In this document: piece after piece, positions 1 through 64,000 of the stretch | Position numbering within the stretch: position 1 is the first letter of the stretch | Layout: each line of letters opens with the position of its first letter | Assembly: GCA_017631635.1 (NCBI GenBank) | Contig: JAGBSX010000022.1 | Coordinates: 18,659 to 82,658 of the forward strand | Source of the DNA: Clostridia bacterium | GTDB lineage: Bacteria > Bacillota > Clostridia > Christensenellales > RUG350 | DNA: 64,000 nt | Reading direction: 5' to 3' | The notes under the pieces: model-generated | Databases searched by the model: none | What the model saw: only the letters and a program-made list of their open reading frames with translations | What the model was told of the DNA's origin: nothing | Program-made: the position numbers and the translations under genes

Positions 1-122
1 TTAGACACAGACACAGGCTCTCTCACAAGGTTGGCGTCTTGCTCTTCGAGGAAGTTCTCCTCGTGATTGATATCTTGTAGCAAGGCAGCGAGCCCCTTGC
101 CTAATCCGGATTTTTTCTTCAT
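1..122 (-). CDS. parB: ParB/Spo0J chromosome partitioning protein, N-terminal 40 aa only (continues off the left edge)
   Basis: Minus-strand ATG at 122-120 overlaps the parA stop by 1 nt. It translates to MKKKSGLGKGLAALLQDINHEENFLEEQDANLVREPVSVS; GLGKGLxALL is the typical ParB N-terminus. Sits directly downstream of parA. Confidence 0.85.
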   Translation of the reverse strand, partial: MKKKSGLGKGLAALLQDINHEENFLEEQDANLVREPVSVS

Positions 123-910
123 TATTTTTTGCCTCCGTTTTGTCTTTGCTTAAATTCTTCTTTGAGGTGATAGTATGCTCTAGCGCCAGTACATCTACGC
201 TCGTAGTTCACTATAGGCTCGCCGTGGCTAGGTGCTTCGGCTAGTTTGACATTTCTAGGGATAGTCACGTCAAATACTTTGTCTCCAAAATATTTGCGTA
301 CTTCTTCGGCTACTTGTTGAGCGAGTTTGCTACGACTATCGCAAAGAGTGAGTAGTACACCTGCTATATTTAGATTTGGATTAAATCCGTGTTTGCGTAT
401 TAATCTCACGGTATTCATCAGTTGAGTGAGTCCCTCTAGTGCGAAGAATTCGCATTGAATAGGTACTATTATCTCATCTGCAGCAGTGAGAGCATTGATA
501 GTGAGTAGTCCTAGTGATGGTGGACAGTCTATAAATATATAGTCCCACTCATCTTTGATTTTCTCTAGTGCATCTTTGACGACAAATTCTCTACGAGTGT
601 CTAGTTGCACCAGTTCGACCTCTGCGCCTGCTAGGTCGATATTTGTACCTAGTACCTTGAGGGTAGGGATAGAGGTGTCTTGGAATATCTCGTTGTCACG
701 GATATCCTCGTCTCCTGTGATTATATCGTATATAGATACGGTATCGTCGCCCTTGCTAGCGCCTAGTCCACTAGTAGCATTACCCTGTGGGTCCATGTCT
801 ACTACTAGCACTTTGAGTCTGTCAAATGCTAGGTATGCTGCTAAGTTGATACAAGTAGTCGTCTTGCCTACGCCACCTTTTTGGTTGGCTACTGCTATTA
901 TTTTGCCCAT
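122..910 (-). CDS. parA: ParA/Soj chromosome partitioning ATPase
   Basis: 262 aa. Deviant Walker A motif AVANQKGGVGKTTT, then DxDPQGN. Synteny rsmG-parA-parB. Confidence 0.95.
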   Translation of the reverse strand: MGKIIAVANQKGGVGKTTTCINLAAYLAFDRLKVLVVDMDPQGNATSGLGASKGDDTVSIYDIITGDEDIRDNEIFQDTSIPTLKVLGTNIDLAGAEVELVQLDTRREFVVKDALEKIKDEWDYIFIDCPPSLGLLTINALTAADEIIVPIQCEFFALEGLTQLMNTVRLIRKHGFNPNLNIAGVLLTLCDSRSKLAQQVAEEVRKYFGDKVFDVTIPRNVKLAEAPSHGEPIVNYERRCTGARAYYHLKEEFKQRQNGGKK

Positions 911-924
911 GGTCCAGTCTCCTT

Positions 925-1614
925 TTATAGTGGTGATTTTCGTGCTTTGCCACCCTCACGAGGGTATCTTGGGGGAGTAGGTCTCACCTTGTCTAGCAGG
1001 ATAAGACATCTACTATAGTCGCTATCGGGTATAGTGTAGGGTACTATCTCGCGTAGTTGAGCACCTAGTACCTTGACTGCATTTGCCCCTTCGTCGTATT
1101 CGCTAGGGAGGGTCTTGTATGCTATCATACGACCTCCCACCTTGAGTAGTGGTAGACAATATTCGCATAGTGGACTCATAGACGCTACTGCTCTAGCAGT
1201 CACTATGTCATAATTCTCTCTACGCACCTTGGCTAGGTCTTCGGCACGAGTATTGAGCACGGTTGCGTTGAGAGATAGGGTGTCTACTACGTCTTGCAAA
1301 AAAGTAGTCTTCTTGCCTATAGAGTCGGTGAGTGTGTAGTGGATATCCTCTCTCATGATGAGTAGTGGGATAGCAGGCAATCCTGCGCCACTACCTACGT
1401 CTAGACACTTCGCGCCACTAGGTATATGCTCCATACCTGCCAAAGAATCAGCGAAATGCTTGAGTACGGCATCTACTTGGTCAACTATACGTGTGAGGTT
1501 AAATCTTGAGTTGTAGTCTATCATCATATCGTAATATCTAACGAAGTCGGACACTTGTTTGTCCGTCATAGATATACCCATACGTGATGCTACTGAGATG
1601 AGATAATCTTGCAT
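925..1614 (-). CDS. rsmG: 16S rRNA (guanine527-N7)-methyltransferase RsmG (GidB)
   Basis: 229 aa. SAM-binding motif LDVGSGAGLPAIPL; RsmG-like length; position upstream of parAB. Confidence 0.9.
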   Translation of the reverse strand: MQDYLISVASRMGISMTDKQVSDFVRYYDMMIDYNSRFNLTRIVDQVDAVLKHFADSLAGMEHIPSGAKCLDVGSGAGLPAIPLLIMREDIHYTLTDSIGKKTTFLQDVVDTLSLNATVLNTRAEDLAKVRRENYDIVTARAVASMSPLCEYCLPLLKVGGRMIAYKTLPSEYDEGANAVKVLGAQLREIVPYTIPDSDYSRCLILLDKVRPTPPRYPREGGKARKSPL

Positions 1615-1636
1615 AAGTACTCCTCGTATTTATTTG

Positions 1637-1665
1637 ATTATAATATAATCAACCAAAATATGCAA
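1637..1665 (-). promoter_or_regulatory. Predicted sigma70-type promoter for rsmG-parA-parB
   Basis: Minus strand reads TTGCAT-17 nt-TATAAT (-35 at 1665-1660, -10 at 1642-1637), about 20 nt upstream of the rsmG SD (GAGGAG). Confidence 0.5.
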
Positions 1666-1730
1666 GCAAATTAGCAATATTGTTCCACGAAAATACTATG
1701 AAACATTTTGCCCTGGTGAAACTATGTGAA

Positions 1731-1766
1731 ACAAAATAAATAAACGCACGAGATTTTCGTGCGTTT
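1731..1766 (-). terminator. Rho-independent terminator downstream of the lipoprotein gene
   Basis: 9-bp stem AACGCACGA/TCGTGCGTT (1743-1751/1757-1765), 5-nt loop, T-rich run on the minus strand. Confidence 0.7.
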
Positions 1767-1795
1767 ATAGTAAACAACAAGGTTTTTAGGCGAAT

Positions 1796-3403
1796 TTAAT
1801 CATTGCGCCATGGTATAGGAGTTTGGTTTTCTCCGTAGTGCCAGTATTTATCGCCAGAGGCTAGTTGTTGGCTAGTAGGCTCGGTAGCAGAGTAGTAGTA
1901 TACGGTAGCATTGAGACCAGTATCACCATTTTGGATATTTGACCAGTACGTGCTATCGAGACGGTAGTATACTTGCACTGGTGTAGAGGTAGTCTCAAAG
2001 GCATTTGCCTCTATACTACGCAAAGATGCTCCTATTACCAAAGTGTTGAGGGAGGTACAACCCTCAAATGCTCCTGACTTGATAGTGTGTATACCAGGAT
2101 TGCGAGTATTGTAGGTGTCGGATACAATGACTACTTTCTCTAGAGAGGTGCAACCTGCGAATTCGCCTGCAGGTATCTCCTTCATAGTTCTAGGTAGAGT
2201 GATACCCGTGATATCAGTACCTGCCAAGAATCCGTCTAGACTGACTACGCCCATAGGCAATACGATATCTCCACTTAGGTCACTAGATACGCTATATATG
2301 ATAGGCTTGTCATTTCCGTAGCCATCGTCGGAGACACTCATTTCGTACAATATACCGTCTTGGTAGAAGAAGGATGCGTTTTCAGGCAAAGTGACGATAG
2401 CATTTGAGCCGTTGAAAGCACGTTTTTGAAATCCTGTCCATTCTGTCACCACGACTTCGCTGATGAGTTCGTTGGTAAAGGCGTTGGTAGGTACGTAGAT
2501 TAGTCTTTCGGGGAGTACTAGTTTGGTTATTCGGTGAGTACCTTGATAGATGTTCGCCTGCATATATTGTACGTATATGTCGTGTATTTTGGCAGGTATG
2601 ACTAGTTCGTTTGTTGGAGCGAGAGTAGATATAGAGGTCAAGGTATAATATCCAGGAGCATAGTTCATAGGAGTATACTCAAAGGTTAGACCTGTGTATG
2701 TCCACTTGGCATAGATATCTACACTTCCTAGAGTACCACTATTTAGTAGGTCGTTGTCGTATGGCGTCTCATAGTTCTCATCGAAGTACCAGCCGTCAAA
2801 TACGTAATCATCTATATAGACGTTGCCCACTAGTTGAGAGGTGTATCCTGCGTGTTGGTCAAATTCTCCTACTAGACTATTTGCATTTGGCACGTCTGCC
2901 CAACGGCATAGAGCGTGGTCTAGGTCAAAATAAAAGTGGTCGTATACAGATATAGTGTAATCCATAGTGTCCGTATCAGTACCGTTATAGTGAATAGTGG
3001 CAGTTAGGTCGAGAGTCTCACTCCTTCCATATATTTGACAAGAGTATTCTATTACCTTTTCGTTGCCGTCAAATCTTTCGCCACTTGGATGAAACATATC
3101 TGCAGTCACGGTGATTTGGTCACCGGGTTGGAGAGGTTCGGTGGAGAACTCTGTCATCCATCCTACAAATGCTACTCCGCTTACTACAGGGAAGGCAGGC
3201 ATAATAAGTGGCTCTCCTAGATTGCAAGAGACTTCTAGAAACTCTGAGTACCCACCTGCTAGGGGGCTATATCCAAAACTGACCGTATACTCCTCACGCG
3301 TGCTAGGCTCGCCACTAGGAGCAGTACATCCTGCTAGTGAAAAAGCAACGGTGATACTCACAAATATAGATAGCAATATAGTGATAAAAGATTTCTTCAT
3401 CAT
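1796..3403 (-). CDS. Surface lipoprotein with Listeria-Bacteroides-type repeat and BspA-like leucine-rich repeats
   Basis: Start moved to MMKKSF, which has GAGGAGG just upstream. Signal peptide with lipobox LAGC. YVFDGWYFDENYETPY-type repeat. C-terminal repeats such as IPAGEFAGCTSLEKVVI and IKSGAFEGCTSLNTLVI are typical of BspA-type LRRs. Confidence 0.8.
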   Translation of the reverse strand: MMKKSFITILLSIFVSITVAFSLAGCTAPSGEPSTREEYTVSFGYSPLAGGYSEFLEVSCNLGEPLIMPAFPVVSGVAFVGWMTEFSTEPLQPGDQITVTADMFHPSGERFDGNEKVIEYSCQIYGRSETLDLTATIHYNGTDTDTMDYTISVYDHFYFDLDHALCRWADVPNANSLVGEFDQHAGYTSQLVGNVYIDDYVFDGWYFDENYETPYDNDLLNSGTLGSVDIYAKWTYTGLTFEYTPMNYAPGYYTLTSISTLAPTNELVIPAKIHDIYVQYMQANIYQGTHRITKLVLPERLIYVPTNAFTNELISEVVVTEWTGFQKRAFNGSNAIVTLPENASFFYQDGILYEMSVSDDGYGNDKPIIYSVSSDLSGDIVLPMGVVSLDGFLAGTDITGITLPRTMKEIPAGEFAGCTSLEKVVIVSDTYNTRNPGIHTIKSGAFEGCTSLNTLVIGASLRSIEANAFETTSTPVQVYYRLDSTYWSNIQNGDTGLNATVYYYSATEPTSQQLASGDKYWHYGENQTPIPWRND

Positions 3404-3536
3404 ATCCTCCTCGTTGATTTTGGTAAAATCAAAAATCATCAACTATTTAATTATATTAAATATACAGATTGCTATTTTCAAATACCAATATATTTTCTAC
3501 AAGTCAAGTGGTGCTATCCTTTGATAAAAAAATAAG

Positions 3537-3565
3537 TTGATTTTTGAGAGAGTGTGTGATATCAT
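3537..3565 (+). promoter_or_regulatory. Predicted promoter for the 3595-4788 membrane-protein pair
   Basis: TTGATT-17 nt-TATCAT. The spacer contains GAGAGTGTGTGATAT, which is shared with the promoter at 27658. Confidence 0.5.
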
Positions 3566-3594
3566 TAGCATATGACACCTTGTAGGAGGAGATT

Positions 3595-4164
3595 ATGAAA
3601 GCAAAGATAGGTTTTTTGGCGTTTCATATACTATTTGCGCTATGCCAAGTGACTATGTCCGTATTGGGTATGCAACTGGTATCTCTAGCGTGCTACATAG
3701 CAGGCGCTGTGGTGGTGATAGTAGGATTGCTAGCATTTTTGCCTGGAGTGAGATTTTGGACAGGTATTTCGGAGTTTGGCTCTAGATTTGAGGCGAACAA
3801 TATCCCTACGGCATTTGTCACTATGATAATTACTATGCTGATAGGTGGTGCGATAGCGTATATCCCACATTTTTTGGGAGAATTAGGATTGTTTGCTCCT
3901 ATATTTAGTTATTTGGTAGCATTGTTTGTAGGACTCAAGATTATCGCAGAGAATAGTCAGTGGCAGTACTACTTGGGAGGTGCTACGCGCTGGATGGGCA
4001 AATTAGTCCCTTGCGTGTATATAGTGGCTATATCTATCATCATATTGCCTGTACTCAATCCTTATATAGTAGTCGGCCCTGCGTTGCAAATAATACTTAT
4101 GATAGTCGCATCCGTATTCCATCTGGTTCGCACCATTTTGGTGGTAGTCAACGACCCGTTTTAG
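3595..4164 (+). CDS. Hypothetical polytopic membrane protein
   Basis: 189 aa, about 5-6 hydrophobic helices, SD GGAGGAG 5 nt upstream. No family recognised. Confidence 0.6.
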   Translation: MKAKIGFLAFHILFALCQVTMSVLGMQLVSLACYIAGAVVVIVGLLAFLPGVRFWTGISEFGSRFEANNIPTAFVTMIITMLIGGAIAYIPHFLGELGLFAPIFSYLVALFVGLKIIAENSQWQYYLGGATRWMGKLVPCVYIVAISIIILPVLNPYIVVGPALQIILMIVASVFHLVRTILVVVNDPF

Positions 4165-4173
4165 GAGGCTAGT

Positions 4174-4788
4174 ATGAAGAAATCAGGATTATTTTATATC
4201 ATACCGTTGATGGTGGTCGCATTGTTTGTCGTGGTATTACTATGGATATATTCTGCCACCGATTTGTTCTATAGTGAAAATTACAAAATCATTGACACGA
4301 TAATAGGTGTGTTTTTGATAATATTAGGGATATATTGTGCGTGTGTTATATTTTTATCAGCAGATGAGAGTGATAGAGAAAGTTTTGCAGATTTGCTCAA
4401 GCAAATAGGTGGAGTCATAGGTACGGGTATAGCAGGATTGATGATATACAACGCAGGCGTTTACTTCTTGTCAGGATTGAATAGTTTGTCCACTATGATA
4501 CTATACGATATCATGATGTACGGCAACTATGCCGTAGCGATTATATGCTTGATAGGTACTATCAAGATGTTTAAGCCTGATGAGTGGCACTCATTGTCTA
4601 TTCGCTCCAAGATTGTCCGTCCACTAGTGGTCGTATGTTCGGTGGTAGGGTTGGTCAATTATATGGGCTCTCTCATAAGTGGAGAATTGCAATCGATTGA
4701 TTACACTATGCTAGTGTTATCCTTGACTATATTCGTAGTCAATCTAGCCTATGTGCTAATATCTTCATATTATCGTGACAATTATTAA
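4174..4788 (+). CDS. Hypothetical polytopic membrane protein
   Basis: 204 aa, multiple hydrophobic helices, SD AGGAGG upstream, tightly coupled to the previous ORF. No family recognised. Confidence 0.6.
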   Translation: MKKSGLFYIIPLMVVALFVVVLLWIYSATDLFYSENYKIIDTIIGVFLIILGIYCACVIFLSADESDRESFADLLKQIGGVIGTGIAGLMIYNAGVYFLSGLNSLSTMILYDIMMYGNYAVAIICLIGTIKMFKPDEWHSLSIRSKIVRPLVVVCSVVGLVNYMGSLISGELQSIDYTMLVLSLTIFVVNLAYVLISSYYRDNY

Positions 4789-4793
4789 GATAC

Positions 4794-4827
4794 AAAAAGA
4801 CTTGAGAAAACTACTCAAGTCTTTTTT
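4794..4827. terminator. Bidirectional rho-independent terminator
   Basis: 9-bp stem AGACTTGAG/CTCAAGTCT (4798-4806/4814-4822). A5 upstream and T6 downstream. Lies between convergent genes. Confidence 0.75.
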
Positions 4828-4898
4828 ATTGCGTTATTATTTATTTGAGATACTATTAGTTTTAGTCAATAGCGTCTTTATTATTGTCTTTTGAGATA

Positions 4899-6041
4899 TC
4901 ATATCCCTAGTTCTCTCATCAGGTTAGCCACTTTGTCCACTTGAGCATTGTCCATATTGACACTATGACCTAGTTCGGATACGGCTCGTTGTCTAGTGGA
5001 TTTGTTTAGTAGATTAAACCACCTACGCACTTGATATATAGGAGTTAGAATTTTGTGTTTTTGTAGTATAGGGTACTGGTATTTGAGTTTTTCGTACGGT
5101 AGCCATATCCTAGAGAATATATGCTTTTTGCCACCCTTGGTAGATTTCTCTATAGCGACGTAGTTCTTGATGTCTCCGTACATACCGGCATTTACCAAAT
5201 AATCTTGCATACTTTCTACTAGTTTGGAACTTTTGCCTTCTTTAAACCAGCACTTAGCCAATGATACCACTCCATCATTAAATCTAGTGAGTCCACCTCT
5301 ATCTAGCAAGGTGGTCAATGAGTCCTTGTCAATATCTAGGTGAGTGTCGAGTAGGCATAGGTCGAGGAAAAATCTAATACCACAACCCCCTGCTTTGAAA
5401 TGTCCTGCCATATGAGACAGGTGATAATAATAAAACATCTCGTCTTTTAGACGATACCTACACCCCTCTTGGGGAGTGGCGTAGTCCCACACCTCGTCTA
5501 GCACCTTGTCCCAAGGGTAGGAGGTGGAGTTTAATTTGTAATGAAGTTCTATATGCACTCCTATCTTGGAGTATAGACTGATATCGTGATTTCCTTTCTT
5601 GTCGCTACGGTAGTTGAGTGAGGATACTAGGCATTGCACAGCCCTATCCAAATCTTCTTCTTTGACAAGCACGTCTATATCGCAACTCGTCCTCATCCAG
5701 GGTAGGGGATAATAACCTCTAATCACACTACCTTTGAGTGGGATATAGGGGATATTTGCCTCCTGCAAGACTTTGGAGAGTTGGTCTAGTTCGTATTGCA
5801 TAAACTTGTAGCGATAGGTAGCCATATTTAGTTGTTCTAGGTAGAGTTGTCTAACTTCTGGACAATCGGTCAGTAGAGAGTTTTTCTCTAAGACGTCCCC
5901 TACTATATGTGCTAAGTCGTGCTTTTGGGCAAGCAAAAACAACGACTTTAGATTGTCAGCCGTTAGTTTTTTGTCTATATCAGGAGGCATACTTTCACCA
6001 AATACACCCACCCTCAATATCGCCGTCAAAGCACTCAACAT
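4899..6041 (-). CDS. Nucleotidyltransferase-family protein, of the uncharacterised NTP-transferase type common in capsule loci
   Basis: 380 aa. The CDIDVLV motif and overall pattern resemble the uncharacterised nucleotidyltransferase family. Located at the distal end of the polysaccharide locus. Confidence 0.6.
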   Translation of the reverse strand: MLSALTAILRVGVFGESMPPDIDKKLTADNLKSLFLLAQKHDLAHIVGDVLEKNSLLTDCPEVRQLYLEQLNMATYRYKFMQYELDQLSKVLQEANIPYIPLKGSVIRGYYPLPWMRTSCDIDVLVKEEDLDRAVQCLVSSLNYRSDKKGNHDISLYSKIGVHIELHYKLNSTSYPWDKVLDEVWDYATPQEGCRYRLKDEMFYYYHLSHMAGHFKAGGCGIRFFLDLCLLDTHLDIDKDSLTTLLDRGGLTRFNDGVVSLAKCWFKEGKSSKLVESMQDYLVNAGMYGDIKNYVAIEKSTKGGKKHIFSRIWLPYEKLKYQYPILQKHKILTPIYQVRRWFNLLNKSTRQRAVSELGHSVNMDNAQVDKVANLMRELGI

Positions 6042-6056
6042 ATCACTACCTCATAG

Positions 6057-6602
6057 TCAGTTTTCTTTTTTCTCGTTTCTGTACCTTATTACTTTGGCAG
6101 GATTGCCACCTACTATAGCGTACTCAGGCACGTCTTTAGTGACCACAGCACCCGCGCCTATTATGGAGTGGCTACCCACGTGCACGCCTGGTAGTATGGT
6201 CACACGACCACCTATCCACACGTCGTCACCTATGATTACAGGTTTCTCTGGCGAAAAACCTTGGTCACACATAGGTATATCTAGTCTATCAAATGCGTGA
6301 TTAGAGGTGTATATTATGCACTCTGGTCCCATCATCACGTCTTTGCCTATGACAACCTTACCGTGCATTTGAGCATTGATACCTACGCCGGATCTATCTC
6401 CTATCTCCATAGTCGAAGTTATCATAGCACCGTGCTCTATATTGACGTCCTTGCCTACGTATGCGAGAAAGTGTCTAGCAGACTTCTCTCTCAATTTGCG
6501 TGCTCTCTTGCCACCTTTGGCAAAGGAGCAAGGCATATTTTTGGCTATGTTGAAATATAGCCATATATTAAATCTACGAGATATTTTCTTAAATAAATTC
6601 AT
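6057..6602 (-). CDS. Hexapeptide-repeat O-acetyltransferase (maltose/galactoside acetyltransferase-like)
   Basis: 181 aa. Left-handed beta-helix repeats (IGDDVWIGGRVTILPGVHVGSHSIIGAGAVVTKDVP). Within the capsule locus. Confidence 0.85.
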   Translation of the reverse strand: MNLFKKISRRFNIWLYFNIAKNMPCSFAKGGKRARKLREKSARHFLAYVGKDVNIEHGAMITSTMEIGDRSGVGINAQMHGKVVIGKDVMMGPECIIYTSNHAFDRLDIPMCDQGFSPEKPVIIGDDVWIGGRVTILPGVHVGSHSIIGAGAVVTKDVPEYAIVGGNPAKVIRYRNEKKEN

Positions 6603-6606
6603 AATT

Positions 6607-8121
6607 TTACTCCTCTTGACTAGGTTGTTGAGTGTCCTCGGTAGATGCCGTGCTTTGGGAATCAGCAGTTTTCTTGTTTCTTGAGAGCAAGGACTTTAGA
6701 GTGTTTAGTAGATATGTAAATGCAGGTATCTTGAATATGATAGATATACTCACGTATATCACTACACCTGTCACTACTTGCAAGGCTAGTATTAGGTAAG
6801 GGTGTATAGTCAGGAAATTAAATAGATATACTATCACTCCCATTAGCGCTGTGAGTAGCAGGTAGGGGATCATATCTTTGAGTTGCTTGCCTAGGCCATA
6901 TCCATATATCTTGCCATTAGGGATAGCGAGTATTAGGTATTGAAGCAGTAGAGTGACTACTTGAGATAGCACTATCCAAAATACGCCGAATTGTAGGGCT
7001 ATAAATAGTAATATAAGTCCCAAGCATTTGACTATTACACTAATGATTAGTACGAGTGAACTATGACCTCTGGCTTGTATCATGACAGAATTGATACTTA
7101 ACAAAGGATGTATCGCGTAATACATGCACATTAATTGCATGAATATAATGCAACCATTCCACTTGGAGGTGTATAGCAATGGTATTAGGGTAGGAGCTAC
7201 TATCGCAAGACCACACATCACGGGAAACATTAAGTAGCATGCTGCAGATACGCAATTAGATACTGTATGTAGTATATTTTTGTCATCTTGCTTAGCTGAG
7301 AGTACAGGCATGAGTACCGAACGGATAGGATTGATAGCAAATTGACCTATCAATTTTGGCAAGGACGAACCTTTGCTAGAGTATGCTAGGTCTTCGGACG
7401 AATATTTTTTGCCTATGGCTAGAGAATTTGCCTCTGCACATATCGTCTCAAATAGGTTAGTAGCCAAAATTTTCCAACCGTATCCAAATAGAGCCTTGGT
7501 CCTTTGCCACGAATAGCATAGGTGAGGACGCCATTTTGTCACGAAGTATAGAGTAAATTTGTTGATAACTATCTCTATTAGGTTGTGAGCTACTAGTGCC
7601 CATACGCCGAATCCATTGTAGGCAAGGACAATACCTATGATACCTGAGACCAAAGAACCACACAAAGTCGCGAAGAAAAATTTCTTAAACATATAATTCT
7701 TGGTAGCGTATGCTTGTTGTACTGAGCCAAATGCGCCTATAGGTAGTCTCAATCCTAGTACGCGTAGTACGTCGCACAGTACAGGTGTTTCTAACCAAAC
7801 GGATATCGCAGGAGCAGATACGAAGAGAATAGCGTACAATACTATCGCTATCGCCATAGAGGTGTAGAATACCGACGAATAGTCTAGTTCATCAGTATCT
7901 TTCTTTTGGATAAGAGAGGTCGTGAATCCCGAACTAACGAAGGTGTCACATATTGTTATAAATATGCTAGTGAGTGCTATTACACCGTAATCTTCGGGAT
8001 ATAGTAGTCGGGCTAGTACGACTGATAGCACGAATGCCACCATTTTTGTGCCTAGTTGTTCGAGGAATTTCCACATCATACCAGACATTGTGATTTTTCT
8101 ATAATTTACCTTTTCTGCCAT
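6607..8121 (-). CDS. wzx: Polysaccharide flippase (Wzx, MOP superfamily)
   Basis: 504 aa, about 12-14 TM helices, N-terminal pattern typical of polysaccharide biosynthesis/export proteins. Locus context. Confidence 0.8.
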   Translation of the reverse strand: MAEKVNYRKITMSGMMWKFLEQLGTKMVAFVLSVVLARLLYPEDYGVIALTSIFITICDTFVSSGFTTSLIQKKDTDELDYSSVFYTSMAIAIVLYAILFVSAPAISVWLETPVLCDVLRVLGLRLPIGAFGSVQQAYATKNYMFKKFFFATLCGSLVSGIIGIVLAYNGFGVWALVAHNLIEIVINKFTLYFVTKWRPHLCYSWQRTKALFGYGWKILATNLFETICAEANSLAIGKKYSSEDLAYSSKGSSLPKLIGQFAINPIRSVLMPVLSAKQDDKNILHTVSNCVSAACYLMFPVMCGLAIVAPTLIPLLYTSKWNGCIIFMQLMCMYYAIHPLLSINSVMIQARGHSSLVLIISVIVKCLGLILLFIALQFGVFWIVLSQVVTLLLQYLILAIPNGKIYGYGLGKQLKDMIPYLLLTALMGVIVYLFNFLTIHPYLILALQVVTGVVIYVSISIIFKIPAFTYLLNTLKSLLSRNKKTADSQSTASTEDTQQPSQEE

Positions 8122-8129
8122 ATATACTC

Positions 8130-9233
8130 CTAGTCTTTTAGGTCAAATATTTCATTTAACTTTTGGTAATAAGATTTGTTTACCTTGGTCAAATCGTTTT
8201 TAATCACGTCTATAGAAGATATCTCTCCTATAGCAGTAGAGATGCTCTCTATATCACCACGCAAAGATATATTGTTTATCCACTCTATAGCATTTCTAAA
8301 TGCTATTATGTCGCTAAGTACCATAGGTTTGTCAAATACAGCCACTTCTTTTATGGTGATAGGATCAGCCTCGTATTCACTCAACTGTACGTATACGTCG
8401 CAGTTTTTCATAAATCTATATGGATTGGGCTGATTGCCTAGTAGATAGACGTGCTTGTCTAGTCCTAGTGATGATATCTCACTCTCTAGAGAGGATCGTA
8501 GTGGGCCGTCTCCTAGCATATACCAACTAAAATCTACCCCATTGTCCACTAGTCGCTTGGCGACGGATAGACACTTGTGTAGATTTTTTTCGGGAGATAG
8601 CCTAGCGACGGTGAGTATTTTGATACCACTAGAGCTATTGTACTCTTCGCAAGGGGAGAGTCCTGCATCTAGTATACTCTCTACGTTGAGTAGATTTGGC
8701 ATTATATCGTAGTTGATATCAACGCCTAGAGCATCCTCTAGTATGTTTTGCGTATGCTTAGATACGCAGTAGAGTTTGTCGTACTTGGGATAATACTCCT
8801 TGTCCCAAGACTTCATCTTGCCACCAAATTCGTATGAACCATGATGATAAAAAGCATACTTTTTGTCTGCTTTGACTCGGTCTATCACGTAATACTTGGG
8901 GAATCCTACTTGTGGATAAGCGATAGCGATATCATAGTGCTTGGTGAGGGTAGGCATAGCGAGCCAACGCTTTTGGTTTAGTAGACCTAGGCACGATAGC
9001 ACGAAATCCTTGCTAAACACACCATTTTCTCTAAGGGCAGCCCTCACGGACTTGACGGTAGGTACTTTGAGGATATTCACGCCCTCTGGTATAGACATCT
9101 CGTCACTAGTGCGTCCCCACAGTAGCAAGTCCACCTCTACCTTGTCCTTGATAGAGGCGAGGAAGTTGACGAGACTCTTTTGGATACCACCATAGGTCAT
9201 ATATCCCATTACTATTAGACATTTCTTTTTCAC
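8130..9233 (-). CDS. Glycosyltransferase, GT4-like (GT-B fold)
   Basis: 367 aa. The C-terminal pattern LGDGP...YVQLSEYEADPITIKEV resembles the GT1/GT4 E-x7-E region. Confidence 0.75.
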   Translation of the reverse strand: MKKKCLIVMGYMTYGGIQKSLVNFLASIKDKVEVDLLLWGRTSDEMSIPEGVNILKVPTVKSVRAALRENGVFSKDFVLSCLGLLNQKRWLAMPTLTKHYDIAIAYPQVGFPKYYVIDRVKADKKYAFYHHGSYEFGGKMKSWDKEYYPKYDKLYCVSKHTQNILEDALGVDINYDIMPNLLNVESILDAGLSPCEEYNSSSGIKILTVARLSPEKNLHKCLSVAKRLVDNGVDFSWYMLGDGPLRSSLESEISSLGLDKHVYLLGNQPNPYRFMKNCDVYVQLSEYEADPITIKEVAVFDKPMVLSDIIAFRNAIEWINNISLRGDIESISTAIGEISSIDVIKNDLTKVNKSYYQKLNEIFDLKD

Positions 9234-9246
9234 AAGTATCCTCCGA

Positions 9247-10224
9247 TTATGAGAGTTTGACTTTCAATTTTAGTAGCCAATGACAATACATTATCAATAT
9301 ATAATCTATCTTTTGGTTGAGAGATAGTTTGCCAAAATGGTGCTTTTTATTTTGCTTTAGATAAGTTTTATTTTCTGTATAAAAGTCTTTGTGACTATCT
9401 AGCATATTTGCGACTATGAGTTGGCGCAATGTATTTAGCACGTGGCGATATACCCAAGTTTTTGCGCTGTCTATTGCATATGGATACTTGTCTAAACAAA
9501 TAGTCTCTATATCCCTGATAGCATATACGTAATCGAGTCTCTTTGCAGAGAATTTGGAGGTCATAGCCGAATTTTCACGCATTATATAGTGATAGTACGA
9601 ACCTTCTACGTATACCATCTTGTTCATCTTGTCTATCACTTTAAATAGAAATAGGATATCTTCTCCCATACGATACTGGGTGCAATATCTCAAGTCGTCT
9701 AACATAGACTTTTTGTATAATTTGTTGACAGGTGCATACATCAATTCTTTGATGATACCTTGGGTGAAATAATTCTTGATTATATTTTCTTTGGACCAGT
9801 CCATATCGGAGGTAGCATCATTTACTTGTGTGTCGCCATTGACACGCACTTGCTTAAATCCACATACCGCCAAGTCCGCGTTTTCTCTAATAATAGAGCC
9901 GTGTAATCTCTCATACATATTAGGTTCGATATAGTCGTCAGAGTCTATAAATCCTATATACTCACCTTTGGCTATATCCATACCTAGATTGCGAGCAGAG
10001 GAGACTCCACCATTTTGCTTGTGTACGACTACTATTCTATTATCTTGTTTTGCGTATTTGTCGCATATAGCCCCACTATCGTCGGTAGAGCCGTCGTCTA
10101 TGAGTAGAATCTCTATATCTTGGTGAGTCTGTGCTATTATAGACTGTATGCACCTATCTAGGTATGGTGCTACGTTGTAGACAGGGACTATTATACTTAT
10201 CAAATTATTCATAGTATGCTCCAT
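9247..10224 (-). CDS. Glycosyltransferase family 2
   Basis: ISIIVPVYNVAPYLDRCIQSI...LIDDGSTDDS...DSDD motifs. Confidence 0.9.
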   Translation of the reverse strand: MEHTMNNLISIIVPVYNVAPYLDRCIQSIIAQTHQDIEILLIDDGSTDDSGAICDKYAKQDNRIVVVHKQNGGVSSARNLGMDIAKGEYIGFIDSDDYIEPNMYERLHGSIIRENADLAVCGFKQVRVNGDTQVNDATSDMDWSKENIIKNYFTQGIIKELMYAPVNKLYKKSMLDDLRYCTQYRMGEDILFLFKVIDKMNKMVYVEGSYYHYIMRENSAMTSKFSAKRLDYVYAIRDIETICLDKYPYAIDSAKTWVYRHVLNTLRQLIVANMLDSHKDFYTENKTYLKQNKKHHFGKLSLNQKIDYILIMYCHWLLKLKVKLS

Positions 10225-10226
10225 GT

Positions 10227-11165
10227 TTAGCGATATCGCTTTGCAAGAATTTTGTAGGCAAAGGGTAGATATTTGTATAGAAAAAATTCTATCTTTTCTT
10301 TGACCTTGAGGGTATGTTTGACTAGAGGGTAGTGAGAGAGGATATAAGACCTATACTCACTCAGTTCAGGTTGATATTCACTAGCCAAATTGGACTTGTA
10401 TATATTGCGTACTACGTTCGCCCTAGCACGGTAGCAATACTTGTCAGCCGTGCTAATCATAGCAGGATATATCTCTGCTATTAGGCGTCTAGCCTCCTCT
10501 TTGGATGATATCTCGAGCAAATTGCGTCTAGTAAATTTGCCTGTAGTGATAGAATCTCCCCTCTTATAATAGTTGTACAGAGGTAATTTGACGATACGAC
10601 AACTCTTAGCACGAGACAGGTGTTGGATATTGAATATCAAGTCTTCACCGTGCGCAAAATCTGGGTCAAAGTATATGCCTTTGAGCAATTCTTTGCGAAA
10701 TAGTTTGTTCCATACGGCATTGTTGAGTCGACCAAATATCTCCTCCCACAATTCATCTTGGGATAGGGTATCTACTCCACCGTCACTAGAACAAGGTACA
10801 CTCTTGTCTGGATATACGACGTTGTGCTGACATATAGATATATCCACGCCATCTATAGCCTCGCGAAGTCTAGCGAACATATCAGGAGAGATAGTGTCGT
10901 CACTATCTACAAATCCTATATAGTCTCCTGTGGCTATATCTAGTCCTTGATTTCTAGCGATAGATTGACCTGCGTTTTGCTTGTGTATGACCTTGACACG
11001 ACTATCTAACTTGGCGTATTCATCACAAATAACTCCACTATCGTCGGTAGAGCCATCGTCTATGAGTATTATCTCTATATTTTTATACGTTTGGTTGATT
11101 ATCGAATCTACGCATTGTCTTAGGTATTTGCCTTCGTTGTACACAGGCACTATTACGCTTATCAT
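10227..11165 (-). CDS. Glycosyltransferase family 2
   Basis: MISVIVPVYNEGKYLRQCVDSI...LIDDGSTDDS...DSDD motifs. Confidence 0.9.
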   Translation of the reverse strand: MISVIVPVYNEGKYLRQCVDSIINQTYKNIEIILIDDGSTDDSGVICDEYAKLDSRVKVIHKQNAGQSIARNQGLDIATGDYIGFVDSDDTISPDMFARLREAIDGVDISICQHNVVYPDKSVPCSSDGGVDTLSQDELWEEIFGRLNNAVWNKLFRKELLKGIYFDPDFAHGEDLIFNIQHLSRAKSCRIVKLPLYNYYKRGDSITTGKFTRRNLLEISSKEEARRLIAEIYPAMISTADKYCYRARANVVRNIYKSNLASEYQPELSEYRSYILSHYPLVKHTLKVKEKIEFFLYKYLPFAYKILAKRYR

Positions 11166-11195
11166 AATTCCCTCTTTGATATCTATGATGTTATT

Positions 11196-12314
11196 TTACA
11201 TATCTAGTGCTGTCGTTAGATAGTCGCCAGATAGTTGTTTTTGTTCTGCTACAAATTTTTCTGTTTGGGTGAAATCTACCTCATCTAGATTAACTCTCTC
11301 TATATCCTCTACGCACTCGATAGAGCGATCTAGTAGCCCAGTCTTATCGAGGATATCGCATATCCTATTATCAGTTTTGCCACCTAGTACGTAGAACTTC
11401 TTGCGATATATTAGCGAAAATGCCGTACCGTGAAATGATGATGTTATCACCATAGACGCATTGTCTACTAGTGACAAGAAGTCTAGAGGACCCGTATCGT
11501 ATCTCTTGACGAAAGAGTTGAATATATCGTTCTTGTTGTTGTACTTGGTGATGAGTACGGGCAAGCCTAATTTTTTGGATATCTTTTTAACTATTTTGAG
11601 TTGTGCTTTTGATGGCTCTAGACAGTAGAGTAGTATATACTTGCCGTTTTTGTAATTGGCGTTTGACTGAATTTTCTTATAATCCTCTTTATCTAATAGT
11701 AGTGTAGGATCTACGTGTATGTCAGGAGTTTTGCCTATTAATTCTTCTACGTTTTTGGCACTACCGACCTCTCTAGTAGATATATGGTCGTATGTGTTGA
11801 GTAGACTAGCATACTTGTCCTTGTCGTACTTATCCCAATCTATCTTGAGTGGACCAAAACTAGCCGCGTACGATATTTTTTTGGCATCTTTTACAAAATC
11901 TAGATAAAAATAATCTTCGAAGTCACACGACCTCACGTTCCATATTTGGTCACTACCACTGATAAAATAGTCGCTACTAGGTGGGTTGGCGTACAAATCC
12001 TCTATAGTAGGGTATTCATTTGTCAAGTTTATATAGTTCGTTAAAAATTCACCAAACTTAATTTGCTTTGATTTTAACTTGCCTTGATTAAAAAATGCCA
12101 CTACGTTTTTAACGGAGTTAGAAATGCTAAAACCTTTTTTGTATATACTATACAAGCCTTTTTGGGCTTTTGGTTCTACGTTTATTACGCTATATTCTAT
12201 TTTTTCGCCCTTTTCATTTGCGATTTTGTTTACAAATTGTTGCAACGCATAAGTTTGCAATACCGACCCGTAATTTTGTGCTTTATGAAAAGTGACTGTG
12301 GATACCTTTTTCAT
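11196..12314 (-). CDS. Polysaccharide pyruvyl transferase family protein
   Basis: 372 aa. The N-terminus VTFHKAQNYGSVLQTYALQQF is characteristic of this family. Locus context. Confidence 0.75.
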   Translation of the reverse strand: MKKVSTVTFHKAQNYGSVLQTYALQQFVNKIANEKGEKIEYSVINVEPKAQKGLYSIYKKGFSISNSVKNVVAFFNQGKLKSKQIKFGEFLTNYINLTNEYPTIEDLYANPPSSDYFISGSDQIWNVRSCDFEDYFYLDFVKDAKKISYAASFGPLKIDWDKYDKDKYASLLNTYDHISTREVGSAKNVEELIGKTPDIHVDPTLLLDKEDYKKIQSNANYKNGKYILLYCLEPSKAQLKIVKKISKKLGLPVLITKYNNKNDIFNSFVKRYDTGPLDFLSLVDNASMVITSSFHGTAFSLIYRKKFYVLGGKTDNRICDILDKTGLLDRSIECVEDIERVNLDEVDFTQTEKFVAEQKQLSGDYLTTALDM

Positions 12315-13279
12315 TATATTACCTTTACTTTTTTCTTATATATTTTGGACATAACACTAGGAAAATTAATCATCAACCATAGTTTGATCTTGTCCTTGGT
12401 TTTCACACCTTTGAGAGAGAATAGTCCCTTCTTATTTGATTTTATTTTGGCGTTGACTTCACTATATAGGGATAGATGCTTGTCCATATCTAGCATAGCC
12501 ATATACTTGATTTTGCATAGGATAGATAGGTATGAGGCTTTGCACCTATCATACACGTCTGGTGCGTGCTGGGTTAGAAAGTCTAGTACCTGTTCTCTAG
12601 CATAGAGTATAGTCACGAATCTGTCCGATAGCCTAATAGTGTTCATTATGCCACTTTCTCTAAAGAAGTAGTAGTATAGGTCCTGCTTGATGAACGCTAC
12701 CTTGTCTATATGGTGTACGTATCGTATGGTGAAAGGGAAGTCCTCTCCGTTAAATATCTTCTCGTCAAATCGAAGATTATATTTGTCTATGATGTCTTTG
12801 CTAAATAGTTTGTTCCATGCATATCCTGCGTACGAATTCTCGTCGAATACGCAAGCGTATCTATCAGTAGTGATAGTGTGTATATCCTCCTCAAATTCAG
12901 CCCTAGTAACCTCGTCACCCTTGGTCCTACAAAATTTACAAGCGCTCATCTGGGCATCTGTGTTGATTAGTGCGTTGTATAGATTTTCCAAAAATCTGCT
13001 ATCTAGCCAGTCGTCGCTATCCACAAAGGATATATATTCACCTTTGGCTATATCTAGTCCTGCATTACGAGCAGAGGATAGACCACCGTTTACTTTGTGT
13101 ACGACTACTATACGACTATCTTTTTTGGAGTATTCGTCACATATACGACCACACTCGTCGGGAGAGCCGTCGTCTACTAGGATAACCTCTATATCCTTAT
13201 ATGATTGAGAGAGTATAGAATCTATACATCTAGGCAAATAATCTTGTACTTTGTACACAGGTACTATTACGCTAATCAT
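12314..13279 (-). CDS. Glycosyltransferase family 2
   Basis: MISVIVPVYKVQDYLPRCIDSI...LVDDGSPDECG...DSDD motifs. Confidence 0.9.
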   Translation of the reverse strand: MISVIVPVYKVQDYLPRCIDSILSQSYKDIEVILVDDGSPDECGRICDEYSKKDSRIVVVHKVNGGLSSARNAGLDIAKGEYISFVDSDDWLDSRFLENLYNALINTDAQMSACKFCRTKGDEVTRAEFEEDIHTITTDRYACVFDENSYAGYAWNKLFSKDIIDKYNLRFDEKIFNGEDFPFTIRYVHHIDKVAFIKQDLYYYFFRESGIMNTIRLSDRFVTILYAREQVLDFLTQHAPDVYDRCKASYLSILCKIKYMAMLDMDKHLSLYSEVNAKIKSNKKGLFSLKGVKTKDKIKLWLMINFPSVMSKIYKKKVKVI

Positions 13280-13288
13280 AATCCACCT

Positions 13289-14374
13289 CTAAAACCAAGT
13301 TAATCTAAATATATCTTCGACAAATGCGCCGTCTATATATAGGCTATACACACCGAATATGATATAGCATAGCACGGCGATAAATAGTATGAGTAGTTGG
13401 TCTCGTTTGCTAAAAGCCTTGCTAATGAGTAGCGGTAGAGTGACTACTATACCTATTAGGAAGTATTGAGGTATACGGCCAAATAGTATAGGATTGCCAA
13501 ATAGCGCTAGCACCATGAAGATAGAACTCAAGACTCCTATCTTTAGTAGCCATTTTTCGTAGGAGGTTGCTATGGATAGATTTTTTCTGCCTATGATAGT
13601 CAATGCTAGTGGCACCATGAATACTAGGGCCCTGAGCATATTGACCGAGCCTGACAGCAGAGTCTCCTCCTCCACGTCCTTGCCCAAGAAGTCTATGATA
13701 GTGGTGATAGCCGAAGAGAATAAGGATAGTAGCGCACCCACTACGACTACCGATATGCAAAAGATAATAGTTCTTTTATTGAATACCTCACTACCTAGTA
13801 GTGGTAGTATCAAGAAGAATATACTATACGCATGAAAGCCTAGTGATAATATACAAAATAGGTAATAAGTAAAATATTTTTTTTCAAATAGTTTAGGCAG
13901 TCCCATCATAATGACACCAGTAGCCATCGCTTGCTTGAGACCTGCTAGGGAGAATAGATACATACCTCCAAACATAAATAGTATGATAGATAGGGTAAAA
14001 TTCTTGCTATACTTGTCAATGAGTGATATCGAAGGACACACGAATACCATAGCAGAGAGAAATAAAAATACTATCGGACTGCTTGATATGTAGTGATAGA
14101 TGACGTACTGCCATATCTTGAAGAGATATACTCTTGACAATGAAAATTTACCTGCTAATATGGACGCGAAATCAGAGGTCGTATGCTCAAAGTCATATAT
14201 ATAAGTACTAGTGTCATTGTAGTCGGTTCGCAGTCCTGCAAATAAGCATAGTGCAAAGCAAATAACACCACAAAATAGCACTCTAGCACCTCTAGAGAGT
14301 CTACCGGTGTTTTTTAGTAATTCGTACACGTACGAAAATATGATGACTATTGCGGATAAGATTATATAACTCAC
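13289..14374 (-). CDS. EpsG-family membrane protein, the likely Wzy-type repeat-unit polymerase
   Basis: 361 aa, about 10 TM helices, in a Wzx-containing locus with no other polymerase candidate. Confidence 0.7.
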   Translation of the reverse strand: MSYIILSAIVIIFSYVYELLKNTGRLSRGARVLFCGVICFALCLFAGLRTDYNDTSTYIYDFEHTTSDFASILAGKFSLSRVYLFKIWQYVIYHYISSSPIVFLFLSAMVFVCPSISLIDKYSKNFTLSIILFMFGGMYLFSLAGLKQAMATGVIMMGLPKLFEKKYFTYYLFCILSLGFHAYSIFFLILPLLGSEVFNKRTIIFCISVVVVGALLSLFSSAITTIIDFLGKDVEEETLLSGSVNMLRALVFMVPLALTIIGRKNLSIATSYEKWLLKIGVLSSIFMVLALFGNPILFGRIPQYFLIGIVVTLPLLISKAFSKRDQLLILFIAVLCYIIFGVYSLYIDGAFVEDIFRLTWF

Positions 14375-14388
14375 GTTGTGGTCCTCTA

Positions 14389-15192
14389 TTATTTGTTCTT
14401 CTTGTTGTGTATCATCTTGTAGACAAAACTAGGCACTAGCCATTTGATAATAGGAACTAATGCACGAAATCTAGCGAATATAGACAATTTGCCCTCTTTG
14501 CACACTTTCATAATTACTCTGCTCTCATTCAGCCTATTCTTTAGTGTGCGACGTCGTAGAGCATTTCTATCATCACGCATAGAGTATAGGACTTCTTGGA
14601 GATTGTAGCCTATATATCCTGCTAGATACATACGCACCCATAATTCGTAGTCTTCTACTCTGGTGAATTTGTCCGACTCACTATATCCACCGAGAGTGCG
14701 CAGTACCTCCGTGCGCATCATACAACCTGCGTGACAAAATTGAGACCTCTTTAGGAAATCTTTGAGAGTAGGTATAGTCTTGTGTTTGATGACGCCAAAC
14801 ACTCCGTTCTCGTCATATACCTCCATATGGCAACTCACTAGCGCGTACTCTGGATTGGTCTCAAGAAAGGCTAGTTCTTTTTCAAATCGTACTAGACTAC
14901 ACACGTCGTCTCCATCCATACGAGCGATATATTCGCCACGCGCTACCTCTAGACAACGATTGAGGGTAGGGGCTAGAGTGAGGTTTTTGTCATTTTTGAG
15001 TATGACGATACGGCTATCTTTTTTAGCCAAAGAGCACAGTACCTCATAGGTGTTGTCAGTAGAATTGTCGTCGCATATTATCAATTCCCAATTGGTATAC
15101 GTTTGGTTGATTATGCAGTCTACTGCCTCTTCTAGTGTGGAGGCGCAGTTGTACGCGCCCATCAATACGCTTATCAATGGTCTATCACTCAT
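14389..15192 (-). CDS. Glycosyltransferase family 2
   Basis: ISVLMGAYNCASTLEEAVDCI...ICDDNSTDNT...DGDD motifs. Confidence 0.9.
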   Translation of the reverse strand: MSDRPLISVLMGAYNCASTLEEAVDCIINQTYTNWELIICDDNSTDNTYEVLCSLAKKDSRIVILKNDKNLTLAPTLNRCLEVARGEYIARMDGDDVCSLVRFEKELAFLETNPEYALVSCHMEVYDENGVFGVIKHKTIPTLKDFLKRSQFCHAGCMMRTEVLRTLGGYSESDKFTRVEDYELWVRMYLAGYIGYNLQEVLYSMRDDRNALRRRTLKNRLNESRVIMKVCKEGKLSIFARFRALVPIIKWLVPSFVYKMIHNKKNK

Positions 15193-16300
15193 TGTCTACT
15201 CCTCTATCGCTTAATTTTATAATATCCAGGATTTGTTGATTTATCTTCTCTTGGTCAAAGTTGTCTTCGGCAAATTTTCTACTATTTGAGCACATCTTGA
15301 TAGCATCTTGAGGATTTTCGATAGCCCATATTACTTTGTCAGCCATGAGACTTGCGTCACCATTGGGTACTAGATAGCCATTGTATCCGTCTATTACGGT
15401 GTCACGACAACCTACACAGTCGCTAGCGATAATACCTCTGCCTACTGCCTCAGCCTCCATTACGGACATAGGCAGTCCTTCTCTGTGGCTAGGTAGCATA
15501 AACATTAGACAATCTTCTAGATATGGTCTCACGTCTTTGGTCGTACCTAGATAATTGATATTGCCGTCATCTATATACTCCTGTATATCGGCGAGTTTGA
15601 GAGTGCCCTCTGCGCCTAGATAATTGAATACTGCGTCAGGGTAGGACCTCTTGACTATCCTAGCGCACTCACAATAATTGAGGACACCCTTGGTCTTGAG
15701 CATACGTGCTATCATCAAGAAAGTCCTATCATTTTTCACAGGCTTTTGCTCAAACTTGACAAGATCTACTCCTATGCCGTGTATAAGTTCACATTTGTCT
15801 TTACTCACCAACTTAAGTGATACAAATTCTGCCAAATCATCTTGGTTGAGAAAGAAAACTTTCTTGGCATGTCTAAATGACTGCTTGTACCAACTGCATA
15901 TCACTAGTTTGATTAGTCTCCACTTGAGAGATTTGTTGATGAAGGCGTCTCCTGCGCCCTCTACCATAGAGTATATTTCTTTGATACCTACCTCATGTGC
16001 AGCCATTACGCCTAGGGTGTTTGGTTTGAGCACGAAGGTAAAGACTATATCTGGTTGATAATCTTTGATTAGTTGCTTGTATTGTCTCTTTTGTTTGATA
16101 AAATGTAGAGGATTGAGAGAACGATTGTGCGAAGGTATGCAGAAGAAATCTACTCCTAGACCTTCTATCAGTTCTCTATTGTCCTCATCAAAGGCACACA
16201 CGCCTACCTGGTAGCCTTCGTTTTGCAATTTTTTTATCAATGGTTGGCGAAAGTTCCTCACCGAGTTGGAACTAGCGCATAGCAATAATATCTTTTTCAC
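15185..16300 (-). CDS. Glycosyltransferase family 4 (GT-B)
   Basis: 371 aa. C-terminal PSHREGLPMSVMEAEAVGRGIIASD is the GT4 E-x7-E region. Confidence 0.85.
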   Translation of the reverse strand: MKKILLLCASSNSVRNFRQPLIKKLQNEGYQVGVCAFDEDNRELIEGLGVDFFCIPSHNRSLNPLHFIKQKRQYKQLIKDYQPDIVFTFVLKPNTLGVMAAHEVGIKEIYSMVEGAGDAFINKSLKWRLIKLVICSWYKQSFRHAKKVFFLNQDDLAEFVSLKLVSKDKCELIHGIGVDLVKFEQKPVKNDRTFLMIARMLKTKGVLNYCECARIVKRSYPDAVFNYLGAEGTLKLADIQEYIDDGNINYLGTTKDVRPYLEDCLMFMLPSHREGLPMSVMEAEAVGRGIIASDCVGCRDTVIDGYNGYLVPNGDASLMADKVIWAIENPQDAIKMCSNSRKFAEDNFDQEKINQQILDIIKLSDRGVDNE

Positions 16301-17196
16301 TTTTGTTCTCCTAGATTATCGATAATTACACTATATAGTCTGTCTGCGTTGCCGTCTCCTACGAAACTATTGTGAGGAGTGATGATTACGTTTGGGCAGT
16401 CCCATAGTGGGCTAGTAGAGGGTAGTGGCTCTGTCTCAAATACGTCTAGCACAGCCCCTAGCAGTTTGCTTTCTAGCGCCTCAAGTAGCGCACTCTCATC
16501 CACCACAGCCCCTCTAGCGATATTGACAAGGGTACTGCCTACCTTCATCTTGGATAGTCTATCACTATTGATGAGATGTCTAGTCTCTTGGGTGAGGGGT
16601 AGAGTGAGTACTACTATATCGGCTATGGATAGAGCCTCGTCTATATCGTCTAGATGATAGATGCGTTCATAATTAGAATCCACTCTAGGATATAGGTCTA
16701 CTCCTATCACTCTAGTGCCAAATGCTCCAAATCTCTTGGCGCACTCAGTACCTACGTTGCCAGCGCCTACGATACACACCGTCTTAGCGTACAATTCTAG
16801 CACTCCACGATGTTTTTGCCACACTTTGTCTATACAATTACGAGCGAAAAACGCACTTTGTTTGTACAATGCTAGCACTCCACTGATAGCAAATTCGGCC
16901 ATAGGTATACTATATACTCCACGCGCATTGTGGATAGTGATACATCGCTCCTCCACGTAGCGCATATCTACTCTATCAAATCCTGCGCTAGTGAGTTGGA
17001 TATAGCGAAGATTGACAAATTTCTCTATAGGGTGGTGCAAAAAGAGTCCGTTGCATATCACACCCTCCACCTCGTCGCTACCACAAGGCAAAGCATCACT
17101 CTCATTTTGCATAAATACTACGGAATGTCCTAGTGACTTTATATGATTTAGTTGTTCTTCGCTGTATTGCCAAGCGCCTGTTATCAATAATTTCAT
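16297..17196 (-). CDS. NAD-dependent D-isomer-specific 2-hydroxyacid dehydrogenase
   Basis: 299 aa. Rossmann motif IVGAGNVGTECAKRF, followed by a catalytic-region pattern ending NVIITPHNS. Confidence 0.85.
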   Translation of the reverse strand: MKLLITGAWQYSEEQLNHIKSLGHSVVFMQNESDALPCGSDEVEGVICNGLFLHHPIEKFVNLRYIQLTSAGFDRVDMRYVEERCITIHNARGVYSIPMAEFAISGVLALYKQSAFFARNCIDKVWQKHRGVLELYAKTVCIVGAGNVGTECAKRFGAFGTRVIGVDLYPRVDSNYERIYHLDDIDEALSIADIVVLTLPLTQETRHLINSDRLSKMKVGSTLVNIARGAVVDESALLEALESKLLGAVLDVFETEPLPSTSPLWDCPNVIITPHNSFVGDGNADRLYSVIIDNLGEQK

Positions 17197-17201
17197 ACTA
17201 T

Positions 17202-18029
17202 TTACCCTTCGATTATCTTTTGGACGATACTGTCTATATCTGCCTTATTTTTCGACAGATCGACTTCGCCACTAGCACACTTTTTCTCCCACTCGCGTAT
17301 ACTGCGTACGCCCTCGTCAAAAGTTAGGCGAATCTCATCCATATCCGTGACTATACTAGTATTGCAAAAACTCCTAGAGAGTATTGCGCAGGTAGAGCCT
17401 AGGCGATAGTGTTCGGCTATGATTTTCTCTGCAGGGAGCATACCTTTGCCCATAGATGCTATCCCTCCAAATCCATAGGATATACCCCTATCTTCAAATT
17501 TTCCACACAATTTCTCTACCGTACCGTCTGTGAGCAGTTGAAACATAAACTTGAGACCATATCCTAGGCTGAGGTCGTTGAGCCCTACGTGGATAGAGTC
17601 TATACCTCTTATGGAGAGTATATCATCTATGCACTCTACAGCCTCAGGAGTCTCTAATAGTGGGAGAGTCTTGGCTCTGCCGTCTACTAGTCTTACGAAT
17701 TTCTCTACCTCATTAGCCGTCTTGAAGTATGGTAGCATCAATATATCTGCCCCTGCCTCTATAGCAGAGTCTATCTCCTCGCTAGAGGAGGAGTATTCGC
17801 TAGTCGCCTCGTGTATAGGATTGATACGCGCCATCACCTCGGATGAGGTCAATACAGCCTTGACTCTACGTATATCCTCTATGGTGTGGTGAGATTGTAC
17901 CGTGTCCATACCACCTTGTCTAGCGTATTTGCCTATATACTCCATATCGACAAATATGCGATCTACCCCTGCATTTTCGGCGATTTGGGCTATAGAAGGG
18001 CTATTTGTTATGTACATTAATTTTAGCAT
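17202..18029 (-). CDS. HpcH/HpaI aldolase/citrate-lyase-family (PEP/pyruvate-domain TIM barrel) protein
   Basis: 275 aa. The pattern ILMLPYFKTANEVEKFV...LLETPEAVECIDDILSIRGIDSIHVGLNDLSLGYG matches the aldolase family fold signature. Substrate unknown. Confidence 0.6.
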   Translation of the reverse strand: MLKLMYITNSPSIAQIAENAGVDRIFVDMEYIGKYARQGGMDTVQSHHTIEDIRRVKAVLTSSEVMARINPIHEATSEYSSSSEEIDSAIEAGADILMLPYFKTANEVEKFVRLVDGRAKTLPLLETPEAVECIDDILSIRGIDSIHVGLNDLSLGYGLKFMFQLLTDGTVEKLCGKFEDRGISYGFGGIASMGKGMLPAEKIIAEHYRLGSTCAILSRSFCNTSIVTDMDEIRLTFDEGVRSIREWEKKCASGEVDLSKNKADIDSIVQKIIEG

Positions 18030-18032
18030 ATC

Positions 18033-18725
18033 TTACTCTGCTTGCGTATCGGTAGTGGTAGTCTCACTCTCCGTGCTAGATGCGTCTGCTACGGTAGAGT
18101 CCTCGACGTCGTCGGTAGGAGCAGACACTACTGTCGCGCCTACGTTTTCATTATCAGCATTAGAAAATACCTTGAATACAGTCAAAAATAGTATCTTGAT
18201 ATCTAGCCATAGGGATAGATTGTCTACGTACCACACGTTGAGTTTGATACGCTTGTTCCACTCTACGTCTTTGCGACCATTTATCTGTGCCCAACCGGTG
18301 ATACCTGGACGCACGTCAAACATACGCAGTTGCTCCTCTGTATATTGGTCGATAGGCCAAGGGTGATAGGTGAGAGGTGGACGTGGTCCTATGAAACTCA
18401 TATCTCCCTTTAGCACGGAGAAAAACTGAGGTATCTCATCTAGAGAGGTGCGACGCAAAAACTTGCCCACCTTGGTCACACGAGTATCTCCCTTGCCAGA
18501 GTATACGCCACTACCAGTCTGCTCAGCGCCTACGCACATGGAGCGAAACTTCCATATCTTAAATACCTTGCCACCTTTGCCTATACGCTCTTGTTTGAAG
18601 ATAACAGGACCTTTGGAGTCTAGTTTGATAGCGATAGCAATGATTAGCATAGGTATAGCAGATATGATGATGCCTAGTAGTGAAAATATTATGTCAAATA
18701 ACCTTTTGAAAAAATGTCTATACAT
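18033..18725 (-). CDS. Initiating undecaprenyl-phosphate sugar phosphotransferase (small bacterial sugar transferase type)
   Basis: 230 aa, one N-terminal TM helix. Motifs KFRSM, DEIPQF, GDMSFIGPRPP. First gene of the locus. Carries an unusual acidic Ser/Thr-rich C-terminal tail. Confidence 0.9.
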   Translation of the reverse strand: MYRHFFKRLFDIIFSLLGIIISAIPMLIIAIAIKLDSKGPVIFKQERIGKGGKVFKIWKFRSMCVGAEQTGSGVYSGKGDTRVTKVGKFLRRTSLDEIPQFFSVLKGDMSFIGPRPPLTYHPWPIDQYTEEQLRMFDVRPGITGWAQINGRKDVEWNKRIKLNVWYVDNLSLWLDIKILFLTVFKVFSNADNENVGATVVSAPTDDVEDSTVADASSTESETTTTDTQAE

Positions 18726-18817
18726 ATCAATCCTTCTCTTGTTGTAGCGCTAGTGTTTGCAACACAACGTTTTGTTTTTATTTTTCTACTACGCTCCGTA
18801 GGTAGACGCAACTATAG

Positions 18818-18846
18818 TTATATATAACTATACCAAAAAAAGTCAA
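18818..18846 (-). promoter_or_regulatory. Candidate promoter of the polysaccharide operon
   Basis: Minus strand reads TTGACT (18846-18841), then 16-17 nt, then TATATA/ATATAA. The -10 lies inside a perfect 20-nt palindrome (18813-18832). Confidence 0.4.
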
Positions 18847-19046
18847 TAAAAATAGGCGTGTACCAAGAATTTTTCTACGATACCACCTATTTTAACTCTT
18901 TTTACTCAACCACGCGACAAAACGACGGTGTTTTTTCTCTCACGCTTGCAGTTTTGGAGAGTGAGTCTAGTCAATTATAAAGGTACTAAGCGACTGACTA
19001 TCCACAACTTATGCAGGTTTTTTATAATTTTGTACTCGCTATAAAT

Positions 19047-19152
19047 AAAAAAAGCACCACTGTGGTGCTTGCAGCACGGAAGCCCGCATCCTCTTCCCTT
19101 TAAGCGGCCAATTACTTGTAAAGATCTAGAGTCGATACAAGAGTAATGCTAC
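19047..19152 (-). ncRNA. Candidate small RNA 1 (family not recognised)
   Basis: Bounded by the perfect consensus promoter at 19159-19187 and an intrinsic terminator, AGCACCA-CAG-TGGTGCT (19053-19069) plus U7. About 105 nt with an internal 10-bp bulged hairpin. No ORF with a credible SD. Confidence 0.5.
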
Positions 19153-19156
19153 TGTA

Positions 19157-19197
19157 ATATTATATGCAAATATTTATGATTTGTCAACAGGTTTTTT
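19157..19197. repeat. 41-bp direct repeat, copy 1 (carries the sRNA1 promoter)
   Basis: ATATTATATGCAAATATTTATGATTTGTCAA(C/T)AGGTTTTTT is identical to 19407-19447 except for one base. Confidence 0.9.
19159..19187 (-). promoter_or_regulatory. Perfect consensus sigma70 promoter (TTGACA-17-TATAAT) for sRNA1
   Basis: Minus strand reads TTGACAaatcataaatatttgcaTATAAT, with an A-rich UP-like tract upstream. Confidence 0.7.
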
Positions 19198-19299
19198 ATA
19201 AAAAACTAATAAACAAACAAATTTGTTACGTCGTCGAGGCTGTTGACGGCACAAGCAAGAAAATAATGCCTATAATGACTGCATATAAAGCAAAAGTAA

Positions 19300-19402
19300 A
19301 AAAATAAAAAGGAAAGTAAACACTTCCCTTTGAAAATCCCATGCGAGGTAGATATTTATAACCCCTACCACCACGTCCGAAACGAGCGCATGCGGTCTTT
19401 TC
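19300..19402 (-). ncRNA. Candidate small RNA 2 (family not recognised)
   Basis: Bounded by the perfect promoter at 19409-19437 and a terminator, GGGAAGU-GUUU-ACUUUCC (19311-19328) followed by U5AU7. About 100 nt. Contains a GGTAG...CTACC hairpin and CATGCG/CGCATG pairing. Confidence 0.5.
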
Positions 19403-19406
19403 ACAT

Positions 19407-19447
19407 ATATTATATGCAAATATTTATGATTTGTCAATAGGTTTTTT
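19407..19447. repeat. 41-bp direct repeat, copy 2 (carries the sRNA2 promoter)
   Basis: See copy 1. The two copies are 250 bp apart. Confidence 0.9.
19409..19437 (-). promoter_or_regulatory. Perfect consensus sigma70 promoter (TTGACA-17-TATAAT) for sRNA2
   Basis: Sequence identical to the sRNA1 promoter. Confidence 0.7.
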
Positions 19448-19506
19448 TAATTTTAATAAAAAAAGGTACATAACGACCACAAGGCAACGGTATATGTCTT
19501 TCTTGA

Positions 19507-19535
19507 TTGACAAAATATAAAAGGAGGCATATAAT
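19507..19535 (+). promoter_or_regulatory. Perfect consensus promoter TTGACA-17-TATAAT facing the small-ORF cassette
   Basis: TTGACAaaatataaaaggaggcaTATAAT. The spacer contains the AGGAGG SD of ORF 19538, and the ATG lies only 3 nt after the -10, so the promoter and SD/ATG signals overlap. Confidence 0.55.
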
Positions 19536-19537
19536 AT

Positions 19538-19741
19538 ATGAGAGATTGGGATGAAAACAAGCATCCAAGAAACGCACTTGGAGAATTTACAAACAAAAGC
19601 ATTGCAGAATTAAAATCTGAAATCATAGAAATTATTCCCTATAAAAAAGAGCCGATTATACTTGGAGGTGTAATATGGAAGAGAAAGATAAAAACAAAAA
19701 AATACCCTATAGATTTACTTGTCCTATACCGGTGGAAGTAG
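19538..19741 (+). CDS. Hypothetical 67-aa protein with an N-terminal WDENKHPRNALGEF motif
   Basis: AGGAGG lies 10 nt upstream. The 3' 67 nt overlap the next ORF in the -1 frame. The motif resembles the KHPR(D/N)xxGxF motif that I recall from phage and conjugative-element proteins (unverified). Confidence 0.45.
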   Translation: MRDWDENKHPRNALGEFTNKSIAELKSEIIEIIPYKKEPIILGGVIWKRKIKTKKYPIDLLVLYRWK

Positions 19742-19869
19742 TAGGATACGTTGAGATAAGTGAAGAAGATAGAAAAAAGTATAGAGAACAACATATAAAA
19801 TCTCAAAAATATTTTGGTATAGAAACCAATCCTGAAAATATTACAGAAATAGACTACGACAACTTATAA
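19675..19869 (+). CDS. Hypothetical 64-aa protein, paralog 1 (PYRFTCP...EISEEDRKKYREQHIK...NPENITEIDYDNL)
   Basis: SD GGAGGTG 4 nt upstream. 64 aa, about 75% identical to ORF 19953. Confidence 0.6.
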   Translation: MEEKDKNKKIPYRFTCPIPVEVVGYVEISEEDRKKYREQHIKSQKYFGIETNPENITEIDYDNL

Positions 19870-19952
19870 TTGAAAAAAAAGCACCTGATTTATAGTTGTT
19901 GATATGTATAATGATAAAGACAAATATATTGTGTATTTAAAAGAGGTACAAT

Positions 19953-20147
19953 ATGAAAAAAAGTGATAAGAAAAACAAACTACCCTATAGATTTACTTGT
20001 CCTATGCCAGGCAGGTCTGTAGGACATGAAGAGATAAGCGAAGAAGATAGAAAAAAGTATAGAGAACAACATATAAAAACGCTTAAACATTTTGGAATAG
20101 AAATCAATCCTGAAAATATTACAGAAATAGACTACGACAACTTATAA
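19953..20147 (+). CDS. Hypothetical 64-aa protein, paralog 2
   Basis: SD AAGAGG upstream. Tandem duplicate of 19675-19869 (278-bp period). The C-terminal 17 aa are identical; a variable patch follows the CP motif. Confidence 0.65.
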   Translation: MKKSDKKNKLPYRFTCPMPGRSVGHEEISEEDRKKYREQHIKTLKHFGIEINPENITEIDYDNL

Positions 20148-20227
20148 TTAAAAAATATAAAGTTACTGTGCGAATATATGAAAAAAACGAGACTATGAAT
20201 TTGAAATAATAAGAGAGGAAAATGTAA

Positions 20228-20503
20228 ATGACTAATGAAGAATATATTAATTATATCAAAGAACTGATTTCTTCTTCCAATGAGGCTGATTATGTGGCTT
20301 TTGTTGGAGTTAAGTATAACATTAAGGATAAGATAATGTCATTTATCAAAAATAACGATATATCGTGTAAGCACCTGTGGGAAGATAGTGTTGAGGGGGA
20401 TAAATCAACTGAAGATTGGCACAAACTTATACTTTATGTAACTGATTTGTGCAACAAAGTAAACCCAAGTGGAAAAGTAGGATTGTATATAAAAAACAAA
20501 TAG
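20228..20503 (+). CDS. Hypothetical 91-aa protein
   Basis: SD GAGAGGA upstream, then an ATG-TAA-ATG start-stop-start arrangement. No family recognised. Followed by a terminator. Confidence 0.55.
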   Translation: MTNEEYINYIKELISSSNEADYVAFVGVKYNIKDKIMSFIKNNDISCKHLWEDSVEGDKSTEDWHKLILYVTDLCNKVNPSGKVGLYIKNK

Positions 20504-20516
20504 CAAATATCAAAAT

Positions 20517-20550
20517 TAAAAAAGCACTTGCGATAGCAGGTGCTTTTAAT
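20517..20550. terminator. Bidirectional rho-independent terminator (small-ORF cassette / nadR)
   Basis: 10-bp stem AAGCACTTGC/GCAGGTGCTT (one G-U pair), loop GATA, flanked by an A-run and a T-run. Confidence 0.7.
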
Positions 20551-20567
20551 TTGCAAAGAAAGTAACT

Positions 20568-21602
20568 TCAAAACTGTGTTGTGATTCCAAGCTCTGCAAT
20601 CAGTTTTTTAGCTGTTTCAAAGCGTTCCAAGTAGTCTCCGGAGACACAATGGTATGTAATATTGTTTTGCGCGAGTGCTTGTTTGATTTGCTGACTGTAC
20701 CTTTCTCTGTCCTCATGAATTTTCTTATTTCTTGTACCGTCTTGGATAAATTCCACATCCGGCTCAAGAAACAAAACCAAATCCCACTGTGTCATATCGC
20801 TGATTGCAGTAGCCATTTTTTCACATATTTCAATTTCTTTGGGATTTGTCAAAATCAACCGAGAGTAAAATAACGTTGTAACTGCATCGGTATCCACGAA
20901 CAAGACGCGATTGCTTTTTTTGGCAGCATCCATGATCTGCAAGCGTTGACGGAGTAGATTCTCATATAAATCCTCCGCCATCATAAAATCCTCACCGCCG
21001 GCATAATCCGATGTGATTCGCCCGTATTCCGCCACATAGTTAGTATTATAGGCAAGTGCTAAATTTTGAACAAGAGTGCTTTTTCCGGTGCTTTCTCCGC
21101 CTACGACCAAAACCTTTCGTGCATAATAATCCTTACAAACATCCGGTATATAGTCCCAATGCGCGCTCGCCCAAGTACGTATTTCCGTTGAACTGATCGG
21201 AACCTCTTCTCGATCAAAATAGATGACTTGGCTTTCCGGACAGTATAGGGATTCAAATCGATTTGTTCCCAAATAGTCGCTTCCGCAAAATACTACATCA
21301 ATGTGTTTACCAATGGCACTCTTAATGTCCATGGCACCCTTTTCCCAATAATAGTCGGTATTATATTCTTCTTTCGATACAGCTTTGTCTTCGATCAAAA
21401 GAATTTTGACATTTGGTAGATGTCTCGTACTGTTAAGAATCCAACGATATCGAAGCTCTTTAGGTGTTGATTCGCGTCCTTCGCACCAACTGATCACAAT
21501 ATACAGTTCTTCGCATACGGATGCAGCTTTAATGATATCGGATATATGCCCTAAATGAAGGGGATCAAAGGATCCTCCGTACATACCTGTTTTATATAGC
21601 AT
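20568..21602 (-). CDS. nadR: NadR-type bifunctional NMN adenylyltransferase / ribosylnicotinamide kinase (no HTH domain)
   Basis: 344 aa. N-terminal GGSFDPLHLGH nucleotidyltransferase motif, central P-loop GGESTGKST. Overlaps pnuC by 11 nt. Confidence 0.8.
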   Translation of the reverse strand: MLYKTGMYGGSFDPLHLGHISDIIKAASVCEELYIVISWCEGRESTPKELRYRWILNSTRHLPNVKILLIEDKAVSKEEYNTDYYWEKGAMDIKSAIGKHIDVVFCGSDYLGTNRFESLYCPESQVIYFDREEVPISSTEIRTWASAHWDYIPDVCKDYYARKVLVVGGESTGKSTLVQNLALAYNTNYVAEYGRITSDYAGGEDFMMAEDLYENLLRQRLQIMDAAKKSNRVLFVDTDAVTTLFYSRLILTNPKEIEICEKMATAISDMTQWDLVLFLEPDVEFIQDGTRNKKIHEDRERYSQQIKQALAQNNITYHCVSGDYLERFETAKKLIAELGITTQF

Positions 21603-22284
21603 TTTTCTGACGAGCCTCCTTTTCCCATTTGATTAACATGATAATAGCATTACCCAAGTATACTCCCCACATCAGAAGTGTGGCAATATTGTCACTTCCG
21701 TTGCGGAAATCACACCACCACATATATATGCTGAAAACATCCACCGCAATCCAGATCCACCACTGCTCTGCATACATACGAATAGAGATAACCATAGCAA
21801 CCACAGATGAAACTGTAGTAAAGGCATCAACGAATGGCATTACGTCCCCAATGTGTTTAAGAAGCAATCCATACAAATATGTTGCTATAGCTATTGTAAC
21901 AATTAACAATGCAATGCCATACGGACGCATCTTGCGTTTTTCGACCTCACCGGTTTCTGTATTGATATGCTTGCTCCATACGATGAGACCTATAAATTGC
22001 ATAGGAATATAAAAAAACACATTTAGCATTGTTTCTCCATATAGTGCTGCTCGGTAGGAAATAATTGCGTATAACACACAATTCACAAACCCGAACAGAT
22101 AGGCTGATAGTTTTCCTTTTCCGGTGCAGACAACGCATGCAACACCTGTTAGGGAAGAAATAATACCCATTAATGAATCTCCCCAATAGATAGACAGCCC
22201 AGTAATTGTTGCGCAGGTCAGAATCAACCAAAAAACCTCAAAAGGTTTCCAACCGGTTAACTCGTTTTTGATTAATTTTCGCAT
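21592..22284 (-). CDS. pnuC: Nicotinamide riboside transporter PnuC
   Basis: 230 aa, 7-8 TM helices, PnuC-like N-terminal pattern (TGWKPFE...W...CVV...GK...). Operon with nadR. Confidence 0.85.
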   Translation of the reverse strand: MRKLIKNELTGWKPFEVFWLILTCATITGLSIYWGDSLMGIISSLTGVACVVCTGKGKLSAYLFGFVNCVLYAIISYRAALYGETMLNVFFYIPMQFIGLIVWSKHINTETGEVEKRKMRPYGIALLIVTIAIATYLYGLLLKHIGDVMPFVDAFTTVSSVVAMVISIRMYAEQWWIWIAVDVFSIYMWWCDFRNGSDNIATLLMWGVYLGNAIIMLIKWEKEARQKNAI

Positions 22285-22305
22285 AAAAAATCACCCTCTT
22301 TTTAC

Positions 22306-22334
22306 ATTATAGCACAAGAGCTAACTAAAATCAA
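22306..22334 (-). promoter_or_regulatory. Predicted promoter of pnuC-nadR
   Basis: Minus strand reads TTGATT-17 nt-TGcTATAAT (extended -10). The 5' UTR is short, with SD AGAGGGTGA. Confidence 0.65.
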
Positions 22335-22481
22335 GGTATAGCCTTGTATATCACCAACACGGAGTGTTGTATATCATCATTGCGAAAGCGAATCCAGCCC
22401 CAAAGGTGCTGATGATATCCACGCTAAAGCGTGATGATATCCACGACTGCCTCGTGATGATATGCCATCGCTTTCGCAATG
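22332..22481. repeat. Array of dissimilar short hairpins joined by conserved ATATCA(C/T) / ATGATAT(C/G) linkers (array H1)
   Basis: Hairpins at 22332-46, 22355-69, 22395-411, 22420-33 and 22442-56. Linkers: TATATCAC, TATATCAT, ATGATATC x2, ATGATATG. A 14-bp long-range inverted repeat (22378-22391 / 22468-22481) encloses three of the hairpins. Confidence 0.6.
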
Positions 22482-22483
22482 GA

Positions 22484-22522
22484 TAAAAAAAATACTGCAG
22501 AAAATATATCCTTTTCTGCAGT
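22484..22522 (-). terminator. Rho-independent terminator of ssrA
   Basis: 11-bp stem ACTGCAGAAAA/TTTTCTGCAGT (22494-22504/22512-22522), 7-nt loop, U-run on the minus strand. Confidence 0.8.
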
Positions 22523-22528
22523 CTTTTT

Positions 22529-22884
22529 TGGTGGAGGTGAGGAGAGTCGAACTCCCGTTCAATACAATAGCCGATAATCCTTCTACATACTTAGTCGGTA
22601 TATTGTCATCTTACTACTATCGCCTACCGACAGGCTATAATAGTCGTTATCCCGTATTACCCTATATCCCTACGGGAGTCAGGTATAGAGTTGTCTGCAT
22701 AGTTGATGCCGAGTCTAATACTGCAGAAGATACTAGGTCGACATCGCTGACTTAGGCAGCGAAAGCAAATGAATTGCTGTTAGTTTTGTTTGCGTTTAAA
22801 TTTAATTTTTCGTTTTGACAGAGCCGAAACCTCTGGTATGCTTCTATCACCCTCTACTTGTACTGTCGAATCCGGTACACCCCC
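22529..22884 (-). ncRNA. ssrA: tmRNA (transfer-messenger RNA, SsrA)
   Basis: 5' end is GGGGGUGUACCGGAUUCGACAG. 3' end is GGGAGUUCGACUCUCCUCACCUCCACCA (T-arm plus acceptor with encoded CCA). The G3:U pair is an alanine identity element. Internal tag ORF at 22793-22752: GCA AAC AAA ACU AAC AGC AAU UCA UUU GCU UUC GCU GCC UAA. Confidence 0.9.
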
Positions 22885-22908
22885 GTATACCGATATGGGT
22901 GGAGGTAT

Positions 22909-22937
22909 ATATTAGCACAAGACAAAAAAAAATGCAA
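22909..22937 (-). promoter_or_regulatory. Predicted ssrA promoter
   Basis: Minus strand reads TTGCAT-17 nt-TGcTAATAT, about 25 nt upstream of the mature 5' end. A short precursor leader is expected. Confidence 0.5.
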
Positions 22938-23055
22938 GAGTTTTGCTCGGATTTGGAGATATAGGTATTTGTACTTTTTATTTTGTCGATATATAGGCGT
23001 GCAGTCAAAAAAATGAAAAAATGCAAGTAGATAGAAAAATAATATCCGAAAAACT

Positions 23056-23084
23056 TTGCAATTTCGTGCTAATATTAGTATAAT
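23056..23084 (+). promoter_or_regulatory. Predicted promoter of the GlpA-like oxidoreductase operon
   Basis: TTGCAA-17 nt-TATAAT, 35 nt upstream of the ATG. Confidence 0.6.
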
Positions 23085-23119
23085 ATAAGCACAAAAATCA
23101 TAAAAGGACGAGTGTTTTT

Positions 23120-24550
23120 ATGTTTGACGTGATTGTAGTCGGTGGTGGCGTAATAGGCGCTACCATACTCAGAGAACTGACCAAATATCGCCTAAAGGTC
23201 GCTATGGTAGAGAAAGAGAGCGACGTCGCTATGGGACAGAGTAGAGCCAATAGTGGTATCGTGCACGCTGGATACGACGCCAAAGAGGGCACTCTCAAGG
23301 CGAAGTTTAACCTGCTAGGCAATCTAATGATGCCTGCCTATACCCAAGAGTTGGGCGTCAAGTATATCAACAATGGCTCTATCGTAGTAGCATACTCCCC
23401 AGATGAGATAGATACACTCTACGAACTCAAGAGCCGTGGAGAGAAAAATGGTGTAGAGGGACTAGAGGTGATAGACACAGAGACTCTACGAGCCCTAGAG
23501 CCAAATATATCCCCTGATGCGTGTGGAGCATTACTCGCCAAGACGGGAGGTATAGTGTGTCCTTATGAATTGACTATCGCATCTATAGGCAATGCTATGG
23601 ACAATGGCGCTAGCCTATACACCGACTACGAGGTGTGCGAGATAGTCAAAGGAGTTGACTATTTTATAGTCAAGTCTATTGACGGTAGAGAGTTGTCTAC
23701 CAAGATAATCATCAACTCAGCAGGCATAGGTAGTGGTGATATATCCAAGATGGCAGGCGACGACACCGTGCATATATCTGGTCGCAAGGGCGAATATATC
23801 CTACTAGATAGAGAGAGCCAAGGGTATTGTACGCATACGATATTTAAGACTCCTACTAGCAAGGGCAAGGGTATACTCATATCTCCTACGGTAGATGGCA
23901 ATATACTACTCGGACCTACTGCACAAGAGGTAGACGTACCTGATACAGATACCACCTCGACAGGGCTCGACTATGTCAAACAGACAGCCGACTCTATGTG
24001 TGTGAGAGTACCTCATTACAATACTATCACTTCTTTTGCGGGAGTGAGAGCATATAGCGACACCCACGATTTTGTCATCAGTCATAGTGACAAGGTAGAG
24101 GGGCTTATCAACGTCGCAGGTATCGAATCACCTGGATTGACTAGCGCTCCTGCCATAGCCAAATACGTAGTGGAAGAATTGGTGTCAGCCCTACTACCAC
24201 TAGTTGAGAATACCGACTTTGACGGACGTAGGCAATCAGACCACTACTATAGCAAGTTGGACAATGATAGCAAAAATAAGATAATAGCCCAAGACCCTCG
24301 CTACGGCAAGATAATATGTCGTTGTGAGCAAATCACCGAGGGAGAGATAGTCAGCGTGATTCGTCGCAACCCTAGGGCTACGACTATCGACGCAGTCAAG
24401 CGTAGATTGAGAGCAGGTATGGGCAGGTGTCAAGGTGGTTTTTGCCAACCACAAGTAGCACAAATATTGGCTAGAGAACTAGGTATACCTCTAGAGGAGG
24501 TCACCAAGAGTGGCAAAAATTCAAGGTTGATAGTAGGTAAGACAAAATGA
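23120..24550 (+). CDS. FAD-dependent oxidoreductase, glycerol-3-phosphate dehydrogenase-like, with a C-terminal BFD-like [2Fe-2S] domain
   Basis: 476 aa. N-terminal DVIVVGGGVIGATI dinucleotide fold. C-terminal CRCEQITEGEI...GMGRCQGGFC. Confidence 0.8.
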   Translation: MFDVIVVGGGVIGATILRELTKYRLKVAMVEKESDVAMGQSRANSGIVHAGYDAKEGTLKAKFNLLGNLMMPAYTQELGVKYINNGSIVVAYSPDEIDTLYELKSRGEKNGVEGLEVIDTETLRALEPNISPDACGALLAKTGGIVCPYELTIASIGNAMDNGASLYTDYEVCEIVKGVDYFIVKSIDGRELSTKIIINSAGIGSGDISKMAGDDTVHISGRKGEYILLDRESQGYCTHTIFKTPTSKGKGILISPTVDGNILLGPTAQEVDVPDTDTTSTGLDYVKQTADSMCVRVPHYNTITSFAGVRAYSDTHDFVISHSDKVEGLINVAGIESPGLTSAPAIAKYVVEELVSALLPLVENTDFDGRRQSDHYYSKLDNDSKNKIIAQDPRYGKIICRCEQITEGEIVSVIRRNPRATTIDAVKRRLRAGMGRCQGGFCQPQVAQILARELGIPLEEVTKSGKNSRLIVGKTK

Positions 24551-25794
24551 AGAATTATGATATAATCATAATAGGTGGTGGTCCAGCAGGATTAGCCGCC
24601 GCCATATCGGCATATGACAATGGTAGTAGAGATATCCTCATACTAGAGAGAGAGCCTGTGCTAGGTGGCATACTCAATCAATGTATACACAATGGCTTTG
24701 GACTCACTAGATTCAAGGAGAGTTTGACTGGTCCAGAGTACGCGTATAGATTTGTCGAAGAGGTGCGCAGTAGGGGTATTGAGTATATGTGCGATACCAC
24801 CGTCCTAGAGGTGTCTACCGACAAGCAAGTGACTGCTATCAATAGCACGAAGGGAGTATTTTCGCTATCTGCCAAGGCTATAATACTCGCTATGGGCTGT
24901 AGAGAGCGTAGCAGAGGCGCTCTAAATATAGCAGGCGCTAGACCTGCAGGTATATATTCGGCAGGTACGGCACAGAAGTACGTCAATATACTCGGTCAAA
25001 TGCCTGGCAAGAGAGTAGTGATACTAGGCTCGGGAGATATAGGTCTCATCATGGCTAGGCGTATGACGCTAGAAGGGGCAAAAGTGCTAGCCGTATGTGA
25101 GATAATGCCTCACTCCTCTGGACTCAAGAGAAATATAGTACAATGTCTGGACGACTACGGTATACCACTATATCTATCCCACACCATAGTCAAGATAGAG
25201 GGCAAGGATAGAGTGAGTGGAGTGTATATCGCCCAAGTAGATGAAAAGCGTAGACCTATAGAGGGTACGGAGAAATATTTTGAGTGTGACACCGTGCTAT
25301 TCTCGGTAGGTCTCATACCAGAGAACGAATTGTCCAAGGGGGCAGGAGTCAGTCTATCCCCTGCGACCAAAGGTCCTATCGTCTATGACGATAGAGAGAC
25401 TAGCGTGAGTGGTATATTTGCCTGTGGCAACGTGCTACACGTACACGACCTAGTAGACTTCGTGTCGGAGGAGGCAGAGATAGCAGGTGTGTCAGCCTCT
25501 AACTACGCTATGGGCAAGGGTGCTGATAGGAGAGTAGTCTCTACCACCTGTGGCAACAACGTGTCTTACGTACTCCCACAGATGCTAGATACCAATGCTA
25601 GTGGTATGGTCAAATTGTACTTTAGAGTAAACAAAGTGCTCCCAAATCCTACTATTCGCTTGACCTCAAACGGCGAGGATATAGTAGTCAAGAAGAAGAA
25701 AATAGCAGTACCAGGCGAGATGGAGAGCATAGTGTTGACACCAGCCAAATTGCAGTCGATAAGTGGAGACGTCGTAGTCTCCGTGGAGGAGTAG
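24547..25794 (+). CDS. FAD/NAD(P)-binding pyridine-nucleotide-disulfide-type oxidoreductase
   Basis: 415 aa. DIIIIGGGPAGLAAA and a second VVILGSGDIGL Rossmann motif. Overlaps the upstream gene by 4 nt. Confidence 0.8.
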   Translation: MKNYDIIIIGGGPAGLAAAISAYDNGSRDILILEREPVLGGILNQCIHNGFGLTRFKESLTGPEYAYRFVEEVRSRGIEYMCDTTVLEVSTDKQVTAINSTKGVFSLSAKAIILAMGCRERSRGALNIAGARPAGIYSAGTAQKYVNILGQMPGKRVVILGSGDIGLIMARRMTLEGAKVLAVCEIMPHSSGLKRNIVQCLDDYGIPLYLSHTIVKIEGKDRVSGVYIAQVDEKRRPIEGTEKYFECDTVLFSVGLIPENELSKGAGVSLSPATKGPIVYDDRETSVSGIFACGNVLHVHDLVDFVSEEAEIAGVSASNYAMGKGADRRVVSTTCGNNVSYVLPQMLDTNASGMVKLYFRVNKVLPNPTIRLTSNGEDIVVKKKKIAVPGEMESIVLTPAKLQSISGDVVVSVEE

Positions 25795-25795
25795 T

Positions 25796-26140
25796 ATGGA
25801 TAGAGAATTGACTTGTGTAGAATGCCCTATGGGATGCGCTATATTAGTGACTATCCGTGACGGCGAGATAGTGAGTATAGGTGGCAATAACTGTGCTAGA
25901 GGCAAACTTTATGCCCAAAACGAAGTCTTTACTCCCAAGAGAGTAGTCACCTCTACCGTCAAGTTGGAGGGGGGAGGTATGCTCCCAGTCAAGACGGACA
26001 GACCTGTGGATAAGGACAAGATATTTGAAGTGATGGCTGTCATCAATTCGCTAATAGTTGCTGCTCCTGTGAAGGTAGGAGAGGTAGTGGCTAGCGACGT
26101 GTGTGGAGCAAATATCATCAGCGCCAAAGAAGTATTGTAA
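25796..26140 (+). CDS. DUF1667-type small Cys-containing protein (third subunit of the cluster)
   Basis: 114 aa. The N-terminal LTCVECPMGC motif is typical of DUF1667. This three-gene synteny is conserved in Firmicutes. Confidence 0.75.
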   Translation: MDRELTCVECPMGCAILVTIRDGEIVSIGGNNCARGKLYAQNEVFTPKRVVTSTVKLEGGGMLPVKTDRPVDKDKIFEVMAVINSLIVAAPVKVGEVVASDVCGANIISAKEVL

Positions 26141-26188
26141 AGATAAAAAGCCACGCTATAGCCGAGTCCCTACAAGGGATTCGGCAAC

Positions 26189-26410
26189 TAAATAAATCCT
26201 AAACGGATTTGTGATATTCGTCTAACGACGAGTGATATTGCCTATCGGCAGTGTTGCCGAGCAACTTTAGTTGCGAACGCCAACTGCCTTGGCAGTTATA
26301 TTTGCCTATGGCAAGTTAAGGATTTATTTAATATAACTTTGGCGTTAGCCAAAATATAACGCAAGATTTGTCTTGCATATCACTTTTAGCCACAGGGCTA
26401 AAAATATCAC
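26189..26410. repeat. Array of dissimilar short hairpins joined by GTGATAT / ATATAAC / ATATCAC linkers (array H2)
   Basis: Hairpins at 26218-31, 26239-50, 26261-74, 26284-95, 26302-14, 26338-53, 26361-76 and 26384-403. Linkers: GTGATAT x2 (26211, 26232), ATATAAC x2 (26331, 26354), ATATCAC x2 (26377, 26404). A 12-bp long-range inverted repeat (26189-26200 / 26319-26330) encloses the first five. Confidence 0.6.
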
Positions 26411-26552
26411 TATATTAACTTAATCTTTTGTGGATAAGAAAAGCCCACCATATTTCGCATATAAGCGAAGTATAGTGGGCTACACTTTTGTTATAAACTA
26501 AAAATCCCTTATAGTGAACATCCTATTGCTGCTTTTTTCGTGCGACGAAATG

Positions 26553-26581
26553 TAAAAATAGCCTCATCATAGATGAGGCTA
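26553..26581 (-). terminator. Rho-independent terminator of the aldo/keto reductase gene
   Basis: 10-bp stem TAGCCTCATC/GATGAGGCTA, 3-nt loop, U-run on the minus strand. Confidence 0.75.
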
Positions 26582-26598
26582 ATTTATCGTAGGTTTAG

Positions 26599-27579
26599 TT
26601 ATTTGAGTATCAAGTCTATCTTGTCTAGGGTATCTTTGTCCCACTCTAGATTTGAGATAGCGCCTACGTTTTGGAGTATTTGTTCTGGGGTAGATGCTCC
26701 TGTGAGTACCGTGGTGACTACACCGTCGCGTAGTATCCAACTCAGAGCCATTTGAGACAAGGTCTGACCTCTAGATATGGCTATATCGTTGAGCAAATTT
26801 AGTTTGGTGACGATATCTGGAGTGATATTTTTGCCTTTGCCTAGCGCTATCATCTCGTCAGTCACGCCACCTAGATATTTAGTTGACAATGCGCCCCTAG
26901 ATAGAGGACTAAATACTGCTAGTCCTAGTCCGTTGTCTCTAGCGTAGTCCTTGAGACCATCTTCTTCTATCCAGCGATTGAGCATAGAGTATGAGGGTTG
27001 ATTGACTACAAATGGAGTGCCTAGTTCTTTGAGAATACTTTGCATCTTGGCAGTAGTCTCTCTCTTGTAATTGCTGATACCTACGTACAAGGCTTTGCCT
27101 TGACGTACTATCTGGTCTAGTGCGTGAGCAGTCTCCTCTAGTGGAGTGTGAGGGTCGTATACGTGATGATAAAATATATCTACATAATCTAGTCCCATAC
27201 GGCGTAGGCTTTGGTCTAGTGATGATATTAGATATTTTCTAGAGCCGTTGCGATCTCCGTATGGTCCTGGCCACATCTCGTAGCCTGCCTTGGTAGAGAT
27301 GACTAATTCGTCACGATATTCTCCTAGTCCCCCTTTGAGAACTTTGCCAAAATTTGTCTCTGCCGAGCCATTGTAGGGGTGGCCGTAGTTGTTGGCGAGG
27401 TCAAAGTGAGTGATACCTGCATTAAACGCCGTGTAGCACATATTCTCCACGTTGTCAAAATCATACGCCGAACCGAAGTTTTGCCATAGTCCTAGTGAGA
27501 CGGCAGGTAATTTTAGACCACTATTGCCTAGTCGATTGTATATCATATGGTCGTATCTATGGTCGGATATCTTAATCAT
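26599..27579 (-). CDS. Aldo/keto reductase (YghZ / L-glyceraldehyde-3-phosphate reductase-like)
   Basis: 326 aa. LGNSGLKLPAVSLGLWQNFG, then FDLANNYG...GSAE. Typical AKR family pattern. Confidence 0.85.
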   Translation of the reverse strand: MIKISDHRYDHMIYNRLGNSGLKLPAVSLGLWQNFGSAYDFDNVENMCYTAFNAGITHFDLANNYGHPYNGSAETNFGKVLKGGLGEYRDELVISTKAGYEMWPGPYGDRNGSRKYLISSLDQSLRRMGLDYVDIFYHHVYDPHTPLEETAHALDQIVRQGKALYVGISNYKRETTAKMQSILKELGTPFVVNQPSYSMLNRWIEEDGLKDYARDNGLGLAVFSPLSRGALSTKYLGGVTDEMIALGKGKNITPDIVTKLNLLNDIAISRGQTLSQMALSWILRDGVVTTVLTGASTPEQILQNVGAISNLEWDKDTLDKIDLILK

Positions 27580-27657
27580 AGAGCACCTCCTAGCATTATG
27601 ACTGTATTATAAATGCAAAATAGTCGAATTGTCAATCAAGTTTAGTGTGAAAATCCC

Positions 27658-27686
27658 TTGATGAAATCGAGAGTGTGTGATATAAT
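27658..27686 (+). promoter_or_regulatory. Predicted promoter of the Cys-rich protein gene
   Basis: TTGATG-17 nt-TGaTATAAT. The spacer carries GAGAGTGTGTGATAT, identical to 3548-3562. Confidence 0.6.
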
Positions 27687-27712
27687 CTAAATATCTACGA
27701 TATAGAGGTGCT

Positions 27713-28645
27713 ATGGTGTTTGAGAAGATAATGATGAAAATTCAAATATTCTTCATATGGTTAATAGTGGCAATCATGGTATGTTTTGTCGCAGTAGCCG
27801 AGATAGCGCCTTTTAGATATTTTGTCAAGTATCATTGTCACTATTGTGATGACCACACTAGTGGTATATTGCAATTTGACGCTGATGAGAAGATGATATA
27901 TTACACTTGCGAATTGTGTGGCGATAGGACGGATTCTTTTAGACCTAGAGAGATTACCGACCTAGGTACTACCGAGGTAGATTGCGAGGGTGATTATTAT
28001 TCTATTCAATTGTGGGAGTATGGCTTTGGTGGATGGTCAATGACCCAGAGATTGTATTTTGCCCAAAATACAGGCGAAGTCAACCACAAACATACTAGGA
28101 TTATCCAAGAAGCTATCCCCAATACTTGTACTACAGACGGTCGTACGGCAGAGATATATTGTGATGATTGCCACAAGACTATCCAAAATGCTACCGTCAT
28201 ACCTGCGGCTCACGATACTTATGCGATAGGACGTATAGAGCCTACCTGTACTAGTGAGGGACATAGTGGTCATATCTATTGCCACAGTTGCGATTACGAA
28301 GATGCAGTAGGATGTACTATACCTAAACTAGAACACGATACTTATATCGAAGGATACGTTCCTGCTACCTGTGCTAGCACAGGATATACTGGTGATACCA
28401 AGTGTCACGATTGCGATTACTTAGTACGGGGCGAACTAATTAGACTCACAGAACACGACTTTAGAGAGATTGCATCAGGTATAGAACCTACTTGTAAGAC
28501 GACAGGAAGGTCTCCTCGAGTAGTGTGCAATGATTGTGGATACGATGAGGGTGGAGATTTTCTCACCCAAGTAGATCATCAATACCATAGACCTTCTATA
28601 TTTAGCAAAGAAGAATGTATATGGTGTGGAGAAACTAAATATTGA
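27713..28645 (+). CDS. Membrane-anchored Cys-rich protein with tandem zinc-ribbon/knuckle-like modules
   Basis: 310 aa. N-terminal TM helix, one CxxC...CxxC ribbon, then four ~40-aa repeats of the form H-x8-10-P-x-C-x3-G-x5-6-C-x2-C. Confidence 0.7.
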   Translation: MVFEKIMMKIQIFFIWLIVAIMVCFVAVAEIAPFRYFVKYHCHYCDDHTSGILQFDADEKMIYYTCELCGDRTDSFRPREITDLGTTEVDCEGDYYSIQLWEYGFGGWSMTQRLYFAQNTGEVNHKHTRIIQEAIPNTCTTDGRTAEIYCDDCHKTIQNATVIPAAHDTYAIGRIEPTCTSEGHSGHIYCHSCDYEDAVGCTIPKLEHDTYIEGYVPATCASTGYTGDTKCHDCDYLVRGELIRLTEHDFREIASGIEPTCKTTGRSPRVVCNDCGYDEGGDFLTQVDHQYHRPSIFSKEECIWCGETKY

Positions 28646-28674
28646 TAAAAAACAAAGTTTTTTGGAGGTATATT

Positions 28675-28872
28675 ATGGAAGAGAATATAATGATATGCAA
28701 TTGCAAGCAAGTAAGCAAGTCTGATATCGCATCTGCGCTACACTCTTTGACCGAGTTCAAGGACGTACTAGGTGCGTTTGAAGAAGTTCAATTCATTACC
28801 AAATGTTCTACTGGCTGTGGTGGTTGTCACGACAAGGTGCTAGACGTCATATCCGAACTAATGATGGGCTAA
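28675..28872 (+). CDS. BFD-like [2Fe-2S]-binding domain protein
   Basis: Start moved to MEENIMICNCK (GGAGG 8 nt upstream). The pattern CNC...CSTGCGGC is typical of bacterioferritin-associated-ferredoxin-like domains. Confidence 0.75.
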   Translation: MEENIMICNCKQVSKSDIASALHSLTEFKDVLGAFEEVQFITKCSTGCGGCHDKVLDVISELMMG

Positions 28873-28878
28873 ACAGGT

Positions 28879-29592
28879 ATGAAGATACTCTTCATTAGAC
28901 ACGCAGATCCAGATTATAGCATAGACAATCTCACTCCTAGTGGAGTGGTCGAGGTGGAGTGTCTGCATAGATATATCGATAGGTACGCTATCGACCACGT
29001 GTATTCATCTCCTATGGGTAGAGCATATCGTACGGCGAGCGTCGCTATGGGGAGAGATGATATAGAGGTTCTCCCTTGGTTGAGAGAATTTAACCATAGG
29101 GTAGACTCTAGTATCATGCCACCTAGCGATATAATATGGGACAAATACCCCGACGAGTGGAGCAAATGTGATGGCCTATATGACAAGGATGCTTGGTACA
29201 ATCATCCTATGTGTGGTGACGTCAAAGACAAGTACCTAGAGGTGTGTAATGGACTAGACGAACTGCTAGCCAAGCACGGATACGAGAGAGAGGGTATGAT
29301 ATATAGGGCGGTCTCTCCAAATAGAGAGGTGATAGCGCTATTTTGTCACTTTGGGGTGCAATGTATATTGCTATCCCACCTGATGAACGTATCTCCTATC
29401 CCGCTACTACATCACACCTGTGCATTACCATCTTCTGTTACTACCCTAGTCACAGAGGAGAGACGAGAGGGTATAGCCTCGTTTAGGATGCTCGAATTTG
29501 GATCGCTCAATCATTTGGTCCAAGATGGCATAGAGCCGTCGTTTAGTGCTAGATTTTGCGAGACGTACGACGATATGAGTGAGAGACATTGA
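28879..29592 (+). CDS. Histidine phosphatase family protein (phosphoglycerate mutase-like)
   Basis: 237 aa. The N-terminal ILFIRHA motif is an RHG variant. Later H in FCHFG. Confidence 0.75.
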   Translation: MKILFIRHADPDYSIDNLTPSGVVEVECLHRYIDRYAIDHVYSSPMGRAYRTASVAMGRDDIEVLPWLREFNHRVDSSIMPPSDIIWDKYPDEWSKCDGLYDKDAWYNHPMCGDVKDKYLEVCNGLDELLAKHGYEREGMIYRAVSPNREVIALFCHFGVQCILLSHLMNVSPIPLLHHTCALPSSVTTLVTEERREGIASFRMLEFGSLNHLVQDGIEPSFSARFCETYDDMSERH

Positions 29593-29604
29593 GTATAGTT
29601 AGAG

Positions 29605-29632
29605 ACAAGTGTAGAGATACACTTGTTTTTTT
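29605..29632 (+). terminator. Rho-independent terminator
   Basis: 8-bp stem ACAAGTGT/ACACTTGT, 6-nt loop, T7. Confidence 0.75.
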
Positions 29633-29713
29633 GTAGTTATATAACTTTTATATAAAATTTTTCAAAAAATCTAGCGATATACCTTAAATTTCGACTAATT
29701 ATATTGTATTTGC

Positions 29714-29742
29714 TTGATTATTCTAGAGAGTTTGTGTATAAT
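29714..29742 (+). promoter_or_regulatory. Predicted promoter of the symporter gene
   Basis: TTGATT-17 nt-TATAAT. The spacer GAGAGTTTGTG is related to the motif at 3548 and 27669. Confidence 0.55.
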
Positions 29743-29773
29743 CTCACAGTAGTTTTTTAGGAGGTATATCGAT

Positions 29774-31309
29774 ATGGAATGGCTTTATGCTGGAGTACTG
29801 GTACTATATTTTTTCATAATGATATACATAGGATATCGTGCTAGGTCTAGTGCCAACTCCGTGGGAGGATTTGTACTAGGTGGTCGCAACGTAGGACCTT
29901 GGTTGAGTGCATTTGCCTATGGTACGTCGTATTTTTCGGCTGTCATATTCATAGGGTATGCAGGACAATTTGGTTGGAAATTTGGCGTAGCGTCTACATG
30001 GATAGGTATAGGCAACGCATTGATAGGTTCACTCCTCGCGTGGAAATTACTAGGTGGTAGGACTAGGTCTATGACGCAAAGACTAGGTAGCGCTACTATG
30101 CCTGACTTTTTTGGCAAGAGATTTGGAGACAATACCCTCAAGATAATATCATCTATCATTATATTTGTATTTTTGATACCATACACAGCCTCTCTATACA
30201 AGGGACTAGGTGGTCTATTTGAGATGGCTTTCAATATACCATATCCTATATGTATAGCCATTATGGCAGTAGTGACAGCCGTCTACGTACTCATAGGTGG
30301 ATATATGGCTACTGCTTGGAACGATTTTATCCAAGGTATCATTATGCTATTTGGTATAGTGGTAGTCATAGTGGCAGTTATCTCTACCCAAGGTGGTCTA
30401 TCTCAGGCACTAGAGTCTCTAGGACAAGTGAGTGCGACAGGTATACCTGAGGGCTCTCTCAATTCGGTACTAGGACCAGACCTCTATGGATTGATTATGG
30501 TAGTCATACTCACTTCGCTAGGTACTTGGGGACTTCCTCAAATGACACAGAAGTTTTATGCTATCAAGGATGATGGCGCTGTCAAGAAAGGTATGATTAT
30601 CTCTACGATATTTGCTCTAGTAGTGGCAGGTGGTTGCTACTTCTTGGGTGGATTTGGTAGGCTATTTGACAATCCCGACTTATATACCTCTAGTGGTGCT
30701 ATCAAGTACGACGCTATCATACCTACTATGTTGAGTGGGCTACACCCAGCCATCATAGCATTGGTACTAGTGCTAGTGGTGTCGGCATCTATGTCTACAT
30801 TGTCCTCACTAGTGATGACCTCGTCATCTACTATCACACTAGACCTCATCAAAGGCAAGATTAAGCCTGAGATTAGTCAAAAGGGACAGATGAATTGCCT
30901 ACGCATATTTGTAGCCATATTCGTCGTCATATCTGCAGTCATAGCGATAGTGTACGAGATGAGTGGATTGTCCTTCATAGCGCAAATGATGGGAGTGAGT
31001 TGGGGAGCATTGGCAGGATCTTTCTTAGCACCGTACTTGTATAGTTTGTATAGCAAGAAGGTCACGAAGACTGCGACTCTCACTTGTTTTATCTTCGGAG
31101 TGCTAGTCAGCTTAGTGTCTTTCGTGATATCTATGACTCCTACTCTGCAGAGTGCACTCACAGGCACGTTTATATACGACTACGTATTCGTATCTCCTAT
31201 ATACGTGGGTGCTTGGACTATGCTGATATCCTTGGTGATAGTACCTATCGTATCTGCATTTACCAAGAAGCCTAGCCAAGAGGTGCTAGACGAAGCCTTT
31301 GGGAAATAA
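29774..31309 (+). CDS. Sodium:solute symporter family (SSF) transporter
   Basis: 511 aa, about 13 TM helices. Patterns such as GGRNVGPWLSAFAYGTSYFSA and GLPQMTQKFYA are typical of SSF (PutP/PanF-like). Substrate unknown. Confidence 0.8.
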   Translation: MEWLYAGVLVLYFFIMIYIGYRARSSANSVGGFVLGGRNVGPWLSAFAYGTSYFSAVIFIGYAGQFGWKFGVASTWIGIGNALIGSLLAWKLLGGRTRSMTQRLGSATMPDFFGKRFGDNTLKIISSIIIFVFLIPYTASLYKGLGGLFEMAFNIPYPICIAIMAVVTAVYVLIGGYMATAWNDFIQGIIMLFGIVVVIVAVISTQGGLSQALESLGQVSATGIPEGSLNSVLGPDLYGLIMVVILTSLGTWGLPQMTQKFYAIKDDGAVKKGMIISTIFALVVAGGCYFLGGFGRLFDNPDLYTSSGAIKYDAIIPTMLSGLHPAIIALVLVLVVSASMSTLSSLVMTSSSTITLDLIKGKIKPEISQKGQMNCLRIFVAIFVVISAVIAIVYEMSGLSFIAQMMGVSWGALAGSFLAPYLYSLYSKKVTKTATLTCFIFGVLVSLVSFVISMTPTLQSALTGTFIYDYVFVSPIYVGAWTMLISLVIVPIVSAFTKKPSQEVLDEAFGK

Positions 31310-31316
31310 CATATCG

Positions 31317-31350
31317 TCACCACCTTGTACTAGGTGGTGATTTATTTCTT
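31317..31350 (+). terminator. Rho-independent terminator
   Basis: 8-bp stem TCACCACC/GGTGGTGA, 8-nt loop, T-rich tail. Confidence 0.7.
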
Positions 31351-31378
31351 GACATATTATATCCAAGTAGGATATAAT
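31349..31378 (+). promoter_or_regulatory. Predicted promoter of the ACT/UPF0210 pair
   Basis: TTGACA-18 nt-TATAAT. Confidence 0.6.
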
Positions 31379-31407
31379 TACCTAGACAACTAAAAAGAGG
31401 TGCTTGT

Positions 31408-31677
31408 ATGAAAAAAGCAATAGTATCTGTAATAGGCAAAGACAAGAAGGGAATTATCGCTAGAGTTTGTATGGAATTGTACAATCTCAATATCAATATC
31501 GCCGACATTACCCAGACGGTTATGCAAGAGTATTTTACTATGATAATGATGGTAGAACTAGAGGAGGATCAGGTATTTGCCGAGGTGTCCTCTGCTCTCA
31601 AGAAATTGGGCGAAGAGATAGGTGTATCTATATCTATCCAACACGAAGATATCTTCGGTGCTATGCACAGAATATAA
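31408..31677 (+). CDS. ACT domain-containing protein (UPF0237-like)
   Basis: 89 aa. MKKAIVSVIGKDKKGIIARV is ACT-type. Paired with UPF0210, as in many Firmicutes. Confidence 0.8.
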   Translation: MKKAIVSVIGKDKKGIIARVCMELYNLNINIADITQTVMQEYFTMIMMVELEEDQVFAEVSSALKKLGEEIGVSISIQHEDIFGAMHRI

Positions 31678-31686
31678 GAGGTATTT

Positions 31687-33036
31687 ATGTTTAATTCGGG
31701 CGAAATATTAGAAACTATCAATATGGTCCGCAAAGAGCACCTCGACGTGCGTACTCTCACTATGGGTATATCACTACTAGATTGTGTGAGAGGTACTACC
31801 GAGGAGACTGTCGACCGTATCAAATTTAAGATAGGAGATTATGCCAAGGACCTAGTCAAGACTGCTAGCGATCTTCAATGCGAATTTGGTATACCTATCG
31901 TCAACAAGCGTATATCAGTCACCCCAGTATCTCTACTAGGAGGAGGTAGGCTTGACTACGTCAAGTTGGCTCGTGCCATAGACGAGATAGGCAGAGACCT
32001 AGGAGTAGACTTCGTAGGAGGATATACAGCCCTAGTACACAAGGGTATGACTGATTTTGAGCGAAAATTTATCGCTACTATCCCAGAGGTGCTATCTACT
32101 ACTTCAAATCTATGCTCATCTGTCAATATCGGCTCTACCAAGTCTGGTATCAATATGGAGGCTGTGGCTATGATGGGTAGAGTAGTCAAAGAGTGCGCCA
32201 AGTTGACTGCCGACAGAGGCTCTATCGCTTGTGCCAAGTTGGTAGTATTTTGCAATGCCGTAGAGGACAATCCATTTATGGCAGGCGCATTTCACGGCTT
32301 AGGCGAAGGGGAGAAGGTCATCAACGTAGGCGTATCTGGTCCTGGTGTGGTACATAGCGCTATCAAGGATTTGCCTAATGCGACCTTTGACGAACTAGCC
32401 GAGATTATCAAGAAGACTGCATTTAAGATAACTAGAGTAGGACAACTCATGGCTAGACTCGCTAGCGAACGCACGGGCGCAGACTTCGGTGTAGTTGACC
32501 TATCACTAGCACCTACTCCCGTGAGAGGAGATAGCGTAGCGCACGTGCTAGAGTCTATGGGTATAGAGACCGTAGGTGGACCTGGTACTACTGCCGCTCT
32601 GGCTATGCTCAACGACGCCGTCAAGAAGGGTGGACTCATGGCTAGTAGTTCGGTAGGTGGACTAAGTGGAGCATTTATACCTGTGAGCGAAGATATAGGT
32701 ATGATAGAGGCAGCGCGTAGTGGAGTGCTAGGACTGGAGAAACTAGAGGCTATGACTGCCGTGTGTAGCGTAGGACTAGATATGATAGCCGTGCCAGGGT
32801 CTACTAGTGCAGACACCATATCTGGTATCATAGCCGACGAGGCTGCTATAGGTATGGTCAACAACAAGACTACTGCCGTACGTATCATACCTGTCGAAGG
32901 AAAGGAGACTGGAGAGGTGGAGTTTGGTGGACTACTAGGCGAAGCCCCTATTATGAAGGTGTCCAAGGTAGACAATAGCGTCTTTGTAGCGCGTGGAGGC
33001 AAGATACCTGCGCCACTACACTCCCTCAAGAACTAA
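31687..33036 (+). CDS. PFL-like UPF0210 (DUF711) family protein
   Basis: 449 aa. The N-terminus [27 protein letters not shown] is characteristic of UPF0210. Confidence 0.8.
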
Positions 33037-33217
33037 TAGAGTCTTATTTGGAGAATTTTCGACACAATTATACAAAACAAGTCAATAAAATACCCCTATA
33101 GACAGGTACAATAAATTGTTCGCTAGGCAACTATTATTTTACAAATGCAAACTATGAAATAATAGCAAATATGAGAAAATGATGATATAATGGACACAAT
33201 AGCCAAGAGGTGAAGTC

Positions 33218-34051
33218 TTGAAGAAGGTATTTGGTGCAATTAAAAGGTTTTTTGGAGTACTGGGTAAAGCAATCAAAGATTGCTTATCCAGTATTTTATT
33301 GGGTTTGCTAATCATATTGCTAAAACCTTGGTTTAGGTCAAAGACCGTTGGCAAACAATATGTCAACAAGGCTGACGAGGGTAGAGTATTTGTCGCCAAC
33401 CACCTAGAGATGTACGGACCTATCGTGATGAAGTTGAGTTTTGCATACAGGGTGAGACCTTGGGTGATAGACAAACTAATGCAAGATGATACCGTAGAGG
33501 CGCAAGTGCGCCCAGGTGTGGAGAAAAACTTCGCTTGGTTTCCCAAGTTCGTTAGAGAAGGTATAGTCAAATTCGCTACCTTTATGATGACTTATACTAT
33601 GAAGAAGATGAAGGGTATACCCGTGCATTTGCACGACGTCAAGAACGTGATGAAGACCATAGAGGTATCTGTCAATCTGCTAAACAAAAATAAGAATATC
33701 CTCATATTCCCCGAAGAATACGAGAGTAGTGGAGGATATCTACTCAAAGGTGTGGGCGAATTTAGGACGGGATTTGCACAGTTGGGTAGGAGTTATTATC
33801 TAGCGACTGGCAAGCGACTAGCATTTTATCCCGTATATATCAGCAAAGAAAATAAGCGTACTTATATCCTAGAGCCTATTTATTATGATCCCTCTACCCC
33901 TGCTCCACAGGAGAAGAGGAGGATAGTATCATATTTGCACGATACTATGCAAGCCAAAGCCCTAGAGGTAGAGAATTTTGAGGAGTTAAACACTAGCGAA
34001 GAGGTGAAAGGGGACGGAAAATCCTCTACCCCTACCGATAATAGAGAATAA
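33218..34051 (+). CDS. Lysophospholipid (PlsC-like) acyltransferase-family protein, degenerate catalytic motif
   Basis: 277 aa, TTG start with AAGAGG upstream. ANHLEMYGP sits in place of NHxxxxD, and FPEEYESSGG in place of FPEGTRS. N-terminal TM helix. Confidence 0.5.
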   Translation: MKKVFGAIKRFFGVLGKAIKDCLSSILLGLLIILLKPWFRSKTVGKQYVNKADEGRVFVANHLEMYGPIVMKLSFAYRVRPWVIDKLMQDDTVEAQVRPGVEKNFAWFPKFVREGIVKFATFMMTYTMKKMKGIPVHLHDVKNVMKTIEVSVNLLNKNKNILIFPEEYESSGGYLLKGVGEFRTGFAQLGRSYYLATGKRLAFYPVYISKENKRTYILEPIYYDPSTPAPQEKRRIVSYLHDTMQAKALEVENFEELNTSEEVKGDGKSSTPTDNRE

Positions 34052-34090
34052 AAAAAGCATCAGGTTGACCTGATGCTTATTTTATTTATT
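34051..34090. terminator. Bidirectional rho-independent terminator
   Basis: 10-bp stem AAGCATCAGG/CCTGATGCTT, loop TTGA, flanked by A6 and a T-rich run. Lies between convergent genes. Confidence 0.8.
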
Positions 34091-34096
34091 TCGTCA

Positions 34097-34951
34097 TTAT
34101 TTGTTGCCGTCGTTGAAGTATAGGATACCTAGGGTATTTGGACCACAGTGCGCTGTGATAGTAGCACCTGCGTATGTACGATATATGTTTTTGAATACAC
34201 CTGCTTGGTTGAGCATATCCTCTACCATATCTACGTATTCTTCAGGAGTATTTTTGGTACGGGTGAGGAATACTTGTTCGGAGTCGTAGTTGCTAAACTC
34301 TTTGAGGGTGTCCTCTACGTATTTCTTGATGACCATATCAAACTTGCCTCTATACTTGCGAGCAACTACCATCTTGCCGTCGCGCACCTCAATACAAGGC
34401 TTGATACGTAGTAGGTTAGCGCCTAGTAGAGTTAGAGTGGAGCATCTGCCACCTTTGTGCAGATAGTCTAGTTTGTCTATGACAAATGATGCTTGTACAC
34501 CACTCACACGTGAGCGTACCATATCGGCTATAGTGTGATAATCGTATTTGTTCTCCTTGGCCAACTTGCTAGCGTATAGGGCTAGTAGACCAGAGCCGGT
34601 GGATAGAGATGCCGAATCTATGACCTCTACGGGTAGTCCTTCTGCACCCAATCTAGCGTGGTTGTACGAAGCGGAAAATTTAGCGCCTAGGCTGATGTGG
34701 ATTAGGCTGTAGCCTTGGTCTGTATATTTTTTGAAAAAGTCGTGATAAGTATCTACACCGTTGGCTGCAGTTTTGGGCAACTTGCCACTCTTAGCGACGG
34801 TGTCGTATATGATTTCTGGAGTTACGTCTACTCCGTCATAATGCTCCTTGTCGTTTAGTACGACAATGAGTGGAATTATGACTGGTTGATATTCATCTAG
34901 TAGAGCTGAATTCCAGTCTATTACGCTATCTGCGGTGATAAGTGTCGTCAT
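34097..34951 (-). CDS. DegV family fatty-acid-binding protein
   Basis: 284 aa. The pattern ITADS...D...P...V...TS(Q)...F... and the length are typical of DegV. Confidence 0.8.
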   Translation of the reverse strand: MTTLITADSVIDWNSALLDEYQPVIIPLIVVLNDKEHYDGVDVTPEIIYDTVAKSGKLPKTAANGVDTYHDFFKKYTDQGYSLIHISLGAKFSASYNHARLGAEGLPVEVIDSASLSTGSGLLALYASKLAKENKYDYHTIADMVRSRVSGVQASFVIDKLDYLHKGGRCSTLTLLGANLLRIKPCIEVRDGKMVVARKYRGKFDMVIKKYVEDTLKEFSNYDSEQVFLTRTKNTPEEYVDMVEDMLNQAGVFKNIYRTYAGATITAHCGPNTLGILYFNDGNK

Positions 34952-35065
34952 TTAATCTCTTCCTCCAAAAAATCTATCGTCATTATATCAAACTAAACTA
35001 GCATAGTCAAGTAAAAAGAGCGTTTAGTATTTATGTTCTGTATTATAACAAAGTTGTATTGAGAT

Positions 35066-36172
35066 TTATTGACAATTATCTACAGGCACGGGTTTTTTGC
35101 GTCTAGAAGAGTAGATGTTGATAGCCATTTTGATGAGACTAGCCACGGGAGGCGCTATTATTAGCCCTATTAGACCTAGTAGTTCTCCTCCTATGAGTAC
35201 GCTGACTATCACGGTGATAGGGTGAATATTTAGTTTTGATTTGAGAACTAGTGGGGATAAAAACATACCTACTACGTTGACTATGATTAGCCCCCCTAAT
35301 ACCGTCCATAGCGCTAGCAGAGGAGTGTCGAATACTAGCAATATCGCAGTAGGCACTAGGGCTATATATCCACCTATAAAGGGTATGAGATATGCTAGTG
35401 CGAGTAATATGGAGAAAAATGGCGCGTAAGGTACTCCTATGATTAGATAATATACCAAAGATGCTACTCCTACTATAGATGATTCGGTCAATTTGCCTAG
35501 ATAGTAGCCACCTAGCACTACGTTGGCGCAGTTTAGTGAGCGATTGAGCATATTCTCTACCTTGTAGCCAAACAGGTGAGTGATAGCAGTCGATATACTG
35601 TCTGCTAGATAGGTGGTTTCGTACAAAATCATTATACACATCATCACGATAAGGGATAGTATTAAGATACCCTCGGCAGTACCCTCTATGATAGACAGTA
35701 GTAGATTGTACACCACAGGCAGAGCCTCTGATATAGAGCCTAGTATATCTCCCACTAGAGTTTCGGCGCTTATTTCGTTGAGAAAAGGTATGTTTTCAAG
35801 GATTGAGTCTAGTATCTCCACGGCACGAGACTGTATAGTGGGTAGATTTGAGATGAGTTGTTGGAGATTTGAGATGATAGCAGGCATAGTGAGGTATATA
35901 GCCCCCACTAGCGAACCTATCGTGGTCACTAGGGTAATGGAGATAGAGATACCTCTGAGCACCTTTTGATTTTTGACGCCTATGAGTTTTAGCAATAGTT
36001 CTACCAAGCGTATAGTTTGGTACATTATATAACTTAGAGCCAAGGCTATCAGTAGTGGTATAGCACCGTTGACGATAGCACCAGTCAGGGTGTAGAAGGT
36101 GTCTTTGGTGAGATGATATACCACTAGAGCAAGGGCTATGGCTATAGTTAGTTTGACAAATTTGCCTTTCAT
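35066..36172 (-). CDS. AI-2E family transporter (PerM/UPF0118)
   Basis: Start moved to ATG 36172 (MKGKF; AGGAG 5 nt upstream). About 8 TM helices and a family-typical C-terminal region. Confidence 0.75.
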   Translation of the reverse strand: MKGKFVKLTIAIALALVVYHLTKDTFYTLTGAIVNGAIPLLIALALSYIMYQTIRLVELLLKLIGVKNQKVLRGISISITLVTTIGSLVGAIYLTMPAIISNLQQLISNLPTIQSRAVEILDSILENIPFLNEISAETLVGDILGSISEALPVVYNLLLSIIEGTAEGILILSLIVMMCIMILYETTYLADSISTAITHLFGYKVENMLNRSLNCANVVLGGYYLGKLTESSIVGVASLVYYLIIGVPYAPFFSILLALAYLIPFIGGYIALVPTAILLVFDTPLLALWTVLGGLIIVNVVGMFLSPLVLKSKLNIHPITVIVSVLIGGELLGLIGLIIAPPVASLIKMAINIYSSRRKKPVPVDNCQ

Positions 36173-36259
36173 ACGCACTCCTATTCAAAATTTTTGATAT
36201 TCACTTGATTATTATTGCCAATATTGATATTATTATATAAACGAGTTTTTGGAGGGAGT

Positions 36260-37243
36260 ATGCAGATACTTGTAGTTGGAGCAGGTGCGATAGGTGGCGC
36301 TATGGCTGTCAAATTGAGTAGGATAGGACAAGTGACTATGCTCACTCGCCGTAGCCAAGTAGTAGACTTGCTCAAGGAGGGTATCTCTCTCACTAGCCTA
36401 GACGGTAGCGTAGAGGAGTGTCATCCATGCGTTGTGACACAGTTAGATGACGACAAATGGGATTTGGTGCTCCTATGCGTGAGAGCCTATGACCTAGAGG
36501 ATACTTTGGCGAGTATACTGCCTTTTGTCAAGGAAGACACTCCTATAGTAGCGCTCACCAACGGCGTAGTAGTCGGCGAGATGACTGCCCTAGCAGGAGA
36601 TAGAGGTGTATGCGCCTCCGTTGACTTCGGTGTAGGGGCGAGTGGAGATGGCAAATATTATATCAAGATAGACGGTGGCATCAAGATAGGAGACACCGTA
36701 GGTGGGACTGTCGCTAGCCGTGTCAAAGATATGATATCGGACGCTATAGAGGTAGAGGTGGTAGAAGATATAGTAGCCTCCACCTACTCAAAACTCATCA
36801 TCAACGCTATCATCACCTATACGGCAGTAGTGACAGGTTCGACTCTTAGGGACATCATAGCCAACTGCAGAGAGGTGCTAGACCAGATAATATACGAGGC
36901 GTACGCCGTGGCTAAGGCGTCTGGTATAGAGCCTGCGTCGTATAGAAAGATAGTATTTAGAGTATTTTGTCGCCGTGATATCATAGGAGGTATGTTTAGG
37001 AGTTGTGTGTGGAAATATATGACTGACAACTATGGCGATAGGACCTCTACCACAGCCGAGAGAATCGCTAGTGGTATGAAGAGTGAGGTGGACTATATCA
37101 CGGGATACGTAGTATCCTTGGGCAAAAAGGCAGGCAAACCTACCCCTATCAACGAGGCTATACTAGATATGGTCAAGAGGGTAGAAAGGGGAGAATTGAC
37201 TCCTAGTATATCCAATCTAACGGGTTTAAAATCATTGATGTAG
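36260..37243 (+). CDS. Ketopantoate reductase (PanE/ApbA) family oxidoreductase
   Basis: Start moved to MQILVVGAGAIGGAMA (GGAGGGAG upstream). Rossmann N-terminus plus an ApbA-type C-terminal domain. Confidence 0.7.
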   Translation: MQILVVGAGAIGGAMAVKLSRIGQVTMLTRRSQVVDLLKEGISLTSLDGSVEECHPCVVTQLDDDKWDLVLLCVRAYDLEDTLASILPFVKEDTPIVALTNGVVVGEMTALAGDRGVCASVDFGVGASGDGKYYIKIDGGIKIGDTVGGTVASRVKDMISDAIEVEVVEDIVASTYSKLIINAIITYTAVVTGSTLRDIIANCREVLDQIIYEAYAVAKASGIEPASYRKIVFRVFCRRDIIGGMFRSCVWKYMTDNYGDRTSTTAERIASGMKSEVDYITGYVVSLGKKAGKPTPINEAILDMVKRVERGELTPSISNLTGLKSLM

Positions 37244-37267
37244 CATACAATACCGTGGAGGTATTAT

Positions 37268-38263
37268 ATGCTACTACATATAGATATAGATAGACTAATA
37301 TCCAATATACGCACCTTGTCTAGAGGCTATCCGTATGCGTGTTTGGTGGTCAAGGCCAATGCTTATGGACACGGTTATGATATCGCTAGATATATAGAGG
37401 GCGAGGTGGACTATTTGGCTGTGGCTACTGCTGACGAAGGGGCTATGCTTAGAGATATAGGTATATCTATACCTATACTAGTCTTAGGGGTAGATAGTAT
37501 AGATACTCCCACCATAGTAGACTACCATTTGACACCTGTGGTGTATAGTGCCTCGCATATAGAGGGATTGCCTAGAGGGTACGAGGTACATATCAAGGTG
37601 GATAGTGGTATGCATAGGTACGGTCTACACCCTGCCGACTTGGTAGGATATGCTAGAGACTTGATAGATAGAGGACTAGTAGTGAGAGGGGTGTGTACTC
37701 ATATATATTCTACCTCGTCTATACCTAGTCAAGTGAAGATTTTTAACGAGGCTTGCGATAGTATCTCTAACATTTGTCCATCTGTCATTAGACACTTATC
37801 CTCGACTAGTAGTGTGGGGGTAGGTGGAGATATGTTGAGACTAGGGATAGGTGCATACACTCACTCTACCGTGATGAAGGTATCTATGCAGGTGCTAAAT
37901 ATACAGCGACTAATGGCAGGAGATACTGCTGGCTACGACGGAGTATTTAGGGCAGAGAGAGATAGCGTAGTGGCTATAGTGTCGGGTGGTTATGCCGACG
38001 GTATTAGGCGTAGTGAGATAGGCAGAGGATACGTATCTTATCTAGGGCATAGGCTCAAGATAGTAGGGGTATGTATGGACTGCACCCTAGTAGACGTGAC
38101 GGGCGTAGATATCTATATAGGAGACGAGGTGTGGTATCTATCTAGCGAGGTAGACCTACACGATATAGCGAGTAGACAAGACACGATACCATACGAGGTG
38201 CTTACTTCGTTTGGCGCTCGTGCCAAGAGGAGATATTATGAGAATAATAGCAGGAGAATATAG
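37268..38263 (+). CDS. alr: Alanine racemase
   Basis: 331 aa. PLP-lysine motif VVKANAYGHG. Later YGG..G pattern. Confidence 0.8.
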   Translation: MLLHIDIDRLISNIRTLSRGYPYACLVVKANAYGHGYDIARYIEGEVDYLAVATADEGAMLRDIGISIPILVLGVDSIDTPTIVDYHLTPVVYSASHIEGLPRGYEVHIKVDSGMHRYGLHPADLVGYARDLIDRGLVVRGVCTHIYSTSSIPSQVKIFNEACDSISNICPSVIRHLSSTSSVGVGGDMLRLGIGAYTHSTVMKVSMQVLNIQRLMAGDTAGYDGVFRAERDSVVAIVSGGYADGIRRSEIGRGYVSYLGHRLKIVGVCMDCTLVDVTGVDIYIGDEVWYLSSEVDLHDIASRQDTIPYEVLTSFGARAKRRYYENNSRRI

Positions 38264-38768
38264 AGGTAGACAGATAAACGCACCTGATTCTTCGAGACCT
38301 ACACTAGACAGAGTGAGGGAAAATCTATTTAATATACTAGGGCCGTCTATCAGGGGGGCTAGAGTACTAGATTTGTTCGGTGGCTCGGGAGCGCTAGGTA
38401 TAGAGGCGATATCCAGAGGTGCTACTGCAGATATATGCGATATAGATAGTGGCGCTATCAAGATGATTAGGGCAAATCTAAGTTTGCTCAAAGCAACTGC
38501 AGGGGTGTATCATATAGATTACAAGAGATACCTAGAGAATACCTCAAATACCTACGATTATATATTCGTAGACCCTCCATACGAGAGTGAGTATATCGTC
38601 GATATACTCAATATAGTGAAGGATAGGGGTTTGCTAAATAGTGGTGGGGTTATCGTCTACGAACACTCTAGCGACAAGAAGGTAAATATCGACGTGGAGG
38701 GATACTTTGTCAAAGATACTCGCAAGTACGGACACGCCACACTCACCTTTATCAAGGAGGACTTATGA
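38238..38768 (+). CDS. rsmD: 16S rRNA (guanine966-N2)-methyltransferase RsmD
   Basis: Start moved to MRIIAGEYRGR (GAGGAG upstream). Motifs RPTLDRVRE, LDLFGGSGALGIEAISRGA, DPPY. Confidence 0.9.
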   Translation: MRIIAGEYRGRQINAPDSSRPTLDRVRENLFNILGPSIRGARVLDLFGGSGALGIEAISRGATADICDIDSGAIKMIRANLSLLKATAGVYHIDYKRYLENTSNTYDYIFVDPPYESEYIVDILNIVKDRGLLNSGGVIVYEHSSDKKVNIDVEGYFVKDTRKYGHATLTFIKEDL

Positions 38769-39262
38769 GTACAGTAGCAGTCACAGGCAGTTTTGATCCT
38801 ATCACCATAGGACACCTAGAGATAATCCGTAGAGCCAAGGCTATTTTTGACAAAGTAGTAGTGCTCATACTTGACAATCCTCAAAAAAAGTATATACTAG
38901 ATATAGAGAGTAGAGTGCTACTCTGTCGGGAGGCTACTAGCGACCTAGAGGGCGTAGAAGTGTGTTATTACGACGGATATGCAGTCGAATATTGCTTGAC
39001 TCACTCTATATCTGCGATAGTGCGTGGTATTAGAAATAGTCAAGATTACGAGTATGAGAAATGGCTAGAGAGCGAAAATCGCAAAATAGGCGAGATAGAG
39101 ACGGTGTATCTACACGCCGATAGTGAATACGTAGAGGTTAGTTCGACCAAGGCTAGACAGATGCTAGTGGAGGGAGATACTAGCATAATACCAGTATCTA
39201 GACAAACTATAGAAAAAGTGTGGAGGGAGACTTATGGAAAACCTAATGAATCTAATAGATGA
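38765..39262 (+). CDS. coaD: Phosphopantetheine adenylyltransferase
   Basis: 165 aa. The GSFDPITIGHLEII motif. rsmD-coaD synteny. Confidence 0.9.
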   Translation: MSTVAVTGSFDPITIGHLEIIRRAKAIFDKVVVLILDNPQKKYILDIESRVLLCREATSDLEGVEVCYYDGYAVEYCLTHSISAIVRGIRNSQDYEYEKWLESENRKIGEIETVYLHADSEYVEVSSTKARQMLVEGDTSIIPVSRQTIEKVWRETYGKPNESNR

Positions 39263-39698
39263 ATTGGAAAATGAACTAATAGGTAGCACTAGTGGAGTAT
39301 TTGGTCGCAAAAAGGTAGACGTAGACAGATGTCTTAGTCTAGTCAATGAACTTAGGAGTATTATGCCCTCGGCAGTCAAAGAGGCAATAGTACTGATGCA
39401 AAACGAGGAGAAGTACAAAGAGGAGACGGAGAATTATTGCACCAAGATAGTAGACGACGCCCAGGCTAGAGCCGAGGAAATACTCTCGCAGAGCGAGATA
39501 CTAAAACGCGCTGAGAGAGAGGCAGAGACCATACGTGCTCAAGCCCTGCAATACTACGATACTATGAAACAAAATGCGCGTGATTATGTAGACGCTATGC
39601 TCAAGGATATGGAGAACTTCTTGGCAGACAATATCGCTTGCATTAGAAATAATCGTGAAGAACTCAGAGGTTCTATGGTCAATCGCCAACCAAAATAA
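39234..39698 (+). CDS. Hypothetical coiled-coil protein
   Basis: 154 aa, heptad-rich and charged, GGAGGGAG upstream. Overlaps the coaD end. Family not confidently recognised. Confidence 0.55.
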   Translation: MENLMNLIDELENELIGSTSGVFGRKKVDVDRCLSLVNELRSIMPSAVKEAIVLMQNEEKYKEETENYCTKIVDDAQARAEEILSQSEILKRAEREAETIRAQALQYYDTMKQNARDYVDAMLKDMENFLADNIACIRNNREELRGSMVNRQPK

Positions 39699-39724
39699 AT
39701 AACGGTCAATTTATTTTTTGACAA

Positions 39725-39756
39725 TCAAAAAACTGCCCAAGTCGGCAGTTTTTTTG
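39725..39756. terminator. Bidirectional rho-independent terminator
   Basis: 7-bp stem AACTGCC/GGCAGTT, 6-nt loop, A-run upstream and T7 downstream. Confidence 0.75.
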
Positions 39757-39809
39757 TACTTTTATTTTATTCGCTCTATCCTATAATATTCGCGTGCGTA
39801 CGCGTGAGA

Positions 39810-40892
39810 CTACATGCTGTATTTGAGTAGAGGTATCTTTTTGGATATTCTATAGGTGAGATAATAGCAGACTATAGAGATGATGACCGTGAGTAGATAC
39901 ACTACTACGGATACTATCACGGAATCAGTAGGAAAGGTAGGGGCTAGGGCTTGTATTAGATAAAAACTCCAGTATAGTAGTACAAAGTGAAATGGATACA
40001 TATACGCAGATGCTCTGCGCATATGAGCATATCTATGGTGTGGAGTCAAATTGATACTCTTGACGTAGCCAAATAGCATAGCCGAAAAGGGTACTAGAGT
40101 GATATAGCAATCAGGCGCTCTAGATATATCGGCTAAGTTGAGTATCACTAGTTCTATATACATCAGCAAAAATAATACTATGAGCATCCATAGTTTTGGC
40201 GTTTTGATAGATGGATTGTCGGCGAATATCTTGCCTATCGCTACGAATATGAGCGCATTGAGAGGGGTGTGATATATCGCGCCTATCTCGTGTACAGAAG
40301 ATACGATAGGGTATATAGGAGTATCTTCGAGTAGACCTAGGTAGGATGAGGATAGACATGCTAGTAGATATCCTAGTGTGGCTATGATTATCAACAACTT
40401 GCTACGATTGCGTAATGCGTAGACTATCAAAGTAGCCACTATCATACTCACCATATACCAAGCCCCGTCGTATAGTCCCCACACTATCAATTTGACCAAT
40501 ATCTGCCACCAAGCGAGAGGAGTGGTGGAGAATACGTGTTTTGAGAGCACGATAGGTACATTTAGAACTAGCCAAAAAGCGTATAGTATGAGTATTCGCT
40601 TGACAAAGTGCTTGACTATGCTCCATCTGTCCGTAGGTTGAGCATTTAACTTTGAAAACAAAAAGAAAGAGGACGTCACGAAGAAAAAAGGCACAGCGTA
40701 TCTGGTCAATAGGTGTGCTATAGGCAATAGATATACTAACACGGGATTAGTAGCGTCGTGAGGAATCCCCCCGTCTACTGATAGCCCCTGCATAGAATAG
40801 GTGACGCTATGTAGGGCTATGACCATGATAGCGCACCAAAATTTCATAAAGTCTAGCGAATAGTATTGAGTTTTTGTGGATAAATTGTTCAT
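39810..40892 (-). CDS. Acyltransferase family 3 membrane protein (O-acyltransferase)
   Basis: 360 aa, about 10 TM helices. The N-terminal LDFMKFWCAIMVIALH pattern is typical of Acyl_transf_3. Confidence 0.75.
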   Translation of the reverse strand: MNNLSTKTQYYSLDFMKFWCAIMVIALHSVTYSMQGLSVDGGIPHDATNPVLVYLLPIAHLLTRYAVPFFFVTSSFFLFSKLNAQPTDRWSIVKHFVKRILILYAFWLVLNVPIVLSKHVFSTTPLAWWQILVKLIVWGLYDGAWYMVSMIVATLIVYALRNRSKLLIIIATLGYLLACLSSSYLGLLEDTPIYPIVSSVHEIGAIYHTPLNALIFVAIGKIFADNPSIKTPKLWMLIVLFLLMYIELVILNLADISRAPDCYITLVPFSAMLFGYVKSINLTPHHRYAHMRRASAYMYPFHFVLLYWSFYLIQALAPTFPTDSVIVSVVVYLLTVIISIVCYYLTYRISKKIPLLKYSM

Positions 40893-41038
40893 ATTACCTA
40901 CCTATTTTGGCTACATTATAACATTTTTTGTAAAAATAATCAACGCATTTGTAAAAAACGAAAAAAATATAGCGAAAAAAATAGAAATAAACAGCCGAAA
41001 AATATAAAAAATAGTTAAAATTTTTTGTGTTAAAAGTG

Positions 41039-41067
41039 TTGACTAGTTGAAAAAGTGGTGTTATAAT
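41039..41067 (+). promoter_or_regulatory. Predicted strong promoter of rpoBC
   Basis: TTGACT-17 nt-TGtTATAAT (extended -10), preceded by multiple A-tracts. Implies a 5' UTR of about 140 nt. Confidence 0.65.
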
Positions 41068-41209
41068 AGTAAAATGCAAAATTATTGTGAGGGTGTGCCC
41101 TCTGATAAGTTTACGGGTAGGGGAAATTGTGCTTTTACGTAGTAAATATTGCAAATATTTTGAATAACTTTTTAGTTTTTAATAACAATTTTTTAAGGAG
41201 TGTGACATA

Positions 41210-44200
41210 ATGGCTCAGAGAGTTCACAAGGTCAATTACGGCAAGACAGAAAGAATGTGCTTTTCCAAGATAAAAGAAGTCTTGGATATTCCGTACCTCA
41301 TCACTATCCAAAAGGATTCGTACAAGGATTTTGTCGAAGAGGGTATAGCAGAAGTTCTCAAGGATTTTTCTCCTATCAACAACTTCAGCAATACTATATC
41401 TTTGGAGTTTTTGGATTTTAATTTTGACGGAGAGCCAAAGTATTCTGAGAAGGAGTGCAGAGACCGTGACGCTACATACGCACGTCCTCTCAAGGTTAAG
41501 GTAAGACTCACAGTCAAAGATACCGACGAGATGATAGTGCAAGACGTCTTCATGGGAGATTTTCCTCTCATGACCGAAAATGGTTCGTTTATCATCAACG
41601 GAGCAGAGAGAGTTATCGTTAGCCAACTAGTGCGTAGCCCTGGTGTATATTGCGATATGACTCAAGATCGCACCGGCAAGAAGATGTTCTCTGCCCAAGT
41701 TATCCCAAATCGTGGTGCTTGGCTAGAGTACGAGCAGGATGCCAACGACGTACTATGGGTCAAGGTAGACCGTACTCGTAAAGTACCTGTCACCGTACTA
41801 CTCAGAGCATTGGGATACGGAGACAACGATTGTCTAATGAAGACCTTTGACAATCATCCTATCATAGCCAATACTATCGCCAAGGATAGTTCTCGTACCC
41901 AAGACGAGGCTCGTATCGAACTATACAAGAGACTTCGTCCAGGCGAGATACCAAATATAGACGGAGTACGTATCCTCATAGAGAATATGTTCTACGACGT
42001 AGGCAGATACGACCTATCTAGAGTAGGTAGATACAAGTTTAACAAGAAGTTGTCTCTACTCAATCGTGTAGTAGGACTAGAGTGTGCAGAGGACGTGAGT
42101 GACGAGACTACTGGAGAGATACTTGTCTCCAAGGGCGACGTCATTAGCGAGGAGCAAGCCTTGGCAGTCAAGAATGCTGGTATCGCTACTATCAGAGTTA
42201 AGTGCGAAGATAGTGACGACACCTTCTTGGTCTCCTCCAACCAAATGGTAGATTTGAGAGAGTACGTAGCCCTCAGCGACGAAGACAAGAAGGATTTGCA
42301 TTACCTATTGCCTGAGTTTGAGGTGTACTATCCTGCCCTCAAGAAGATGATGGAGGACTACCCAGAGCATGATGATTTGATAGCAGTTATCAAGGCTCAT
42401 ACCGAAGAACTCAGCTACAAGCACATCATACTATCCGACATAGTGGCTACCGTCAACTATATCCTAGGACTCAACCACGATATAGGTAATATCGACAATA
42501 TCGACCACTTGGCAAACCGTCGTATACGTTCGGTAGGAGAATTGTTGCAAAATCAATTCCGTATAGGTATGTCCAGACTCAAGAGAGTCATCCAAGAGCG
42601 TATGAGCATAGTACAAGAGACCTCTGATATGTCTCCTATGTCTCTCATCAATATACGTCCTGTGACTAGCGCTATCAAGGAGTTCTTTGGTTCATCACAA
42701 TTGTCTCAATTTATGGACCAACTCAACCCTATCGCCGAACTTACTCACAAGCGTAAGTTGTCTGCTCTAGGACCTGGTGGTCTCAACCGTGATAGAGCAT
42801 CTATCGAAGTGCGAGACGTTAACCACTCTCACTACGGTCGTATGTGTCCTATCGAGACTCCAGAAGGACAAAATATCGGTTTGATATCATCTTTGTCCAC
42901 CTTCGCTCGTATCAACGAGTATGGATTTATAGAGAGCCCTTATCGTAAGGTAGAGAAGGGTACTGGTATAGTCACCGACGAAGTTAGATATCTAGACGCT
43001 GACGAAGAGGACAAGTACATAGTAGCACAGGCCAACGAGCCACTAGATGAGGACAATAGATTTGTCAACAAGAGAGTAGAGTGTCGTATCAAGGAGGATA
43101 TCCGTGAGGTAGACGCCAAACTCGTAGACTATATGGACGTATCTCCTGGTCAATTGGTATCTGTAGCGACAGCACTCATACCATTTTTGGAGAACGACGA
43201 TACCAACCGTGCGCTCATGGGCTCAAACATGCAACGCCAAGCAGTACCTCTCATCTCTCCAGAAGCACCTATGATTGCTACTGGTATAGAGCACAAGGTC
43301 GCATATGATAGTGGTGTCATGGTTATCGCCAAAGAGGACGGTGTTATCGACTCTATCACCGGCGACACTATGGTCATCAAGGCAGACGACGGTTCACTAC
43401 ATACCTACACTCTACACAAGTTTATGCGTAGCAACCAAGGTATGTGTATCAACCAACGTCCTCTACTACACAAGGGCGACAGAGTTAAGAAGGGTGACGT
43501 CATAGCAGACGGACATTCTACTGACAATGGAGAATTGGCTCTAGGTAGAAATATCCTAGTAGGATTTATGACCTGGGAGGGTTATAACTACGAGGACGCT
43601 ATACTTATCAACGAAGACCTAGTCAAGGACGACGTATTCACATCTATACATATAGAGGAGTACGAGACTGAGGCTAGAGATACCAAACTAGGTGAGGAGA
43701 CTATCACCCGTGATATACCTAACCTAGGAGCAGACGTACTAGCAAATCTAGACGAAGAGGGTATTATCCGTATCGGTGCTGAAGTACATAGCAACGATAT
43801 ACTAGTAGGTAAAGTATCTCCTAAGGGCGAGACCGAACTCACTCCAGAAGAGAGACTTATCCGTGCTATATTCGGCGAGAAGACTAGAGACGTCAGAGAC
43901 ACTTCGCTACATATGCCTCACGGTGAGAGTGGTATAGTAGTAGACGTCAAGGTATTCACTCGTGCCAACAAGGATGAACTATCACCAGGCGTTAATAAAC
44001 TCGTTAGAGTTTACGTCGCTCAGAAGCGTAAGATTGGCGTAGGTGACAAGATGGCTGGACGCCACGGTAACAAGGGCGTTATCTCCAGAGTAATGTCACG
44101 TGCAGATATGCCATATATGGCAGATGGTACTCCACTCCAAATCATACTCAACCCTCTAGGCGTTCCTTCTCGTATGAACATAGGACAAGTACTAGAGGTA

Positions 44201-44998
44201 CACTTGGGACTAGTGTCCAAGATGCTAGGATGGAAGGTATCTACCCCTGTATTCAACGGTGCTAAGGAGAGTGATATCAGCGAACTATTTGACCAAAACG
44301 GTCTACCTGCTGATGGTAAGATGCTCCTCTACGACGGACGTACAGGCGAGCCATTTGAGAATAGAGTCACAGTAGGCTATATGTACATGATTAAGTTGTG
44401 TCACATGGTAGCCGACAAGATACACGCACGTTCGACTGGACCATACTCACTAGTCACCCAACAACCTCTCGGAGGTAAGGCTCAATTTGGTGGACAGAGA
44501 TTTGGTGAGATGGAGGTATGGGCTATAGAGGCATACGGCGCTGCCAATATCCTCCAAGAGATACTCACAGTCAAGTCCGACGATATTATCGGTCGTACCA
44601 AGACTTACGAATCTATCGTCAAAGGTAACAACATATCCGAGCCTGGTATACCAGAGTCCTTCAAGGTGCTCATCAAAGAGTTGCAAAGTTTGGCTCTAGA
44701 CGTCAAGGTAATCTCTGACAATAGAGATGAGATAGATATCAAAGATCTTATCGAAAATGATCCTGACCTTGCCACCTCAAACGACAAAGATCCAGATCTT
44801 GACGAAGTCATACTCGGTGGTCAAAATAGCGAAGACCTATTTGGCTCATATGACGACGCAGGTGAGGATGATGAGGATATCAATCTATTTGACGAAGACG
44901 TTGACGACGACGATTTTGGATTTAGCATCAAGTCGTTTGATGAAGTTGACGACGATTATGATATACCTGAGGGTTTGTACGACGGTAAGGACGAGTAA
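41210..44998 (+). CDS. rpoB: DNA-directed RNA polymerase subunit beta
   Basis: 1262 aa. Unmistakable RpoB motifs ([35 protein letters not shown]). About 85-aa acidic C-terminal tail. Confidence 0.98.
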
Positions 44999-45011
44999 AA
45001 GGAGATAGACA

Positions 45012-48000
45012 ATGTTTGAACTCAACAATTTCGATTCAATGCAAATAGGAGTGGCATCTCCAGAGAAGATAATCAGCTGGTCAAACGGTGAGGTGACCAA
45101 GCCTGAGACTATCAATTATCGTACACAAAAGCCAGAACCAGAAGGTCTATTTTGCGAAAAAATCTTTGGACCAACCAAGGATTATGAGTGTAGATGTGGT
45201 AAATACAAGAGAGTACGCTACAAGGGTGTAGTGTGCGACAAGTGTGGCGTAGAGGTCACCAAGAGTAAGGTAAGGCGTGAGCGTATGGGACATATTGCTC
45301 TCGCAGCACCTGTCTCTCACATATGGTATTTTAGAGGAGTACCTTCACGTATAGGTACTGTGCTAGACGTATCACCCAAGGATTTGGACCAAGTTATATA
45401 CTTCACAGCATATATCGTGCTAGATCCAGGCGCTACCCCTCTACTCAAAAAACAAGTCATCACCGACAGAGAGTACAATGAGTACGTAGAGAAGTATGGC
45501 GAGGGCAGTTTCCGTGTAGGTATGGGTGCTGAGGCTGTCAAGGAACTACTAGAAGAGGTAGACCTAGACGCAGAGGCAGAGATACTCAGAGAACAAGTCA
45601 ACTCAAATGCTGTACAAAAGCGTAACAAGGCTGTCAAGAGACTAGAGGTCATAGAGGCTTTCCGTAAGAGTGGTAATAAGCCTAGTTGGATGATACTAGA
45701 CGTGATACCTGTCATACCACCAGAGTTGAGACCTATGGTCCCACTAGATGGTGGCAGATATGCGACCTCCGACCTCAACGACCTATATCGTAGAGTTATC
45801 AACCGTAACAATCGTCTCAAGAAACTCCTAGAGATAGGTGCTCCTGAGATGATGATTAACAACGAAAAGCGTATGCTCCAAGAGGCAGTAGACTCCCTCA
45901 TTGACAATGGTCGTAGAGGCAAGGCTGTCACCGGTCCAAATGGTAGAGAACTCAAATCTCTATCCAAACTACTCAGCGGTAAGCAAGGTAGATTTAGACA
46001 AAACCTACTTGGTAAGCGTGTAGACTATTCGGGACGTTCGGTTATCGTAGTAGGACCAGAACTCAAGATGTATCAATGTGGTCTTCCAAAGGAGATGGCT
46101 GTAGAACTATTTAAGCCTTTCATTATGAAAGAACTAGTATCTAGAGGTCTCACCCACAACATCAAGACTGCCAAGAATATGATAGACAGGACTCAACCTG
46201 TCGTATGGGATATACTAGAGGAGGTCATCAAGGACCACCCTGTCATGCTCAACCGTGCTCCTACCTTGCACAGACTAGGTATCCAAGCATTTGAGCCTGT
46301 ACTAGTAGAGGGTAGAGCCATCAAGTTGCACCCACTAGTATGTACCGCGTTCAATGCAGACTTCGACGGAGACCAGATGGCTGTACACGTACCTCTATCT
46401 ATAGAGGCACAAGCAGAGGCTAGATTCTTGATGCTCTCCACCAACAATATACTCAAGTTGTCTGACGGTAAGCCTATCGTATGTCCTACCCAAGATATGG
46501 TGTTAGGTTCATTCTATTTGACCAAGGTAAGACCTGGTGCAAAGGGCGAAGGTATGGTATTCTCATCTAAAGATGAGGCTATCATGGCTTATCAAACCAA
46601 AAACCTAGACCTAGAGGCTAGAGTTAAGATTAGATTTAGTGGCGAATACGAGGGCGAGACTGTATCCAAGTTGATAGAGACCACCGTAGGTCGTGTCATT
46701 TACAATGACGCTCTACCTCAAGATTTGCACTTCGTCAATCGTGACTCCAAGGAGACTTTCCTAGACCTAGAGGTAGAGGCTATAGTAGCCAAGTCCAAGC
46801 ACGGTGCTATCGGTAAGAAAGAGTTGTCAAATATCGTAGATGCTTGCTTTAAGTATCACGGTGCTACCGAGACTAGCATAGTGCTAGACAATATCAAGGC
46901 GCTAGGATTTAAGTATTCTACCGTAGGTGCATTGACCACCTCTATATTTGATATGACTATATCTCCAGAGAAGAAGGTCATACTCGAAGAGGCTGAGAAA
47001 CAACTACAAACTCTAGAGAAACAATTTAAGCGTGGTCTTCTCACAGACGAGGAGAGATACGAAGAAGTTATCAAACTATGGCAACAAGTCGCTGATGACG
47101 TCGAGAAAGCTACTATATCAAACTTCGACGAGTTTAACCCTATCCGTATGATGGCAGACTCTGGAGCGAGAGGTAGTGCTCGTCAGATCAGACAGTTGTC
47201 TGGTATGAGAGGATTGATGGCAGATCCTACTGGTAAGACTATAGAGTTGCCTGTCAAGGCTAGCTTTAGAGAAGGTTTGACCGTGCTAGAGTACTTCATA
47301 TCTTCTCACGGTGCTCGTAAGGGTCTAGCAGATACTGCGTTGCGTACTGCAAGTTCGGGTTATTTGACACGTAGACTTGTAGACGTATCCCAAGACGTCA
47401 TTGTTCGTGAGGACGATTGTGGCGACACCAAGGGTGTATGGGCTACCGAGATAGTCTCTGACGGAGTCAAGGTAGAGTCCCTCAAGGATAGAGTATTTGG
47501 TAGATACACACTAGAAGACGTAATCAATCCTGCTACTGGCGAAGTTATCGTAGCCAAGGATGAGATGATTAGTGAAGACCAAGCCAAGGCTATCGAGGAC
47601 GCAGGTATTACCAAGGTACATATCCGTACCGTGCTCAGTTGTAAGTCCAAGTATGGCGTATGCGCTAAATGTTATGGACGCAACCTAGCAGGTAGTGGAC
47701 CAGTTAGACTAGGTGAGGCTATCGGTGTTATCGCTGCTCAATCTATAGGTGAGCCTGGTACACAGTTGACCATGCGTACCTTCCACTCTGGTGGTGTAGC
47801 GACTGCCGACGATATTACTCAAGGTCTACCTAGAGTAGAAGAACTATTTGAGACACGTACTCCTAAGCGTTGCGCTATAGTATCTGATATAGCAGGTACG
47901 GTTAGCGTGGCAGTAGGCAAGCGTGACCTCAAGGAAGTCACAGTCACTTCTCCTGACAACAAGATAGTCAAGGTATACCCTATACCCTTTAACGCCAAGT

Positions 48001-48557
48001 TGCTCAACAAGATAGTAGACGGCTATCAAATACAACCAGGTGAGCCTCTCACTCACGGTTCTATATGGCCACAAGACCTACTACGCACCAAGGGTGTAGC
48101 AGGAGTAGAGGAATATATCCTATGCGAAGTCAAGAACGCATATAGATCCTCTGGTGTTGATATAGCAGACAAGCACATAGAGGTCATCATCAAACAAATG
48201 TTGCGTAGAGTACGTATAGAGACTCAAGGTGATACCGATATGCTACCAGGCGAACTAGTCGACATCATCAAGTACGACGAGGAGAACCAGAGAGTACTAG
48301 AGGCAGGTGGAGTACCTGCTACAGCCAAGAGAACTCTATTGCCTATACGTAAGGCCGCTCTAGCGTCAGACTCATTCTTGTCTGCAGCATCTTTCCAAGA
48401 GACTGCCAAGGTGCTCACAGAGGCTGCTATCAAGAACAAAGTTGACCCACTCGTTGGACTAAAAGAAAACGTAATAATAGGTAAGTTGATTCCTGCGGGT
48501 ACAGGCATGAAGTTGTATAGAGGCTTAGGACCTGCTCGTGCAGAGAAAAACGACTGA
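45012..48557 (+). CDS. rpoC: DNA-directed RNA polymerase subunit beta'
   Basis: 1181 aa. Zinc-binding [23 protein letters not shown]. Catalytic NADFDGDQM. Confidence 0.98.
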
Positions 48558-48571
48558 TAAAATCGTGTATT

Positions 48572-48610
48572 TCGCCCGAAAGAGTCATCTAGACACCTTT
48601 CGGGCGATTT
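48572..48610 (+). terminator. Terminator hairpin downstream of rpoC
   Basis: 11-bp stem TCGCCCGAAAG/CTTTCGGGCGA with a 14-nt loop. Only a short T-run follows. Confidence 0.55.
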
Positions 48611-48727
48611 GACTATATATATACTTACCACCAGTCTTTTTAGACGAAAAATACTGATTTTGAGTAGATTGTGGAGACAATTTGCAATTTTGGTATTAGA
48701 TAATAGGACAAAAGGAATTAGATTTTT

Positions 48728-49921
48728 ATGAAGAAACTCTTTACTTCGGAGAGTGTGACCGAAGGACATCCAGATAAGATTTGTGACAATATATCCGACG
48801 CCGTACTAGACGCCGTATTGGCTCTAGACCCTATGGCTAGAGTGGCTTGTGAGACTAGCGTATGCCCACGATTTGTGCTAGTGATGGGAGAGATTACCAC
48901 CACGGCATCTATCGACGTGGAGGGTATCGTTAGACAAGTCGTACGCGATATAGGATATACTGACAATGATAGTGGATTTAGCGCTGACAACGTAGAGGTA
49001 TTGGTACGACTAAATACTCAATCTCCAGATATTGCTATGGGTGTAGACAATGCTACTGACAATCAGGGGTATTGCACATCCGTCAAGGATTGCGAGTACG
49101 ATCGTGTAGGAGCAGGAGACCAAGGTATGATGTTTGGCTATGCTACTAGCGAGACGGAGAATTATATGCCTGTGGCTATATATTATGCACACAAGTTGAG
49201 CGCTAGACTTACCGAGGTACGCAAGGAGGGCTTATTGTCCTACCTACGTCCAGATGGCAAGTCACAGGTGACTTGTGAGTACCAAGACGGAGTGTTTAGC
49301 CGTATAGACACGGTAGTGGTATCTTGTCAACATGACGCTATCGTCTCCCAAGACCAACTCAAGGCAGATATCAAGAAGTACGTCATAGATGCCGTGATAC
49401 CTAGTGAACTAATGGACGCAGATACCAAGGTATTTATCAATCCTACCGGTAGATTTGTAGTAGGAGGCCCAGAGAGCGATAGTGGTCTAACTGGTCGCAA
49501 GATAATAGTAGACACTTATGGTGGTTATTGTGCTCACGGCGGTGGTGCTTTTAGTGGCAAAGACCCTACCAAAGTGGACCGTAGTGCAGCATATATGGCT
49601 AGATACGTATGCAAGAATATCGTCGCTAGTGGTCTAGCAAAGAGTTGCGAAATGGAGGTAGCCTACGCCATAGGTCGTGCTCGTCCTGTGAGCATTATGC
49701 TCAATACTTTCGGTACGGGAGTAATATCTGACGAGAACTTGACCAAGGTAGTGAGTGAAGTATTTGATATGAGACCGGGCGCTATCATAGACCAACTAGG
49801 TCTACGTAGTCCTATCTATCGTCAAACTGCCTCATATGGTCATTTTGGCAAAGAAAATCTCAGTTGGGAGAGATTGGACAAAATCCCTCAACTAGTAGAA
49901 GTTAGCAAAAAATATATGTAA
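48728..49921 (+). CDS. metK: S-adenosylmethionine synthetase
   Basis: 397 aa. [44 protein letters not shown]. Confidence 0.97.
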
Positions 49922-49925
49922 TGGT

Positions 49926-52142
49926 ATGGTAATCAACGGAGTAGTCGAAGAAATTATATACTCAAATGCAGAGACGGGATATACCGTAGTGGATATCTCG
50001 TCCGAAGGCACGTTGATTACTGCAGTAGGTACGTTTCCTCCAGTAGCGATAGGTGAAAATCTCACTTTGCACGGAGAATTCGTCATCAACAATAGGTATG
50101 GCGAACAATTTGCCGTATCCAAAGTAGAGACTGCTCTACCTGTGTCTAGAGAGGGTATCATCAGGTATTTGAGTAGTGGACTATTTAAGGGCATAGGTCC
50201 TGTGACGGCGCTACGCATAGTAGAGGTTTTTGGCACGGACGCTCTCGTGGTTATGTCCACAGACCCTCTCAAACTCAAGCAAGTCAAGGGCATCTCCAAA
50301 AAACGCGCTATTGAGATAGCAGAGAGTTTTAATTCTATGAGGGCTATGCAAGACACTATATTGTTTTTGCAAAGTTATGATATCTCACTAGGACTATGTA
50401 TCAAGATATATCGTTGCTACGAGGAGAGGACCGCGGACGTCCTCAAGACAAATCCATACAAACTCGTAGATGATATAGATGGAGTAGGATTTGCTACAGC
50501 CGACAAAATCGCCAAAAATATGGGGATAGAGAAGGATAGCGAATTTAGAGTGAGGGCAGGTATATCATACCTACTACAAGATTCTGCCGTGAGAGGTGGA
50601 CATACGTATCTGCCTAGGCAAGATTTGGAGAAATCTTTGTACACTCTGCTAGGACTTGACCAAGAGCAAATAGACGTAGAGAGTGCTCTAATGGCACTAG
50701 AATTTGACGGTATAGTCAAGTGCTTTACGCACGAAGACGTGCAAGTAGTGATGAGTAGCAAATTGTTTGCGATAGAGCATTCTATCGCGACCAAACTAGT
50801 CAGGCTCATCAGAGAATACGACCAAGTGCACCTCGATATAGACACGGATATATCAGAATTTGAGAGAATAAATTCTCTCAATCTTCACCCTACTCAACGA
50901 GATGCGGTGAAAAATGCCGTGAATAGTGGAGTATTTGTACTCACGGGTGGACCTGGTACAGGCAAGACTACTATTATCAAGTGCATACTGTATATTCTCA
51001 AAAATCAAAATAAGCAAATATCTCTCTGCGCCCCTACTGGCAGGGCTAGCAAGCGTATGAGCGAGGCTACAGGCGAAGATGCCAAGACTATACACCGTCT
51101 ATTATGCTTGGAGCATAGTGAGGGACTAAATAGTTTTAGGTACAACGAATCAAATCCTCTAACTGCAGACGTCATCATAGTAGACGAGGCGTCTATGGCT
51201 GACGTGTACGTATTCAATGCATTAGTCAAAGCCATCAAGAGAGGAGGTAGACTCATCATAGTCGGAGACAAGGACCAACTCCCTTCGGTAGGAGCAGGAA
51301 ACGTATTGAGAGATATCATAGCCTCTTCGCTAGTGTCGGTGACTATGCTAGAGCATATATACAGGCAGAGTGAAAATAGTCATATAGTATCAAACGCACA
51401 CCTCATCAACCACGGCGAGATGCCTAGGTTAGACCTAAAGAGCGACGATTTCTTCTTCACCAAGCAAAAGGGACAAGAGGATATCCTATCCACCGTGAGA
51501 GACCTAGTGTGCAAGAGATTGCCATCATATATGCAGGTATCCCCTAGAGATATACAGGTATTGACGGCTATGAAGAAGGGCGTGTCTGGTGTCAACAATA
51601 TCAACAAAGTTCTCCAACTTCACCTCAATCCCAACCCCAAGGGGGTATTGTACGGAGAGACGGAGTACAAAGTCGGCGACAAGGTAATGCAGACTGCCAA
51701 CGATTACAATCTGGAGTGGTATAGATACGACGAAGATGGTACTAAATCAATGGGACAAGGTATCTTCAATGGAGATATAGGTATAGTAGATAGTATAGAT
51801 ATACCTACACAATCTATCACCGTACTATTCGAAGACGGTAGATACTGCACCTATCAGGGAGATTTGAGTGACCTCAAACTCGCGTATTGTATCAGTATAC
51901 ACAAGTCTCAAGGTTGTGAATTTGACGTAGTGGTCATAGCGCTCACACCTGGTAGCCCACAGATTCTCACGAGAAATCTCATATACACAGCCGTCACTAG
52001 AGCCAAGAAAATGGTGGTGCTAGTAGGAGACGACGGAGTACTAGCGCGTATGGTGCGCAACGATTATACTGCCACTAGATACAGTATGCTCAAAGATATG
52101 ATGCTCACAGAGTATCGCAAGTATGGAGAATTGTATGTTTGA
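49926..52142 (+). CDS. recD2: RecD2-type SF1B ATP-dependent DNA helicase
   Basis: 738 aa. Walker A GGPGTGKTT, then IIVDEASM and GDKDQLPSVGAGN. C-terminal SH3-like region and IHKSQG. Confidence 0.9.
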   Translation: MVINGVVEEIIYSNAETGYTVVDISSEGTLITAVGTFPPVAIGENLTLHGEFVINNRYGEQFAVSKVETALPVSREGIIRYLSSGLFKGIGPVTALRIVEVFGTDALVVMSTDPLKLKQVKGISKKRAIEIAESFNSMRAMQDTILFLQSYDISLGLCIKIYRCYEERTADVLKTNPYKLVDDIDGVGFATADKIAKNMGIEKDSEFRVRAGISYLLQDSAVRGGHTYLPRQDLEKSLYTLLGLDQEQIDVESALMALEFDGIVKCFTHEDVQVVMSSKLFAIEHSIATKLVRLIREYDQVHLDIDTDISEFERINSLNLHPTQRDAVKNAVNSGVFVLTGGPGTGKTTIIKCILYILKNQNKQISLCAPTGRASKRMSEATGEDAKTIHRLLCLEHSEGLNSFRYNESNPLTADVIIVDEASMADVYVFNALVKAIKRGGRLIIVGDKDQLPSVGAGNVLRDIIASSLVSVTMLEHIYRQSENSHIVSNAHLINHGEMPRLDLKSDDFFFTKQKGQEDILSTVRDLVCKRLPSYMQVSPRDIQVLTAMKKGVSGVNNINKVLQLHLNPNPKGVLYGETEYKVGDKVMQTANDYNLEWYRYDEDGTKSMGQGIFNGDIGIVDSIDIPTQSITVLFEDGRYCTYQGDLSDLKLAYCISIHKSQGCEFDVVVIALTPGSPQILTRNLIYTAVTRAKKMVVLVGDDGVLARMVRNDYTATRYSMLKDMMLTEYRKYGELYV

Positions 52143-52875
52143 GAAGTTGACTAGAGCAGTAGACTGGGTGTTGTCTAGGATATTTTCTAATAAGTTCAAG
52201 TGTGTATGCTGTGGTAAAGACGTCTTTAGTGATAGTGAAGAGTATTGTACCAAATGTAGTATGTCTATCACTAGGACCAAGGACAAGCGAACTTGTATCA
52301 AATGTCATAGACCTATATACGGTGAGGGCGATTATTGTATGATATGTACCGACTATACTCACGAGTTTGACGTGGCGTATTCGGTATACACATATAGTGG
52401 CACTATATCCAAGATGATTAGGAATATGAAATATTCTAACAAGATGTATTTAGCACCATATTTTGCCAAGCACTTGATAGACAAATATGCTGATATGCCC
52501 ACTTGTGATATTGTCGTGAGTGTGCCACCTAGTATGGATAGAGCGAGATATAGATATCACGACCATACCAAACTGTTGGCGAGAGCATTTAGCGAAGGTA
52601 GTGGCGTAGAGTATATAGAAGGATTGCTCAAGAGACTCAAAGACACCGAGCCTCTAGAAAAGAAATCCCCCAAACAACGAAGAGAACATCTCAAAGGTGC
52701 ATTTGCTATCAGCGATCGCCGTGCTATCAAAGGCAAGAGAGTACTGCTCATAGACGACGTGTTCACCACAGGTGCTACGGCAGACGAATGTGCATCCGTC
52801 ATCAAGAAGATGGGAGCATTAGAAGTATATATATTGACGATAGCAGTCACCGAGTACAAGGTGAAGACTATATAG
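52135..52875 (+). CDS. comFC: ComF family protein (ComFC-type phosphoribosyltransferase with an N-terminal zinc finger)
   Basis: Start at ATG 52135 (GGAGA 5 nt upstream) overlaps the recD2 stop. CxxC...CxxC, then the PRTase motif VLLIDDVFTTGAT. Confidence 0.85.
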   Translation: MFEKLTRAVDWVLSRIFSNKFKCVCCGKDVFSDSEEYCTKCSMSITRTKDKRTCIKCHRPIYGEGDYCMICTDYTHEFDVAYSVYTYSGTISKMIRNMKYSNKMYLAPYFAKHLIDKYADMPTCDIVVSVPPSMDRARYRYHDHTKLLARAFSEGSGVEYIEGLLKRLKDTEPLEKKSPKQRREHLKGAFAISDRRAIKGKRVLLIDDVFTTGATADECASVIKKMGALEVYILTIAVTEYKVKTI

Positions 52876-52911
52876 ATAAGGGAAAGATACAAAAAATAAG
52901 GAGTTATTATT

Positions 52912-55581
52912 ATGGGACTATTTTCCTCATTATTCAAGAGTGAAAACGAAAGACAACTAGTCAAGTTGCGCAAAATCGCCGACAAAGTAGTGGCTTTGGA
53001 GGAAGAGTTTAGCATCAAGACAAATGCGCAACTCAAGCAAATGACTCAAATACTCAAGGACAGACTAGCAGGTGGAGAGACTCTAGACGATATATTGCCA
53101 GAGGCATTTGCCACCGTGCGAGAGGCGTCTTGGAGAGTACTAAATATGAAACATTTTTACGTGCAGATACTAGGTGGTATCGTGCTACACCAAGGTCGTA
53201 TCGCAGAGATGCGTACTGGTGAAGGTAAGACGCTCGTGGCTACGCTACCTGCGTATCTCAACGCACTCACAGGCAAAGGTATGCACGTAGTCACAGTCAA
53301 CGAATATCTAGCACAACGTGACGCCGAGTGGATGGGCAAGGTATACAGATTTTTGGGACTAACGGTAGGTGTTAACCTCACGGGTATGTCTCCAGATGAG
53401 AAACGTAGAGTGTATGCTTGCGACATAGTGTACGGCACGAATAACGAATTTGGATTTGACTATCTACGAGACAATATGGCTGTTCGCAAGGTAGACAAAG
53501 TGCAACGTGGACTAGAATTTGCCGTCGTGGACGAGGTGGATAGTATACTCATAGACGAGGCTCGTACTCCACTCATCATATCAGGCAAAGGTACTAAGAG
53601 TAGCGAGATGTATATCTCTGTCAACAAGTTCGTCAAGACTCTCAAACGCACCGATTATGAGGTAGATGAGAAGGACAAGGCTGTCAGACTACTAGAGGAA
53701 GGTATAGAAAAAGCCGAGAGATATTTTGGTATCAGAGATTTGTCCGATATAGAGAATACCGACCTCAACAATCATATTACTCTAGCACTTAGAGCGCATT
53801 TCTTGATGAAGAGGGAGAACGATTATATCGTCAAGGACGGAGAGGTCATCATAGTAGATGAATTCACGGGACGTTTGATGATAGGTCGTAGATATAGCGA
53901 GGGATTGCATCAAGCGATAGAGGCCAAGGAGAACGTGAGAGTGCAGAGTGAGAATCAAACTCTAGCGACTATCACTTTCCAAAACTATTTCCGTATGTAC
54001 CACAAACTCAGCGGTATGACGGGTACTGCCAAGACGGAGGAGACGGAGTTTGAGGGTATATATGCCCTAGACGTCATAGTACTACCTACCAATTTGCCTA
54101 TCCAAAGAGTAGATATGGACGACCAACTATACACCACTTCGGCAGGCAAGATTAGAGCGATAGTCAAGGACGTAGTAGAGCGTCACGCCAAAGGTCAACC
54201 TATCTTGATAGGTACTGTCACCGTCGAGAAGAGTGAACAACTCAGCGTCGAACTCAAGCGCAGAGGTATTCGCCACAACGTGCTCAACGCCAAGAATCAC
54301 GAGCAAGAGGCAGAGATTATCGCCCAAGCAGGCAAGAAAGGTAGCGTGACTATCGCTACCAATATGGCAGGTCGTGGTACAGACATTATGCTCGGTGGTA
54401 ATGCCGAATATCTAGCACGCAATCGCATGATTAGAGAGGGATATACTCCAGAGCAAATAGAGACTGCTATGTCCTACGTCGCCCCCAAGGATCTAGAGGA
54501 GAAGACTCTGCAGGAGACTTATGCAGGTTTTTACAACTACTACAAGCAAGACGTAGACGTAGAGAAAGCCGAAGTGTTGGCGCTAGGAGGATTGCACATC
54601 ATAGGTACGGAACGTCACGAGAGTAGGCGTATAGACAATCAGTTGAGAGGCCGTGCAGGTAGACAAGGTGATCCAGGTACGTCAGTATTTTATATCTCTA
54701 TGGAGGACGATTTGGCTAGAATATTTGGTGGAGACAGGCTCAAGAGTATGGCAGAAGCCTTCCACTTTGATCCAGACGAGCCTATCGCCAACAAACTAAT
54801 CACTAGGAGTATCGAAACTGCCCAAAAGAACGTGGAGGGCAACAACTATTCGGCACGTCGTTCGGTCATAGCATATGACGACGTAATGAACAAGCAACGT
54901 GAGATAATATACGCCGAGCGTAACAAGATACTAGAGGGTATTGACGTCAGAGACCAGATACTAGATATGCTAGATTCTCTAGTGACAGATATCATCACTA
55001 CCCAATGCGACTACAACGTCAACGTGACCGAGTGGGATTATGATGCGATAAATAGAGCGCTAGAGGAGAAGGTATTTAAGCCTGATACCAATCTAATCAC
55101 TCTATCCGTAGCCTCACACACTAGCGAGGACAAACTACTAGCCATGGTCATAGACGAGGCTCGCAAACTATACGCCGAGAAGGTAGCAGAATGCACGGAG
55201 GCAGGTATCAAGTTTGACGACGTAGAGAGATTCTTGCTACTCAAGACGATAGATAGACTATGGATAGACCACATAGACGCTATGGACCAACTACGCAAGG
55301 GTATTAGACTACGTGCGTATGGTCAACGTGATCCTGTGATGGAGTACAAGAGTGAGGGCTTGGATATGTTTGAGAAGATGTCCGAACGTATCAAGCACGA
55401 GACTGCGCGAATTCTAATGAAAGTCATCATCAAGCCTGTCGAAGAGAAAAATGGCGCTGACAACAAGGGGTATCGCCCAGTCAAAGGTGTCAAGAGAGAG
55501 AAACAACCCGAAGTGTCGAGAAATGCTCCTTGCCCTTGTGGTAGTGGACTAAAATACAAACATTGTTGTGGCAAAGAATAA
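52912..55581 (+). CDS. secA: Preprotein translocase ATPase SecA
   Basis: 889 aa. MRTGEGKTL, DEVDSILIDEARTPLIISG. C-terminal zinc motif CPCGSGLKYKHCCG. Confidence 0.98.
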   Translation: MGLFSSLFKSENERQLVKLRKIADKVVALEEEFSIKTNAQLKQMTQILKDRLAGGETLDDILPEAFATVREASWRVLNMKHFYVQILGGIVLHQGRIAEMRTGEGKTLVATLPAYLNALTGKGMHVVTVNEYLAQRDAEWMGKVYRFLGLTVGVNLTGMSPDEKRRVYACDIVYGTNNEFGFDYLRDNMAVRKVDKVQRGLEFAVVDEVDSILIDEARTPLIISGKGTKSSEMYISVNKFVKTLKRTDYEVDEKDKAVRLLEEGIEKAERYFGIRDLSDIENTDLNNHITLALRAHFLMKRENDYIVKDGEVIIVDEFTGRLMIGRRYSEGLHQAIEAKENVRVQSENQTLATITFQNYFRMYHKLSGMTGTAKTEETEFEGIYALDVIVLPTNLPIQRVDMDDQLYTTSAGKIRAIVKDVVERHAKGQPILIGTVTVEKSEQLSVELKRRGIRHNVLNAKNHEQEAEIIAQAGKKGSVTIATNMAGRGTDIMLGGNAEYLARNRMIREGYTPEQIETAMSYVAPKDLEEKTLQETYAGFYNYYKQDVDVEKAEVLALGGLHIIGTERHESRRIDNQLRGRAGRQGDPGTSVFYISMEDDLARIFGGDRLKSMAEAFHFDPDEPIANKLITRSIETAQKNVEGNNYSARRSVIAYDDVMNKQREIIYAERNKILEGIDVRDQILDMLDSLVTDIITTQCDYNVNVTEWDYDAINRALEEKVFKPDTNLITLSVASHTSEDKLLAMVIDEARKLYAEKVAECTEAGIKFDDVERFLLLKTIDRLWIDHIDAMDQLRKGIRLRAYGQRDPVMEYKSEGLDMFEKMSERIKHETARILMKVIIKPVEEKNGADNKGYRPVKGVKREKQPEVSRNAPCPCGSGLKYKHCCGKE

Positions 55582-55590
55582 GGAGATATT

Positions 55591-56688
55591 ATGGTAGAAT
55601 ATGATGAGCCTAGGCTATTAGCCAAGAAACTCAGAGACACTTTGCTAAAGTGTGGTGAGACTATGAATCTCACCGAACTAAAAGCAGAGATAGACACCCT
55701 CACAGCAGAGCAACATGCTGAGGGCTTTTGGGACAACCTCTCAAATGCTCAGGCTGTCAACAAAAAACTCTCATCACTGCAAAACAAACTCTCCAAGTAT
55801 GAGAAATTGCTAGTGAGAGTAGATGATATCGAGATAATGATACAACTATGCGACGAGTCCGAGGACCTAGGCGAACTAGAGGGTATCAATATGGAGTTGG
55901 TGTCGTTGACTCAAGATATATCAAACCTACGACTAGAGACTTTGCTTAGGGGCAAATACGATTATTGCAACGCCATCATTACTCTACACGCAGGTGCAGG
56001 TGGTACAGAGGCGCAGGATTGGACTGATATGCTATATCGTATGTACACTCACTACGCAGAGAAACACGGCTACTCCGTCAAGGTGCTAGATAGACTAGAT
56101 GGAGACGAGGCAGGTATCAAATCTATTACGTTTATGGTAGTAGGTGAAAATGCCTACGGTTATCTCAAGGCAGAGAAAGGTGTACATAGACTAGTGCGCA
56201 TATCGCCATTTGACTCAAATAAGCGTAGACATACCTCGTTTGCATCACTAGAGGTGATGCCAGAGATAGATACCGATATAGATATCAAGATCAAACCTGA
56301 TGAGATCAAGGTAGACACCTATAGATCTAGTGGCGCAGGTGGACAGCACGTCAACAAGACGGAGTCTGCTATTCGTATCACTCACATACCTACCGGTATC
56401 GTAGTAAATTGCCAAAACGAGAGGTCGCAGATACAAAATAGAGAGCAAGCCATGAAGATGCTCATGTCGGCACTAGTAGAGAGAGCCGAGAGAGAGATGA
56501 TGGAGCAAGCCCAAGAAATAAAGGGCGAACTCAAGAAGATAGAGTGGGGTAGCCAGATTAGGTCTTACGTATTCCAACCATACACCATGGTCAAAGACCA
56601 CCGTACAGGTTGCGAAACGGGTAATATCACAGCAGTTATGGACGGCGAGATAGACGAATTCATCATGGATTATCTATCCAAGTCCTAA
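55591..56688 (+). CDS. prfB: Peptide chain release factor 2 (single uninterrupted ORF, no programmed frameshift)
   Basis: 365 aa. SPF tripeptide (RISPFDS), GGQ (SGAGGQHVNKTESA). Confidence 0.95.
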   Translation: MVEYDEPRLLAKKLRDTLLKCGETMNLTELKAEIDTLTAEQHAEGFWDNLSNAQAVNKKLSSLQNKLSKYEKLLVRVDDIEIMIQLCDESEDLGELEGINMELVSLTQDISNLRLETLLRGKYDYCNAIITLHAGAGGTEAQDWTDMLYRMYTHYAEKHGYSVKVLDRLDGDEAGIKSITFMVVGENAYGYLKAEKGVHRLVRISPFDSNKRRHTSFASLEVMPEIDTDIDIKIKPDEIKVDTYRSSGAGGQHVNKTESAIRITHIPTGIVVNCQNERSQIQNREQAMKMLMSALVERAEREMMEQAQEIKGELKKIEWGSQIRSYVFQPYTMVKDHRTGCETGNITAVMDGEIDEFIMDYLSKS

Positions 56689-56698
56689 GTAGGTAATT

Positions 56699-57709
56699 AT
56701 GAAGATATTAGGTATAGAGAGTTCGTGTGACGAGACTGCCGCATCTGTGGTAGAAGATGGTAGGATTATCCTATCATCAGTCATATCCTCTCAGATAGAT
56801 ATACACAAGAGATTTGGTGGAGTAGTCCCAGAGATAGCCTCACGCAATCATACACTAGCCATTAGGCAAGTAGTAGACGAGGCGCTAGTGCAGGCAGGAG
56901 TAGGGTTAGATGAGGTAGATGCCATAGCAGTCACCTACGGTGCAGGACTAGTAGGAGCACTACTAGTAGGCGTTAGTTATGCCAAGGCACTCAGTTACGC
57001 TACAGGCAAACCTCTATATGCAGTCAATCATATCCAAGGTCATATAGCAGCCAACTACCTAGCACATCCCGACCTAGAGCCACCATACCTCTGCCTAGTA
57101 GCCAGCGGTGGACATACTGCGCTAGTGAGAGTCAAGGATTATACCGACTTTGAGGTGATGGGTATGAGTACCGACGACGCTTGTGGAGAGGCTTTTGACA
57201 AGGTGGCTAGAGTCATAGGACTAGAGTACCCAGGTGGACCAAAGATAGAGGCATTAGCCAGAGAGGGCGAGGACGTAGTACCTATGCCTCGTATGCTCAA
57301 AGGTCACAAGGGATATGACTTTAGTTATAGTGGACTCAAGACTGCCGTCATCAACTACGTACACACCCTAGAGCAAAAGGGACTAGAGATACCTAGAGAG
57401 AATATAGCGTGCAGTTTTCAAAATTGCGCTATATCTATGCTAGTAGACAATGCCGTTAGATGTGCTAAGACACTCGGCGAGAAGAAGATAGTAGTAGCAG
57501 GTGGAGTAGGTGCTAATGGCTACCTACGAGAGAGACTAACTCTAGAGGCAGACAAATACGGCATACAGACACTCTATCCCCCCAAGCATTTGTGTACTGA
57601 CAATGCTAGTATGATAGCAGGAGCAGGGTATTATGAGGTATTGAGTGGTAGACCTGCCACGCTAGACCTCAATGCAGTACCATCTCTCAATATCACCGAC
57701 AGATACTAG
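56699..57709 (+). CDS. tsaD: tRNA N6-adenosine threonylcarbamoyltransferase TsaD
   Basis: 336 aa. ILGIESSCDETAASVV, HxxGH (NHIQGHI), GGVGAN. Confidence 0.95.
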   Translation: MKILGIESSCDETAASVVEDGRIILSSVISSQIDIHKRFGGVVPEIASRNHTLAIRQVVDEALVQAGVGLDEVDAIAVTYGAGLVGALLVGVSYAKALSYATGKPLYAVNHIQGHIAANYLAHPDLEPPYLCLVASGGHTALVRVKDYTDFEVMGMSTDDACGEAFDKVARVIGLEYPGGPKIEALAREGEDVVPMPRMLKGHKGYDFSYSGLKTAVINYVHTLEQKGLEIPRENIACSFQNCAISMLVDNAVRCAKTLGEKKIVVAGGVGANGYLRERLTLEADKYGIQTLYPPKHLCTDNASMIAGAGYYEVLSGRPATLDLNAVPSLNITDRY

Positions 57710-57748
57710 CATAGTGAGAGTCATCTAGACTAGATAATAGGAGAAGGT

Positions 57749-58543
57749 ATGGTTATAGATATACATACACACGCATTTCCCGACAAGATAGCCTCTCGAG
57801 CCATAGCAGGGCTAGTAGAGAGTACCAGGGGAGTATATCCCCCTTGCACAGACGGTACGCTAGGTGGACTAAAGGACAGTATGAGAGAATTTGGTGTGGA
57901 TATATCAGTTCTCCAGCCTGTCGTCACCAAGCCTACACAGACCGAGAGTCTCAATCTCTGGGCGAGAGATGCAGAGTGCGAGAATATTATATCGTTTGGA
58001 GGAGTGTATCCTCATAGTGATACTATTGAGAAAGATATAGATTTCGTATGTTCACTAGGACTCAAGGGTATCAAATTGCACCCAGAGTACCAACAATTCA
58101 CTCTCAACGACCCCAAGATGATGAGAGTGTACGACTACGCTTTATCTAGAGGTTTGGCTATACTATTTCACGCAGGCTACGATCCTGCATATCCACCACC
58201 TATCCACAGTACCCCCACTATGTTTAGAGAAGTAGTGAGGTCTATGAGAGGTGGAGTCATCATAGCAGGACACCTAGGAGGTAGGAGACAGACTAGCGAA
58301 GTGCTAGACGTACTAGTAGGAGAGGACATATACCTAGATACTTCGGCAGGATTTGATTATTATAGCGTGGAGGAATTTCTCTCAGTACTCAGAGCCCACG
58401 GTAGCGACAAGATACTCTTTGGCTCGGATGCCCCTTGGACACGCGCCGACAAGGAGATAGAGGCTATCCGTTCTCTACCTATATCCCTAGAGGATATAGA
58501 CAATATACTCTACCTCAATGCAAAGAGAATATTAAACATCTAA
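57749..58543 (+). CDS. Amidohydrolase-family metal-dependent hydrolase (TIM barrel)
   Basis: 264 aa. N-terminal IDIHTHAFP metal-binding motif. Later H and D residues (FHAGY, GSDAPW). Confidence 0.75.
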   Translation: MVIDIHTHAFPDKIASRAIAGLVESTRGVYPPCTDGTLGGLKDSMREFGVDISVLQPVVTKPTQTESLNLWARDAECENIISFGGVYPHSDTIEKDIDFVCSLGLKGIKLHPEYQQFTLNDPKMMRVYDYALSRGLAILFHAGYDPAYPPPIHSTPTMFREVVRSMRGGVIIAGHLGGRRQTSEVLDVLVGEDIYLDTSAGFDYYSVEEFLSVLRAHGSDKILFGSDAPWTRADKEIEAIRSLPISLEDIDNILYLNAKRILNI

Positions 58544-58570
58544 AAAGCAAGCCCACAGGCTTGCTTTTTC
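58542..58570. terminator. Bidirectional rho-independent terminator
   Basis: 9-bp stem AAGCAAGCC/GGCTTGCTT, loop CACA, A-run upstream and T5 downstream. Confidence 0.8.
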
Positions 58571-58581
58571 GTTGCAAAAAT

Positions 58582-58788
58582 TTAATAATCTGCAATTCCC
58601 AGTAGATAATCTGTGCTTACCTCAAATATGGTGGCAATACGCACTAGCATATCATAAGACGGCTCGGATGTGTTGAGTTCGTATCTAGTATATGACTGTT
58701 GTCGAACGTTGAGCATATCTGCTATTTGTTGTTGTGTCAGCCCCTTTTCTTTTCTCAATTCTTTCAATCTTTTTGCGAAAATCTCCAT
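58582..58788 (-). CDS. XRE-family helix-turn-helix transcriptional regulator
   Basis: Start moved to MEIFAKRLKELRKEKGLTQQQIADML (AAGGA 7 nt upstream). Classic Cro/C1 HTH. 68 aa. Confidence 0.85.
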   Translation of the reverse strand: MEIFAKRLKELRKEKGLTQQQIADMLNVRQQSYTRYELNTSEPSYDMLVRIATIFEVSTDYLLGIADY

Positions 58789-58838
58789 AATCATATCCTT
58801 TTTTTTGTAAAAATCATTATCAATTTCTATTGACAAAA

Positions 58839-58855
58839 TACAACAATTTGTTGTA
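58839..58855. promoter_or_regulatory. Operator palindrome 1 (perfect 17-mer TACAACAATTTGTTGTA) in the divergent promoter region
   Basis: 8-bp arms. Lies in the spacer of the plus-strand promoter TTGACA(58830)-18-TACAAT(58854) and over the likely -35 of the XRE gene promoter. Confidence 0.65.
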
Positions 58856-58869
58856 CAATAAACGTATTA

Positions 58870-58884
58870 ACAGCAAATTGCTGT
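58870..58884. promoter_or_regulatory. Operator palindrome 2 (perfect 15-mer ACAGCAAATTGCTGT)
   Basis: Same half-site pattern, ACAnCAA / TTGnTGT, centred 30 bp from palindrome 1, just downstream of the predicted plus-strand TSS. Confidence 0.6.
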
Positions 58885-58900
58885 AAAAAAGGAGTAGATA

Positions 58901-59188
58901 ATGTACTGCCAGCATTGTGGTCAAGAAGTCAGAGAGGAAGCAGTGGTATGTATACACTGCGGTTGTGCCATAAATGTGGCAAACCAATCGCCTAAAGAAG
59001 AAGATAAAGAGGACAAACTATTAGCTGAGGTGTCTTTCATGATACCAATAGTTGGATTAATTATTTACTGTACTAATATAGACGAAAAACCTATTATGGC
59101 AAAACATTGTGGAAAGTTTGCGTTGTATGGTTTTATAGTCGCTGTGGTATTGCTCTTATTCGTAGCTTTTTTGCCACTTATTATATAG
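58901..59188 (+). CDS. Zinc-ribbon membrane protein, paralog 1
   Basis: 95 aa. MYCQHCGQEVREEAVVCIHCGC zinc ribbon followed by two TM helices. GGAG upstream. Confidence 0.75.
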   Translation: MYCQHCGQEVREEAVVCIHCGCAINVANQSPKEEDKEDKLLAEVSFMIPIVGLIIYCTNIDEKPIMAKHCGKFALYGFIVAVVLLLFVAFLPLII

Positions 59189-59229
59189 GAAATTTTATAA
59201 TAAAAAATAATTTTAAAAGGAGAAAACAA

Positions 59230-59502
59230 ATGAAGTACTGTCAGCATTGTGGTCAAGAAGTCAGGGAGGAAGCAGTGGTATGCATACACTGCGGTTGTGC
59301 TATAAGCCCAGCAAATCAAGTTGTCAAAAATGAAGAAGATAAAAATTCACTCGGATTAAATATACTTTCTTTCTTAATACCAATAGTTGGTTTGATTCTC
59401 TACCTTGTTAATTTAAAAGATAAACCTATTATGGCAAAAGGTATTGGAAAGTCAGCATTGATAGGATTTATAATCAATTGTATAATTTTAATGAATATAT
59501 AA
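59230..59502 (+). CDS. Zinc-ribbon membrane protein, paralog 2
   Basis: Start moved to MKYCQHCGQEVREEAVVCIHCGC (AAGGAGA upstream). 90 aa. Same architecture as 58901-59188. Confidence 0.75.
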   Translation: MKYCQHCGQEVREEAVVCIHCGCAISPANQVVKNEEDKNSLGLNILSFLIPIVGLILYLVNLKDKPIMAKGIGKSALIGFIINCIILMNI

Positions 59503-59507
59503 AAAGA

Positions 59508-59551
59508 ACCCTACAATTCGCAAGTCGCGAATTGTAGGGTATTATTTTTTT
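59508..59551. terminator. Bidirectional rho-independent terminator
   Basis: 14-bp stem ACCCTACAATTCGC/GCGAATTGTAGGGT, 5-nt loop, then T-rich ATTATTTTTTT. Confidence 0.85.
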
Positions 59552-59575
59552 ATTCAATACTACTCTATAGTATAT

Positions 59576-60757
59576 TTATCTATACATCTCCATTAGTTGG
59601 TGGAAGTAGGGGATAGATCTACGTACCATATCGGTAGATACGCAGGTGGCTATTCGTACGTAGCCTTTCGCTCCGAAACTATCTGCTGGTACTATGAGTA
59701 GACCTAGTTGTTTTGCCTTGCCCGCAAACTCTATCGAATCTCCATCAGGCACTTTGACTAGTAGATAAAATGCTCCGTCAGGATTAGCGCACTTTAGACC
59801 TAGAGAGGAGAGTTCTCTGATGAGTATATCCCTATTTTGCTGATATACGCTATTGTCAGAGTGTAGACCTACAGTACTTTCTATCACCTTTTGGAATAGT
59901 GATGATGCGCACACGTATCCTAGGCTACGACCTGCACCACATATGCACAAGTATAGAGATTGAGCCTCGGTGAGACTAGGGGATACGGCTATATATCCTA
60001 TACGCTCTCCTGGTAGACATAGCGACTTGCTATAGGAGTAGCATACTACCGTGTCCTTATAATACTTCATAGGATATGGCACTACCACGTCTCCAAATAT
60101 TACCTCACGATAAGGTTCGTCTGCTATGAGTATGATAGGATGAGAGTACTGTTCGCTATATCTAGTGAGTATAGAGGATAGTTTGATGAGGGTATCTTCG
60201 CTATACACTATACCAGAGGGATTGTTTGGCGAATTGATGATGACTGCTCTAGTATTTGGGGTGAGCATAGCCTCTAGTTTATCAAAATCTATTTGGTAGC
60301 CCTCTTCGTCCATCTCTACGTAGCCAAATTTAGCACCTGCACCCTCGCTAAATACTCTGTATTCAGGGAAAAACGGTGCTATTGCTAGTATCTCGTCCTG
60401 AGGAGACTCTACTATGGCATTGAGTGTGATAGTCAGCGCTGCGGCAGCACCTGTAGTCATATACATTAGAGTAGGGTCTACCTCTACGCCGTGAGTGGTA
60501 GATAGGTAGTCTGCTATCGCCTTGCGAGTAGATAGATTGCCAGGGGCAGAGGTATATGCGTGTATAGAGAGGTCTGTGTCTACTAATCTCTTGATACACT
60601 CATTGACGTCACTAGGGGTAGGCACGGATGGATTGCCTAGAGTGAAGTCAAATACTTTGTCTTCGCCTATTTGAGATTTGAGCATATTGCCGTATTCGAA
60701 CAATTCTCTGATGACGGAACGAGATGCTCCTAGGTTGTACATTTTCTTGTTATACAT
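59576..60757 (-). CDS. Class I/II PLP-dependent aminotransferase (aspartate/aromatic aminotransferase-like)
   Basis: 393 aa. The YSYSKSLCLPGERIGY PLP-lysine motif. NPSGIVYS. Confidence 0.85.
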   Translation of the reverse strand: MYNKKMYNLGASRSVIRELFEYGNMLKSQIGEDKVFDFTLGNPSVPTPSDVNECIKRLVDTDLSIHAYTSAPGNLSTRKAIADYLSTTHGVEVDPTLMYMTTGAAAALTITLNAIVESPQDEILAIAPFFPEYRVFSEGAGAKFGYVEMDEEGYQIDFDKLEAMLTPNTRAVIINSPNNPSGIVYSEDTLIKLSSILTRYSEQYSHPIILIADEPYREVIFGDVVVPYPMKYYKDTVVCYSYSKSLCLPGERIGYIAVSPSLTEAQSLYLCICGAGRSLGYVCASSLFQKVIESTVGLHSDNSVYQQNRDILIRELSSLGLKCANPDGAFYLLVKVPDGDSIEFAGKAKQLGLLIVPADSFGAKGYVRIATCVSTDMVRRSIPYFHQLMEMYR

Positions 60758-60847
60758 AATTCACCTCTACTATGATTAAATACTACCAAATGCTAGAGTA
60801 TTTGTCAACTTTTGACTAAATTTCTCCTAATTTTTTCTAAAAATTAG

Positions 60848-60877
60848 TTGACTTATGATATTTTGGAGGGGTATAAT
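60848..60877 (+). promoter_or_regulatory. Predicted promoter of the aromatic amino acid operon leader
   Basis: TTGACT-18 nt-TATAAT. Confidence 0.6.
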
Positions 60878-60894
60878 ATGACAGTAGGTAAGTT

Positions 60895-60954
60895 ATGAAG
60901 AATTACGCAAACCAAAACTTTTATTACTTTTACTTTTTCTTTAACAAGCAATAA
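60895..60954 (+). CDS. Candidate attenuation leader peptide MKNYANQNFYYFYFFFNKQ
   Basis: 19 codons with eight consecutive aromatic codons (F Y Y F Y F F F, 60919-60942). Weak SD AGGT about 6 nt upstream. Followed by antiterminator and terminator elements, then aroF. Confidence 0.6.
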   Translation: MKNYANQNFYYFYFFFNKQ

Positions 60955-61000
60955 GTGATTATCGGTTGTTTTTTTTGCGTAGTAATTAAATGTAATTAAA

Positions 61001-61033
61001 ATGGTCGATAGGGTATATCGACCATTTCTTTTT
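61001..61033 (+). terminator. Attenuator terminator upstream of aroF
   Basis: Perfect 10-bp stem ATGGTCGATA/TATCGACCAT, 5-nt loop, TTCTTTTT tail ending 22 nt before the aroF ATG. An alternative 10-bp pairing (6 WC + 4 GU) exists between 60960-60969 and 61001-61010. Confidence 0.7.
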
Positions 61034-61055
61034 GATTAGACAAGGAGAATATATT

Positions 61056-62072
61056 ATGATTATCATAGTCAAGAATAGTTATGACGACAAGCAACTAAAT
61101 AATCTAATCGAGTGGGTAGAAGGGCTAGGACTTAGCACCAATTTGTCCAAAGGACACCACTCTACCATCTTGGGACTAGTAGGAGACACCTCCAAGGTAG
61201 ATATTGACCTCGTGCGTTCGCTAGACATAGTAGAGGACGTCAAGCGTATCCAAGAGCCATTTAAGAAAGCAAATAGAAAGGTACACCCCGACGATACTAT
61301 CGTCGATATAGGTGGACACAAGGCAGGTGGAGGTCATTTTCAACTAATAGCAGGACCTTGCTCCGTGGAGAGTGAGGCGCAAATCATAGGGGTAGCCCAA
61401 GCAGTCAAAGAGGCTGGCGCTACACTGCTCCGTGGTGGTGCATTTAAGCCTCGCACCTCTCCATACGCATTTCAAGGTATGGGTGCAGAAGGACTAGAAC
61501 TACTAGTCAAAGCCAAGCGTGAGACTGGTATGCCTATCGTCACCGAACTCATGAGTGTCAAGCACATAGATTTGTTTGACGAGGTTGACCTAGTGCAGAT
61601 AGGCGCTAGAAATATGCAAAACTTCGAACTACTCAAAGAGGTAGGTCGTATGGGCAAGCCTATCCTACTCAAACGTGGTCTAGCCAACACTATCCAAGAG
61701 TGGCTAATGAGCGCAGAGTACATTATGGCAGAGGGTTGCTCCGACGTGATACTCTGCGAGAGAGGTATCAGGACGTTTGAGCCATACACACGCAATACTC
61801 TCGACCTCAGCGCTATCCCTCTACTCAAAGAAATCACTCATCTCCCAGTCATAGTAGACCCTTCGCACGCATCGGGACTATCTAGACTAGTCAAGCCACT
61901 ATCTATGGCGAGCGTGGGCGCAGGAGCAGATGGACTGATTATCGAGGTGCACAATGATCCACAACACGCATTGTGCGACGGTGCGCAGAGTATCAAGCCA
62001 GAGCAATTCAAGGACTTGGTAGACCATATAGACGTGATGCTACCACTAGTGAATAAGGTGAGAGACGTATGA
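61056..62072 (+). CDS. aroF: 3-deoxy-7-phosphoheptulonate (DAHP) synthase, type I-beta, with an N-terminal ferredoxin-like regulatory domain
   Basis: Start moved to ATG 61056 (AAGGAGA upstream); the TTG at 61032 lies inside the terminator tail. IAGPCSVES, RGGAFKPRTSPY, DPSH motifs. Confidence 0.9.
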   Translation: MIIIVKNSYDDKQLNNLIEWVEGLGLSTNLSKGHHSTILGLVGDTSKVDIDLVRSLDIVEDVKRIQEPFKKANRKVHPDDTIVDIGGHKAGGGHFQLIAGPCSVESEAQIIGVAQAVKEAGATLLRGGAFKPRTSPYAFQGMGAEGLELLVKAKRETGMPIVTELMSVKHIDLFDEVDLVQIGARNMQNFELLKEVGRMGKPILLKRGLANTIQEWLMSAEYIMAEGCSDVILCERGIRTFEPYTRNTLDLSAIPLLKEITHLPVIVDPSHASGLSRLVKPLSMASVGAGADGLIIEVHNDPQHALCDGAQSIKPEQFKDLVDHIDVMLPLVNKVRDV

Positions 62073-62902
62073 TAGTAGGTATAGTAGGACTAGGGCTAAT
62101 GGGTGGCAGTTTTGGCAGACTGCTAGTAGATAGAGGATATACTGTGTACGGCACGGATCGTAGTGTGGAGGCTATGAAGAAGGCAATCTTAGTCAAGGCT
62201 ATAACCTCTCCACTCACTATGGACAACGTAGCCGAGGTAGATATGCTAGTGATAGCCACTTATCCTAGGAGTTTTGAGAGAGTAGCAGAGAGTTATCTAC
62301 CATATATGAAGAGTGGTGCGATACTTAGTGACTTTTGTGGAAATAAGCGCATAGTCATATCTGCTATGAAACGCCTCTCTCCACTATACCCAGAAATATA
62401 TTTCGTAGGTGGACATCCTATGGCAGGTAGAGAGTATAGTGGTATAGAACACTCTTCTATCAGGTTATTTGACGGTGCGTCTATGATACTAGTACCATAT
62501 AGCCAAGATATACTCAAGTTGGCTATGCTCAAAGACTGGTATATCTCGCTAGGATTTAGGAGAGTAGAGATAACTACTGCAGACAATCACGATAGTATGA
62601 TAGCGTACACGTCGCAGTTGTGCCATATAGTCTCAAATGCCTTTATCAAGAGCGAGAGCGCCAAACTACACGCAGGATATAGCGCAGGTAGTTATAGAGA
62701 TTTGACTAGGGTGGCTAGGTTAGAGCCTAGTATGTGGTCTGAACTCATGATGGACAACAAGGACAAACTCACCGAGGAACTATCCCTACTCATAGACAAT
62801 CTATCCAAGTATCTAGTAGCCTTGCAAAATGGCGACGAGGATACTCTAAGAGCCCTACTTGATGAGGGCAATCAACTAAAAATACTCATAGACAAGAGGT
62901 AA
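62069..62902 (+). CDS. tyrA: Prephenate dehydrogenase
   Basis: 277 aa. IVGLGLMGGSFG Rossmann motif, GGHPMAGRE. Confidence 0.9.
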   Translation: MIVGIVGLGLMGGSFGRLLVDRGYTVYGTDRSVEAMKKAILVKAITSPLTMDNVAEVDMLVIATYPRSFERVAESYLPYMKSGAILSDFCGNKRIVISAMKRLSPLYPEIYFVGGHPMAGREYSGIEHSSIRLFDGASMILVPYSQDILKLAMLKDWYISLGFRRVEITTADNHDSMIAYTSQLCHIVSNAFIKSESAKLHAGYSAGSYRDLTRVARLEPSMWSELMMDNKDKLTEELSLLIDNLSKYLVALQNGDEDTLRALLDEGNQLKILIDKR

Positions 62903-62905
62903 TAT

Positions 62906-63937
62906 ATGATCTTAATTCCGGTCAAAGCATCCAAGACTTACGAAGTGAGTGTCACACAAGATTTTAACGATTTGAGACAAGTCGTAGACGGCGTCAAATC
63001 AGGTGACAAGATAGCCGTCATCACAGACACCAACGTAGAGAAATTGTATCTATCTAGCGTAATAGACGCGCTAGAGGGCTTTGACGTCTGTGTGCATACC
63101 ATACCAGCAGGAGAGAGTAGCAAAAATCTCTCTACCTACTGCACTCTCATCCAAGATATAGCCTCATCATCATTAGATAGGAGTGACATGATTATCACTC
63201 TAGGAGGAGGAGTGGTAGGTGATATAGGTGCATTTGTCGCATCTACTTATCTACGAGGTATTAGGCTAGTAGCGATACCTACCACACTACTATCTATGAT
63301 AGATTCGTCTGTAGGAGGCAAGACTGCAGTAGACCTACCTATCGGCAAAAACTTGGTAGGCACTTTTTATCAACCAAACGCAGTATATATCAACGTGTCT
63401 TGTATAGACACTCTACCTACTAGAGAGTTGATGAGTGGATATGGAGAACTAATCAAATACGCTATACTAGACGATAGGATTAGTATAGATGATATGAAGG
63501 TGCTAGATTCTTCACTCATAGCCAAAGCCGTGTCTATCAAGAGAGATATAGTGGAGGCAGATGAATATGAGGGTGGAGTGCGAAAGTTGCTAAACCTCGG
63601 TCACACCATAGGACACGCAGTAGAGAGTCTATCCAACTACACCTTGTCTCACGGTGAGTGTGTGGTCAAAGGTCTCAGGGCGATACTAGATATCTCCTCT
63701 AGATACTACGATATAAAAGATAGTGATTATACACAATTGGATAGTATTATCCGTATGCTAGGACACGACTGCACTATGCCTTATAGTGTAGATGAAGTGA
63801 TAGACTACGTATATCGAGACAAGAAGAAAAAGGGCGACCTCATAGATATAGTACTTATCAAGGCAAAAGGAGTAGTGGAGATAGTCTCTATGCCGATAGA
63901 TAAGGTGAGGAGGTATCTAAGTGAATATCAAGATTAA
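62906..63937 (+). CDS. aroB: 3-dehydroquinate synthase
   Basis: 343 aa. LGGGVVGDIGAFVASTYLRGI, GHTIGHAVE. Confidence 0.9.
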   Translation: MILIPVKASKTYEVSVTQDFNDLRQVVDGVKSGDKIAVITDTNVEKLYLSSVIDALEGFDVCVHTIPAGESSKNLSTYCTLIQDIASSSLDRSDMIITLGGGVVGDIGAFVASTYLRGIRLVAIPTTLLSMIDSSVGGKTAVDLPIGKNLVGTFYQPNAVYINVSCIDTLPTRELMSGYGELIKYAILDDRISIDDMKVLDSSLIAKAVSIKRDIVEADEYEGGVRKLLNLGHTIGHAVESLSNYTLSHGECVVKGLRAILDISSRYYDIKDSDYTQLDSIIRMLGHDCTMPYSVDEVIDYVYRDKKKKGDLIDIVLIKAKGVVEIVSMPIDKVRRYLSEYQD

Positions 63938-64000
63938 ACCTACCACCTTAAATGGCGAGGTAGTGATAATATCTTCCAAATCTTTTGCACATAGACTACT
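63921..64000 (+). CDS. aroA: 3-phosphoshikimate 1-carboxyvinyltransferase (EPSP synthase), N-terminal fragment running off the right edge
   Basis: GTG start with GGTGAGGAGG upstream. VNIKIKPTTLNGEVVIISSKSFAHRLL matches the EPSPS N-terminal pattern (G.v..p.SKS..HR). Confidence 0.7.
   Translation, partial: MNIKIKPTTLNGEVVIISSKSFAHRL

Follow-up and report, generated by a model that had tools for sequence, protein, structure and literature searches.

Two short units lying head to tail upstream of a polysaccharide operon are, on balance, best read as autonomous, accessory small non-coding RNA (sRNA) genes carried in a phage-derived, AT-rich islet of a Christensenellales genome. They are previously undescribed, cleanly bounded candidate sRNA genes; to judge from their sequences, each is a self-contained transcription unit, and it is whole cassettes that are present in some strains and absent from others. 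In addition, the modelled fold of unit 1 is retained across a block swap of its interior. The window denotes the whole stretch of DNA that was analysed (64,000 nucleotides), and the predicted features on which the argument draws are listed below in its coordinates.

19675..20503, plus strand: small-ORF set, predicted to be driven by the plus-strand promoter
19507..19535, plus strand: third perfect promoter (12/12-type TTGACA-N17-TATAAT), divergent from unit 1
19405..19447, minus strand: promoter module of unit 1, with A-rich upstream tract and TTGACA-17-TATAAT
19298..19404, minus strand: unit 1 RNA, ~105 nt, predicted to start at G19404 or G19402 and comprising P1, P2, P3 and a terminator
19343..19389, minus strand: swapped interior module of unit 1 (allele A in the window)
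19298..19331, minus strand: intrinsic terminator of unit 1, stem-loop 19331-19308 plus U-run
19188..19297, minus strand: trailer of cassette 1, 110 nt, ending in the 14-mer TTATAAAAAACCTG (19201-19188)
19437-19188, minus strand: cassette 1, 250 bp, from TTGACA to ...AAAAACCTG
19153..19197, minus strand: promoter module of unit 2, with its -35 and -10 hexamers in the second repeat copy
19040..19152, minus strand: unit 2 RNA, ~110 nt including the terminator (stem-loop 19070-19052 plus U7)
19014..19187, minus strand: cassette 2, the 174-bp insertion/deletion unit, which begins at TTGACA and ends with the second copy of TTATAAAAAACCTG (19027-19014)
18726..19013, minus strand: leader of the polysaccharide operon, starting at CATAAGTTGTGG

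Promoters and terminators of the two units

The initial annotation had described two tandem units driven by identical consensus promoters within a 41-bp direct repeat, and this description was confirmed. The repeat copies (19157-19197 and 19407-19447) are 41 nt long and 98% identical, with one mismatch, and both carry on the minus strand a TTGACA-17-TATAAT promoter scoring 12/12, with an A-rich tract 5' of it. In unit 1, the -35 hexamer TTGACA (19437-19432) and the -10 hexamer TATAAT (19414-19409) are separated by a 17-nt spacer; the corresponding hexamers of unit 2 are positioned at 19187-19182 and 19164-19159. The claim that such perfect promoters are rare also held, as only three TTGACA-N17-TATAAT sites were found in the 64 kb, all of them inside 19159-19535, against a chance expectation of 0.02, and three sites were reached in 0 of 100 shuffles. 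The third site (19507-19535), not mentioned in the initial annotation, is on the opposite, plus strand; it repeats the promoter module in part and in inverted orientation (38 nt, 79%), and all haplotypes retain it. The promoter module itself occurs only twice in the 64 kb, both times at the site of the units. Among related contigs, the 29-nt core of the unit 1 promoter is 100% conserved in L016, L017, L018, L099 and L100, and the 41-mer of the unit 2 promoter matches the unit 1 promoter of L016 at every position.

The two intrinsic terminators annotated about 100 nt past the promoters were likewise recovered. The hairpin of unit 1 (19331-19308; 10 bp, loop of 4, U-run, -9.5 kcal/mol) is kept in L099 and L100, and that of unit 2 (19070-19052) has 8 bp, a loop of 3, U7 and a predicted energy of -9.8 kcal/mol. 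In both units, the promoter and terminator are thus 100-110 nt apart, within the 50-300 nt expected of an sRNA gene. The cores of the predicted RNAs have 48-49% GC (49% in unit 1), compared with 20-33% in the flanking context. The bodies of the two units have only the 9-mer AAAGGGAAG in common, consistent with the earlier statement that they are not homologous beyond one shared sequence.

Two alleles and one predicted fold of unit 1

Unit 1 occurs as two alleles, with allele A in the window and allele B in L016, L017, L018, L099 and L100. When the window was compared with L099, the 47-nt interior (19343-19389) was unalignable; every other segment was 93-100% identical, from the plus-strand side through the promoters, the 5' end of the RNA and the 3' strand of P1 plus terminator to the trailer, the operon leader and the first gene of the operon. 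Folded separately, alleles A and B gave the same Y shape (P1-P2-P3 plus terminator), in which the hairpins P2 and P3 lie inside P1 and form a three-way junction, with the terminator next. P1 contains fixed pairs (UGAAAA with UUUUCA, and CC with GG) together with a variable part of six base pairs, which reads CAUGCG/CGCAUG in allele A and CUUGAG/CUCAAG in allele B.

Covariation, which the initial annotation had proposed as a check, was assessed on an alignment of four distinct unit 1 sequences, in whose P2 and outer P3 the MAFFT register is imperfect. In this alignment, 97% of the cells are paired and 6 pairs are changed on both sides, that is, six double compensatory changes between the two alleles; the pairing statistic was reached by 0 of 500 shuffles, and slid controls gave 0-2. 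As only two independent alleles are known, this covariation amounts to one evolutionary comparison. The thermodynamic stability of the core is unremarkable (z of -0.6 for allele A and -2.2 for allele B). Two alleles adopting one predicted fold via compensatory changes, in one independent comparison, support the view that unit 1 encodes a structured RNA. The core of unit 2 folds no better than shuffled sequence, and a functional role is proposed for this unit because of its perfect promoter (41 nt identical to L016), its terminator and its behaviour as a complete cassette.

Cassette haplotypes among related strains

Related contigs from ENA, Logan and NCBI, which were reached through proteins (some of them spurious ORFs), revealed a polymorphism of whole cassettes; neither this nor the swapped interior of unit 1 had been noticed in the initial annotation. 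Three haplotypes were distinguished. Haplotype H2, represented by the window, L001, L002, L104 and L105, has allele A of unit 1 together with unit 2. Haplotype H1 (L099 and L100) has allele B of unit 1 without unit 2, and at its junction position 19027 of the window is joined straight to 19188, with one copy of TTATAAAAAACCTG retained. Haplotype H0 (L107, L109 from MAG GCA_017507495.1, and L110) has neither unit, and at its junction ...ATTAAAACAAAAACCTG abuts CATAAGTTGTGG, the first letters of the operon leader. All three haplotypes share an operon of 98% identity, the same leader (window 18726-19027; 97-98% identical) and the same plus-strand promoter.

These haplotypes indicate that each unit is a discrete cassette running from TTGACA to ...AAAAACCTG. 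The trailer of cassette 1 is 95% identical in L099 and is missing along with unit 1 in L107, L109 and L110. In addition, the 14-mer TTATAAAAAACCTG is found at only two places in the 64 kb (19201-19188 and 19027-19014), both of which are cassette ends, and all haplotype junctions fall at the AAAAACCTG core. The H0 junction is no simple hybrid of the cores present in H2. The number of cassettes may change by insertion at the core or by loss through recombination between short repeats.

The islet, the operon and the neighbouring genes

The units lie within an islet (18726-20567) of 32% GC, compared with about 42% around it, in agreement with the compositionally foreign island noted previously. 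Also as annotated, they are positioned upstream of, and co-oriented with, a polysaccharide operon of 14 genes that extends from 18725 to 4899; it begins with Bac_transf (18725-18033) and includes glycosyltransferases, EpsG, pyruvyl transferase, flippase and acetyltransferase. On the plus strand, the islet contains two paralogous ORFs of 64 aa (19675-19869 and 19953-20147) and an ORF of 91 aa (20228-20503). The 64-aa proteins match phrog_8857 (E about 1e-6), which was the sole match of the small ORFs in defence and annotation libraries, and a relative, P0007, is encoded just upstream of the terminase genes in the phage contig L015. Past the small ORFs lie a nadR-like gene and pnuC, and then the tmRNA gene (22529-22884), which the islet directly abuts in L016. 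The phrog_8857 matches of the neighbouring ORFs, the relative near the terminase genes and the abutment on tmRNA in L016 suggest that the islet is of mobile (phage) origin, a conclusion that we hold jointly with the sRNA-gene reading and consider somewhat more probable than its opposite. No integrase was found among the genes scanned with Pfam, which comprised the capsule operon, the islet ORFs, nadR, pnuC and the FAD oxidoreductase.

Among GTDB representatives, the closest match to the FAD oxidoreductase encoded beside tmRNA has 66% identity. The host is an uncultured Christensenellales bacterium of animal guts, specifically of ruminants, and is related to Candidatus Scatosoma and Borkfalkia.

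Searches for known families, relatives and targets

The units were said to match no known RNA, and this was borne out by Rfam 15, which at the gathering threshold returned only tmRNA models (22529-22943) in the window. With the cutoff relaxed to E<=10 over 18700-20600, the only match in the units was DapZ, lying over a terminator with 21.9 bits against a threshold of 56. Similarly, ARAGORN detected the tmRNA and no tRNA in the window, and literature searches yielded nothing resembling these units.

The search for homologues suggested by the initial annotation succeeded for unit 1, which was found in the related contigs, and failed for unit 2, which had no homologue in phage and plasmid collections, in 80 syntenic loci or in IMG/VR. 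The islet as a whole gave no BLASTN match in the phage and plasmid collections. The exact 29-mer of the promoter was found zero times in 185,579 GTDB species representatives, and a 25-mer of it zero times in JGI metagenomes. The 80 syntenic loci of related species, which were reached via the FAD oxidoreductase beside tmRNA, yielded no homologue by BLASTN; weak promoter-like matches in them were set aside as ordinary strong promoters, one of which precedes a tRNA. A pattern made of the conserved ends of unit 1 with a variable gap found nothing in IMG/VR, and its JGI match (L106) was rejected as lying inside a coding region. The 11 matches of a relaxed promoter pattern in IMG/VR were discarded as well, as they share only 29-39 promoter-like nt. 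The covariance model of unit 1 (R1) detected no further copy, either elsewhere in the window or in 1.28 Mb of related and viral loci; one match (L065, E=0.11), apparently inside a coding region, was treated as chance. Among the sequences searched, the unit family is confined to one narrow lineage.

Searches for antisense targets in the window, the plus-strand mRNA, the operon leader and the related loci gave nothing above shuffles, and no complementary match above chance was found in IMG/VR. A 14-nt match in the same sense (27648-27661) was rejected, as it sits in an ordinary promoter region. The idea that the RNAs carry spacer-like sequences was dropped, as exact copies of the allele A loop, the allele B loop, the unit 2 segments (loop and 3' half) and the cassette 1 trailer numbered zero in IMG/VR.

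Proposed mechanism and alternative explanations

We propose that each cassette is built of an A-rich tract, the shared sigma-A consensus promoter, a GC-richer RNA of 80-110 nt, a terminator and a trailer ending in AAAAACCTG. The cassettes are stacked head to tail at one site, between the divergent plus-strand promoter and the operon leader, and whole units are gained or lost from strain to strain. In unit 1, the ends, the closing stem and the terminator stay fixed, and the interior (part of P1, plus P2 and P3) has been swapped as a block with the predicted fold kept. Judging only by the promoter consensus, the RNAs would be made at a high level, and their action would be in trans, not on the neighbouring operon. 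In unit 1, the interior is probably a swappable specificity module, which would contact an RNA target by loop-loop pairing or else a protein partner; the target or partner would be encoded elsewhere, most likely by a phage or another mobile element. If transcribed as predicted, the units would give this uncultured gut branch of Christensenellales its first described small-RNA candidates. If they are only remnants or extra promoters of the capsule operon, they would be of local interest.

The position of the units raises the alternative that they are cis-acting promoter or attenuator cassettes, in which terminator read-through from a strong promoter sets the output of the 14-gene operon; we regard this as unlikely, and just as unlikely its more specific form, in which the leader RNA would be a processive antitermination or attenuation element like EAR, put or lambda PR'-tR'. 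Capsule expression would then differ between strains. In line with this alternative, the units point the same way as the operon and precede it by 290-680 nt, and the structured RNA begins at or near +1 with a terminator next. Long polysaccharide operons often use antitermination, for example EAR in Bacillus, RfaH/ops, LoaP and UpxY, and variable elements are known upstream of capsule loci, such as the pneumococcal cps promoter region; both of these precedents also favour a role in cis. However, strains without any unit retain an intact operon and leader (97-98% identity). Thus, the functional tie to the operon implied by the initial annotation did not survive: L107, L109 and L110 carry the operon and leader without the units, L099 and L100 carry unit 1 only, and the units are therefore not an obligatory leader of the operon. 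The hypervariability of the unit 1 interior is the reverse of what a conserved polymerase- or ligand-binding core would show, and on this ground, together with the unit-free operons of L107, L109 and L110, a riboswitch or cis leader was rejected. In addition, no NusG-, LoaP- or Q-like gene was found in the operon or islet, no alternative terminator/antiterminator pairing was seen on inspection, and both terminators look efficient.

A different reading takes the site as an array of autonomous RNA-gene cassettes that recombination at the 3' AAAAACCTG core would insert or excise, with the ~50-nt specificity module of unit 1 swapped among strains under diversifying selection; we consider this quite unlikely. 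Such an array would be integron-like for RNA genes, without a recognisable integrase nearby, and strains would use it to assemble different sets of strongly expressed sRNAs, a suggestion that we put forward with the same considerable doubt. If true, it would fit an RNA-based immunity, exclusion or incompatibility determinant against phages or rival mobile elements.

It is equally doubtful that the units are decaying phage remnants, that is, early or late promoter-terminator modules left over from a degraded prophage or satellite near tmRNA with no present function; on this reading they are perhaps still transcribed, and the haplotypes would reflect deletion between short A-rich repeats, which we judge no more probable. 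The islet is AT-rich with phage-like small ORFs and lies near the tmRNA gene, a common integration site, and the narrow distribution of the units, the loss of whole units from some strains and the absence of a structural signal in unit 2 all fit decay. On the other side, the 29-nt promoter core is unchanged in the four diverged contig types with unit 1 (L016, L017/L018, L099/L100 and the window type), although neighbouring sequence differs by 5-10%, and the predicted fold of unit 1 is preserved through a complete swap of the interior sequence. Moreover, no integrase, att duplication or other prophage gene was found nearby.

ORFs crossing the units lack ribosome-binding sites, in keeping with the earlier statement that the bodies contain no SD-preceded ORF; those across unit 1 change in both frame and sequence from one allele to the other, and the units contain no conserved translated ORF. 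A type I toxin-antitoxin or small-protein locus, with a 38-aa or 47-aa ORF as the product and the RNA as its mRNA or antitoxin, is highly improbable: a hydrophobic 38-aa ORF (MGFSKGSVYFPFYFFTFALYAVIIGIIFLLVPSTASTT) does cross terminator 1 (19342-19226) and a 47-aa plus-strand ORF (19164-19307) was annotated by the gene caller in L001, but the hydrophobicity of the former results from the T-rich terminator and trailer, the latter begins within promoter 2 and is not hydrophobic, and the reading is rejected because both ORFs lack a ribosome-binding site, L099 has lost the hydrophobic frame (through a 1-nt indel) and the start codon, and the peptides of alleles A and B are unrelated. A type III system (ToxI-like) was discarded as well, as the bodies have no internal tandem repeats and the neighbours, where an endoribonuclease toxin gene would be expected, are the uncharacterised 64-aa and 91-aa ORFs, nadR and pnuC.

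Comparison with known systems

Island-borne accessory sRNAs of Firmicutes are exemplified by the Spr RNAs, which are encoded in the pathogenicity islands of Staphylococcus aureus. Like the units described here, they are short, have their own promoter and terminator, lie in accessory DNA and occur in some strains only. No sequence or Rfam similarity to them was found, and in contrast to them the present units combine unrelated bodies with one identical promoter module, are stacked as cassettes at one core sequence and include one RNA with an exchanged interior. Similarly, LhrC1-5 of Listeria and Qrr1-5 of Vibrio are tandem sRNA genes in head-to-tail order, and every gene has a promoter and a terminator of its own. 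However, the LhrC and Qrr copies are paralogues with homologous bodies and regulated promoters, whereas here the promoters are identical and the bodies share only a 9-mer.

The arrangement of a strong phage-type promoter, a short structured transcript and a terminator before a long operon is also seen in lambda PR'-6S-tR' and HK022 put. Unlike these, the present locus has no Q- or N-like factor, the RNA interior is not conserved, and the operon that follows is bacterial and also occurs where the units are missing. Stacked units with a short core at their junctions and a variable number are known from integron cassettes and from the BOX and RUP elements of pneumococcal capsule loci. In contrast, no integrase was found here in the Pfam-scanned genes, neither an attC-like architecture nor terminal inverted repeats were seen, and the units carry their own promoters and are present in two copies in 64 kb, at the same site. 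An integron cassette array in the strict sense was therefore rejected, given the lack of an integrase in the Pfam-scanned genes and a core that is a plain A-rich 9-14-mer; a MITE-, BOX- or RUP-type repeat was rejected given two copies in 64 kb, zero exact copies in 185,579 species representatives and the lack of terminal inverted repeats on inspection.

For unit 1, the nearest functional analogy is with antisense RNAs from phages and plasmids, in which the stems and loops have diverged among elements that are otherwise alike. The c4 RNA of P1/P7, the CI RNA of P4, RNAI, CopA and Sok are antisense RNAs of 70-100 nt made from strong constitutive promoters, and near-identical elements differ in their loops. 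They resemble unit 1 in being stem-loop RNAs that keep their fold as stems and loops diverge; in contrast to them, unit 1 has no match to Rfam C4 or related families, no complementary target in cis or nearby, and no associated repressor, replication or toxin gene. An interior that is block-swapped with the fold kept, and the gain or loss of whole cassettes at a fixed core, are the usual hallmarks of specificity determinants in conflicts between mobile elements. Given these two hallmarks, unit 1 could lead to a new mechanism of RNA-based immunity or exclusion; if transcribed as predicted, both units have defined starts and ends, and the strains of haplotypes H0, H1 and H2 constitute natural knock-outs.

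Plus-strand promoter and small ORFs of the islet

The AT-rich islet (18726-20567), which holds the two minus-strand candidate small-RNA genes (units 1 and 2), also carries the following plus-strand features and a hairpin.

19507-19535, plus strand: third perfect TTGACA-17-TATAAT promoter, divergent from unit 1
19538-19741, plus strand: 67-aa ORF, MRDWDENKHPRNALGEF..., annotated in NCBI MAGs
19665-19877 and 19943-20155, plus strand: tandem duplication with a period of 278 bp
20512-20553, both strands: bidirectional terminator-like hairpin, AAAAAAGCACTTGCGATAGCAGGTGCTTTT, in the gap that separates the 91-aa ORF from the nadR-like gene convergent with it

The plus-strand promoter is kept in every haplotype, and it forms with the unit promoters an inverted repeat of 38 nt (79%; 19401-19438 / 19506-19543), within which the first transcribed bases, TATAATATATG[A/T]GA, are included. 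The tandem duplication encodes two 64-aa paralogues, both with strong ribosome-binding sites, for which phrog_8857 (unknown function) is the sole family match; a relative is located immediately upstream of the terminase in a phage contig (L015). The small-ORF set is strain-variable, comprising ORFs of 64, 64, and 91 aa in the window, 64 and 67 aa in L016, and 64 and 91 aa in L017, L018, and L108. The 67-aa ORF has its ATG only 3 nt past the plus-strand promoter's -10 hexamer and so probably falls outside the transcript of that promoter. It also overlaps with the first 64-aa gene, and it may represent a relic or a mis-call. In addition, several weak Rfam sRNA matches fall on the terminator-like hairpin.

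Contig ends and the tmRNA gene

Two related metagenome contigs carrying allele B of unit 1, L016 and L017, end (position 1) inside the unit 1 terminator, and L105, a metagenome contig with both units, ends (position 1) exactly at the promoter repeat. These breaks fit with assembly-graph branching from the promoter repeat together with co-occurring haplotypes.

22529-22884, minus strand: tmRNA gene, encoded tag ANKTNSNSFAFAA; L016 counterpart at about 1030-1390

In L016, the tmRNA gene borders at its 3' end immediately on the small-ORF islet; in the window, pnuC and the nadR-like gene (20568-22284) separate the two, and in L017, L109, and L110 that side is occupied by a different minus-strand gene (147 aa as called in L110). 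A further Rfam match, 'tmRNA_permuted' (22752-22943, minus strand; 51 bits against a threshold of 47), overlaps the standard tmRNA in its 5' part and is probably a cross-match among related models.

Operon leader and promoter context

18826-18850, minus strand: extended -10-like element of the conserved polysaccharide-operon leader, TGGTATAGT

This element may be the operon's own promoter, which would account for operon expression in the H0 strains, in which both units are absent. In a related species (L088, 14680-14810), a strong promoter beginning with the same TTGACAAATCA 11-mer lies directly upstream of an apparent tRNA gene, recognised by eye, which hints that stable-RNA promoters of the lineage may typically have this -35 context.

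Follow-up and report, generated by a model that had tools for sequence, protein, structure and literature searches.

The cassette of four small open reading frames (ORFs A to D) in the stretch of DNA analysed here (64 kb, hereafter the window) probably represents the remains of phage ADP-ribosyltransferase (ART) toxin/small-partner modules, now an orphan array of immunity-type genes that would be expressed constitutively from the chromosome. The four ORFs are not four unrelated unknowns. The catalytic part of an ART would have been deleted, leaving ORF A as its leftover leader; the spacer between B and C would contain the 3' end of a second ART gene, and ORF D may be preceded by that of a third. 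The partner genes B and C, together with D, which belongs to another family, would have been kept intact.

Organization of the cassette

Re-reading of the ORF coordinates places all four ORFs on the + strand, as an earlier, sequence-only reading of this DNA had described them: ORF A at 19538-19741 (67 aa, starting MRDWDENKHPRNALGEF), ORF B at 19675-19869 (64 aa, a phrog_8857 member and putative immunity protein), ORF C at 19953-20147 (64 aa, the second phrog_8857, or ART-partner, gene), and ORF D at 20228-20503 (91 aa, an orphan small protein at the position of a partner gene). The statement that all four have good SDs is borne out by direct reading of the sequence, with AGGAGG (19523-19528) lying 9 nt before the ATG of A, GGAGGT 5 nt before the start of B, AGAGGT before C, and GAGAGGA before D. 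These ORFs had been listed as tiny and unknown. They are real, but A is best regarded as the remnant of an ART gene, and B and C as ART-partner genes without their toxin.

B and C form a tandem repeat with a period of 278 bp, as had been noted. The repeat consists of two blocks, one 91% identical over 137 nt and the other 82% identical over 66 nt, with a divergent patch between them. The strings PYRFTCP, EISEEDRKKYREQHIK and NPENITEIDYDNL are common to both proteins, and the divergent patch follows the CP motif (IPVEVVGYVE in B vs MPGRSVGHEE in C), where C has GRS and B has VEV. This patch may set the specificity of the two proteins. The repeat had been taken for a tandemly duplicated gene, but an ART 3' relic still precedes C. 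Although the 3' halves of B and C are homogenised, the two are best read as partner genes that lack their toxin and not as the product of a simple duplication.

ORFs B and C and the phrog_8857 family

Both B and C belong to phrog_8857, a described phage protein family with no assigned function; membership in it is therefore not the clear homology to a characterised family that would have counted against the earlier reading. B matches the profile at positions 6-50 of 58 (E 2.7e-6) and C at positions 18-54 (E 1.3e-6), so the earlier remark that none of the proteins matches a known family does not hold for these two. The phrog_8857 members of the C. difficile phage phiCD24-1 match with E 1e-28 to 1e-34, and their joint alignment with B and C shares the pattern ..P.GE.(V/I)G(H/Y).(E/D)I.EE(D/E)RKKY. 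SVGHEEISEEDR of ORF C matches VIGHEEISEEDR of a 71-aa phiCD24-1 protein.

The B/C family is very rare (17 clusters among 5.8 billion), and its members were recovered through the protein database only. A scan for the PYRFTC motif gave nothing in IMG/VR and, in 185,579 species-representative genomes and the JGI metagenomes, only chance matches inside unrelated genes. Searches of phages by tblastn with a B-like protein and with C returned mostly chance matches and a weak match to phiCD24-1 (E 5), which became meaningful only afterwards, through the PHROG scan. Because the family is tiny and almost all of its members come from short metagenomic contigs, the independent contexts are few.

Sequence searches of ORFs A to D against Pfam, NCBIfam, PADLOC and PDB gave nothing usable, and no PADLOC defence-system model matched A, B or C. 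The AlphaFold2 model of B, built on a 17-sequence alignment, predicts a helix at residues 30-46 plus coil (pLDDT 66), and the single-sequence model of ORF D (pLDDT 45.6) is uninformative; both models are too poor to serve as queries in fold searches.

Linkage of the family to ART genes

Nine B-family/phrog_8857 lineages were recovered, and in each of them the gene comes directly after an ART or part of one. Intact ARTs (Pfam ADPrib_exo_Tox, E 2.9e-11) precede the partner, overlapping it by 14 nt, in L024/25 and L026-29, an ART C-terminus precedes it in L003, L013 and L021 (E 2e-21 to 6e-12), and in L005 and L015 only short ART tails stand before the partner gene. L013 is clearly a decayed prophage stub adjoining an integrase.

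The intact phage module consists of an ART of about 215 aa, with a KHPR-type N-terminal leader and an R-S-E catalytic domain, then a partner gene of 50-70 aa whose start overlaps the ART stop, and then terS. C. difficile phages instead carry the ART as part of a fusion with the MuF minor head protein. phiCD24-1 has such a MuF-ART fusion followed by three phrog_8857 genes interleaved with an orphan ART C-terminus, and its relatives have MuF-ART followed by one to three partner genes and an orphan ART C-terminus. The partner start overlaps the ART stop by 14 nt in L024 and L026, and by 8 nt at the junction of MuF-ART and the first partner in phiCD24-1. A reverse search with the ART profile yielded 10 C. 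difficile prophage loci with one, two or three partner genes.

Two features of polymorphic-toxin loci are present here. A small gene, in such loci usually coupled in translation to the toxin gene, lies directly 3' of the toxin C-terminal domain in the relatives and of its relics in the window, and there are orphan toxin fragments and tandem extra partner genes of variable copy number. Judged by gene order, the layout of the phiCD24-1 type is that of a polymorphic-toxin locus.

ORF A and the ART relics

ORF A is best read, from its sequence, as the remnant of an ADP-ribosyltransferase gene whose catalytic core has been deleted, and not as an independent gene. Its codons 1 to about 40 correspond to an ART N-terminal leader with the motif WDExKHPRxxxGxF, and its last 22 codons are the start region of B read in another frame. 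The alignment with the N-terminus of the L024 ART has a pairwise E of 0.003 and spans only about 30 residues; the score of ORF A against the ART profile was equalled by 4 of 1000 shuffles. It has no Pfam match and none of the R-S-E catalytic motifs (Arg, Ser-Thr-Ser, Gln/Glu-x-Glu), which in the ARTs of L024, L026 and phiCD24-1 are the invariant R117, S146-T147 and E181. No match to ORF A was found in phage genomes by tblastn. Among strain variants its pN/pS is 0.5-0.9, and its tail varies freely wherever the frame of B changes.

The KHPRxxxGxF-type motif, which the sequence-only reading connected with phage and conjugative-element proteins, does lead to such proteins: in a search of 1.84 billion proteins the N-terminus of ORF A matches giant polyvalent proteins with E down to 4e-10. 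In these the motif DWDENKHPRNALGEF is repeated 3-12 times; of the five motif-bearing proteins scanned, three have ART-PolyVal and one matches Mu F below the threshold. Polyvalent proteins are large multidomain polypeptides with 2-15 effector domains (Iyer et al. 2017, PMC5512222), whereas ORF A, a remnant of 67 aa, has the motif once and lacks any effector domain, so that the linker/leader motif is all they have in common. Literature searches for the KHPR motif by name were unproductive, and a term search of PMC5512222 did not turn up a motif name.

A 3' relic of a second ART gene, FIVVDMYNDKDKYIVYLKEVQYEK followed by a stop, lies at 19889-19966 (+ strand) and carries the SD of ORF C. Its stop overlaps the start of ORF C by 14 nt, as in the intact modules of L024 and L026, and it is the best segment of the region against the ART profile (positions 188-209), with a score equalled by 4 of 1000 shuffles. 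A possible third relic at 20182-20235 (+ strand; KKRDYEFEIIREENVND, then a stop) is weak: it aligns weakly to ART profile positions 181-195, and its score was equalled by 40 of 1000 shuffles. The stop of this segment overlaps the start of ORF D by 8 nt (ATGACTAA), the geometry of the phiCD24-1 MuF-ART/first partner junction, and the segment resembles ...RRNSKFEIIELEE of phiCD24-1.

A stretch in the +1 frame upstream of B (KLFPIKKSRLYLEV, then a stop) was considered as a further ART relic and rejected; it gave no ART-profile signal, and only its SD-stop-ATG junction resembles L003.

No ART-profile match was found anywhere in the window at E<=0.01, and of the ART leader ORF A retains only some 40 residues; what the window has is therefore an orphan array and not a complete toxin/immunity system.

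ORF D

Of 5.8 billion clusters, only one matches ORF D (98% identical), and it comes from related strains, where it lies at this same locus. It has no match in Pfam, NCBIfam or PDB, and its one weak PADLOC match is to part of an 'Effector: Endonuclease' model (E 5.9e-4, 16.8 bits). As no relatives are known beyond this locus, ORF D is given its putative role from where it lies.

The promoter and the predicted transcript

A sigma-70-type promoter, TTGACA-17-TATAAT, which matches at 12/12 positions, lies at 19507-19535 (+ strand). It is one of three perfect matches in 64 kb, all within 380 bp of one another, where 0.02 would be expected by chance. The promoter does overlap the start of ORF A, as had been pointed out; the spacer contains the SD of A, and the ATG follows the -10 at a distance of 2 nt. 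Given this geometry, transcripts from the promoter would exclude the SD and ATG of ORF A. They would start at about 19541-19543, past the ART SD and AUG, so that in a phage the mRNA from the overlapping promoter would give antidote without toxin, and in the window it would give B, C and D from a 133-nt leader.

The intact phage ART gene of L026 has the same layout of promoter, SD and ATG (promoter 735-763, ATG 766, gene 766-1410), and its promoter spacer is identical to that of the window at 12 of 17 bases, although the ART protein sequence is otherwise very different. Placement of the -10 between a toxin SD and the start codon was seen in two lineages only. The promoter is also conserved in the strain variants L004 and L006.

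The B-C-D transcript would end at a likely terminator at 20524-20552 (+ strand), a hairpin GCACTTGC-GATA-GCAGGTGC followed by TTTTAATTT, which is probably common to the convergent nadR-like gene. Because this hairpin was read by eye from the sequence and is not listed in the + strand terminator scan, we only infer its function.

Conservation among strain variants

The array is dynamic, like polymorphic-toxin loci. In related strains the lineage of the window has one or two B-type genes, a chimera, or a divergent C': the L010 protein is a B/C chimera at a single-copy locus, and the C' of L004 has a different C-terminal half. Across lineages whose codons differ synonymously, the family motif PYRFTCxIPxEVVG is invariant, and the pN/pS of B among strain variants is 0.22-0.54. 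The B family is thus under purifying selection. ORF D has 3 synonymous vs 2 non-synonymous differences (pN/pS about 0.15-0.23).

These data bear on the alternative that a prophage or mobile element has decayed at a hot spot beside ssrA, leaving the cassette as inert debris in which B, C and D are functionless leftovers on their way to being lost. In its favour, ORF A is truncated, there are ART relics in the spacers, ORF D lacks relatives elsewhere, the island differs from strain to strain and is foreign in composition, and the stub by the integrase in L013 is comparable. We nonetheless consider this alternative unlikely. All strain variants sampled have B, C and D intact, the substitutions in B and D are as given above, and the 12/12 promoter with the 60 nt upstream is invariant across variants except for one upstream base and one spacer base. 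Moreover, losses have affected the toxin parts alone and on more than one occasion, as would happen under selection for antidotes but not for toxins.

Proposed function of the partner proteins

B and C are best viewed as immunity-type proteins that would bind and block their cognate ARTs, with the variable patch after the CP motif conferring specificity. The phage ARTs concerned could, however, act in anti-defence or host takeover and require no antidote. Among phage ARTs in general, some serve host takeover and have no known antidote. The phrog_8857 protein might then be an accessory of the ART, namely a capsid-loading chaperone or adaptor, a regulator of late genes or packaging, or a decoy substrate. 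This is improbable, more so than inert debris. The partner gene lies just upstream of terS in L003 and L026, but the phiCD24-1 genes follow the ART and not terS, so it is the ART to which they are linked. Small and highly charged, the protein is modelled as mostly disordered but for one helix, and the invariant Arg of the P-Y-R-F motif could be an ART target. An accessory would nevertheless be useless after deletion of the ART, yet orphans are found in at least four chromosomal contexts (the window, L005, L015 and L021), and arrays that include orphan toxin C-termini characterise toxin/immunity loci.

Comparison with known systems

MuF polymorphic toxins of temperate phages have variable C-terminal domains, 14% of which are ARTs, and the toxin genes are usually followed by a small ORF that has been proposed as an immunity gene (Jamet et al. 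2017, PMC5576092). The MuF-ART fusion of phiCD24-1, followed by three B/C homologs, is of this kind. The ARTs of L024 and L026 differ in being stand-alone proteins of about 215 aa with a KHPR leader, encoded upstream of terS, and in the window the toxin is deleted. A term search of PMC5576092 did not find phrog_8857 as an immunity family.

Bxa, a prophage ART of Bacteroides stercoris, is antibacterial and is neutralised non-enzymatically by an adjacent small binding protein, Bsi; the locus also encodes an ADP-ribosylhydrolase immunity protein, BAH (Alexei et al. 2024, PMC11699363). By analogy, the mechanism of Bsi is the one proposed for B and C. The Bxa system differs in that it belongs to another phylum and that Bsi, of which residues 89-92 were mutated, exceeds B and C in size; there is also no ADP-ribosylhydrolase in the window locus.

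In CDI/Rhs arrays, immunity genes lie behind 5'-truncated toxin fragments, copy number changes, modules recombine, and immunity is kept without the toxin. The cassette resembles these orphan toxin-CT/immunity arrays, and acquired immunity-gene islands, in having partner genes behind toxin fragments and no toxin. CDI/Rhs toxins move between bacteria by secretion systems, whereas here the source of the toxin is a phage, and the orphan genes would thus guard against phage-delivered or prophage-derived ARTs, protecting the cell from those of related phages or of prophage-bearing neighbours. In colicin operons, a constitutive immunity promoter inside the toxin gene allows immunity to be expressed without toxin; the cassette differs in that the -10 sits between the toxin SD and the start codon.

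A broader proposal, which joins capture of phage antidotes as a constitutive anti-ART defence to a promoter device and a leader signal, is tentative and rather unlikely to hold as a whole. It would have B, C and D neutralise ARTs that phages inject or make early, with the patch tracking ART variants. The -10 between the toxin SD and AUG would be a general phage device that provides antidote without toxin in lysogens, and the KHPR leader, also present in polyvalent proteins, would act as a signal for capsid targeting or processing.

The interpretation of the cassette as an orphan immunity array accounts for the puzzling tiny ORFs and gives phrog_8857, hitherto without an assigned function, a testable candidate function as an ART antidote. 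The common partner gene ties the stand-alone phage ARTs to those fused to MuF. The promoter laid over the toxin ribosome-binding site is a compact layout that could uncouple expression of antidote from that of toxin. Protection from phage-delivered ARTs, if true, would give gut and rumen Clostridia a simple means of resisting phages, one that has so far been little documented.

The genomic island and the sRNA units

The cassette had also been suggested to be a conflict, immunity or regulatory module. Immunity-type partners of phage ART toxins agree with the first part of this suggestion; a regulatory link to the flanking sRNAs does not emerge. Both sRNA units, which are transcribed divergently, are structured (z -2.7 and -2.8), but the variants L006-L008 carry the cassette without an sRNA unit, and the best duplexes between sRNA and cassette mRNA were equalled by shuffles (7/100 and 63/100). 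Regulation of the cassette by these units was therefore rejected, and the co-occurring, base-pairing sRNA of a type I toxin-antitoxin system is lacking here. A regulatory or type I-like module that includes the two units and ORF A as a functional micro-protein is very unlikely. In its favour, the three perfect promoters are clustered, the units are structured, and ORF A is open in three variants, where a 3-nt indel keeps the frame. Against it, type I toxins are not hydrophilic as B, C and D are, the ORF A tail changes with the frame of B, and the promoter would leave the SD and AUG of ORF A out of the transcript.

A search of the island against Rfam gave nothing, and no att-like repeats of the tmRNA 3' end were found. 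The island beside ssrA is indeed free of CTAG, with 0 sites between 19127 and 22732 where about 32 are expected from the average rate of the window (576 sites in all). The tmRNA itself is at 22529-22884 on the - strand, 2 kb from the cassette, with the nadR-like and pnuC genes between them.

Cassette anatomy and genomic setting

The cassette (19507-20503) contains four small plus-strand ORFs, as the sequence-only reading had described: A (19538-19741, 67 aa), B (19675-19869, 64 aa), C (19953-20147, 64 aa) and D (20228-20503, 91 aa). B and C are spaced 278 bp apart and are 91% identical over 137 nt and 82% identical over 66 nt, with a short divergent patch separating the two blocks. GC content is 27-33% in the cassette stretch versus 40-48% in the flanks. 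The low-GC stretch is bordered on one side by a minus-strand sugar-transferase gene (18033-18725) and on the other by minus-strand nadR-like and pnuC genes (20568-22284), beyond which lies the tmRNA gene (22529-22884, minus strand). CTAG occurs 576 times in the 64-kb window versus roughly 240 times expected from base composition, and is absent from 19127-22732, which covers the cassette, nadR-like, pnuC and the 3' part of the tmRNA gene. Because CTAG is frequent in the window, its absence here identifies the cassette segment as compositionally foreign and marks the 3.6-kb stretch as foreign DNA. A minus-strand Rfam match to 'tmRNA_permuted' (22752-22943, 51 bits) overlaps the standard tmRNA match (152 bits) and is most likely a redundant second match to the same gene.

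Searches of Pfam, NCBIfam and the PDB with the cassette proteins gave no matches, and PADLOC returned one weak match, to D only. B retrieved 8 clusters as a single-sequence query and 17 as a profile (among 5.8 billion). D retrieved one cluster, 98% identical, whose source is the same locus in related strains (including an NCBI MAG labeled 'Clostridia bacterium'). B and C match phrog_8857, a phage family without known function (E about 1e-6).

Homologs of B and C adjoin ADP-ribosyltransferase genes

In C. difficile phage phiCD24-1, the minor head protein joins a MuF-like domain to an ADP-ribosyltransferase, or ART (ADPrib_exo_Tox, E 1.1e-8). Four genes follow it. The first, a 58-aa phrog_8857 gene, has an 8-nt overlap with the ART stop; the second duplicates the ART C-terminus (79 aa); the third and fourth are further phrog_8857 genes, of 71 aa (...FEVIGHEEISEEDR, compare SVGHEEISEEDR of C) and 58 aa. 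In the closer relatives of B (L024/25, L026-29), the partner gene directly 3' of the ART overlaps the end of a stand-alone 214-218-aa ART (ADPrib_exo_Tox, E 2.9e-11) by 14 nt, and is followed by terS wherever the contig reaches. An ART C-terminal fragment lies 5' of the B-like gene in three further loci (L003, L013 and L021; ART profile E 2e-21 to 6e-12), L003 being a phage contig with terS, TerL, portal and a MuF-type protein. In L005 and L015 just the last few ART codons are left, and the SD of the partner gene lies in them. The reverse search, with the ART profile, led to ten C. difficile prophage loci, each with one, two or three partner genes. Because an ART or ART fragment precedes the B-like genes across loci, the partner gene is linked with the ART rather than with terS. 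In layout, the phage loci match a polymorphic-toxin locus that includes orphan modules.

The number of phrog_8857 copies 3' of the MuF-ART differs between near-identical prophages (L030-L039, C. difficile prophages from IMG/VR; L020 4951-5820): one in L031, two in L030 and L036 and three in the others, with the orphan ART C-terminus present or absent. The L013 locus (8447-10360), from another Clostridia genome, is a minimal prophage stub adjoining an integrase. Its ART C-terminal half is frameshifted, its B-like gene is intact, and a 43-aa HTH fragment is similar to the start of terS; it is a second, independent case of a partner gene outlasting its toxin.

ORF A and the spacers as probable ART relics

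The N-terminus of the L024 ART (MSKRFIESEHKRDERGRFAEMDTSELKK) aligns with that of A (MRDWDENKHPRNALGEFTNKSIAELKS; pairwise E 0.003). Against the ART profile, A aligns over positions 8-35 with a score that just 4 of 1000 shuffles equal. A lacks all the R, S-T-S and (Q/E)-x-E catalytic motifs, which do not vary among intact ARTs, and its last 22 codons are the start of B read in another frame, changing whenever B changes. For these reasons A is best read as an ART gene from which the catalytic core has gone. FIVVDMYNDKDKYIVYLKEVQYEK, encoded in the B-C spacer, aligns with the final 22 positions of the ART profile (score equaled in only 4 of 1000 shuffles) and is followed by a stop overlapping the C ATG by 14 nt. 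A weaker relic, KKRDYEFEIIREENVND, lies 5' of D and overlaps it by 8 nt (ATGACTAA); its score is equaled in 40 of 1000 shuffles. A candidate +1-frame relic upstream of B was rejected as unsupported against the ART profile and shuffles. No ART gene was found elsewhere in the window.

The sequence-only reading had linked the N-terminal WDExKHPRxxxGxF-type motif of A with phage and conjugative-element proteins, and this is confirmed: it occurs 3-12 times per giant polyvalent protein. Three of the five such proteins scanned carry ART-PolyVal, and one has a sub-threshold Mu F match. Both a stand-alone phage ART (L024 813-900) and a 1695-aa polyvalent protein (P0014, residues 9-57) have the motif at their extreme N-terminus, and it recurs between polyvalent-protein domains. 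It may serve as a signal for packaging, targeting or processing; searching the polyvalent-protein paper by term turned up no name for it.

NAD+ salvage genes, encoding a NadR-like protein (CTP_transf_like and AAA_28) and a PnuC NMN transporter, adjoin these relics of NAD+-consuming ART genes within the CTAG-free island. In strain variants L004 and L006 they are missing from this place. In P0014, which has the motif of A, an ART and a cytidylyltransferase-like domain occur in one protein. A functional link between the salvage genes and the ART relics is possible.

Strain variants and the cassette promoter

Strain variants of the locus differ in their arrays. L004 contains A, B and a C' whose C-terminal half differs; the tmRNA gene comes immediately afterwards, with D, nadR and pnuC missing. 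L006-L008 have a single 60-aa B-type gene and D, an unrelated 147-aa gene replacing nadR, and L010 has one B/C chimera and then D. The array therefore changes through recombination between copies. The 147-aa Cys-rich protein directly 3' of D (L007 1193-1636, minus strand; L006 5364-5732), which takes the place of nadR/pnuC, had no Pfam match.

Perfect TTGACA-17-TATAAT promoters occur just three times in the window, all within 380 bp (0.02 expected by chance). Two are on the minus strand, each upstream of a structured RNA (about 100 nt) and its terminator, and the third (19507-19535) faces the cassette. This promoter and the preceding 60 nt are unchanged across variants, except for one upstream base and one spacer base. 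Its arrangement, TTGACA-aaatataaaaggaggca-TATAAT-at-ATG, matches that of the intact L026 ART gene, TTGACA-aaacattaaaggtggtg-TATAAT-ca-ATG, despite very different ART N-termini. Transcription from sigma-70-type promoters usually starts 5-9 nt downstream of the -10 element, so the RNA should start downstream of the toxin SD and AUG. In a lysogen, the overlapping promoter would thus give partner protein without toxin, and late read-through transcription would yield the two together. In the window, the predicted RNA would carry B, C and D behind a 133-nt leader containing the dead A and, judged from the sequence, would end at a hairpin (20524-20543). The conserved overlap of promoter and RBS merits testing.

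Possible function of the cassette

In MuF toxins of temperate phages, of which ARTs make up 14%, the toxin gene is usually followed by a small ORF with a proposed immunity role (89% of 191 toxin genes; PMC5576092). Bxa, a Bacteroides stercoris prophage ART, is neutralized by a small binding protein, Bsi, and a hydrolase (PMC11699363). On the best-supported reading, B and C would be orphan immunity-type genes against phage ARTs, retained after toxin loss, and D a third such gene, of a different family. The cassette thus appears to be a toxin-less, promoter-equipped array of antidote-type genes from phage ART modules, which provides a first functional hypothesis for phrog_8857. The sequence-only reading, which had proposed a conflict, immunity or regulatory module, was right in its conflict or immunity spirit and wrong in its anatomy, A being an apparent ART remnant at the head of a toxin-less partner array.

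One rival explanation is that the cassette is inert prophage debris. Among strain variants, pN/pS is 0.5-0.9 for A and 0.22-0.54 for B, and D differs between the window and other strains by 2-3 synonymous and 2 non-synonymous changes. Members of the broader B family all share the motif PYRFTCx(I/M)Px..V but encode it with different synonymous codons, which argues that the family is protein-coding and constrained. A second rival is that the B/C family is an ART accessory factor. Several points count against the immunity reading: phage ARTs may be non-toxic to bacteria, the independent contexts of the B family are few, and the predicted model of B is only a single helix and coil (pLDDT 66). An sRNA-linked regulatory module is contradicted by variants L006-L008, which have the cassette and no sRNA units, and by the lack of complementarity between the sRNAs and the cassette mRNA.

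The neighboring sRNA units

Each of the two minus-strand units (19042-19152 and 19298-19402) combines a perfect promoter with a structured RNA body (about 70 nt) and an intrinsic terminator; fold z is -2.7 and -2.8, and an Rfam search gave no match. They are flanked by CAGGTTTTTT direct repeats and are gained and lost modularly: L006-L008 lack them, and L004 carries at least one (1-130). This L004 unit has the same promoter and terminator and a diverged body, in which the outer-stem changes relative to the window are apparently compensatory (GCAUGCG..CGCAUGG versus GCUUGAG..CUCAAGG).

Follow-up and report, generated by a model that had tools for sequence, protein, structure and literature searches.

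The closest named relative of the hairpin array described here is the orphan Gut-1 RNA motif (RF01706). Gut-1 has been described only as occurring in human gut metagenomes and was judged to be a likely RNA (Weinberg et al. 2010, PMC2864571). As published, it comprises three hairpins on one strand only, in which it differs from the present array, and the publication contains no mirror half, long-range stem, CCA/terminator junction, promoter, linked gene or function (PMC2864571). The model consensus, CAaUGAAAU-hp-GUGAAAU-hp-GUGAAAU-hp-UGAAAU, holds three variable hairpins (hp).

The array under study, H1, is located between the ssrA terminator and the −35 element of pnuC in a 64-kb window, which is the whole stretch of DNA analysed; the window contains one H1-type array and one array of a sister type, H2. 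Like Gut-1, H1 consists of at least three short covarying hairpins set on a constant linker, in the form hairpin-UGAUGAUAU-hairpin. The constant linker is purine-rich, reading GUGAAAU in Gut-1, GUGAUAU in H2 and UGAUGAUAU in H1, and Gut-1 shares the gut Clostridia habitat with arrays of the H1 type. The polarity of the linker relative to the terminal hairpin in H1-type arrays is opposite to that in Gut-1 and H2. The features are as follows.

21592..22284, minus strand: pnuC, nicotinamide riboside/NMN transporter (Pfam NMN_transporter, 2.4e-47)
22306..22334, minus strand: predicted outward sigma-70-type promoter (promoter scan, 10/12 matches with TG)
22332..22379, plus strand: promoter-proximal half of H1, with linkers ATATCACCA (22348-22356) and ATATCATCA (22371-22379) and the next two hairpins
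22332-22346: hairpin CAAGG-TATAG-CCTTG
22355-22369: hairpin CAACAC-GGA-GTGTTG
22378-22391: central arm of the long-range stem, CATTGCGAAAGCGA (plus-strand letters)
22395-22411: hairpin CAGCCCC-AAA-GGTGCTG, with one mismatch
22410..22463, minus strand: terminator-proximal half of H1, with linkers ATATCATCA at 22455-22463, 22432-22440 and 22410-22418
22420-22433: hairpin CACGC-TAAA-GCGTG
22442-22456: hairpin CACGA-CTGCC-TCGTG
22465..22484, minus strand: ATCC, then the terminal hairpin HPf (CCATTGCGAAAGCGATGG on the minus strand)
22468-22481: terminator-proximal arm of the long-range stem, TCGCTTTCGCAATG (plus-strand letters)
22485..22528, both strands: two-way intrinsic terminator module (stem 22494-22522; terminator scan positive on both strands)
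22529..22884, minus strand: ssrA (tmRNA) gene (ARAGORN; Rfam tmRNA, 151.9 bits)
26160..26420, plus strand: sister array H2, between convergent genes (generic hairpin-cluster scan)

A sequence-only reading had reported five hairpins, near-identical linkers, a 14-bp inverted repeat and a 22-23-nt period in the interval from the ssrA terminator to the pnuC promoter, with the first hairpin overlapping the −35. All of this is present, the −35 running from 22334 to 22329 and the hairpin starting at 22332; the element exceeds the coordinates given there, however, since it reaches 22528 with the terminator and 22306 with the promoter. The linkers are 8-9 nt long, and their 9-nt core, ATATCAYCA, is found at 22348 and 22371 on the plus strand and at 22410, 22432 and 22455 on the minus strand, with spacings of 23, 22 and 23 nt. 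In the terminator-proximal half, three linkers alternate with the hairpins at 22442-22456, 22420-22433 and 22395-22411, the third of which reaches below 22410, and the layout is that of the rest of the family described below. Arrays are usually 3+3; H1 lacks the hairpin unit CAATTCC..GGAATTG and is thereby a 2+3 variant. CATTGCGAAAGCGA is the exact reverse complement of TCGCTTTCGCAATG, and both strands have the resulting perfect 14-bp stem in their predicted MFE and centroid folds. One strand of this stem is formed by the 5′ arm and loop of HPf, and its 3′ arm itself lies within a local hairpin, CCATCGC-TTTC-GCAATGG.

Chance is excluded as the origin of H1 by the excess of the linker core over shuffled sequence and by the fold z-scores. 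The window contains 13 occurrences of ATATCAYCA, where 2.3 would be expected and 100 shuffles gave at most 6, which upholds the pattern noticed in the sequence-only reading, and five of the 13 occurrences fall inside 116 bp. As single-stranded DNA, H1 folds with z = −8.3 (plus strand) and −8.4 (minus strand), none of 200 shuffles being equally stable; as RNA, with flanks included, the values are −9.2 and −6.7.

The left boundary of the element is the encoded CCA 3′ end of ssrA, at 22529. In ssrA sense, the terminator reads CCA/AAAAAG-ACTGCAGAAAAGG..CTGCAGT-ATTTTTTTT, and the module is part of the repeated element and not of ssrA alone; a nearly identical terminator hairpin precedes the arrays in L115 and L102, behind other RNA genes and with different terminal-hairpin types. 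At the opposite end, the −35 TTGATT is made by the last stem and a truncated linker of the element, and a 17-bp spacer separates it from a TG-extended −10, TATAAT, whose last base is 22306. This predicted outward promoter would drive pnuC-nadR. The pnuC gene is served by the predicted promoter yet lies outside the element, and homology to array-free pnuC relatives begins only at the ribosome-binding site. The evidence indicates that in the window the element would supply the ssrA terminator and the pnuC promoter, displacing the promoter and leader of the relatives. An island integrated at the ssrA gene was considered and rejected, as no copy of the tmRNA 3′ 16-mer (≤3 mismatches) was found within 4.5 kb downstream of H1 and no integrase in the H1 neighbourhood within the window.

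H1 belongs to a widespread family of modular DNA elements of gut Clostridia, which is apparently undescribed and whose members are composed of hairpins and constant linkers. A pattern scan of one genome per species, in which two perfect copies of ATATCATCA were required and whose sample is therefore biased to well-kept copies, yielded at least 60 two-orientation arrays, almost all of them in Clostridia MAGs and 39 of them exactly 3+3; the carriers include Acutalibacteraceae and Oscillospiraceae. Several contigs begin inside an array, and the repeat visibly breaks metagenome assemblies. The family order is CCA, A-run-terminator-T-run, ATCC-hairpin, three times linker plus hairpin, long-range arm, three times inverse linker plus hairpin, TTGATT; the position at which the T-run meets the ATCC-hairpin is conserved in 44 members. 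A co-oriented tRNA/tmRNA 3′ end accompanies 30 of the 60 arrays, mostly 54-66 nt from the first linker, while the opposite orientation was not encountered; the RNA genes behind which arrays stand comprise 14 tRNA species and tmRNA. The CCA is followed immediately by an A-run at 33 of 44 array loci, as compared to CCA plus A4 in 9 of 91 array-free tmRNA flanks. The promoter layout TTGATT-16/18-TAnnnT occurs in 12 of 42 family members versus 5.9% at random positions, and about 30% of the arrays carry an outward promoter. Both array ends read inward ATC-hairpin-(y)ATATCATCA, the symmetry being imperfect with the long-range arm on one side only; T-runs flank both sides, where a target-site duplication would be indistinguishable. 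Unidirectional arrays of 5-9 units, with ABAB patterns, also exist. The family shows patchy presence among close relatives, module reassortment and tandem amplification.

In a scan of viral_contigs, almost all pattern matches were coding Asp-Asp-Ile repeats with 3n spacing, only L146 resembling a real array, and a canonical array gave no blastn match to the plasmid and phage collections. Canonical arrays and H1, compared with Rfam at relaxed thresholds, returned only tmRNA/tRNA matches and spurious snoRNA/miRNA matches due to UGAUGA. The literature on the linker strings, on hairpins downstream of tRNAs, on REP/RAYT in Clostridia, on Gut-1 and on PF05635/TIGR02436 contained no description of the element.

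Contrary to the sequence-only reading, the stems are not unrelated and the inserts do not vary freely: each hairpin slot has a slot-specific type across the family, which each of the H1 stems, all beginning with CA and ending with TG, matches. Its claim that structure is selected, as opposed to simple duplication, is supported by covariation. In a partner-swap test on 31 canonical members, the hairpin slots contained 21-25 distinct sequences, and the real stems measured 5.4-6.2 bp against 2.4-4.0 bp with swapped partners; templated maintenance would be an alternative explanation. Compensatory changes extend to the long-range stem, in which 8-13 nt (mean 11.1) pair without interruption, compared with 3.2 for swapped partners, and which is represented by nine covarying sequence types. 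Damage to the local terminal hairpin is accompanied by intact long-range pairing in L040, L077 and the window.

Across the family, the stem pairs comprise 1097 Watson-Crick, 8 G-T and 5 A-C pairs (about 98% Watson-Crick, no G-U excess). On the strand where the linkers have the form ATATCATCA, the commonest loops are triloops of the GNA type with a closing C-G pair. In DNA, d(C-GNA-G) mini-hairpins have unusual stability, and GNA triloops are typical of DNA, not RNA. The Watson-Crick-only stems together with the equal folding of both strands point to a constraint at the DNA level, or one that is equal on both strands, and not to a classical RNA. Of the two states proposed in the sequence-only reading, RNA and cruciform or single-stranded DNA, the latter is consequently the better fit. 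The 9-mer linkers are near invariant (277 of 345 exact) and arranged in inverted triplets. Since their spacing is 19-49 bp with no helical phasing, the hairpins would be extruded rather than spaced along B-DNA, and cooperative binding to phased B-DNA sites was discarded for the same reason. Only 1 of 51 variant linkers shows a complementary change in its mirror partner, so that linkers are probably read as sequence and not mutually paired; a rod of stacked four-way junctions formed by pairing linkers was rejected on this ground and on that of the unidirectional arrays.

The sister array H2 is of the same design as H1. Its linkers are GTGATAT (twice) followed by ATATAAC/ATATCAC (four times), it has its own terminal hairpin, AAATCC-TAAAC-GGATTT, and a long-range arm, GTTAAGGATTTATTT, and it folds as single-stranded DNA with z = −8.5. 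The hairpin preceding it lacks a T-run, hence H2 is probably transcribed as a 3′ UTR. Against the Gut-1 model, H2 scores 42.4 bits at 26185-26259 (E 4.9e-7), below the gathering score of 50, while H1 gives no match even at E ≤ 10; the same search recovered L093 (68.8 bits) and L062 (74 bits) as true Gut-1 members. In L093 and L036, Gut-1-type arrays stand behind tRNA/tmRNA terminators and have two mirror halves and a long-range arm, as in the H1 type. The earlier statement that H1 corresponds to no named motif is correct for REP/BIME, CRISPR and attC, whose defining sequence features are lacking, and for H1 itself; it falls short in that the design resembles Gut-1, to which the sister array is similar.

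Directly downstream of 10-11 of about 60 arrays (~17%) lies a conserved four-helix-bundle gene (TIGR02436 / 23S-rRNA-IVS / Avd-like), and in turn an array was found upstream of that gene in 3 of 3 independently sampled clusters of it. The mutual homology of these loci spans from the A-run to the stop codon, and all arrays linked to the gene have the TTGATT-16/18-TAnnnT promoter layout. The protein has no match in PADLOC, and the gene was sought in the window and not found. The 87 ORFs adjoining arrays matched 114 Pfam families, and the 25 of these that were listed include no recombinase, transposase or integrase; no HUH nuclease was seen beside arrays among the matches listed.

The location of H1 directly upstream of pnuC-nadR would suggest a pnuC-specific cis-regulator, be it an NAD-related riboswitch, an attenuator or a NiaR/NadR-type operator, but this has practically no chance of being correct. 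The array is upstream of the −35 and hence outside the pnuC mRNA, H1 has no Rfam match, and like arrays precede unrelated genes, the 87 downstream ORFs matching 114 Pfam families. Furthermore, the array is missing at PnuC orthologue loci of 97%, 87%, 83% and 80% identity, including L006 (97%) and L008 and L009 (83%), the latter two with ssrA-pnuC synteny kept. By its position, the lack of conservation and the lack of an Rfam match, a riboswitch or other 5′ leader regulator of pnuC is refuted. None of 120 other tmRNA flanks carries an array in a metagenome_contigs scan with the tmRNA 3′ 24-mer, which is common to very diverse Firmicutes and makes the scan usable only as a background set. With 14 tRNA kinds as neighbours elsewhere, and with its absence from close PnuC relatives and these flanks, H1 is neither unique nor bound to ssrA or pnuC. 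The comparison of orthologous intergenic regions proposed earlier met relatives without the array, and the expected variation in hairpin number was found in the family at large, as 2+3 versus 3+3 arrays and variants of 5-9 units. No pair of near-identical genomes, one filled and one cleanly empty, was present among the loci compared, and the intergenic DNA of relatives without the array is too diverged for defining breakpoints.

In the explanation that we favour, though at no better than an even chance, gut Clostridia have a modular terminator-array-promoter cassette that is mobile or accretive, and H1 is a solo copy of it in slightly reduced (2+3) form. The cassette would start right behind the encoded CCA of a tRNA or tmRNA with a long hairpin clamped by an A-run and a T-run, acting as a two-way intrinsic terminator. 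ATCC and the terminal hairpin would follow, then three units each of a 9-nt linker, ATATCATCA, and a short perfect hairpin, an arm pairing back to the terminal hairpin, and three further units in which the linker is inverted, TGATGATAT; a large subset of cassettes would end with TTGATT as the −35 of an outward promoter. Rather than regulating pnuC, the cassette would spread to the 3′ flank of stable-RNA genes. In a single-stranded state, the hairpins would be extruded and the G-free linkers displayed to a putative sequence-specific factor, while terminator and promoter would render the insertion harmless for the flanking genes. The orientation, which never deviates, and the near-invariant linkers would be equally compatible with a host function, which speaks against a mobile cassette, as do the rating of Gut-1 as a likely RNA, the lack of recombinases among the families listed beside arrays, and the failure to find a tmRNA 3′-end repeat within 4.5 kb downstream of H1 or the four-helix-bundle gene in the window.

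A structured non-coding RNA of the Gut-1 kind is a less probable but serious competitor, to which we would give about half the weight of the cassette. It would be either a small RNA ending at the two-way terminator or a two-way insulator on read-through transcripts, whose G-free, UC-containing single-stranded linkers would recruit Rho, an RNase or a similar factor for termination or decay. That the hairpins covary, as does a stem with a 110-nt range, demands a single-stranded form, Gut-1, with the same hairpin-linker design, is rated a likely RNA (PMC2864571), and H2, probably transcribed, scores against its model. Each of the three linker families (ATATCATCA, ATATCAC, ATTTCAT) is G-free with UC on one strand per half; the adjoining terminator is symmetric with its A-run and T-run, and a site behind the most strongly transcribed genes and before the next promoter would suit an insulator. 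If hairpins needed to fold in the transcripts of both strands, the Watson-Crick-only stems and the mirror symmetry would be explained as well. However, arrays of the H1 type directly follow a strong T-run terminator with no promoter between, and a window scan revealed no sigma-70-like promoter pointing into H1 from the pnuC side. G-U accounts for 0.7% of the stem pairs, not above A-C and unlike known RNA families, GNA triloops are a DNA trait, the linker polarity is opposite to that of Gut-1 and H2, and absence from a 97% relative is not what one would expect of a host insulator.

The near-invariant 9-mers in inverted triplets could also be taken as a double-stranded array of six 9-bp sites (3+3 inverted) for a sequence-specific protein, i.e., as arm-type sites of an integrase/excisionase of small islands at tRNA 3′ ends, or as operators by which the four-helix-bundle protein would control the promoter; we regard this as rather unlikely. 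It would agree with arrays at 55-200 bp from tRNA 3′ ends, where integrases act, with tRNA 3′-end direct repeats at nine loci, which bracket array-containing segments in L077 (1.1 kb) and L044, and with the placement of arrays just upstream of promoters, including that of the four-helix-bundle gene. Yet the spacing is unphased, 14 tRNA targets would require many integrase specificities, no integrase was found in array loci among the 25 families listed of 114, and unidirectional arrays run up to nine units; the perfect palindromic spacers with compensatory changes and the 11-14-nt long-range complement would be left unexplained. Of similarly low probability is a bolder proposal, according to which the arrays would serve as recognition structures for very small mobile elements of a new class, homing to the mature CCA 3′ end and carrying their own terminator and promoter. 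It is suggested by the junction exactly at CCA in many tRNAs and by the Avd-like four-helix bundle as the only travelling gene; in diversity-generating retroelements, the Avd-like family is a reverse transcriptase cofactor. Homing might proceed by tRNA-primed or end-to-end template-switching reverse transcription of an RNA ending at the terminator, followed by recombination into the tRNA gene, or by a structure-specific single-strand DNA recombinase acting in trans, and Gut-1 and H2-type arrays would then be sister lineages with other linkers.

If the terminator-array-promoter cassette is real, a large share of gut Clostridia would hold a compact, unannotated cassette that terminates and insulates stable-RNA genes and provides promoters downstream, and the copy in the window would control the vitamin-B3 salvage genes pnuC-nadR. 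The orphan Gut-1 motif would for the first time be placed in a genomic context and given a full architecture, and the enigmatic "23S rRNA intervening-sequence / four-helix-bundle" family would be tied to a defined nucleic-acid structure beside stable-RNA genes. The arrays would also be a natural example of variable hairpins displaying a constant single-stranded motif.

Several other known systems share individual traits with the arrays. A CRISPR array was ruled out, as the repeats have 9 nt (not ≥23) and two orientations and the "spacers" are palindromic; likenesses to DnaA boxes, Fur boxes and the phiX174/pC194 nick site (CTTG/ATA) are weak or tentative. The arm-type sites of tyrosine integrases (attP/attL at tRNA genes) are, as in the arrays, motifs of ~9-10 bp in both directions within less than 200 bp of a tRNA 3′ end, and tRNA 3′-end direct repeats occur in some array loci. 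The arrays differ from them by palindromic covarying spacers, variable spacing, many tRNA targets and the lack of a detected integrase, which among the matches listed was not found even in L077 and L044, where such repeats are present. With integron attC sites, the arrays have in common that structure is kept while sequence varies, that they are probably read as folded single strands, and that single genes may stand between successive arrays in cassette fashion, two arrays flanking single genes in L046, L117 and L123. Unlike attC, they have no R′′/L′′/L′/R′ boxes, no RYYYAAC ... GTTRRRY cores, no extrahelical bases and no integron integrase nearby, and are located 5′ of the gene together with a promoter.

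Correia elements (CREE/NEMIS), promoter-bearing MITEs and pneumococcal BOX elements resemble the arrays in being intergenic modules of ~150-250 bp whose ends are mirror-symmetric, give rise to outward promoters and terminators, and rewire the neighbours; BOX A-Bn-C also has a variable number of internal modules, and terminal inverted repeats, a MITE feature, are present in the arrays. In contrast to Correia elements and MITEs, the arrays show no TA or other definable target duplication and no cognate IS among the matches listed, and in contrast to these and BOX they have one fixed orientation, one fixed kind of target, and internal units of hairpin plus linker instead of plain repeats. The REP/BIME of enterobacteria and pseudomonads, which are mobilised by RAYT, are likewise extragenic, usually after the 3′ ends of transcription units, with alternating short palindromes, conserved linkers, mosaic clusters and variable unit number, and probably act as single-stranded DNA hairpins. 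They possess a GTAG/CGTC tag and conserved stems, whereas in the arrays no such tag flanks the CA..TG hairpins, stems vary and linkers are constant; no RAYT gene was seen in the 8-kb array loci. The arrays, unlike REP/BIME, stand strictly at the CCA ends of stable-RNA genes and have a terminator and a promoter built in.

The hairpin-linker array H1, situated between the ssrA terminator and the pnuC promoter, was re-read over positions 21700-23000 of the window. The five hairpins, the linkers and the 14-bp inverted repeat described in the sequence-only reading were all recovered, together with the surroundings named there:

22332-22346, 22355-22369, 22395-22411, 22420-22433, 22442-22456: the five hairpins of H1
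22348, 22371 (plus strand) and 22410, 22432, 22455 (minus strand): 9-nt linker core ATATCAYCA, periods 22-23 nt
22378-22391 / 22468-22481: perfect 14-bp inverted repeat
22494-22522: ssrA terminator stem
22529-22884, minus strand: tmRNA (ssrA)
22334..22329: -35 element (TTGATT) of the strong pnuC promoter, separated by 17 bp from a TG-extended TATAAT that ends at 22306
21592-22284: pnuC, with a nadR-like gene downstream

As had been claimed, the pnuC -35 element overlaps the hairpin at 22332-22346, the last of H1 when read from ssrA. A chance origin of the pattern is excluded. The core occurs 13 times in 64 kb where 2.3 are expected, five of these inside 116 bp, and both strands fold far better than shuffles, with z = -8.3 and -8.4 as single-stranded DNA and z = -9.2 and -6.7 as RNA with flanks included. 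Two Logan contigs of the window's own species (L004 and L005) both start within H1, at the central long-range arm, so that the repeat also fragments short-read assemblies of this species.

It is nearly certain that H1 is a member of a large array family. One genome per species was scanned with the strict pattern ATATCATCA-N12-15-ATATCATCA, yielding at least 120 matches; this search uncovered at least about 60 two-orientation arrays, 39 of which have exactly three forward and three reverse units. Hosts among the matches listed are nearly all Clostridia MAGs (Acutalibacteraceae, Oscillospiraceae/Ruminococcaceae, Christensenellaceae, 'Eubacteriales', ruminant-gut Clostridia). The anatomy is constant. 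Read in the sense of the upstream gene, CCA is joined to A5-7, a long hairpin and T6-9, and these to ATCC, the terminal hairpin HPf and y; three units of ATATCATCA plus hairpin follow, then an A/T spacer and arm S, the central arm pairing back to HPf in the long-range stem. The second half is made up of three units of TGATGATAT plus hairpin and ends in GAT(TT). H1 is a 2+3 variant: it is one promoter-proximal unit short, and in the other half two hairpins have exchanged places. Unidirectional forms of 5-9 units also occur, some of them in ABAB patterns, and the variant linker TATGGAATC is mixed with ATATCATCA units. Unidirectional tandem arrays of up to nine units are found in L107 (827-1030), L097 (7669-7800), L094 (2180-2520) and L012 (4800-5100), retrieved loci in which a few hairpin types are reused (e.g., A B C A B D C B A).

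Among the matches listed, a co-oriented tRNA or tmRNA gene lies upstream of 30 of 60 arrays, its 3' end mostly 54-66 nt before the first linker, and an oppositely oriented one of none of the 60; 14 tRNA species and the tmRNA are represented. Rfam contributes one further tmRNA and an rRNA-tRNA operon end. The A-run directly follows CCA in 33 of the 44 loci with a readable left side, while CCA followed by at least four A occurs in only 9 of 91 distinct array-free tmRNA flanks taken as control. Arrays behind protein genes are also preceded by a short pseudo-3'-end (...CCA or ...CA). Together, A-run, hairpin and T-run constitute a single long, perfectly palindromic two-way terminator. That of the window, CTGCAGAAAAGGATATATTTTCTGCAG, is found again with hardly any change at two loci, L115 and L102, where it stands behind other genes and is joined to different HPf types; this makes the terminator a part of the repeated unit and shows that the modules reassort. 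With near certainty, the cassette holding H1 (terminator, array and outward promoter) supplies both the ssrA terminator and the pnuC-nadR promoter in the window strain.

H1 is tied neither to pnuC nor to ssrA. Contigs encoding an identical PnuC carry an identical array, but the comparison of orthologous intergenic regions that had been suggested met with no array in PnuC relatives at 97%, 87%, 83% and 80% identity. The upstream region of the 97% relative (L006) is completely different, homology starting only at the ribosome-binding site; at 83% (L008/L009) the ssrA-pnuC neighbourhood is kept, without array. Leaders of array-free relatives match no Rfam family; L006 (1-324) and L007 (1-128) have another promoter and a leader of ~60-75 nt with a CATGAA...CATG hairpin, in place of which the window has the cassette promoter and a 21-nt leader (22285-22330). 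In 120 metagenomic loci with the last 24 nt of the window tmRNA, the 420 nt downstream never contain as many as three linkers. Since H1 lies upstream of the -35 element, it falls outside the pnuC leader; it is almost certainly no regulator of pnuC in the riboswitch or operator sense, and a pnuC-specific regulator of any kind retains next to no probability. Elsewhere in this region, a ~45-nt repeat (ttatatgcaaatatttatgatttgtcaa.aggtttttt) is present in two copies (19150-19200 and 19405-19450), and two tandem paralogous ORFs of ~64 aa (19675-19869, 19953-20147; ..KIPYRFTCP..EEDRKKYREQHIK..ITEIDYDNL), neither matching a Pfam family, are located downstream of nadR.

TTGATT at the far end, the -35 element of an outward promoter in part of the arrays, consists of the last stem plus a truncated linker. 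TAnnnT at 16-18 bp past it is present in 12 of 42 arrays, including that of the window, against 5.9% at random positions, and the intervening sequence is alike in several genomes. Behind 10-11 of the ~60 arrays among the matches listed, this predicted promoter would drive a gene for a 113-119-aa four-helix-bundle protein (Pfam 23S_rRNA_IVP / PF05635, NCBIfam TIGR02436), the start codon of which is at a fixed distance from the array. These loci, located after tmRNA, tRNA-Val, -Tyr, -Ser, -Arg and -Leu, share homology that sets in at the A-run and ceases after the stop codon. The gene is very abundant and highly conserved: when its family was sampled independently of the DNA pattern, 3383 homologues were obtained, the best 120 clusters all being at least 86% identical, and in all three clusters examined the full cassette is directly upstream, several of the contigs starting within the array. 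Array and promoter always precede the gene in L372 (2001-2348), L382 (2001-2342), L387 (2001-2345) and the 10-11 genome loci. Many metagenome contigs begin 85-140 nt upstream of the gene, indicating that assemblies break in the array. In L372 (1-3076), a large serine recombinase lies ahead of the module, and behind it comes a 243-aa AAA_15/AAA_21 ATPase with AriA/PtuA/GajA-like PADLOC matches, stop and start codons overlapping; this context may be a defence island. The remaining downstream genes are mutually unrelated. The 87 ORFs downstream of arrays match 114 Pfam families, with no recombinase or transposase among the 25 families listed of the 114.

Signs of recombination are seen at tRNA 3' ends, the last 16 nt of the tRNA being found again downstream in nine loci. 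In L046, L052, L056, L123, L125 and L089 a distance of 164-213 nt separates the gene from the copy, behind which come A-run, terminator and array. In L077, terminator, array, four-helix-bundle gene and a further ORF are bracketed by the repeat, found 1097 nt downstream; the pattern in L044 resembles this, its repeat being 1348 nt away. Single genes are flanked by two arrays in L046, L117 and L123. Repeats and paired arrays are consistent with insertion at tRNA 3' ends, either site-specific or accretive in another way. The Pfam families listed for the array loci include no integrase, and the window has neither a tmRNA 3'-end repeat within 4.5 kb nor a four-helix-bundle gene. Homing of an element to the CCA terminus of stable RNAs, through tRNA-primed/template-switching reverse transcription or a structure-specific recombinase and with the Avd-like four-helix-bundle protein as cofactor, is a speculative and rather improbable route. 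A small element also occurs at tRNA/tmRNA 3' flanks of L309 (after tmRNA), L056, L034, L077 and L111. It comprises an inverted T-arm/3'-end copy (16/16 identical in L077), ~125 nt with a CAGTCCGG..GGACTG+T-run hairpin and, on the far side, a direct tRNA 3'-end copy to CCA, with A-run and terminator again; in L309 it is tandemly repeated. In L046 (3000-4290, reverse strand), terminator, array and the next ~110 nt past the array are duplicated almost perfectly on either side of a mazG-like gene, and TCGTTCAATT motifs are repeated beyond the array.

Each hairpin slot holds 21-25 distinct sequences in 31 canonical arrays. The proposal that pairing is kept despite varying stems is borne out by swapping arms between loci, perfect stems averaging 5.4-6.2 bp as against 2.4-4.0 bp after the swap. 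Arm S is the reverse complement of the HPf 5' arm plus loop over 8-13 nt (mean 11.1, swapped 3.2), in nine covarying versions such as ATTGCGAAAG/CTTTCGCAAT, AAGCCGACAG/CTGTCGGCTT and ATTACGGAGT/ACTCCGTAAT. Three copies (L040, L077 and that of the window) have a damaged local HPf hairpin but intact long-range pairing; the long-range stem is thus the pairing that is kept, and a single-stranded state over ~110 nt is required. Linker spacing is 19-49 bp without helical phasing, and only extrusion of the hairpins makes the linkers equidistant. An array of duplex binding sites, be they arm sites or operators, is given a low probability. Linker-linker pairing was rejected, a complementary change in the mirror partner accompanying only 1 of 51 variant linkers.

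Whether structure is selected in RNA or as cruciform/ssDNA had been left undecided, and it is now the DNA level, or two strands, that is favoured. Stem pairs are 1097 Watson-Crick, 8 G-T, 5 A-C and 15 other, whereas one-strand RNA under selection should show many G-U and few A-C pairs. This near-exclusive Watson-Crick pairing, equal folding of the strands, the start of H1-type arrays right behind a strong terminator and the lack of any inward-pointing promoter in a promoter scan all argue in the same direction, and they weigh against an RNA-level element, either an sRNA or a two-way insulator. GNA triloops with a C-G closing pair, or GNNA loops, predominate on the ATATCATCA-reading strand; in DNA, d(C-GNA-G) loops have exceptional stability. 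Watson-Crick-only stems would also result if folding were required in transcripts of both directions, and the nearest named relative, Gut-1 (Rfam RF01706), was rated likely RNA by its discoverers (PMC2864571), which keeps the RNA-level explanation alive, though unlikely. About even chances are given to the cassette being a mobile or accretive DNA element, whose own terminator and promoter would render insertion harmless and whose hairpin-linker units would be displayed in single-stranded form to a sequence-specific factor.

The Rfam model of Gut-1 consists of three variable hairpins linked by GUGAAAU. Real matches are present in L093 (225-381), L036 (downstream of its ATATCATCA array) and L062 (1755-1831), and these arrays are located behind tRNA/tmRNA terminators, with a matching half on the opposite strand and their own long-range arm. 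The L093 match (68.8 bits) is directly behind a tRNA terminator, with a mirror half of 28 bits on the other strand and its own arm; the published three-hairpin motif therefore corresponds to one half of such a mirror array and is, as it stands, incomplete. A generic hairpin-cluster scan of the window detected a sister array, H2 (about 26160-26420), between convergent genes, with linkers GTGATAT (twice) and then ATATAAC/ATATCAC (four times), its own terminal hairpin and long-range arm, and an ssDNA fold z of -8.5. H1 has no Gut-1 match at E<=10. H2, which embodies the same hairpin-linker idea, matches Gut-1 with 42.4 bits (E 4.9e-7), under the gathering score of 50. Linkers of the three types form the series UGAAAU, UGAUAU and UGAUGAUAU, and in the H1 type the linkers run with the opposite polarity relative to HPf, compared with Gut-1 and H2. 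No model of Rfam 15 detects H1-type arrays, no match to the array was obtained in plasmid and phage collections, and no description of this architecture was found in the literature; neither the full architecture nor the CCA junction, promoter or gene linkage seems to have been described so far. The basic hairpin-linker idea is already named in Gut-1, and REP/BIME, BOX and Correia elements are functional analogues.
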